Origin: a virus
Taxonomy: Duplodnaviria > Caudoviricetes
Direction: 5' to 3' (one strand)
Length of the DNA: 31,851 bases
IMG/VR virus record: IMGVR_UViG_3300037631_003378
Location: 1 to 31,851 of that record
Shown here: positions 1 to 31,851 of the stretch, piece after piece
Layout of the letters: the number at the start of each line of letters is the position of its first letter
Position numbering within the stretch: position 1 is the first letter of the stretch
Notes under the pieces: generated by a model
Databases searched by the model: none
What the model was told of the DNA's origin: nothing
What the model saw: the letters and a program-made list of their open reading frames with translations, nothing else
Position numbers and translations under genes: made by a program

Positions 1-228
1 TACAGAGAAGCTGGAGACATAGGGTCAATGCCCTTTGTAAAAACTTTAGAGGATTGGGCTAAGTTTGATGTAAACAACAGAACAAAGTATGATGCGTCAA
101 TTAGTTCAGGACTAGCCATTATGGCCAACCAAAAACACCTATATAAACCCGAAGTTAGACAATCAAAAATAAAGATTAACTTTGCAAGGTATAATAACAA
201 GGGTAGTAATAGCCAATTATTAAGATAG
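1..228 (+). CDS. terL: Terminase large subunit, C-terminal fragment (5' truncated by the window edge)
   Basis: Frame 1 is open from base 1 (YREAGDIGSMPFVKTLEDWAKFDVNNRTKYDASISSGLAIMA...). The 'L.DW..FD...RTKYDA.ISSGLA' segment resembles the last catalytic-Asp helix of the RNase H-like terminase nuclease. It abuts the portal gene (TAG-ATG). The ATG at 28 is probably internal. Confidence 0.75.
   Translation, partial: YREAGDIGSMPFVKTLEDWAKFDVNNRTKYDASISSGLAIMANQKHLYKPEVRQSKIKINFARYNNKGSNSQLLR
177..184 (+). promoter_or_regulatory. Bacteroidota-type -7 promoter element (TAACTTTG) upstream of the portal gene
   Basis: Exact match to TAnnTTTG, 44 nt before the portal ATG. No clear -33 TTTG seen. 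Confidence 0.45.
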
Positions 229-2691
229 ATGCAGAAAATTAGCGTAGATATACCATCGGCTTATTTCCCCGACCAGTTTGTTTCTGATGAAAAGAAAGCA
301 ACTCCTGAGTTCGGATTAAGAATTGGACAAGCAATCCAATACGAATGGTTTAGAAAAGATGGTAGTCGAGGTAGGTACTATAATAGGTATCGAAAGTTTC
401 ACAAAATGAGATTGTATGCTCGTGGAGAGCAGTCGATAGCAAAGTATAAAAAAGAAATTGCTGTAGATGGGGATTTGTCTTATCTAAACCTTGATTGGAC
501 ACCTGTGCCTATTATACCTAAGTTTGTTGACATTGTTGTCAATGGCATGTCAGATAGAATATTTGATGTTAAGGTTGTGGCTCAAGACCCTATATCTGTT
601 CATAAAAGAACCACGTATCAGCAAAACCTAAAAGCAGAAATGGTTGCTTCGGCAGAGCTAGATCAAATTATGGATGCTTTCGGGGTTGATGCATTTACTA
701 TGGATAGGGTTGACACTCCAACAAACGACGACGAGTTGGATTTGATTATGCAACTTAAGTATAAGCCCTCGATAGAAATAGCTGCAGAAACAGCAATATC
801 TACTGTCTTAGAAGATAATTTTTACGAGGACTTGAAAAAAAGAGTAAACTATGACATCGCTGTTTTGGGCATGGGTGTTGCCAAGCATGAGTTTAATTTA
901 GGCTCTGGGGTAGAATTAAAATATGTTGATCCATCTGACGTAATACATAGTTACACAGAGGATCCTTATTTTAAAGATTGCTTTTATTGGGGCGAAGTTA
1001 AAACCGTGCCTGTGGGGGAGTTGATTAAAATAGACCCCTCATTAACCACAGAAGATTTAAAAGAAATTTCAGAGTATAGCTATGGCTTTTATGATTACAA
1101 CAACGAGCCTAGCACCTATGGGGATGACACCTTTAGAAAAGACACCGCAACCCTTCTTTACTTTAACTACAAAACCACAAACACATTTAAGTACAAGAAA
1201 AAGGTGTCAGAAAATGGCTCTGTAAAAATAATTGACAAGCCATCGGACTTTAACCCCCCAAAAGAAATGATGGAGGATGGGAAGTTTGAGATGGTGGAAA
1301 AAACTATTGACGTTTGGTATGAGGGTGTGATGGTGATGGGTACGAGCATTATTCTCAAATGGAATCTTATGGAGAATATGGTTAGGCCCAAATCTGCTTC
1401 TCAGCACGCAATACCAAACTATGTTGCTGTAGCCCCTAGGATGTACAAAGGCAATGTTGAATCTCTTGTAAGAAGAATGGTTCCATTCGCTGACCTTATT
1501 CAAATTACCCACCTTAAGTTACAGCAAGTAATGAATCGAATGACTCCAGATGGAGTTTTCATTGATGCGGATGGTCTTAATGAGGTTGATTTGGGCACAG
1601 GTGCGGCATACAATCCCGAAGATGCATTAAGGTTGTACTTTCAAACAGGGTCTGTTGTTGGGCGTTCATTTACCCAAGACGGAGACTTTAATAATGCTAG
1701 AGTTCCTATTCAGCCCATAACTGGGCATTCGGGTGGTCAAAAAATGTCTGCGCTAATAAACAACTATAATCACTACTTAAGAATGATTAGAGATGTGACG
1801 GGGCTAAATGAAGCTAGAGATGGCTCAATGCCTGATTCAAATGCATTAGTGGGGGTTCAAAAACTAGCGGCGGCAAATTCTAATACTGCAACACGACACA
1901 TTCTTGATGCATCTCATTTTGTAACTAGAGAGCTTGCTCAAGCTATATCTATGCGTATTTCAGATGCTATGGAGTACATAGATCATGCCGAGGAAATAGC
2001 GATGCAAATAGGTCGACACAAGTCTGAAATAATAAAAGACATTAGTGAATACTACTTGTACGACTACGGCATATTCATAGATGTATCTCCTGATGAAGAA
2101 GAAAAAGGAAGACTTGAGCAAAACATTCAATTAGCCATTCAAAAGGGTGATATTGGGCTAGAGGATGCTATTGACATCAGAGAAATAAAAAACACGAAAA
2201 CTGCCAATCAATTACTTAAAGTAAAGAAATCAAAAAGAGCAGACCAAGTCCAAGCCGATGCTATGGCGCAAATGCAGTTTAAGGCGGAAATGGACAACCA
2301 AAACAAACAAGCCGAAATACAAATGCAGGCAATGAAATCTCAAATAGAGTCCGAATCAAATGTCAAAGAGATGGCAATTAGGGCTAAGTTTGAAATGGAA
2401 AAAATGATGAGGGAAACCGAAATGAAAGCCTTATTAATGCAAAAGCAATTTGAGTTTGATTATCAATTGGCTGAACTTAAAGAATCCAAGTTAGAAGAAA
2501 GAGATATCGCCAAAGAAGACGGTAAAAAGACAAGAATAGACCGTCAAAACACTCAACAATCCAAACTTATAAACCAAAGAAAAAATAATCTTCCTCCGAT
2601 GAGTTTTGAAGACAAAGGGCCTGGAGTAAACTTACAATTCCCTAATATGCTACAAAATTTTAATATGGAAGAAAATACTAACTTTGAGTAA
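229..2691 (+). CDS. Portal protein (820 aa)
   Basis: Lies directly after the terminase. Its size and motifs (LNLDWTPVPIIPKFVDIVV, IRDVTGLNEARDG) and the long C-terminal Q/M/E/K coiled coil fit podovirus/crAss-like portals with a barrel domain. Confidence 0.88.
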   Translation: MQKISVDIPSAYFPDQFVSDEKKATPEFGLRIGQAIQYEWFRKDGSRGRYYNRYRKFHKMRLYARGEQSIAKYKKEIAVDGDLSYLNLDWTPVPIIPKFVDIVVNGMSDRIFDVKVVAQDPISVHKRTTYQQNLKAEMVASAELDQIMDAFGVDAFTMDRVDTPTNDDELDLIMQLKYKPSIEIAAETAISTVLEDNFYEDLKKRVNYDIAVLGMGVAKHEFNLGSGVELKYVDPSDVIHSYTEDPYFKDCFYWGEVKTVPVGELIKIDPSLTTEDLKEISEYSYGFYDYNNEPSTYGDDTFRKDTATLLYFNYKTTNTFKYKKKVSENGSVKIIDKPSDFNPPKEMMEDGKFEMVEKTIDVWYEGVMVMGTSIILKWNLMENMVRPKSASQHAIPNYVAVAPRMYKGNVESLVRRMVPFADLIQITHLKLQQVMNRMTPDGVFIDADGLNEVDLGTGAAYNPEDALRLYFQTGSVVGRSFTQDGDFNNARVPIQPITGHSGGQKMSALINNYNHYLRMIRDVTGLNEARDGSMPDSNALVGVQKLAAANSNTATRHILDASHFVTRELAQAISMRISDAMEYIDHAEEIAMQIGRHKSEIIKDISEYYLYDYGIFIDVSPDEEEKGRLEQNIQLAIQKGDIGLEDAIDIREIKNTKTANQLLKVKKSKRADQVQADAMAQMQFKAEMDNQNKQAEIQMQAMKSQIESESNVKEMAIRAKFEMEKMMRETEMKALLMQKQFEFDYQLAELKESKLEERDIAKEDGKKTRIDRQNTQQSKLINQRKNNLPPMSFEDKGPGVNLQFPNMLQNFNMEENTNFE
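2679..2686 (+). promoter_or_regulatory. Bacteroidota-type -7 promoter element (TAACTTTG) for the scaffold/capsid genes
   Basis: TAnnTTTG match in the last codons of the portal gene, 15 nt before the ATG at 2702. Confidence 0.55.
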
Positions 2692-2701
2692 AATTTAATC
2701 T

Positions 2702-3814
2702 ATGGAAATTAAAGTAAGAGACCTTGGCTCTGAGGAGTCAAAGTCAAGTCAACAGATTGAGCAAGAGCTATTAGACAAGCATGAGCAATCTTTGAATGAA
2801 GAAAAACCGGTTGTAAATACTGTTGAAATTGAGAAGGAGGGGCAAGAAGTTCAGCAGGAAGAGCAACCAAAGGAAGAAAAGTCATTTAGTGACGAAGATG
2901 TTCTTTCATATATATCTGACAGATATGGTAAAACTATAGACTCTGTTGATGAGTTACTTGCTGAAAGGTCTCAATCAGAAGATTTACCTGAAGACGTTGC
3001 AGCCTACTACAAGTATAAAAAAGAAACTGGTAGGGGCATGGATGACTTCATAAGACTAAACAAATCCTCTGATGACTTTAATGAAGATGACTTATTGCTA
3101 AATTATTATTTAGAAACAGAGGATGGCCTTGATAAATCTGACATTGAAGACATGATGTATGACAAGTTTCATATGGATGAAGATTTAATGGAGGATAGAG
3201 AAATCAAGGCTAAAAGAATAGAAAGGAAAAAGGAGCTCGCTAAAGCTAAGAAGCACTTTAATAACCAACGAGAAAAGTATAAGGCCCCGCTTGAGTCAAG
3301 TGCCGCCATCTCGGAGGATGATAAAAATGCTTTACAGCAGTATAGAGAGTACCTTAATAGTGCCGAAAGTGAGAGGCAGGAAGCGGAAAGAAGAGTCGAG
3401 TGGTTCAATCAAGAAACTTCAAAAGTATTCAATAATGATTTCAAAGGTTTTGATTTCAGCATTGATGACAAATCATACACGTTCTCTCCAGGTAATGCTA
3501 GGGATTTAAAAAAGTCTCAATCCGACATAGTAAACTTTATAAGTAATTACGTTGGTGAAGATGGCTTGATTAAAGATTCAAAGGGTTATCACCGAGCACT
3601 ATCAGTGGCTATGAACCCTGATAAATTCGCCAAGTTCTTTTATGAACAAGGGCGGGCCGAGGCCATAGAAGGTGACGCAAAGCGTGCGAAAAACATCAAA
3701 ATGGATGTTCGTCAAACGCCAAAGGGATCTTCTGACGGAGGGTTCAAGGTTCGTGCTGTAGACTCAGGTCGAAGCATGGGCTTAAGGATAAAAAGTATTA
3801 ACAAAAAAAGCTAA
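2702..3814 (+). CDS. Acidic head-assembly (scaffold-like) protein (370 aa)
   Basis: Sits between portal and capsid genes. Very D/E-rich, helical/coiled-coil, with a basic C-terminal tail. Confidence 0.6.
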   Translation: MEIKVRDLGSEESKSSQQIEQELLDKHEQSLNEEKPVVNTVEIEKEGQEVQQEEQPKEEKSFSDEDVLSYISDRYGKTIDSVDELLAERSQSEDLPEDVAAYYKYKKETGRGMDDFIRLNKSSDDFNEDDLLLNYYLETEDGLDKSDIEDMMYDKFHMDEDLMEDREIKAKRIERKKELAKAKKHFNNQREKYKAPLESSAAISEDDKNALQQYREYLNSAESERQEAERRVEWFNQETSKVFNNDFKGFDFSIDDKSYTFSPGNARDLKKSQSDIVNFISNYVGEDGLIKDSKGYHRALSVAMNPDKFAKFFYEQGRAEAIEGDAKRAKNIKMDVRQTPKGSSDGGFKVRAVDSGRSMGLRIKSINKKS

Positions 3815-3825
3815 AAAACTAAAAC

Positions 3826-5274
3826 ATGGCTGGATCATTACAAGCGGGGTCTGTCGCATTAACCCCCCACGGTAGTAAGGCAACATTGCCTTCTAACTAT
3901 ATAAGCGACTTTAAATTCTTGGATCAGTATCTACCCGATACTTATGAAAAGGAATTTGAGCGATATGGAAACAGAAGCATTGCTTCTTTTATGAGAATGG
4001 TAGGTGCTGAGATGCCCACTAACTCTGACCTCATCAAATGGGCAGAGCAAGGTCGTCTCCACGTTAAATTTGAGGGTGCTACGATTTCAGGAACTACTGG
4101 GTCTACTACAGCTCAAAGATTTAACATTGTACCTGCTGGTTCACCTGCTGCTTCAGCAATTCCAGTGAGAGTTGGTCAAACTCTTGTTGTTTCTGATGAG
4201 GCCGCTGGGTCTACTAAGACTGACAAGGTTATTGTAACAGCTGTAGCTGGAGGTGGTAGTGGTATCACTGTTGCTCCATACGCTGCTACTCCAAGCATTG
4301 TTGATGGATTAACAGTAACTGCATTTATTTATGGTTCTGAGTTCCGTAAAGGAGATACTGGAATGGAAGGCTCTATCGAGGCTGAAGACAATATCTTCGA
4401 GAACAAGCCAATCATTCTAAAGGACAGATATACTGTTGCTGGTTCTGACATGGCTCAAATCGGATGGGTAGAAGTTACAACTGAAAATGGTGCTACAGGT
4501 TACCTATGGTATCTAAAATCAGAGCACGAGACTAGGCTTCGTTTTGAGGACTACCTCGAAACTTCTATGGTTGAGGCTGTTCCTGTTGAAACGAACTCAG
4601 GTGCTGCTGGAGCATTAGCGACTAGTGCATACGGTTCACTACCTGCTGGGTCTTCATTGGCACAAACAGGTGGTTCTGAAGGATTATTCCACGCAGTAGA
4701 GAATAGAGGAAATGTTTGGAGTGGTGGTAACCCAACTACTCTTTCTGACTTTGACTCTATCATTCAGGTTCTTGACAAGCAAGGTGCTATCGAAGAAAAC
4801 GTATTGTTCTTAAACAGACAGTTCTCTTTCGACATCGATGATATGCTTGCTGCTCAGAACTCTTATGGTGTAGGTGGTACTTCTTACGGTCTTTTCGACA
4901 ACGACGAAGAGATGGCATTGAACCTCGGATTCACAGGATTCCGCAGAGGATATGACTTCTACAAGTCTGACTGGAAATACCTCAACGATGCCACTATGAG
5001 AGGAGGCGTAAAAGCTGGAAACATCAACGGTATTCTTGTACCTGCTGGTTCTACAACTGTTTACGACCAAATTCTTGGCAAAAACGCTCAACGTCCGTTC
5101 TTACACGTAAGATATCGTGCGTCTGAGTCTGAGGACAGAAGATATAAAACTTGGATGACTGGTTCTGCCGGTGATGTAAGAACTTCTGATCTTGATGCAA
5201 TGGAGGTTCACTTCTTATCAGAGCGTGCGCTTTGTGTTATGGGAGCGAATAACTTCGTTATGTTTAAGAACTAA
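3826..5274 (+). CDS. Major capsid protein (482 aa)
   Basis: Position after portal and scaffold; size; A-rich leader (aaaaactaaaacATG); strong terminator immediately downstream. HK97-like segments resembling crAss-related MCPs (IKWAEQGRLH, GSEFRKG, IILKDRYTVAGSD, SEGLFHAVENRGN, HFLSERALCVMGANNF). Confidence 0.9.
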   Translation: MAGSLQAGSVALTPHGSKATLPSNYISDFKFLDQYLPDTYEKEFERYGNRSIASFMRMVGAEMPTNSDLIKWAEQGRLHVKFEGATISGTTGSTTAQRFNIVPAGSPAASAIPVRVGQTLVVSDEAAGSTKTDKVIVTAVAGGGSGITVAPYAATPSIVDGLTVTAFIYGSEFRKGDTGMEGSIEAEDNIFENKPIILKDRYTVAGSDMAQIGWVEVTTENGATGYLWYLKSEHETRLRFEDYLETSMVEAVPVETNSGAAGALATSAYGSLPAGSSLAQTGGSEGLFHAVENRGNVWSGGNPTTLSDFDSIIQVLDKQGAIEENVLFLNRQFSFDIDDMLAAQNSYGVGGTSYGLFDNDEEMALNLGFTGFRRGYDFYKSDWKYLNDATMRGGVKAGNINGILVPAGSTTVYDQILGKNAQRPFLHVRYRASESEDRRYKTWMTGSAGDVRTSDLDAMEVHFLSERALCVMGANNFVMFKN

Positions 5275-5289
5275 TATTTCTTAATTAAT

Positions 5290-5313
5290 GGGGGAGGCAA
5301 CTCCCCCTTTTTT
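5290..5313 (+). terminator. Rho-independent terminator after the capsid gene
   Basis: GGGGGAG-GCAA-CTCCCCC hairpin (7-bp stem, GNRA loop) followed by TTTTTT. Confidence 0.9.
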
Positions 5314-5326
5314 AAATTTTAATCAA

Positions 5327-6058
5327 ATGAAAGATAAAATATACGTGCTGACGCAAGATAGAGCACCACTAAACTTCTTGTTGGCTTCAAGGCACACGCA
5401 CCGAAGCCCTCTGTTACATTTTGACGGAAAAACAAATCGAGCCCTTAGATATGCTCGCAACCAAAAAACACCATTCGAAGATGAGCAAGATGGCAACGCC
5501 ATTTTAGAACCAATCATTTTCAAGGATGGCTTTCTTCACGTTCATGCCACCAATCCTGTTCTTCAGCAGTTTATGGATCTCCACCCTGGGAATGGAGGTA
5601 TATTCATGGAGCTTGATACTGAGAGGAACGCTCAGGAGGAGTTAGATATTATTAGTGCCGAGGTAGATGCCTTAATAGCTGCTAAAAGTCTTGATATTCA
5701 AACAATGGAGACATTGGGTCGAGTATTCTTAGGACTTAACACAGAGAAGATGTCATCTGCTGAATTAAAGCGAGATGTCATTCTGTTTGCTAAAAACAAT
5801 CCTATTGAGTTCTTGGAGGCATTAGAAGACCCTATGCTTGAGATTCAAGACATAGTAGCTAAGATTTTTGAGGAGGGATTATTGTCTATGCGTAACAAGA
5901 ACAAGGACATTTACTTCAACCTTCCTGGGAACAAAAAGAAACTTACTAGCGTCCCTTATGGAGAAGACCCACAGCACATTGTGGTATCATTGCTTCAGCA
6001 GGATGGGGATATTCTAAATATGTTCGAAAAACAATTATCTAAGAAAAAGGGTGAATAA
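5327..6058 (+). CDS. Conserved-position virion/head-associated protein (about 243 aa), function unknown
   Basis: ORF track gives 5288..6058, but that ATG overlaps the terminator hairpin. ATG 5327 (ttttaatcaaATG, MKDKIY...) is the more plausible start. Syntenic with the post-MCP gene of crAss-like phages. Confidence 0.65.
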   Translation: MKDKIYVLTQDRAPLNFLLASRHTHRSPLLHFDGKTNRALRYARNQKTPFEDEQDGNAILEPIIFKDGFLHVHATNPVLQQFMDLHPGNGGIFMELDTERNAQEELDIISAEVDALIAAKSLDIQTMETLGRVFLGLNTEKMSSAELKRDVILFAKNNPIEFLEALEDPMLEIQDIVAKIFEEGLLSMRNKNKDIYFNLPGNKKKLTSVPYGEDPQHIVVSLLQQDGDILNMFEKQLSKKKGE

Positions 6059-6072
6059 TAAATATTTATCTA

Positions 6073-6080
6073 TATATTTG
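6073..6080 (+). promoter_or_regulatory. Bacteroidota-type -7 element (TATATTTG) just upstream of a terminator
   Basis: Exact TAnnTTTG match in the intergenic region. Confidence 0.5.
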
Positions 6081-6110
6081 AATCGCTAAATGTTCATAAT
6101 TATTGTTTAG

Positions 6111-6135
6111 AGGGCCCTCTCGGGGGTCCTTTTTT
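6111..6135 (+). terminator. Rho-independent terminator
   Basis: AGGGCCCT-CTCG-GGGGTCCT hairpin (two G-U pairs) followed by TTTTT. Confidence 0.8.
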
Positions 6136-6137
6136 AT

Positions 6138-6150
6138 TTAGTATATTTGC
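6138..6150 (+). promoter_or_regulatory. Promoter element TTAGTATATTTGC (copy 1)
   Basis: Contains TAnnTTTG (6142-6149). An identical 13-mer lies at 6765-6777. Confidence 0.65.
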
Positions 6151-6153
6151 GTC

Positions 6154-6768
6154 ATGGAAAAATATTTACGTATAAACTCATTAGCTGTAGCCAAGGCCGC
6201 AGATACAAGTGTTGCTCCTAACACAAACAATGAATTAAAAGGAAGTGGAGCTATTGATTTCACAGCAGTAGCTGAAGCAGGAGACTTTGTCTTAATTTCA
6301 ACAGGTGGTAGCAATGGCCCTGCGTATGCGCTTGATAAAGTAGTAAGCGTAACTGATGCTGACGAATTAATACTAAACACAACGTCTACATTCGGGATAC
6401 CAACAGGCAAGCAGTTTCAAATATACGACAAGGACACTCGAAGAGATAACATTATTAGATGTAATGATATTGTATCTATAGTTCAAATAGGAGGGGCTAG
6501 AGACGTCGCTGCGGGCTCTCCAATTGTTGGCCTGATATATACTGGCATTGAGATTCAGTATACGGGCGGGGCTATGTTAACGATTGTGTTTGAAGGTAAT
6601 GACCCAAACGAAACCAAGGCAGGGCTTTTCCTAGATGCTCTTATCAATCAGATAGAAACACACTTGCAGTCTAGTGCCACCAAGGTAATGGCAGACTTTG
6701 TTATTCCTCCAGGCTCAGAAGATTTTGTGGCCATACAGAGAGGTTCAGCAGCAGTTGCAGTTTCTTAG
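6154..6768 (+). CDS. Small virion protein (204 aa), possible capsid decoration/fibre; paralogue of the next gene with an inserted beta module
   Basis: ORF in the structural cluster. Aligns by eye with 6811..7119 (KYL..; DIV.I.Q.G; IEI.Y.GG..TI; C-terminal helix ending LQ). Confidence 0.55.
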   Translation: MEKYLRINSLAVAKAADTSVAPNTNNELKGSGAIDFTAVAEAGDFVLISTGGSNGPAYALDKVVSVTDADELILNTTSTFGIPTGKQFQIYDKDTRRDNIIRCNDIVSIVQIGGARDVAAGSPIVGLIYTGIEIQYTGGAMLTIVFEGNDPNETKAGLFLDALINQIETHLQSSATKVMADFVIPPGSEDFVAIQRGSAAVAVS

Positions 6769-6777
6769 TATATTTGC
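6765..6777 (+). promoter_or_regulatory. Promoter element TTAGTATATTTGC (copy 2)
   Basis: Contains TAnnTTTG (6769-6776), overlaps the TAG stop of the preceding gene, and lies upstream of ATG 6811. Confidence 0.65.
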
Positions 6778-6810
6778 AGAGTATTTTTTTTACCATAAAT
6801 TTTTTTTACC

Positions 6811-7119
6811 ATGGATACAAAGTATTTAGAAGTAACTGTCAAGAACGAGCAAACTCAGTTGGTTCGTATCAGTGACATTATTATTGTAGAGCAGGCAGGC
6901 ACTGCTAAAGTTGAAATCACCTATGTTGGTGGCAAGAAAGTGACTATTAATCACGACGCTATGGCTGCTAACAACGAGGAGGTTAGAGATAGAATTGAGT
7001 CAGCAATTGTTGATGCGTTGCAAACAAAGTGGAGGGACATTGTTCATCCTCTTTCTTTAGCAGGCATTACTGACGCTGGAGGTGCTGTACCTGAAGTAAC
7101 ATCTATTGATATTGCTTAA
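6811..7119 (+). CDS. Small virion protein (102 aa), function unknown
   Basis: ORF flanked by its own promoter element and terminator; paralogous to 6154..6768. Confidence 0.65.
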   Translation: MDTKYLEVTVKNEQTQLVRISDIIIVEQAGTAKVEITYVGGKKVTINHDAMAANNEEVRDRIESAIVDALQTKWRDIVHPLSLAGITDAGGAVPEVTSIDIA

Positions 7120-7143
7120 TAAACTATATTTTTAGTTTTAACT

Positions 7144-7168
7144 AGGGGTCGTTTTCGACCCCTTTTTT
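7144..7168 (+). terminator. Rho-independent terminator
   Basis: AGGGGTCG-TTTT-CGACCCCT perfect 8-bp stem followed by a T run. Confidence 0.9.
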
Positions 7169-7187
7169 ATTTTGTATCTTTAGCGTT

Positions 7188-8168
7188 ATGATTAATGAGG
7201 TTCGCCAAACTGTACTCGCTATAGCGAATAAAAATAATTACGGATATATTTCTAGGCTTGATTTCAATCATTTTGCAAGACAGGCTCAATTAGAAATATT
7301 TAAAGAGTATATGTATGATTACAATACTCACGTTAACAAGCAAAATAAAAGGGTTTCAGTAAACCAATCTACAACCAGTCCTGTGGCATCTAACGATGGG
7401 TATGCTGACCTTGCGGAGCGTAAAAGACAAGTTATAGAGATATTCTCAACCTTAGCACCATTAGGCAACGCCACTGATGGGCATGTGTATGATAAGCCTA
7501 GCGACCTGTATCTTCTTAATAAACTCTTTTTTTATGATACTGAAAGGGTATCGGGCACAAAGGAGAGTGCGGTTAGTCCCAATAAGCTAGTAGATCCTTC
7601 ACTTACGGGGGTGTCTGCATTTGGGAATACAGCGTCCGCAGGTGACTTGGTTGTAAACACTGATGATAACACCTTGGCCTTTGTGGTGGAGGTGGAGAGT
7701 GGTACTTCGCTGAAGATTACCGACAATATTTTTGGGGCGGGGGCGCTTAAATACAAAATATTCAATCCTAGTAAGTATAGTGAGATTGAGATACAGGACC
7801 CCTCGAAAATATTTAACCTAGCGGCATCTACGTTGGTTAATCCATCTACTATGTTTCCGTCTTGCTTGATGCAGGCTGATAACATTATAATGTATCCTAA
7901 CACTATAACAAACCCTGGTAGCGTAATAACTCAATACGTAAGAAACCCAAAAGACCCAAAATGGACAGGGGTGACTGTTGGTGCTGCTCAAGGTCAAGAA
8001 ATATTTGATGCCACCGCTTCTGATTTTCAGGATTTTGAGTTGCCAAAGTCTGAGATACCATATTTAATATCTAAAATTCTACTTTCGGCAGGCATGTCAA
8101 TAAGGGAAACGGAGGTAACTCAAGCAGCGGCAGGGTTAGTAGGTTTAAATTCAAACGAAGATAGATAA
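7188..8168 (+). CDS. Tail ring / head-tail adaptor (tail tubular) protein 1 (326 aa)
   Basis: N-terminal 'NK...GYI...FN.FA.QAQLEIF', internal 'KPSDLY', and C-terminal 'QYVRNPKDP' and 'FELP' fit crAss-like ring/P22 gp4-like adaptors. Located before the stabilization protein. Confidence 0.65.
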   Translation: MINEVRQTVLAIANKNNYGYISRLDFNHFARQAQLEIFKEYMYDYNTHVNKQNKRVSVNQSTTSPVASNDGYADLAERKRQVIEIFSTLAPLGNATDGHVYDKPSDLYLLNKLFFYDTERVSGTKESAVSPNKLVDPSLTGVSAFGNTASAGDLVVNTDDNTLAFVVEVESGTSLKITDNIFGAGALKYKIFNPSKYSEIEIQDPSKIFNLAASTLVNPSTMFPSCLMQADNIIMYPNTITNPGSVITQYVRNPKDPKWTGVTVGAAQGQEIFDATASDFQDFELPKSEIPYLISKILLSAGMSIRETEVTQAAAGLVGLNSNEDR

Positions 8169-9091
8169 TGCCATATTTAACAGGATATCAATATTATGAA
8201 AATGCAGGTGCAGTTCCTGAGAATGCTAATTGGGGCTCATATCAGTATGTTCCGCTAAAGGACATTGTCAATAATTTTATGATGATGTACACGGGCAACA
8301 ACGAGATGCTAGCCAATGTATCTAGAGCCCAAGTTATATTTTATGCAAAGCGTGGTATTCAAGAATTAAACTACGATGCATTTAAGGAAATAAAAGCATT
8401 GGAACTTGAGGTTTGTGATAATCTGAGGTTTGTTTTGCCTCCTGACTTTGTTAATTGGATAAGAATATCTCTATACAAAGACGGTGCGTTATTCCCTTTA
8501 ACAGAAAACATTCAAGCCAATAGTGCTATATCTTACCTTCAAGACAATGATTGTAGAATTTTGTTTGACGAGACGGGAGAGATAATACAGCCCGAACAAT
8601 CTGAGTTAGATTTAGATAGAATAAACGGAGCAGCAAGAACTTTATACTTTAACGAGGGAAGTAGATTCCACGGCAGGGAGGGGTTCTTTGTTGATGGGAA
8701 ATTTTATTTTGACTATGACATTGGATCTAGATTTGGACTTAATTCAGAAACGGCAAACGCTAACCCCACTTTTAGAATTGATAGAAGGGCTGGGGTTATA
8801 AACTTCTCGTCTCACATGGCTCATGAAACTTGCTTATTGGAATATATTTCTGATGGCATGGAGGGTGGAGATGACTCGTTAGTGAGTGTGAACAAGCTAT
8901 TTGAGGAGTATGTATATGCTTACATAAAATATATGATAGTCAACTCTAGGGTGGGTGTTCAAGAGTATGTTGTCAGGAGGTCTCAAAAAGATAAGACAGC
9001 CTTGCTTAGAAACGCTAAAATACGATTGAGCAATATTCACCCAGGAAGACTACTAATGAATTTAAGGTCTCAGGGTAACATAATTAAATGA
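8168..9091 (+). CDS. Tail ring / adaptor protein 2 (307 aa)
   Basis: TAATG coupling to the previous gene. 'LPPDFVNWIRIS' and 'LEYISDG...EEYVYAYI' fit the adaptor/ring fold. Confidence 0.65.
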   Translation: MPYLTGYQYYENAGAVPENANWGSYQYVPLKDIVNNFMMMYTGNNEMLANVSRAQVIFYAKRGIQELNYDAFKEIKALELEVCDNLRFVLPPDFVNWIRISLYKDGALFPLTENIQANSAISYLQDNDCRILFDETGEIIQPEQSELDLDRINGAARTLYFNEGSRFHGREGFFVDGKFYFDYDIGSRFGLNSETANANPTFRIDRRAGVINFSSHMAHETCLLEYISDGMEGGDDSLVSVNKLFEEYVYAYIKYMIVNSRVGVQEYVVRRSQKDKTALLRNAKIRLSNIHPGRLLMNLRSQGNIIK

Positions 9092-12000
9092 GAGAACGTA
9101 GGGAATTTACCGCAGGTAGAATGAACAAAGGGTCGGATGAAAGAATCGTCCCTGAAAGTCAGTATATCGATGCAATGAATATTAGAGTTAACAGTGCGGG
9201 TGACTCTGGTGAAATAGGTGCTGTACAGAATGTTCAAGGGAGTAAAAGACTCTCAGCGCTGGAGTTTGCAGGAATAAGACTTTCTTTTGATACCGTGTGC
9301 TTGGGTGCTTTTGCAGATGATGCCAATGAAACTATATATTGGTTTGTTCACGATCCGGGGGGTACAAACACAACAGGGGCAACGACGACTGCTGTGGATA
9401 TGATTATCTCATATAACATGAGTACGGATCAATTGCTGTATCACGCCATATCTGTAAGTGTTTTAAATTTTAGTGCCTCTCACTTAATAAATGGCATAAA
9501 TAAGGTTGGAGACTTATTGTTTTTCACAGACGACTTTAACCCACCAAGAAGAATTAATGTAACAAGGAACTATCCTTTCCCATCAGGGTCACCTTTCGCT
9601 GACAACGTTGACGAAGATGATTTTAGTGTGATACAAAAACCACCATCAAGCGCTCCAGTAGTGAGCACGATGAGCACGGGTAGCGAAGAGAATTTTATTG
9701 AAGACAAGTTTATATGTTTCGCTTACAGATTTAGATACAAGGATGGGGAGTATAGTGCATTGTCTCAGTTTAGTGAAGTGGCATTTGAGAGCAATAAGTT
9801 TAGCTTTGACAGGGGAACGTATGACAACGATGGGTGTACGAACAAGCACAATGCAGTAGATGTAACCTTTAACACGGGCACTGAAAATGTTAGCGACATA
9901 CAATTATGCTTTAAGATAAGCGGCACTAACACTATTCATGTAGTTCAAAACTATGACAAGGTTGAATTTGGACTTGCGGACAATATTGACCACACCATAG
10001 TTTTTGACAACAGCAAGATATACACGGCAATTCCAGACAGCCAGCTTCTACGGATGTTTGACAATGTCCCTAGGCTCGCAAAGGCTCAAACCGTTATTGG
10101 GGGAAGGTTAGTGTATGGTAACTATGTGGATGGCTTTGACTTAGTTGATAGTGATGGAGCTAAAATAAAAATGACCTACACTGCTGAACGAAGAGAGCTG
10201 GATTTAGGAGTAACCAAAACTCAAGCGGATTCAGAAATTTCTTTTTCAAATCTAGACTACAACATTAGTGGAGGGGCAGTGACCGTAGACAATGCTCAAG
10301 CAAGTATTGATTTTTCAAATCAAAATTTAAACCAAGGTGCTTCTTTTAGGTTACTATTTAATTTTTCTAGAGAGGCTTCTTCGACCTATGTGCCAACATC
10401 TTCTGAGTTAAGTACATTTTCTTATGAAATGTTTTTTAAACTGCCCAAAGATTACAGCTCAGTATATGACTTATTTAATAGTCCTGAGTTTAAAAACGCA
10501 TTGGGTTTTGATATAACTTCTCAGGGCTATACTAACATAGCCAATATAGACACCTCCAAGTCTGTAACAGATAACAATTCTTGCAATGCAACTGGAAAAT
10601 TTACAGAGCAATATATGTGTGCTTACGAAGGTACTAGGAGTAGGCCAAGCATGTCTATAATTGCAAACGGGATTGAGGCCATTGGGACAAGTATAAGTAG
10701 TCTCGTTGAAACAAGACAGATACAGGTTACCCCTACGCTAGGTAACAATAGTGTAACGTTCAAGTTTCCAGCGTTTAAGTTGAACCACTCTAGCACCGAT
10801 TTTTACGAATACTTTAGTATTGCTAGTATGGATTATGTGGCTTTACCTCCTGACGCAGGACAAAAGTCGCTTCATAGTAATAGGGATTACGAGGTAGGAA
10901 TAGTTTATATGGATGAATACAATAGATCGTCTACTGTTCTTACATCTCAAAACAACAATTTTTTCATTTCGGCAGGGAATAATAACGAAATAAATGGAAC
11001 TAGGGTAAGAATACCTGTGACCCAAAAGCCGCCGACTTGGGCTAGCAAGTATAAGTTCTTTATGAAGAGTTCGGGCGGGGACTACGACACCATATATAGT
11101 GACATCGTATTTATAGACGATGCTAATGGAACGGCTTACTTTAGACTAGAGGGTGACAACAAGCAGAAAATGAAGGAGGGGGACAGGTTGATTGTAAAAT
11201 CAGATTCTGCTGGAGCTGTCGATAATTTGATAGAATGCACTGTGCTAGGCGTTGAATCTTTTGAAGAAGACGGACTTCCTGTACCTGCAAGCAGCCCATC
11301 GGGTCTTTATATGTCTATTAAGCCTGACGGTGATTTTGATGTAAGTAGTGGAGTTTCTACCTTAAAGATAATTGACCCTGATGCTGTAAAAACAAAAAGG
11401 AATAAGCAACCAGTATTGGCATTTGAGCTATTTGATACTGGAGGAGCAGATATAGCAATTACCGCAGGAAGTATTATATCTATGAAAATAAAACATCATA
11501 GAGATGGTACAAAAGGGAATTGTGATGGATTTTTTGATGAGTACATAATGGATGACTTTGTTGCTCAGTCTGATTATGCAAACTTTAAAGACTTTTTTGA
11601 TAATCACTTGGGAGGTTTGGATTTTGATAGATTCAAAATTGATAGTGGCGATATTTCTTTAGATAGTCACTACGACCCCTCGATAGGGGACTCAATAAAT
11701 GATGGAGGGTCTAACAATATATTTGGAAGCGACCCTAACGGCAAGCATGAATTTCAATTTGTAAGGCAATCTAATGGCGGGTTAGAGCTACACACTCGTG
11801 CTGGTAGAAGGGGTTGTGCTGGACGCAAGAAAGCAAAAAGCAACGGAATAATAAAAATTCAACAGTCTAATGGTACTTTTATATTTGAAACTAAGGCTCT
11901 TGAATTAAATAACGATATATACTTTGAGGGCAATCAAACATTTGACGTAGGCGTTGACGGGGCTAGCAAGAGAATTCACAAGGGTAACACACAAGATCAA

Positions 12001-14964
12001 AATACAGCGACAAGTGCTGATGCCATATGTGACCTTAACTTCTTTAACTGCATAATGTTCTCTAATGGTGCTGAGTCTATGCGCATAAGGGACAGGATAA
12101 CAGACAACAAAATAACGCTAGGTGAAAGGGTTATGACTGTTGCAGAGAAAGAGTTTAAAGAGATAGACAGATTCGCATCCCTAACTTATAGTGGCGTTTT
12201 TATAGAGGAAACTGGATTAAACAAATTAAACGAGTTTAACTTAGGCGTTGCTAATTTTCAAGACCTAGACAAGTCTTTGGGCGAAGTTATGGTGATACAA
12301 GATATAGGTAACGACCTTTTAATACTACAAGAGGATCGGGTTTCTTATTGTCTTATTGATAAAACTTTGGTAACAACATCTTCGGGCAATGTTGCATTAA
12401 ATGCTGAGTCAGATATTTTTTTAGGAACTCAGGTTGCTAGATTGGAGGAGTTTGGGATAAGCAGAAATCCTGAAAGTTTTGCTAGGCACGGAATGGATTA
12501 TTTCTTTGCAGATACAAAAAGAGGTGCGGTTATAAGGTTAGCAGGGTCATCGGTAAGGGATATGGAAATGCTTGAGGTTTCTAAGATTGGATTGAGGTCA
12601 TTCTTTAGAGACAACCTAAAAGAAAATATAAACAAACAGCATATAGGAGCTTTCGATGAAGACTCAGACGAATACGTTTTAACATCTACCGACACATCAC
12701 TCCCAGCTGTAAATGTCATAGAGCCTTGTGATATTATAATACAGAGGGAAATAACAACAAGTAGGGCAGGGGACACAATAAACACAACGGTAGATTTAGG
12801 GGATGCGGTAGGCCCAGTTACTGTTGAAGTCAACATATCTGATTTGGCTCAGTTTGTATCTGAGGGTTCTAGTACAGCAAACCCTAATCAAAAAACATCG
12901 GGCACGACTACATCGTCTTCAGCAAACAAGTTAATAGACAGTAACGCTAAGTTTGTAGCAACAGTTACGGTTAACGACCAAGTTAGAATGACTGATGGTG
13001 CTGGTCTTGCTACCATATCTAGTATTGACTCGGATACACAACTCACATTAAGCTCCGACATATCATTGTCAGGTAGACGATATGAGGTTTATGCTTTTGC
13101 TGAAGGAAGAAAACTTATAGATACAAATGCCACGTTCGCTACGGATGGAGTTGCTCTTAATGATGTTATTGTAAATAAAACAACAGGGGCGGTTGGCAGT
13201 GTTAAGTCTGTTACGTCTGAGACAGAACTAATTCAAAATGCAGGGGGTGTCCTTAAATTAGGAGACGAATATTTAATTAAAAAAAGTTCTACGGGCTCTA
13301 TTACGCCAACCATAACTTGGAATGGGTCAACTCAGGGAGGTAGTGGAAGTGCGAAATCATCAACGTCTTCGTTTGCCTTTACTAAGAGTGCCTCCAAGCC
13401 GAGCACTATGGACTTGTCTATATTGTTCCCCGCAAAGGTTATGGGTAATTTTGTTGTGAAAGCACCTTGCCCTGAACCTACTAGGTTAAATGTTGTTTAT
13501 GTTGTCCTTAATAGCAACGAAAGTGATGACCAACAAGTTGGATATGCATTCTCAAGAATAGAAAGCGGAGGTTACTCAGACTTAGAAGGGGGGCAGTTTG
13601 TTTTAGGAACAGGAACAGACGCTACTGTCGTGAGTAGTTTTATTCAGAAGGCAGGATTGCCTGGAGAGGGTGTTATACCCGTCAGTGGTGATACAATAAG
13701 AATGGCTGCGTTTAATAATGGGTCGTTTGTTTTAGATGATATGACTGCTGCTGACCCTGTCCATAGGTTTAGAATACTTGAGACCTCTACGCAGTATACG
13801 GCATCTCAGATTCAAACAATACTAGCTAACTCTGAATTAAAGCCCCCGACATCTATTTCTGCTAACAGTGCAGGCGACGGGTACTTTGCTAACTTTAATT
13901 ATGTAAGGGAGAGTGGGGAAAACTACTTGTATCTAATATGGGATTTAAGGAATGTAAACAGACCAGCTGATTTTAGTGTGGTTTCTCCTGCAAGTTCATT
14001 TGATGACAACCTAAATACTGTCTGTTGCACCACAGGAAGCACACAATTATATATTGATGCGGATGACCCATTGAAAGTAAATGGAGTATTTACGGATAGA
14101 GACTTGGCCAACATCGCAAACGATGGTCTGTACAGTAGGGGCAATGGAGTGGCTTATCATATAAATGGAGGTCAATTGTCTGAAATAGTTGACTGCCCTA
14201 CGTGCGCTACGGCTTGTGCTACGTCAGCGTCAACTCCATTTGTGCCAGCTCAGGTTGTTTCAAACCAAGAGTTATATAGGTTGCCTGTGGAGCTTGGAAG
14301 CGCAACGGGTGCTGTTACTATCAGGATAAAGCCTAATGTTGACTTGTCTGGAGCTTTGTCGGCTACAGATCACGCAGGAATGATGATAGCTAGCTTGGGA
14401 GCAAATACGTTTAACTCATACACTTCGTCTGTGCTTGGGTTTGTTCAAAAGTTTTGGTCTCACAATGGCAAGATTGCGCCACTACCTTCTTCGGGTTCTG
14501 CTTCAGTTCCGTTTACGGTTAGAGATTTTAATGGTTCTTCTTACACGAACGATGGGGTTCAAAGTGTATTGGTAGACACCTCTGAGGTTACTGCCGCTAC
14601 AAATGTGGCCGAGTATGTAATGATTGTTCCAAAGACATCAGCATCTCCATCCAGGCTGTTGCTAAACTTCTTCTGTGTTAAGGCAAATCTGTTCCAAATA
14701 ACCGCAAGCTGTGCTACCGCACTGCCGTCATTCACTGGGTTCTTCAATGCGTCAAGTTCTGTTACAGCGTGTGCAGGAACACCTGCGACAACATTTTACC
14801 ACTCAACATTTAGCGGTGGGTCTGGAGGTACACCTGTTCTACACGATATTATATTTACTAATTCTAATGGCTCAACAAGAGCATCAGCAGGGTTTTACAA
14901 GGTGGGTACTGATGTATTGACTGTTGATTCTAATGGAGTCGTAACAAATAAAGCATCATGCTAA
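9088..14964 (+). CDS. Tail stabilization / muzzle (nozzle)-like protein with C-terminal accessory domains (1958 aa)
   Basis: ATGA overlap. Starts 'F..GRMNK..DER..P..QY.DAMN'; contains 'LLFFTDDFNPPRRIN', 'FAYRFRY.DGEYSA.S.FS', 'RLVYGNY..G', 'YEVGIVYMDEYNRSS' and 'EFGISRNPESFA....FFAD.KRG.V.RL', typical of P22 gp10-like beta-propeller stabilization proteins of Bacteroidota podoviruses. Confidence 0.8.
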   Translation: MRERREFTAGRMNKGSDERIVPESQYIDAMNIRVNSAGDSGEIGAVQNVQGSKRLSALEFAGIRLSFDTVCLGAFADDANETIYWFVHDPGGTNTTGATTTAVDMIISYNMSTDQLLYHAISVSVLNFSASHLINGINKVGDLLFFTDDFNPPRRINVTRNYPFPSGSPFADNVDEDDFSVIQKPPSSAPVVSTMSTGSEENFIEDKFICFAYRFRYKDGEYSALSQFSEVAFESNKFSFDRGTYDNDGCTNKHNAVDVTFNTGTENVSDIQLCFKISGTNTIHVVQNYDKVEFGLADNIDHTIVFDNSKIYTAIPDSQLLRMFDNVPRLAKAQTVIGGRLVYGNYVDGFDLVDSDGAKIKMTYTAERRELDLGVTKTQADSEISFSNLDYNISGGAVTVDNAQASIDFSNQNLNQGASFRLLFNFSREASSTYVPTSSELSTFSYEMFFKLPKDYSSVYDLFNSPEFKNALGFDITSQGYTNIANIDTSKSVTDNNSCNATGKFTEQYMCAYEGTRSRPSMSIIANGIEAIGTSISSLVETRQIQVTPTLGNNSVTFKFPAFKLNHSSTDFYEYFSIASMDYVALPPDAGQKSLHSNRDYEVGIVYMDEYNRSSTVLTSQNNNFFISAGNNNEINGTRVRIPVTQKPPTWASKYKFFMKSSGGDYDTIYSDIVFIDDANGTAYFRLEGDNKQKMKEGDRLIVKSDSAGAVDNLIECTVLGVESFEEDGLPVPASSPSGLYMSIKPDGDFDVSSGVSTLKIIDPDAVKTKRNKQPVLAFELFDTGGADIAITAGSIISMKIKHHRDGTKGNCDGFFDEYIMDDFVAQSDYANFKDFFDNHLGGLDFDRFKIDSGDISLDSHYDPSIGDSINDGGSNNIFGSDPNGKHEFQFVRQSNGGLELHTRAGRRGCAGRKKAKSNGIIKIQQSNGTFIFETKALELNNDIYFEGNQTFDVGVDGASKRIHKGNTQDQNTATSADAICDLNFFNCIMFSNGAESMRIRDRITDNKITLGERVMTVAEKEFKEIDRFASLTYSGVFIEETGLNKLNEFNLGVANFQDLDKSLGEVMVIQDIGNDLLILQEDRVSYCLIDKTLVTTSSGNVALNAESDIFLGTQVARLEEFGISRNPESFARHGMDYFFADTKRGAVIRLAGSSVRDMEMLEVSKIGLRSFFRDNLKENINKQHIGAFDEDSDEYVLTSTDTSLPAVNVIEPCDIIIQREITTSRAGDTINTTVDLGDAVGPVTVEVNISDLAQFVSEGSSTANPNQKTSGTTTSSSANKLIDSNAKFVATVTVNDQVRMTDGAGLATISSIDSDTQLTLSSDISLSGRRYEVYAFAEGRKLIDTNATFATDGVALNDVIVNKTTGAVGSVKSVTSETELIQNAGGVLKLGDEYLIKKSSTGSITPTITWNGSTQGGSGSAKSSTSSFAFTKSASKPSTMDLSILFPAKVMGNFVVKAPCPEPTRLNVVYVVLNSNESDDQQVGYAFSRIESGGYSDLEGGQFVLGTGTDATVVSSFIQKAGLPGEGVIPVSGDTIRMAAFNNGSFVLDDMTAADPVHRFRILETSTQYTASQIQTILANSELKPPTSISANSAGDGYFANFNYVRESGENYLYLIWDLRNVNRPADFSVVSPASSFDDNLNTVCCTTGSTQLYIDADDPLKVNGVFTDRDLANIANDGLYSRGNGVAYHINGGQLSEIVDCPTCATACATSASTPFVPAQVVSNQELYRLPVELGSATGAVTIRIKPNVDLSGALSATDHAGMMIASLGANTFNSYTSSVLGFVQKFWSHNGKIAPLPSSGSASVPFTVRDFNGSSYTNDGVQSVLVDTSEVTAATNVAEYVMIVPKTSASPSRLLLNFFCVKANLFQITASCATALPSFTGFFNASSSVTACAGTPATTFYHSTFSGGSGGTPVLHDIIFTNSNGSTRASAGFYKVGTDVLTVDSNGVVTNKASC

Positions 14965-15836
14965 TAAGAAAAGGAGATAAGGGAGAAGAAGTAAGACAGA
15001 TTCAGCAAGAACTCGATATTGAGGCTGATGGTGTTTTTGGTCCTGTAACTGAGTCTGCTGTGATGAGGTTTCAGGTTGAATCGCATCTAGAGGTAGATGG
15101 CATAGTAGGTCCTAAGACTTGGGCTGTAATGTTTGGCTTGACCACAGACATTCAAGAGTCACTAGACAGTCAACACGGAATTGTTATTAACCATCATATG
15201 CTACCTAAGCGTCAATACCTTAGAGGTCCAACTAAAAAGGAATGGCTGTTCTTACACCACACGGCAGGATGGCATAACCCGTATCGCACCGTTGACCATT
15301 GGGGTAGAGATAGCAGGGGCAGAATTGCAACTGAGTTTGTTTTGGGTGGGCCATCTATATTTAACGATGAGTTCAAGTACGACGGTGAGATTGTCAAGTG
15401 TATACCTGATGGAGGATATGCTTGGCATTTAGGAAGTAACGGATTCCAAGAGATGCATACAAATAGTGTGGGCATAGAGGTGTGTAACTTCGGATACCTA
15501 AAGGATGGGAAAACTTATGCTGGGCACACTGTGCATCCAGATCATTCCGTTGAGCTAGCAAAAGAGTTCAAGGGGTATAAGAATTGGCATAGATACTCTG
15601 ACGCTCAGATTGAGTCTTTGCGTAAGCTAATATTGTTTATTGCAGACAGGGATAATATAAACGTCAGGGAGGGTCTTCCTGCCCTTATAAAGGAAAAGGG
15701 AGCCAATGCCTTCGAATGGAACAGAGAGGCTTACTATGGGCACGTTAGGGGCCTTCTATCGCATTCCAACACTAACAAGGGCAAGAGCGATATGTTCCCA
15801 CAGGAAGAATTATTAACTATGTTAACAGAACTATAA
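14958..15836 (+). CDS. N-acetylmuramoyl-L-alanine amidase (Amidase_2 type) with N-terminal peptidoglycan-binding domain (292 aa)
   Basis: PG_binding_1 signature (G.KGEEVRQIQ..L....DGVFGP.T..AV..FQ....L.VDGIVGPKTW). Amidase motifs LHHTAG, NSVGIEVCN, YSDAQIESL..L and SH.....KSD (Zn ligands H/H/D). Confidence 0.9.
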   Translation: MLIRKGDKGEEVRQIQQELDIEADGVFGPVTESAVMRFQVESHLEVDGIVGPKTWAVMFGLTTDIQESLDSQHGIVINHHMLPKRQYLRGPTKKEWLFLHHTAGWHNPYRTVDHWGRDSRGRIATEFVLGGPSIFNDEFKYDGEIVKCIPDGGYAWHLGSNGFQEMHTNSVGIEVCNFGYLKDGKTYAGHTVHPDHSVELAKEFKGYKNWHRYSDAQIESLRKLILFIADRDNINVREGLPALIKEKGANAFEWNREAYYGHVRGLLSHSNTNKGKSDMFPQEELLTMLTEL

Positions 15837-16642
15837 TGGCGTACACAATAACATATAGCCCTAATTTACCCAAAGGGGGAGGGTGGCCTTCATTTTACGG
15901 ATACCATCCTGAGATGATGGTTGGAATGAATAGTGATTTCTTTTCTTTCAAGAATGGCAACATTAACATACACAACTCAAACGACAATGGTAGGGCTAGG
16001 TTTTATTCAGAAGAATCTACTGATGGAGATACATCTATAGTTGTCTTTACGACTCCTTTTATTGAAACCGTTTTTAATGAAAACCCAGTCGAGGCAAAAG
16101 TATACAAAGCGCTTAAAGTTAGTGGGAACAGCTCCTCTATATCATCCACAATGAGCACTGATATGCATAGCGGGAATATAAGTTCTTTTGAGAAGAAGGA
16201 GGACTCATACTATTCTTTTATAAATATGCCAATTACAGATACCGAAACCGACATGCGTTTTTCTCAAGGTATAGGTGTTTGCAATTCTAATACTGCAGCA
16301 AATAGTATACAATTTGACCTGCCAAGTATAAATACTATGATTTCTATTGGAGATAGAGTATTAAGTGCAGGGCCTCTTAACAACAACATTGCTAATACAC
16401 CCCCAGTCTTTTTGGGAACTATCACAGCCATCACTAGCACGGACACAACAACAACAATAACAACCACAGGTGGATCAACCGCAAGCACCAATGACTTTGT
16501 ATACGCAGTGCCAAATCCTTTAACTAGTGACGAGTCTCACGGCCTAACAGGGCACTATATGATTACTAAGATAAATATGAATTCTTCAAGCCTTGTCGAG
16601 TTGTACGCTGTAGATGCAGACAAAATGAAAAGTTATCCGTAA
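15836..16642 (+). CDS. Tail protein resembling the C-terminal part of stabilization/muzzle proteins (268 aa)
   Basis: TAATG coupling. 'TITYS.....GWPSFYGYHPE......FFSFKNGNI..HN', 'VFNENP...KVYKAL', 'FEKKE..YYSFI' and 'GL.GHYM..K......ELYAV' match my recollection of stabilization-protein C-termini. Confidence 0.6.
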   Translation: MAYTITYSPNLPKGGGWPSFYGYHPEMMVGMNSDFFSFKNGNINIHNSNDNGRARFYSEESTDGDTSIVVFTTPFIETVFNENPVEAKVYKALKVSGNSSSISSTMSTDMHSGNISSFEKKEDSYYSFINMPITDTETDMRFSQGIGVCNSNTAANSIQFDLPSINTMISIGDRVLSAGPLNNNIANTPPVFLGTITAITSTDTTTTITTTGGSTASTNDFVYAVPNPLTSDESHGLTGHYMITKINMNSSSLVELYAVDADKMKSYP

Positions 16643-16686
16643 CTTAGGGGCATTGCAATGATTGCAATTCACAAAATATAACATAT

Positions 16687-17496
16687 ATGCCCATATTAGC
16701 AACCATAGGCGCTATAGCAGCTGGAGTAAGCGCAGCCGCCTCAGTAGGATCAGCAGCAGGTGCGGGTGTTCAGGCAAAGAAGTTTCGGAATAAAGAAGCC
16801 GCAAACAGAAAAGCCACGGCAAGAACCATAGCAACCAGAAAAAATCTTTTAACTAGAAATGTCATGGAGGAGCAAAGAGTTAGGTCTCGTGCTTTCGATA
16901 TGTTACTTGCTAGAGGAGAGGCAGGTAAAGCCTTAGGTGTCCAATCCGTTCAGGAGATGGGTCAAAGAGGTGCATTAGCAGGAGTGGGGTCTGTTGTTCA
17001 AAAATTTACTGATTCAGATCAAAATATATTAATGAGGTTGGATGAGGCGCTTCAAAACCAACAAACAAGAGAGTTAGCTCAAGAGCAGAAGAACTTAGAT
17101 GAGATGGGAAGAATTATGGAGGCAGAAGCTCAAGGTAGTGCAGCGGCGGCCCAACAAGCTGGGCAAGATAGAGCAGGAGCCTTGAACCAAATGGTATCAG
17201 CAATTGGAAGCGCAGCCGCTAGTGCAGCAAAACTTGAACCCCTAGTCCCAACAACAAAAAGCGAAACAAAAGGGTTTGAATTATTTCAGGCAATAGGAGG
17301 GAATCAAGACGCAATAGATTTAGTTTCAAAAGAATTTGGAGGTGCTGCAGGTCTTACTGGAGCAGGGGCAATGGGATTCTTCCAATCACTACCTGCTTCA
17401 GATTTAACAAGTATAATGGAAGGTAGAGAGTATGGTGGTATTGGTGCACTAGATTTTGACGCTTTGAAACTTTACGGAACTAACGCTAACGATTAA
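16687..17496 (+). CDS. Probable internal virion / ejection protein 1 (269 aa)
   Basis: Hydrophobic Ala/Gly-rich N-terminus followed by a basic patch and Q/A-rich coiled coil. First of a small-medium-giant gene triplet after the tail genes, as in podovirus ejectosomes. Confidence 0.6.
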   Translation: MPILATIGAIAAGVSAAASVGSAAGAGVQAKKFRNKEAANRKATARTIATRKNLLTRNVMEEQRVRSRAFDMLLARGEAGKALGVQSVQEMGQRGALAGVGSVVQKFTDSDQNILMRLDEALQNQQTRELAQEQKNLDEMGRIMEAEAQGSAAAAQQAGQDRAGALNQMVSAIGSAAASAAKLEPLVPTTKSETKGFELFQAIGGNQDAIDLVSKEFGGAAGLTGAGAMGFFQSLPASDLTSIMEGREYGGIGALDFDALKLYGTNAND

Positions 17497-17505
17497 AACA
17501 TAGGC

Positions 17506-19062
17506 ATGTCTAAATATTTTGGATTCAAACCAAATGAGGGGTACAACAGGGTTATAGACTTTAAGACTATTAGGTCGGATATTGACGCCCAGTTAAACAA
17601 TATAACGAAAGAGAAGGAGGAGAAAAGAGAGGAGATAAGAAAAGCCACGAATGACTTGGCTACTCAGCTAGAAGATAGGTCAGGGTTCGGGGCACATGAT
17701 GAGTTAAATAGAGGGTTACACGACATAGCAGACCAAATAAAGTTTAACAAACTATATATGTACGAGCAGGCCAAGGCAGGGCAAGTAAATTGGTCTACTT
17801 ACAACAAATACTCTCAAGACACTAAAGCTGGGTTAGCAAGTGTTCAAACAATGATGGCTGCTCTTCAAACAAGAGCCGAGTTAGTACTAACCGACGAAAC
17901 ATCGCTTGGGGCAGAGGCACATCTTTTAGATGACAAGCTAGGGTCAGGTGGGTTTTTTAAAGAAAACAAATTATATCAAGCACCGGGTGTAGCTGGCATT
18001 TTATTCGTTGGAACTGACGAAGAGGGGAATATTGTATATGACGAAAATGGTGAAATAAAAGATGCTATGGCTCCTGCTGAAATGGTTGCTTACGACAGGG
18101 AGGTTGGTAAAAAAGAAGATTTTGAAACTGAAATTGTAAACAGAGTAAACACCTATGCTCTTAATATAAATAACAATCCAAGCGCAGTGAGCCAAGTTGT
18201 TAGCCAAGTTCACGTAGATATAGAGGACGATATCGATGCAATGAGCCCTAAGCAGGTTAGCGACTATTTAGACCAATACGGTGGTGACACAAAATTCGAT
18301 TATGGAACTAAGCAAGAGGCTGAAGAATCTATAATGCAATACAACAATTTAACTAAAGAAATATTTGAACTTTCATCTCAAATAAAAACGGGAGAAAAAT
18401 TAGATGGCTCTGACTTGAGTGATGAAGAAAAGGCAAATATGGAAAATAGAATAGGGAGTCTTCAAAATCAGCTAGATAAACATAAATTATTTATGTTCAT
18501 TGAGGAGGGCAAAAATGGAGCCGTAATAGATTATGAAGTTTCACAAGCTCATAGAACTATGATGAGCGAGCTTATGACTACAGATTACTATGCAAGAATA
18601 GGGTCAACCACGCAGGCCAAACTCGTGTCACAAGGAAGAACAGCAGAGGAGAAGAAGTATGCAGGATACGCTCACTCTATATCTCAAGGTGTGCAGTCAT
18701 TAGCAAGCGCATCAACGAACGCAGAATTAGCGCAAGCCATAGGTCGATTAAAATCATCTATGACGGGTCAAATTTCTGGGCTTGAATCTCTTGCTTTTAG
18801 TGTAGATGAATATTCCCCTCTTCCTTTAGGTGATGGGACGTTAAAAGTATCTGTTCTACTTAATGGAACGGTTCATGCTTTTGATATAGCGAACGAAAGT
18901 GAGGCGAATGACCTTGCAAAGGGGCTTATTGACCTTGGAGGCGCACATAGCTACCGAAGAACCGCTAACGAATACGAATATTCATTTGATCCTGTTGTAG
19001 GTGCTGACCCTGATTTTAGGGGCGACATACTCCCCGGTACACCCATCGGTCCAGGTAAATAA
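17506..19062 (+). CDS. Probable internal virion / ejection protein 2 (518 aa)
   Basis: Largely helical with an N-terminal coiled coil; middle gene of the triplet. No catalytic motif recognised. Confidence 0.5.
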   Translation: MSKYFGFKPNEGYNRVIDFKTIRSDIDAQLNNITKEKEEKREEIRKATNDLATQLEDRSGFGAHDELNRGLHDIADQIKFNKLYMYEQAKAGQVNWSTYNKYSQDTKAGLASVQTMMAALQTRAELVLTDETSLGAEAHLLDDKLGSGGFFKENKLYQAPGVAGILFVGTDEEGNIVYDENGEIKDAMAPAEMVAYDREVGKKEDFETEIVNRVNTYALNINNNPSAVSQVVSQVHVDIEDDIDAMSPKQVSDYLDQYGGDTKFDYGTKQEAEESIMQYNNLTKEIFELSSQIKTGEKLDGSDLSDEEKANMENRIGSLQNQLDKHKLFMFIEEGKNGAVIDYEVSQAHRTMMSELMTTDYYARIGSTTQAKLVSQGRTAEEKKYAGYAHSISQGVQSLASASTNAELAQAIGRLKSSMTGQISGLESLAFSVDEYSPLPLGDGTLKVSVLLNGTVHAFDIANESEANDLAKGLIDLGGAHSYRRTANEYEYSFDPVVGADPDFRGDILPGTPIGPGK

Positions 19063-19073
19063 TTAAAAAAACA

Positions 19074-22000
19074 ATGGTATATAGCTCAAAAAAACAAGAA
19101 TTATATAAGTTCTTAAAAGACAGGAAACTTGTTGCTGCTACCGAATCCGAGTTTAGCAAGTTGTTTGATACCATTGGGTATCAAGACCAAATATTTAATG
19201 AGCTAAAAAGTGGCGGGTTTTATGCGGGGAGCAAGGGTCAGTTTTTGGATGAATTTTCTACTATTTCTAGGTCGGACTTAGAGAGCCTGAGTGCAAACGA
19301 AATATTCACGGAAAAGGACGGCAAAAAATCAACCGTCACATCCCAAGTAGGAAATTTTGCCGAGAGTATGGATCCGGGCGCAAAGCTAAATTCATACATA
19401 AGGGAGCTGTCAAATAGCCCTCAGTTTGACGATAAGTCTAGACAGAGAGTGCAAGGAGCAGGCGTTAGGGCAGCCACCCCTTCAGACCCTTCAAAGTTTA
19501 AAGGCTTTGAGTTGTATGATAGAAATAATGGGGAGGTTATATCAAAGTTTGATTATAGCTTAACTAGCTATGGCGAAAGACAAAACGCTCTTCAATCAGC
19601 AATGGGTGATTTGCTCACTTGGGCTCAATCAAAGGGGCCGTCAGATATTGAACCACAAGGTCCTGGATTAGACTACCAAAAACTTTACGGCACGATTACA
19701 GAGCAGACAAAGCAAAGGTCAGCGCAGGTCTTGGCGCTTCAAGCTCAATATAGTTTTCCGACTCGACAGGGCGAGTTAACAAATATGACATTAGGTGAGG
19801 GGCAGACTATTGAGGGTAGAATGAGACCCGACTTAGACCCCGCCAATCTAACTACTCAAGACCCTGAAGAGGGGATGAAAGGTACGCTTCCTAGAGACGC
19901 AACGGCAAAGGCCTCTGTTTTTGGACAGAATCAAGTTGGATACGTCTATGCGAACGGATTGTATAATTCGGGTAATTATAGCCTAGACAATGCCTTGAGT
20001 GAATATGAGGGCAAAAAGATAATTGACAGCGAAGGCAGGGAGCAAGTGGTTAAGTCTGCTAAAAAACAAGAAGCCGAATCTGGAGCTATGGAAATAGTTT
20101 TGGAATATGAAAAGGGTGGAAGTGATAAGGTTTTTCAAGAGGAGGGGATAGAAAAGATTGCTCTTGGCAATTTATATGACATATCTAAAATAAGAGACGA
20201 TTTCGACCCAAGTCTAGAACAAACTATTATGGATGATCCTGACCGTTTGTATGGAGAGGGCTCTGTAGGGAACCTTGACGCTTTCAAGTCAAATGATCCT
20301 GAATATGTTTTTAACGATTTTAAAGTAAAGGTTGACGCATTAATGTCTTTAAATGACATGGGTGACGAAGAATTGGTTTCTCAAGCAACAGAATACGCCA
20401 ACAACATATTAAAAAATATACCACTAAGCGCATCAACTAAAAGTTTTGTTGGAGATGTTTACGACGCTAGCTTAGGTAAGACAATTAAGAAGCAATTTAG
20501 CAGTAGAGATGAATATTTTACCTACCTAGTTAACAGATACCTTCAAGAGGCAAATCCTAGGTATGGCCAAACAAGCGAATTATCTACACTTAGGGATAAT
20601 GTTTTCAATGCAGGTGAGGGGAATCCCTATATGCATGGATATACATTTAAACTTAACAACTCAGACTATACCATAGCCGAAGTGTTAAAACACACTAGTA
20701 AGAGTGGCGAGTACAATATTGCCCTAGCTAACAAACCGGTGGGGGAAGCTAGAGGTATATTCGAGGGGGTTGAATCTTATAATCTTTATGACAGAAACAT
20801 ATGGGAAAGGTTCAGAGACAATGTGACTCTTAAGGATGAAAGGGCTTTAGTTGAGGAGCAGGAAAGAATGGACGATGTTCAGGGTGAGCTAAAGAAATAC
20901 TATGATTATTATCAAGATGCTTTTTCTGCGGCATATTTATCAGGCGAAGTTGACTTGGCTAGAGACTTTTACAGAACACTTAAAAACATCGAAAGAAACT
21001 CTGTTGGAATCGTAGACTCTGAGACCATGGAGTTTTTTAAAGAGCTCGAGTACGTTCAAGATTGGAAAGAGGATGACTTCGAGTCTAAGCCCTTAACGCT
21101 TCAGGCTATAGGAAATATTAAAAACACCTTGGGTGGTTCAGCATACAAGGCCGTGGTGGGCACTATAGGCTTGGCTGGATACGCAATGAATTGGTCTGAC
21201 GAAAACAAATTTGCCGACGACATAATAGAGTGGTCAGGTAAAATGCACAAAGCGGGGAATCTTAGAACTGACAACCTAACATCTGATTACTTTTCTTCTC
21301 CTGTTTATGGAAGCAGTTTAGAGTACGAGGGCTACAAAGTATATGTTGATGAAACGGGGAGGCCTACAAATGTTTACACTAGTGAACTTGGTCACGTTTC
21401 GGAGGCAGAAAAAAGGAAGGTATTAGACCAAATAAGCAAAGACGAATCATTTGAAGAAAGAGAGGTTAAATCAAGGGAGTGGTATAACCCTTCACTTGCA
21501 GGAACAGTTGGGTCTTTAACGAGGGTATCCTCTGATTTGGCTGTTTTGGCTGCGGGAGGTGGTATTGGATCTGGACTTACTAGAGGAGCATTGAAGGCCC
21601 TGCCAAAGGCTGCTCAGTACTCTACTCAATTGATAAATGCGGCAATGCCAAAAGTTATTGGTACGTCTATTATTGCTGGTCAACAATATAACGACCTAAG
21701 GGAATATGCTTTACAAGCTGGATTTTCTGAAGACGAAGCCAACAACTATGCGGGCAGAGTGGGTCTTGCTATTGGTTTTACTAACATGGCGTTTGGTGGA
21801 CTTGAGAAAGGATTAGTCGGTGGAGGGTATAGATCTATGACTCCTACGGTGACTGCGGCGGCCTCCAAACTTGCCCCTGAGCAAGTAATGAAAAACGTTG
21901 TTAAAGGGCAAACTGCTAGGTTTCTAAAATCAGGTGTTATTGAAGGCGCAAAAGAGACGTTTGAGGAAGTTGTTCTTGAAAACCTAGTTCAGTCAGGGTA

Positions 22001-25000
22001 TCACGGGTATGCCGCGGCACGGTCTGATAATAAGATTGAGGAGCATACTAGAACTGCTGATGAAATATATGAAACTGTTCTCGTGTCTTTCATCACTGGA
22101 TTTGCGGGCGGAGGACGCTCTGTTACTGGAGAGATTTCAAACTTAAAGAATGCTCAACAATTTGAACTTGACGAGTTATTGTTTCCTGCAGCCAAAAACA
22201 TAAATGCATCCAAGAAGGCGGTAGAAAGACTAGTTGCTGATGGAGTTATTACTAGCAAAGTAGGAATTGACCTTAATAAGAATCTTGAGTACGCACACAG
22301 GGCATATGAAAATATGTCTCCAAGGGTTAAGGACAAAGAGAGTATAAACTTAATTTACAGCAATGAAATGGCTTCTCAAAGACTAGAAGCACAAGCCGCT
22401 AGGGAGAGAAATCCAAAAAGAAAGAAAAGAATAGAGAATAAGGTTGAAAAACTACAAACCATAAACTCCACAATAACTGGCCTTCAAGAGGTTTATGACA
22501 CAGGTGATTCAGCGTATGTGTTAAATGGGGAGCTGGTGAGCAAGGATGAAATATTATCTTTTTTCGACAACAACAATCCAAAGACTTTTAAAAGAACTCA
22601 GTATCAAGTTATAAATGATCCTAACGTAGCGTCTGAAATACAAGATATAACCTCAGAATCTTTAGGGTCTCCTTTGGCTCAGTCTGACATCATGTCTTCT
22701 TTAAAGTCTGAATACGATACGTCCAGGATTAAAAAGGGAAAGTCTAAATCTCAGCAAAAAATTGATGACATAAAATCAGAGATAGATGACGCTGATGGCG
22801 TATCAAGGTCAATGCAGAATGCTAGGCAAAAAGACGGAAGCTACCTGTTTTCTGTAAAGCCTCCTGAAGGATTAGAAAGTGAGGTTGTAAAAACAGAAGC
22901 TGGAGAAACCTATAAGGTTACTAAAGAGGCTGGAGATGAATTTATAACTAAGCTAAACCAATTCAAAGTAGAAAAGGGCGCAGAGGCATCTGCTGAAATA
23001 GAAGAGAGCAAGGCAAGGCAAATAACGGCTAATTCACTAATGGCCAAAACTAAGTTAACCAAAGAGGACCTGTCTGAAATAAAAGAGGGGTATGATAATA
23101 TTCTTGCAAGCCTTAACGCTGAATTGTCAGAGTTACAATCGGGCAAAAAACAAAAAGACGGCAGTTATTTTTTCAAAAAAAGACCTAAAATTGGCAGAGT
23201 CACTCCAAGTAGAAACATATTTAATTACACTACGGGTTATACAATGTCTGAGTCTGATTTTGAAGAGGCAGTTGAAAACAGGAAGAGAAATATTGAATAT
23301 TTTTCTAAGGGATCTGAATTGGCAATCAGCGATTCCTCTCAGGAGTTTGACAGCAGAAGTAACCTAGCATATAGTCAGGTTGGCGCTTTAATTAATGCAG
23401 GTAAAAAACAACGAGCGCTAGAAGTATATTCAGATTATGTTTTAACCGCAGGGGATTACAATGCGTTTAGTGAGTCTAGTATAAACCAAGAGTTTGAAGA
23501 AGAAATTGTTAATACTGGAGTTCTTAAAGTAACCTTAGAATCAAAAAAGGCCCCAGCTGAGTTAACGGAAAAAATAAAAGAGGTTAGAGAGGCTGAGAGG
23601 GTACGTTATAGTGCTATTGCATACCATAAAAAAATATACATACCTGGACCTAATGCTAGAAAGGCTCTTAAAGGAGCCAAGTCAGAGTTTGCTAATAAAG
23701 ATGGGATAGGGGTTTCAAATGTAAAACCACCTCAAGAGCTGGGCTATACATATGCCACGGTAAAAATTCCTTTTATGAGCCGGCCAACTGACATAACATT
23801 TAAGGGCGGTTTTTCTCTTAATCAGACAAAAGAATTGTATGTTTTTGAGGATTTTGATAAATATAATAGTCAATTTACTGAAAACAAGAATACGTTTGAA
23901 GCCCTCAATAACTTTTCGGATGCTCGTAGAAATATTTTAGGAAGAGCGGATGCGGCAACCGAACAGGAGGAGGCTGCTCCAGCAACTGAAGAAGTAGCAC
24001 AAGAAGCACCTGCTGAAAAAGTAAATATTCAACCAACTGATAGCAGTAATCCATCTTTTGAAGAAGGGAGTATGCAAACTTTTAGCGTTGATGGTGGTGT
24101 TTTGGAGATAGGTAGAGTAAAAGGGAATAAGGTATTTTCAATATTGCGCTTGCAGGTAGATGAAAGTCAAAGGAGAAAGGGCAAGGCGGGGGCCTTGTTA
24201 AAAGCAGCTATATCATATACTGACGGCCAAATTTCAGGAGTTGCAACTAACGATGCTTCTGTATCATTGAATTATAAATTAGGGATGAGGGCTAAAGGAG
24301 ATGAAAATTTATCTTTAGAAGAGACATTAGCCAAAAGAACAGAAAAATCTGAGGATGGTACTATAACTATGATTGTTCCATCAAAAAAGGGCGTAACCGA
24401 AGAGGCTGTGACCCCAGCTCCTGTATCAGAGGATCAAAAGCAACCGCCAAAAAAGGTTGTTGCAAGGAAAATAGAGGATAAGCCAAGGGTAGATGAGTTT
24501 AAAGAAAAACTAGAACAACCATTTGCTGAAGGCGCAGAGGTTACGATTAAAACAGATACTGACTTAAACAGAACTAGAGGCGTAGAGACAACGACATTTG
24601 TTCAGACTATATTAGATGAGAAAGGTCGACCAAAGACACAAAACTACAAGACATATAACTCTTTAGAGCAACTTGCTGAGAACTTAGATGCCGACATGGA
24701 TGCTGAAGCAAACAAACCGGCTGTTGAGCAATATGCAGACGCAAAAAACAAAGAGATACAACTAGTAGAAGTAAGGGAAAATAAGTTTGAAAAGTCTCCA
24801 AACTTCGGACAGCGATTTGCCACCATTATTATTGATGGAAAAAGAGTAGAGGTTCAGCTAGAAGAGGGATTTGCTGGAAGAAGGGCTACTGACGTGAACT
24901 CCTTAACTGCCATAAATAAAGACATATTTGGGCTAAGTAATAAGAAGGCTAAAGCGGCGGCAGTTATCAGCGACAGAATGGTCGAGGCTATGGCAAAGAG

Positions 25001-28000
25001 AGATGGCATTTCCAAGGAGGAGATGTACAAGAAAATCTCTTTCAGAAGAAGCCCTGGAGGAATCCCTAAGACTATGAACCCTGCAAGCCTATTGTTCCAA
25101 TCGGACTATAGCTCAAGAGACAGCAAAATAACCTTTACCTTTTTCAAGAACTCCAAGGAGTTTGACGATGCTGTTAAAGCTGGATTAATTGAGAAAGATG
25201 TATCGATTGAATCATTGGATGGCAAAACGGCAGTGTTCCACCAACCAGATGACGCTTCTGTGTCCAACTTTACATACAAAGGAGAGACTATTTTAAAGGG
25301 TCAGGGCGGTGCTCTTTACCCCATAGTGTTTAAGCAAGATGGAGACGTACAGCAACCAGTTTGGGCTAGCACAGGAGAGGCCGCTGCAAGTGGACTTGTT
25401 AACCTTATAAATGAGTCGGGAGTAAGCAATGAGGATGGCGTGGCTAGAATGGTCCTTACTACGGGATCAAGAACTAAAAACCTTAGCAACTCAAACTCAA
25501 TGGAGGGCGTTGCAAGCATCTTTAGCGCTTTTTCAAACAACCCTGACTTTGGTATAACCGAAAACACATATAAGAAGTCTGTGGTAGCAGCAATGAAAAA
25601 AGCTGGTATAGAAAACAACCTAACCACAAAGAGTTCTTTAGACGAAATAATGACCACTATACAGGTTGTGTCAAGACCACAGAACACAAACTTTCAAAAA
25701 AGAAAGGACTTTAATGAACAATTGATTACTGAGATATTAAGCAGAAGTAATAATAACGCAAATAGCAAGTTTGTTAAATCTATGAAGTCATTCTTTGCTG
25801 ACACGGGGTACAAACTGTCTGTGTCTAGTAGAAGAAACTTAGCGATTAAAAAGGGAGATAAAGGCGGATTGGTGAATGGATTTGCTTACGTTTTAGGAGA
25901 GCCTATTGTAAGGGATTTAACTAGTAATGGATCGGGTCAGGCTTATGCTGTGATTGAAGTTACAAGACCTGAAGGGGTTGCTCTTGATGCTCCATTAGTG
26001 GAGGCAGTTGCAGATGATGCTCACGGAAGTTATCCATTTGCAATAAAAACCATTAACCCTCAGTCTAAGGTTAGCGTCAAGTTCTTTGATAAAACGTCTC
26101 CTAGAGAAAACATAGTAGAGAATCCCAACAAGCAAGGGGAAAGGTTCTCTGATGCTCTTTCTGATTTAGAGCAAGGAAGGCCACGTAAAAGTGCTCACGG
26201 CAAAGTGTTCCCTGGGCAAGCGGGTGTCTCTTCAAGCATTCTTAAAATGATGACCGAGAGTCCTGTCGCTCAAGAGACAGAGAGCCAAATAGTAAAATCA
26301 GACATCGAGGAGTCCACCAACAGAATGGAGTCCCAAGATGGAGCAACCTCTACGGTTCTTGATGAGGATTCAGAGGTTGTGTTTCACGGCTCACCAACAC
26401 CACTTGAGGGGAAAACCATAAAACGAGGGCCATCGGGAGCAATATTCTTGACTCCAAACAGAAGGTATGCAGAAATATATTCTACTGATAGAGGGGGTGA
26501 AGTAACTCAAACAATAATTTCCAAACAAAAGAAACAGAATCTATTCGATTTAAGAAACCCTAAGCACATTGAGAAACTAAAACAAGGGTTTTTAAAAAAC
26601 AATGAGGAGCTTGAAGTAGAATACGATTCAAAAGAAGATGCTTTACGAGATTACAATAATGCTATTAGAAGCATGAGAGAGGCATCAGAGGGTGGAAATG
26701 GCATAAATGATTGGGCTACTGGCAGTCAGTTTATTGACCAAATGGAGAACGCAGGATTTCAAGGAGCATTGTTTGCCGAAAGACCCGAAGGTGTTATTGA
26801 TGAAAGTGCTGTGATTAGCTATGCCTTGTTCGATAAGCAACTACCAATTATGAGTAGGGAGCAGACCTCTACGGTTCTTGATGAGGCCAAGGAAATGTCT
26901 GTTCTGCCATTACCTGAAAGATTCCTATTGGGATACGAAGAAGCAACAGGCAAGAGCGTATCTGAAAAAGACAAGCAGTCGTTTTTGTATAAGCTGGGGC
27001 GTAAGTTTAAGTATCAGCCTGGTGGGGTGTTTGTTGACATGAAGCAATTCAAGGCTGTAAATAACTTCACGGGAACTTCAGCTAGAATTAGTGTTGATCC
27101 TGAAACGGGCAAACCATCCCTTAGTGTATCCGATAATGTTTCTGAAACAGATGTTACTAAGGGTAAGGGCAAAATTATTAGAGTCAACCTATTCAAGAAG
27201 TCAGCTGGATGGAAGTGGACGGCAAACTTCGACGGGAACACCTATGAGAATTTAGATAAGATAGTTTCCGTGAAGGTTGGAAGCAAGCACATATACACCC
27301 TCAACTTCGACGGGGCTGTGCCTGTAACACTAAAGAGCTACCCTAAGGAGCCTTCAGAGCCTAGATTAAAACCAACAACAAGGGGTTCTGTTCACCTAGG
27401 GCCTATCATTGGTGAGATAACTAGGAACAACATTACGAACCCCGTATACTCCACAGTAACGGTATTTGACCCTAACGACAAGGCAACTATAGATAGGCTC
27501 ATAGAAAGAGCTCAGTCCAGATCAAACTCGGCAATACTGCCTACGCAAGAAAATTACAACAACCACCAGCTAAAGGATGTTCCCGAGTCGTTTGTTAAGT
27601 TCCAAGAGAACAAGGGGGCTGTTTTTTCTAAGCACGGGAGGCATATAATATTTGCATTAGAGAATCCTGATATTTCAACACCTCTTCACGAGATGGCTCA
27701 CGTATATGAAAATTACCTGACCAATGCAGATAAGAAGGTTGTTATGGATTTTGCGGGCGAGAAGCAATGGAACAGGTCTGTAAGTGAGAAGTTCGCTAGA
27801 GGGTTTGAAAAGTATCTTGCTGAGGGTAAGGCCCCTTCTACCAATCTCAAAAAAATATTTGAAAGTTTCAAGACTTGGCTTACTGATATATATAATGGCA
27901 TAACAGGTTCAGCAATAGACATCGAGTTGAATGATGGGATGCGTGCCATATACGCCACTATGTTAGGCGGTGAAGTTGTTTCTGAAAAGAAACCTGCCCC

Positions 28001-31000
28001 CACAAAAGCTAAGAAAGCAGAGCCAACGGTTGAAGTGGCTGAGGCTAAGAAAGCAGAGCCAACGGTTGAAGTAGCTGAGGCCCCCGTGTCTACAGAAAAA
28101 TTAGACAGTTTCAAGGCTGAAGTTAAAAAGGTCTTGGCTAGTGACAAAACTCTTACGGCAAAGAAGAGCGCCCTGAAGACAATGGTGAACAGACAGGCCA
28201 AGGGTCTAAACTTGGTGGGCAAAGAGGGTCGATTTGTAGATAGGCTTGGGAAGGCTAGGTCTGAGATGTCTATGACCAACGCCATAAATGACTTTATAAA
28301 GGTTGCTGAAAAGCAAGCGAAAGTTCCTGGAAGAATGATTGTTGTCAACGAGGCTAAGGAGTTGATAAAGAGAATTAAAGAAATTGACCTTGCAACTAGG
28401 CGTGCCGAGATGAGTGTGAAAAAGCGTAGCGTTGCAATGCTTAGAGACATTGAAGCCTTCTTGAAAGAAAACAAGATAAGCAAGGAGAATAAAGTAAACG
28501 CTCAGATACTCAGAAGGCTGAAGTATGTTATAGGCAAGAAGAACCCTAACACAATAGCTAGGTTTGAGGCTTATCTAAACAACATAGTTAAGGATGCGGC
28601 ATACGCTGAGAAGTTTAAGAATGCGGATGGTATCAGAAAAAAAATAAAAGGCAAAAGAAAAAGAGACGCTGTACCTGGAGACATCAAGGCAATTGCGAAT
28701 GATTTTATAAGTCTAAACATAGAGAGCGTTCCTAACATAGATGAGTATACTCAATTGGGTGCTATTATTTCAGCTGGAATGGAGAACTCCAAGATGATAA
28801 AGGGTGAGCCTCGCATGCCAAAGACATTTAACAAGTCTGAAGTAAACGCATATGTATCCAAGGAGCTGGCAAGGCAAAGAGATAAGCAAGCCGAAGAGCT
28901 AAAGCAAAAACTAGTAGACGAGGGGTTAGATCCAAAAGGTCTTACAATGTCTCAAATGAAAGCAGCCCTGAGGGGAGACCAAACGACAAAAAAGGAAACA
29001 ACCAAAGAACTTATAAATAATTTCAATGCTTTATTTGAAAGGCTTACGCCAGACGTAGAAGCAGAAATAAAAAACAGGGGTCTTGGTAAGCAAGATGCTA
29101 AGTTGGTCAAGGACTTTGTGGCTATGGATTTAAACCTACTCAAGGATAGAGCTATGGTTATAAAAGCCGCCAATGTATTGACTAACTTCTTGGAGAATGG
29201 TAGCTTATATGGAATGTCTGAATCCGTTAGTTATCATACTGGTAGAAAAAATTTACTTCAAGATATTGAGGATGGCCTTAAAGGGGCGAAAAGGTCAAAG
29301 TATAACATTATTGGAAAATTTGACGACAGAACGGCAAGAACTTTTTATAGTACCCTGATTTCTGTTATGGGGGGCACAAACAAGTCTAACACATTTTTCA
29401 ATAACTCTGGTTCAGCGGATCTCGTTAAGGGGTCAAACTCTGGAGAGAAGACAGTGAATGAATACTTGAATGGTTTTGCTGATTTAAGGGATGGCAGTAT
29501 AAGAAAAGCCGTGTTCTCTCTTAAACTAAGCAAGTTGCCTTCACTGAAAAAAAGAAAAAACAACACATATGACCAGCACGTAGAAAGAGCTATGTACGCT
29601 CACTTAGATAGAATAGAGGAGGGCTCTAGCAAGGAAGAGGCTTTTGCGAATAATAAAAGAATGCTTAAAGAGTCTGTAGAGGTGCTAACCAAAATAGATT
29701 CTAAAAAAGGTGAGGCTCAACAAAAAGTATACGATAGAATAGTAAAGGGTTCTGAAACAATAGAGGATGTTGTGACTAAAATGAATCCTGATTCCTTAGG
29801 GTTGGTTAGTTATTGGAGGGACTTATACTCAAAGCACTTTCCAGAGCTAAAAAGAGTTACTGAGCAGTACTACAACAAACGACTACCTAACGATCAAAAC
29901 TATTTCCCAAGGTCTTTCATAACGATTGACCCCACAGAGTTTGCGGAGGAGGCCGCACAAAGTTATGGCGCTCAAAGACAGGCTAGGATAACATTAGACA
30001 CTCAGAAAATTAAATCACTTCCAAAGGGCAAGATTCTTAATTTAGATTTTGATAGGGTGGCCTACACTAGGCTGAGAGAGGGTCTCATTGATGCTAGAAC
30101 CGTGGAGTCGCTGAAGCAAATAGATGGATACGTGAACTCACCTGAGTTTATTGAAATTGTAAACACAAAGGAACAAGTAGAAAGAGTTAGGAGTAGGATT
30201 GACATCTATAGGAGGCTCAAAAGAAATGAGCTGGGGCAACCCCTAGATACTGATGTAGAATCAAATAAGGCGGTTAAAAAGGTGTTCAGAACTCTTACCA
30301 CCGTAGGTATGGCGAAGGTTATGGTTCAAGTGAGTCAATCTATGAAGCAGTATTTGACCGCAATGATTAGTGCCACGAGTCAAGTTGGAGTTTCGAACAT
30401 TATAACAAAAGACATCATTTCTGTTTTTAATCCTTATAGTGAAGCAAATAAATTTATAGACAGAACAAGCCTTTCAATTATAAATAGAGGCTATGGGTCA
30501 AGGGTAGAGGTAGGAATGGAAGAGAAGCTATCAAGGTCATTATCTGCATCTCAAAATTTAGCGTTCTCTGGGCTAGATGTGATAGATTCAATTTCAACAA
30601 GTGCACTTCAATTGTCTGTTGGGTTTTTTGATAAGATGGCTGCAAGAACAGCGTTCCTTGGGTTTTACAAGAAGAAGCTAAAGCAGATGGGGCTTCCTCA
30701 TAAGAACATTGATTGGGCGAGCCACGAATTAAATGAGGAGGCTGCTTCATTCGCAGACATCAAAGTTGCAGATACTCAAAACGTATCCGATGAGGATATG
30801 AAGGGCGCATTTTTTACTAACAAAAACAGTGTAGCTAGAGGGCTTATTAAAATATTTATACCCTTGTCAGGATTCAGACTTAATGCAAGAGTTAGAGTTA
30901 ATACTAGTGTTAAGATATTAGCAAGTCCAGCCACTACGATAGAAGACAGAAGAGATGCAGCGGCAAACCTTGTTGGTACATTTAACGAGATGGTTAGTTA

Positions 31001-31851
31001 TGTAGCTATAGGCTATATGATGGGTAGATATTTATTTGCCAAGGCTGGTGATAAATTAGGGTTTGAGGATCCAAACAAGTGCGATGAAAAGGTTGGTGCA
31101 CTTGGATTTGTAATGTGTAAAAAGGACTTGGATTATATCATTGGAATGTATGGCGGTAGATTTTTAAACGATTTATTAAACCCATTCCCACCTGGGGATG
31201 AGCAAGCAATAGTATTGTACAACAAAGCATTAAATCTTCTTTCTGAAAAAGACGAAGTGGATCAAGAGGATTTATTTAGAACATTTGACACTGGGGGATA
31301 TAACCAAATGCTTGGTATTGCTGGGGTTGTTTTTGAAGATATAGAAGGCATGCTAGAATACCAAAGACTTGCAAACACGGGGGAGTACATTTATGAAGAT
31401 GAGTTCGGCAATAAGACCGTAAAGAAAATATCTCCTGAGAGTCAAGCCGTATTACAAGAGTATATGGTGTTTAACTACTTCTCACCGGTTAGGGAAGTCA
31501 GAAGGTACATCAACAACCTTGTGACACACACCAAAAGGATGGGAGAGGATAATTTCTATACTGATGCATTCTTTGAGCAAACGTATGGCTATGTTATGGA
31601 AAAACACAACCTAACTGTGGATCAAATCAAACAATACGTTACATACGAGTTTGACAAGTTTGGCAACAGAAAAGATGGCTTGAATCCAGAGTATGAGCTA
31701 ACTGAAAACGCCTTGGCTAATCTCAAAAGAAACAACCCTAAGGAGTATCAGGTATACCAAGATATACAAGCGGCGATAGAGGAAGCAGAAAAGGAGTACA
31801 AGTTTATGAAAACAATGTACAAAGCATTAAATGATTATACTACTCGCCAGC
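19074..31851 (+). CDS. Giant polyvalent internal virion protein (at least 4259 aa, 3' truncated) with GNAT, ADP-ribosyltransferase-like and HExxH zincin domains
   Basis: ATG at 19074 in an A-rich context (taattaaaaaaacaATG; MVYSSKKQELYKFLKDRK...). The frame was open in every segment I translated, including the last line (...FMKTMYKALNDYTTRQ). Its absence from the ORF track is consistent with no in-window stop. Confidence 0.88.
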   Translation, partial: MVYSSKKQELYKFLKDRKLVAATESEFSKLFDTIGYQDQIFNELKSGGFYAGSKGQFLDEFSTISRSDLESLSANEIFTEKDGKKSTVTSQVGNFAESMDPGAKLNSYIRELSNSPQFDDKSRQRVQGAGVRAATPSDPSKFKGFELYDRNNGEVISKFDYSLTSYGERQNALQSAMGDLLTWAQSKGPSDIEPQGPGLDYQKLYGTITEQTKQRSAQVLALQAQYSFPTRQGELTNMTLGEGQTIEGRMRPDLDPANLTTQDPEEGMKGTLPRDATAKASVFGQNQVGYVYANGLYNSGNYSLDNALSEYEGKKIIDSEGREQVVKSAKKQEAESGAMEIVLEYEKGGSDKVFQEEGIEKIALGNLYDISKIRDDFDPSLEQTIMDDPDRLYGEGSVGNLDAFKSNDPEYVFNDFKVKVDALMSLNDMGDEELVSQATEYANNILKNIPLSASTKSFVGDVYDASLGKTIKKQFSSRDEYFTYLVNRYLQEANPRYGQTSELSTLRDNVFNAGEGNPYMHGYTFKLNNSDYTIAEVLKHTSKSGEYNIALANKPVGEARGIFEGVESYNLYDRNIWERFRDNVTLKDERALVEEQERMDDVQGELKKYYDYYQDAFSAAYLSGEVDLARDFYRTLKNIERNSVGIVDSETMEFFKELEYVQDWKEDDFESKPLTLQAIGNIKNTLGGSAYKAVVGTIGLAGYAMNWSDENKFADDIIEWSGKMHKAGNLRTDNLTSDYFSSPVYGSSLEYEGYKVYVDETGRPTNVYTSELGHVSEAEKRKVLDQISKDESFEEREVKSREWYNPSLAGTVGSLTRVSSDLAVLAAGGGIGSGLTRGALKALPKAAQYSTQLINAAMPKVIGTSIIAGQQYNDLREYALQAGFSEDEANNYAGRVGLAIGFTNMAFGGLEKGLVGGGYRSMTPTVTAAASKLAPEQVMKNVVKGQTARFLKSGVIEGAKETFEEVVLENLVQSGYHGYAAARSDNKIEEHTRTADEIYETVLVSFITGFAGGGRSVTGEISNLKNAQQFELDELLFPAAKNINASKKAVERLVADGVITSKVGIDLNKNLEYAHRAYENMSPRVKDKESINLIYSNEMASQRLEAQAARERNPKRKKRIENKVEKLQTINSTITGLQEVYDTGDSAYVLNGELVSKDEILSFFDNNNPKTFKRTQYQVINDPNVASEIQDITSESLGSPLAQSDIMSSLKSEYDTSRIKKGKSKSQQKIDDIKSEIDDADGVSRSMQNARQKDGSYLFSVKPPEGLESEVVKTEAGETYKVTKEAGDEFITKLNQFKVEKGAEASAEIEESKARQITANSLMAKTKLTKEDLSEIKEGYDNILASLNAELSELQSGKKQKDGSYFFKKRPKIGRVTPSRNIFNYTTGYTMSESDFEEAVENRKRNIEYFSKGSELAISDSSQEFDSRSNLAYSQVGALINAGKKQRALEVYSDYVLTAGDYNAFSESSINQEFEEEIVNTGVLKVTLESKKAPAELTEKIKEVREAERVRYSAIAYHKKIYIPGPNARKALKGAKSEFANKDGIGVSNVKPPQELGYTYATVKIPFMSRPTDITFKGGFSLNQTKELYVFEDFDKYNSQFTENKNTFEALNNFSDARRNILGRADAATEQEEAAPATEEVAQEAPAEKVNIQPTDSSNPSFEEGSMQTFSVDGGVLEIGRVKGNKVFSILRLQVDESQRRKGKAGALLKAAISYTDGQISGVATNDASVSLNYKLGMRAKGDENLSLEETLAKRTEKSEDGTITMIVPSKKGVTEEAVTPAPVSEDQKQPPKKVVARKIEDKPRVDEFKEKLEQPFAEGAEVTIKTDTDLNRTRGVETTTFVQTILDEKGRPKTQNYKTYNSLEQLAENLDADMDAEANKPAVEQYADAKNKEIQLVEVRENKFEKSPNFGQRFATIIIDGKRVEVQLEEGFAGRRATDVNSLTAINKDIFGLSNKKAKAAAVISDRMVEAMAKRDGISKEEMYKKISFRRSPGGIPKTMNPASLLFQSDYSSRDSKITFTFFKNSKEFDDAVKAGLIEKDVSIESLDGKTAVFHQPDDASVSNFTYKGETILKGQGGALYPIVFKQDGDVQQPVWASTGEAAASGLVNLINESGVSNEDGVARMVLTTGSRTKNLSNSNSMEGVASIFSAFSNNPDFGITENTYKKSVVAAMKKAGIENNLTTKSSLDEIMTTIQVVSRPQNTNFQKRKDFNEQLITEILSRSNNNANSKFVKSMKSFFADTGYKLSVSSRRNLAIKKGDKGGLVNGFAYVLGEPIVRDLTSNGSGQAYAVIEVTRPEGVALDAPLVEAVADDAHGSYPFAIKTINPQSKVSVKFFDKTSPRENIVENPNKQGERFSDALSDLEQGRPRKSAHGKVFPGQAGVSSSILKMMTESPVAQETESQIVKSDIEESTNRMESQDGATSTVLDEDSEVVFHGSPTPLEGKTIKRGPSGAIFLTPNRRYAEIYSTDRGGEVTQTIISKQKKQNLFDLRNPKHIEKLKQGFLKNNEELEVEYDSKEDALRDYNNAIRSMREASEGGNGINDWATGSQFIDQMENAGFQGALFAERPEGVIDESAVISYALFDKQLPIMSREQTSTVLDEAKEMSVLPLPERFLLGYEEATGKSVSEKDKQSFLYKLGRKFKYQPGGVFVDMKQFKAVNNFTGTSARISVDPETGKPSLSVSDNVSETDVTKGKGKIIRVNLFKKSAGWKWTANFDGNTYENLDKIVSVKVGSKHIYTLNFDGAVPVTLKSYPKEPSEPRLKPTTRGSVHLGPIIGEITRNNITNPVYSTVTVFDPNDKATIDRLIERAQSRSNSAILPTQENYNNHQLKDVPESFVKFQENKGAVFSKHGRHIIFALENPDISTPLHEMAHVYENYLTNADKKVVMDFAGEKQWNRSVSEKFARGFEKYLAEGKAPSTNLKKIFESFKTWLTDIYNGITGSAIDIELNDGMRAIYATMLGGEVVSEKKPAPTKAKKAEPTVEVAEAKKAEPTVEVAEAPVSTEKLDSFKAEVKKVLASDKTLTAKKSALKTMVNRQAKGLNLVGKEGRFVDRLGKARSEMSMTNAINDFIKVAEKQAKVPGRMIVVNEAKELIKRIKEIDLATRRAEMSVKKRSVAMLRDIEAFLKENKISKENKVNAQILRRLKYVIGKKNPNTIARFEAYLNNIVKDAAYAEKFKNADGIRKKIKGKRKRDAVPGDIKAIANDFISLNIESVPNIDEYTQLGAIISAGMENSKMIKGEPRMPKTFNKSEVNAYVSKELARQRDKQAEELKQKLVDEGLDPKGLTMSQMKAALRGDQTTKKETTKELINNFNALFERLTPDVEAEIKNRGLGKQDAKLVKDFVAMDLNLLKDRAMVIKAANVLTNFLENGSLYGMSESVSYHTGRKNLLQDIEDGLKGAKRSKYNIIGKFDDRTARTFYSTLISVMGGTNKSNTFFNNSGSADLVKGSNSGEKTVNEYLNGFADLRDGSIRKAVFSLKLSKLPSLKKRKNNTYDQHVERAMYAHLDRIEEGSSKEEAFANNKRMLKESVEVLTKIDSKKGEAQQKVYDRIVKGSETIEDVVTKMNPDSLGLVSYWRDLYSKHFPELKRVTEQYYNKRLPNDQNYFPRSFITIDPTEFAEEAAQSYGAQRQARITLDTQKIKSLPKGKILNLDFDRVAYTRLREGLIDARTVESLKQIDGYVNSPEFIEIVNTKEQVERVRSRIDIYRRLKRNELGQPLDTDVESNKAVKKVFRTLTTVGMAKVMVQVSQSMKQYLTAMISATSQVGVSNIITKDIISVFNPYSEANKFIDRTSLSIINRGYGSRVEVGMEEKLSRSLSASQNLAFSGLDVIDSISTSALQLSVGFFDKMAARTAFLGFYKKKLKQMGLPHKNIDWASHELNEEAASFADIKVADTQNVSDEDMKGAFFTNKNSVARGLIKIFIPLSGFRLNARVRVNTSVKILASPATTIEDRRDAAANLVGTFNEMVSYVAIGYMMGRYLFAKAGDKLGFEDPNKCDEKVGALGFVMCKKDLDYIIGMYGGRFLNDLLNPFPPGDEQAIVLYNKALNLLSEKDEVDQEDLFRTFDTGGYNQMLGIAGVVFEDIEGMLEYQRLANTGEYIYEDEFGNKTVKKISPESQAVLQEYMVFNYFSPVREVRRYINNLVTHTKRMGEDNFYTDAFFEQTYGYVMEKHNLTVDQIKQYVTYEFDKFGNRKDGLNPEYELTENALANLKRNNPKEYQVYQDIQAAIEEAEKEYKFMKTMYKALNDYTTRQ
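24021..24380 (+). other. GNAT acetyltransferase domain within the giant ORF
   Basis: Motif A-like LQVDESQRRKGKAGALL (24150-24200) and motif B-like NDASVSLNYKLGM (24249-24287), bounded by E/A/P-rich linkers. Confidence 0.75.
26346..26886 (+). repeat. Perfect 22-nt direct repeat ACCTCTACGGTTCTTGATGAGG at 26346-26367 and 26865-26886
   Basis: Read directly from the sequence. Copies are 519 nt (173 codons) apart, both in frame (TSTVLDE). Confidence 0.95.
26376..26850 (+). other. ADP-ribosyltransferase-like domain (ART-PolyVal type) within the giant ORF
   Basis: VVFHGS (His codon 26385), GAIFLTPNRRYAEIY, LFDLRNP, AGFQGALF and ISYALFD follow the HG(S/T)...G.YFT...A..Y...GYDG...vvF pattern. Confidence 0.7.
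27600..27966 (+). other. Zincin-like metallopeptidase domain within the giant ORF
   Basis: FQENKGAV...IIFALENPDISTPLHEMAH (HExxH at 27687-27701), a downstream Glu in SEKFARGFEKYLAEGKAP (27786), then FESFKTWLTDIY. Confidence 0.8.
28008..28079 (+). repeat. Tandem 36-nt duplication encoding AKKAEPTVEVAE x2
   Basis: 28008-28043 and 28044-28079 differ by one synonymous base (GTG/GTA). Confidence 0.95.

Follow-up and report, generated by a model that had tools for sequence, protein, structure and literature searches.

A 519-nt in-frame cassette encoding an ART-PolyVal-like module, bounded by a 22-nt direct repeat, varies among strains of a marine phage

How an enzyme-like domain can enter or leave a giant structural gene in frame is the question raised by a 519-nt segment in the last gene of a marine phage virion operon, where two identical 22-nt sequences bracket a domain resembling ADP-ribosyltransferases (ART). 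The DNA analysed here, referred to as the window, is the whole stretch of 31,851 nucleotides at positions 1 to 31,851 of IMG/VR record IMGVR_UViG_3300037631_003378. A preliminary description of it proposed either a recent domain insertion with a target-site-like duplication or a switch by which the phage population toggles or swaps an injected effector. The features to which we refer are the following.

19074..31850, + strand: giant polyvalent-type protein gene, last in the portal/capsid/muzzle operon; the window end cuts the ORF
24015..24383, + strand: GNAT-like second optional module within a TEEAV-type linker array, without counterpart in protein P0004
26340..26345, + strand: GGAGCA, 6-nt microhomology ahead of copy 1, matching 26858-26863 with a one-base offset
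26346..26367, + strand: 22-nt repeat copy 1 (TSTVLDE, aa 2425-2431), from an exact repeat search
26373..26849, + strand: ART-PolyVal-like mobile module (aa 2434-2592), by homology to 17 other proteins
26850..26864, + strand: MSREQ tail, read from the sequence, which holds GGAGCAG and is putatively donor-derived
26865..26886, + strand: 22-nt repeat copy 2, native N-terminus of the downstream domain
26865..27443, + strand: downstream domain of unassigned function, related to proteins P0015-17 and P0019
27591..27983, + strand: region with a HEMAH (HExxH) motif (phrog_9880 match, E 7e-20)

As a sequence search confirmed, ACCTCTACGGTTCTTGATGAGG occurs at 26346-26367 and again at 26865-26886, identical also at synonymous positions, and the spacing of 519 nt is in frame: both copies begin on a codon boundary of the ORF from 19074 (aa 2425 and aa 2598) and encode TSTVLDE. 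The preceding letters are also as first described, GGAGCA before copy 1 and GGAGCAG before copy 2, which gives 29 columns with one gap (chance roughly 1e-3). No third copy was found at up to three mismatches, none of 100 shuffles yielded two matches, and the window has just one exact repeat of greater length, which forms the 29-nt core of a 36-nt tandem at 28008. With the gene's own codon use, identical coding of TSTVLDE twice by chance has p = 3.2e-4. The repeats had been said to enclose exactly the ART-like domain; this holds to within 2 and 5 codons and not to the base, in that the homologous module starts 5 nt past copy 1 and ends 15 nt ahead of copy 2. The intervening MSREQ tail is likely a remnant of a donor's linker, because REQ also ends the repeats of proteins P0005, P0007, and P0024. 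The 22-mer is confined to this phage: 1 IMG/VR record has it, as do 7 of 63 loci, every one a copy of the phage's own DNA. IMG/VR searches with the flanks returned only this phage, and the 22-mer is not a family-wide junction shared across distant phages.

An assembly artefact, which the preliminary description had named as a way in which its reading might fail, would be a trivial source of such a repeat. Copy 1 is spanned by contigs in sequencing runs X6 and X7 and copy 2 by contigs in X7 and X8, and one contig in X3, possibly the window's own sample, spans the whole locus. Further, seven near-identical cluster members were listed, of which four are full-length, each with both repeat copies, and a diverged filled allele exists (see below). 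Because independent contigs span each copy, the repeat is not an artefact of assembly, a possibility that we consider negligible.

The window contains the virion operon of a marine phage: genes for portal, capsid-type, and other virion proteins and for an endolysin, followed by the giant gene, with a weak crAss muzzle match among the genes upstream of the latter. The endolysin (amidase plus peptidoglycan-binding domain) lies at 14958-15836 and has a structural gene on either side, of which one is muzzle-like. A terminase was seen only in the relative G003, to be set alongside the portal and virion genes that lie upstream of the giant gene in the window. The identical IMG/VR contig L003 completes the ORF, and the full giant protein has 4,299 aa. 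Among annotated proteins, the domain that precedes the 22-nt repeat is most closely related to structural proteins from Flavobacterium elemo phages (28%), and the host is therefore presumably a member of the Bacteroidota. The elemo homologue of the giant protein is annotated "structural protein"; the term "mass spectrometry" is absent from the available text on the elemo phages (PMC7077304). One giant chain thus joins at least two unrelated enzyme-like domains (ART-like, GNAT-like, HExxH region), each weakly assigned, the GNAT-like module having a Pfam match at E 0.002, below the cut-off. We take the HEMAH motif to be metallopeptidase-like. The downstream domain gave no usable match in the protein-cluster atlas or Pfam. 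The 36-nt tandem (12 residues) at 28008-28079 is present in two copies in proteins P0031 and P0036 and in one copy in P0003 and P0032, a difference that is either a real contraction or an assembly collapse.

We next consider what the repeats enclose. Modules related to it at 56-75% identity are found in 17 other proteins, of which 16 are full-length and 1 is a fragment; with the module of P0030 the identity is 36%. Its language-model neighbours are ART-PolyVal (PF18760) clusters (0.94; 191 and 185 shared features), and PF18760 is present on 54% and 22% of the members of the two neighbour clusters. Five homologues of the module match PF18760 at 18.9-26.5 bits (E 1e-5 to 3e-3; gathering cut-off 31.2), and the window's copy gave no Pfam ART match at E up to 10. 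Like PF18760 (Tox-ART-HYD2 clade), the module shows a strand-1 FHGS, an aromatic strand-2 motif followed by YA..Y, and a GF.G motif; unlike it, the module falls under the curated cut-off, has Phe in place of Tyr, and has its strand-5 acid out of place in the alignments. At the level of residues, the strand-1 HG is invariant in 19 of 19 aligned modules, the strand-2 Tyr position is Phe (AIFLT), and neither of the two registers tried places an acidic residue at the strand-5 position; an invariant Glu sits in ERP. So aligned, the triad reads H-F-non-acidic, compared with the H-Y-D given for ART-PolyVal in the available text of PMC5512222. The Pfam-passing domains of P0014 and P0030 likewise show Phe or Trp at the strand-2 Tyr position. 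Structure prediction of the module was poor (pLDDT 36 from a single sequence and 50.6 from four sequences); the PDB returned nothing by Foldseek or by sequence search, and the viral structure library BFVD returned weak rows (best E 3e-3), several labelled ART-PolyVal. GenBank phages gave no match to the module, and of 4 GTDB pattern matches 1 is a clear relative, without a repeat. Base composition does not set the module apart (GC3 0.32; 80 of 410 windows are as low). Overall, the motifs, the cluster neighbours, and the sub-cut-off homologues uphold the label "ART-like" in part, the non-canonical triad and the missing Pfam match of the window's copy speak against it, and the module resembles an ART-PolyVal domain weakly to moderately, as judged by motif. 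Its likely activity is binding of NAD+ or ADP-ribosylation of a target in the bacterium.

If the 519 nt are a cassette, then relatives without them should read through a single TSTVLDE, as had been predicted. Such empty alleles exist. Protein P0004 (94% identical; 3767 of 4009 aligned residues) reads through one TSTVLDE without the module, its junction being letter-for-letter as predicted, and it also lacks the GNAT-like module at 24015-24383 (117 residues net). Similarly, contigs in X14, X16, and X18, from three studies and 3 of the 8 runs examined (20 listed), skip exactly 519 nt at the repeat. The preliminary description's alternative, that all relatives are filled and no empty site exists, is thereby excluded. 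The empty strains differ from one another and are about 5-6% diverged from the window upstream and 3-3.5% downstream (one 344-nt piece 9%). Because the downstream flank is no more diverged from the empty strains than the upstream one, there is no long foreign tract at the module. The letters that fit both sides of the skip number 19, 19, and 20, and because only 19-20 letters fit, the single copy of the empty strains appears to differ from the 22-mer at one base.

The filled allele was also recovered more than once. It is present in X15, which belongs to a study other than those of X14, X16, and X18, with 12 differences in two contigs over 26287-26911, and it is unchanged in X6, X7, and X8 where covered (the module part lacks coverage in X8). 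The X15 contig is 97% identical from 26287 on and diverges before, a possible recombination breakpoint ∼60 nt before copy 1, seen at a depth below 5. At the 2% divergence found among filled alleles, simple arithmetic gives a probability of about 0.64 that the two 22-nt copies remain identical, and therefore the window itself requires no homogenisation. Both alleles were found together in none of the 8 runs, as read from contigs, which drop rare variants. Overall, the 519-nt segment is a recent, strain-variable, in-frame cassette.

Deletion between the two copies would yield precisely the junction of the empty alleles, and it could therefore be asked whether the module is old at this site, with the empty strains arising by secondary repeat-mediated deletion. 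The relatives of the downstream domain bear on this point. P0015-17 and P0019 begin this domain with a peptide similar to TSTVLDE and lack the module, whose motif is present in 0 of 10 proteins carrying the domain; the single copy of the empty alleles is thus the start of the downstream domain. In 2 of 35 downstream-domain loci (L013 and L015), a distant, classical H-Y-E ART directly precedes the domain in small proteins without repeats. This would suit an old module, and it indicates that the adjacency of ART and downstream domain has arisen by another route as well. However, an old module leaves the duplication of the junction unexplained, the empty strains differ among themselves, and the outgroup proteins are without the module. 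We consider secondary deletion as the general explanation improbable, while noting that it is compatible with the insertion model for some strains. Because the downstream-domain relatives start with a similar peptide and carry no module, the original event was most likely an insertion, and some empty strains could be later deletions. The first reading of the preliminary description, insertion with a target-site-like duplication, is thereby supported, in that the empty alleles hold a single copy at the start of the downstream domain.

We then compared the 17 full-length giant proteins that host the module, a count that leaves out the fragments P0001 (VEEEV twice) and P0002, the distant P0030, and the near-copies P0003, P0032, and P0036. 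The modules have spread through otherwise dissimilar proteins: of the 16 hosts other than the window's, only P0005 and P0014 share a further stretch with the window's protein (26-27%). The window's module is 75% identical to those of P0005-P0009, among which only P0005 shares another stretch (27%). P0005 and P0006 carry 98% identical modules, their backbones can be aligned along a single stretch (44%), and neither repeat copy is the same in the two proteins. Of the 17 hosts, 8 have an exact repeat 6-9 residues long around the module (7 of 16 if the window is set aside; counted by backbone, about 7 of 15), and the remaining 9 have no such repeat. The left copy abuts the module start and the right copy begins 0-11 residues after the module; each exact 6-mer of these repeats occurs only twice in its protein, and the repeats differ from host to host. 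As a null, bracketing repeats of at least 6 residues were found at 0 of 6,637 slid positions and in 2 of 272 cross-host pairs, both the orthologues P0005/P0007. The recurrence is known at the protein level, the window's own DNA aside; six other hosts with readable DNA showed no repeat (longest shared stretch 11 nt, of low complexity). In the module tree, repeat-bearing rows are no more clustered than shuffles (78 of 500), a pattern that neither supports nor excludes several origins of the bracketing repeats.

In the P0011 lineage, where backbones are 97-98% identical downstream of the slot, the arrangements A-ART-A, B-ART-B, and A-GNAT-B occur, and therefore both copies have changed in concert and modules have been swapped at one slot. 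The earlier proposal of a swap thus stands for this lineage, in which ART and GNAT alternate, but a swap was not seen at the window's site. A 74%-identical copy of the window's GNAT-like module occupies the ART slot of P0048. Further observations concern related arrangements. Exact 8-9-residue repeats bracket other ART-like domains in P0014 (residues 1775/2052) and P0030 (722/887 and 3312/3499). At L057 5827-6285 a 59%-identical module lies within a 2,173-residue ORF; the record bears the title of an Aenigmatarchaeota MAG chromosome, and the bin may include phage DNA. The cultured Flavobacterium elemo phage L007 carries a perfect 26-nt in-frame repeat at 7181-7206 and 7577-7602, 396 nt apart, around an unnamed domain, and 15 nt of this repeat recur immediately right of the ART module in L045. 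The 26-nt-bracketed module of the elemo giant structural gene is kept in 68 of 68 elemo records, which are near-clonal isolates.

These data can be set against the second reading of the preliminary description, an active switch in which the repeats recombine and the module is excised, possibly as a circle, and re-inserted so often that one population holds both forms. Strains that are about 95% identical do include both alleles, the two copies change together in the P0011 lineage and GNAT takes the place of ART there, the phage has a Sak and exonuclease pair (see below), and near-identical proteins differ in how many copies of the 36-nt tandem the giant gene has. However, a toggle within a population was not seen: none of the 8 runs contained both alleles (contigs only), the divergence of the empty strains is 3-6%, and the one copy that they have seems to be one base off the window's. 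Retention of the analogous module in all 68 elemo records makes very frequent loss unlikely, with the reservation that these isolates are near-clonal. Such a switch is, in our view, unlikely. Selection at the protein level was considered as well, whereby no domain can do without a leading linker of its own, such as a processing site, and insertions persist only if they duplicate the linker. An R-x-Q motif in many repeats (P0005, P0006, P0007, P0014, P0020, and P0024) would fit, as would the HExxH motif in the protein, given that autoproteolysis was proposed by Iyer et al. in the available text (PMC5512222). Yet the repeats of the window, P0010, and P0011 share no R-x-Q motif, 9 of 17 hosts are without a repeat, and identity at synonymous sites (p 3e-4) demands an event at the DNA level anyway, which together make selection of linkers a doubtful explanation.

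Returning to insertion, we consider it probable, with some reserve, that the giant gene of another phage supplied the module and that two short-homology crossovers, staggered with respect to each other, brought it in and so duplicated the host's own 22-nt junction. The remainder of the identical contig encodes a Sak-like protein (E 3e-50) next to an exonuclease VIII (E 7e-28), at L060 3528-4845. The relative G003 has this pair too (L061 18510-19846); genes for primase, helicase, and DNA methyltransferase come after the pair. Pfam ERF and Rad52 searches of the genomes each gave 0 of 4 records, and the Sak gene was found with PHROGs. Two long overlapping ORFs in L060 (8896-10077 and 9038-10009; same strand, different frames) both match DNA methyltransferase families. 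In the proposed path, Sak and the exonuclease would pair short homologies during co-infection; a strand would leave the host just after the 22-mer, copy the donor module, and return at the GGAGCA microhomology just ahead of the 22-mer, giving the second 22-nt copy. Only frame-preserving products would survive, the gene being structural. With 22 nt in each copy, or 28 if one gap is allowed, the repeat pair could then serve as a low-frequency handle for loss, homogenisation, and swap, the filled allele could spread from strain to strain by ordinary recombination in the flanks, and the module would likely be delivered into the host cell as part of a virion protein. According to the available text of PMC3945230, Red-beta pairs 23-27 bp and Rad52-like proteins recombine short homologies; the 22-nt repeat is slightly shorter than the length cited for Red-beta. 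A donor with the window's junction sequence was not found (nearest module 75%), and the crossover path accordingly depends on a 6-nt match with a one-base offset.

Target-site duplication by transposons and insertion sequences leaves one copy of the target when empty and two flanking the insert. The locus resembles this in having its target once in the empty allele and twice around the module, and an enzyme supplied in trans, be it a transposase, an integrase, or a nicking enzyme, might have inserted the module with a 22-nt duplication; the sharp and constant module start and the host-specific duplications would agree with such an enzyme. In contrast to transposition, the duplication here varies in length (6 to 9 or more codons, the right copy beginning 0-11 residues after the module) and is always in frame, and no enzyme of these three kinds was found among the 14 window genes and 17 scanned ORFs of the contig's rest (record about 76% complete). 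Further, the module junctions show no hairpin, terminal inverted repeat, or att-like structure (z -0.33 and 0.22). For the same reasons, with no integrase in the scanned ORFs, no hairpin, and repeats that differ between hosts, the locus is unlike an att-type cassette, and we hold an enzyme in trans to be very unlikely.

Polyvalent proteins and phage mosaicism are already known (PMC5512222, PMC9503650, and PMC7077304, in the text available). Like the polyvalent proteins of Iyer et al. (2017; PMC5512222), the protein studied here is a giant phage protein with unrelated enzyme-like domains, a portal-type virion operon, and a variable architecture. Unlike that account, in whose available text no DNA-level mechanism is given, the present case shows filled and empty alleles, with swapped alleles in another lineage, and exact repeat-defined ends. 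In the main text of PMC5512222, "linker" and "shuffl" each occur 0 times and "repeat" twice, and the available text merely suggests cassette recombination, for one Verrucomicrobium locus. The locus also resembles the mosaicism by Rad52-like recombinases described by De Paepe et al. (2014; PMC3945230, available text), with its short-homology exchange and, here, a Sak/exonuclease pair; it differs in that homologous segments are exchanged between genomes there, whereas here there is in-frame addition within one gene with the junction duplicated. In the literature searched, which left most subscription papers outside its scope, we found no description of repeat-bounded filled, empty, or swapped domain alleles in polyvalent proteins, nor a demonstration of a domain entering or leaving a 13-kb structural gene without breakage.

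Overall, the locus supplies natural before-and-after alleles with base-exact ends, its gene contains a further optional module, and the elemo phages provide a cultured group with an analogous repeat-bracketed module in which the rate of loss and its dependence on the recombinase are measurable. Speculatively, each enzyme module in the giant virion proteins of these marine phages might sit between 20-30-nt direct repeats, forming integrase-free cassette arrays. Sak and the exonuclease would use the repeats for in-frame excision, re-insertion, homogenisation, and exchange of modules (ART, GNAT), at a frequency that lets strains and populations retune an injected anti-host arsenal; we put this forward as a tentative idea that is perhaps wrong. 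Because close relatives without exactly this module keep one repeat, and other giants flank the module with repeats of their own, the host-specific repeats around the same module likely mark a recurring way to plug enzyme modules in and out while leaving the gene intact.
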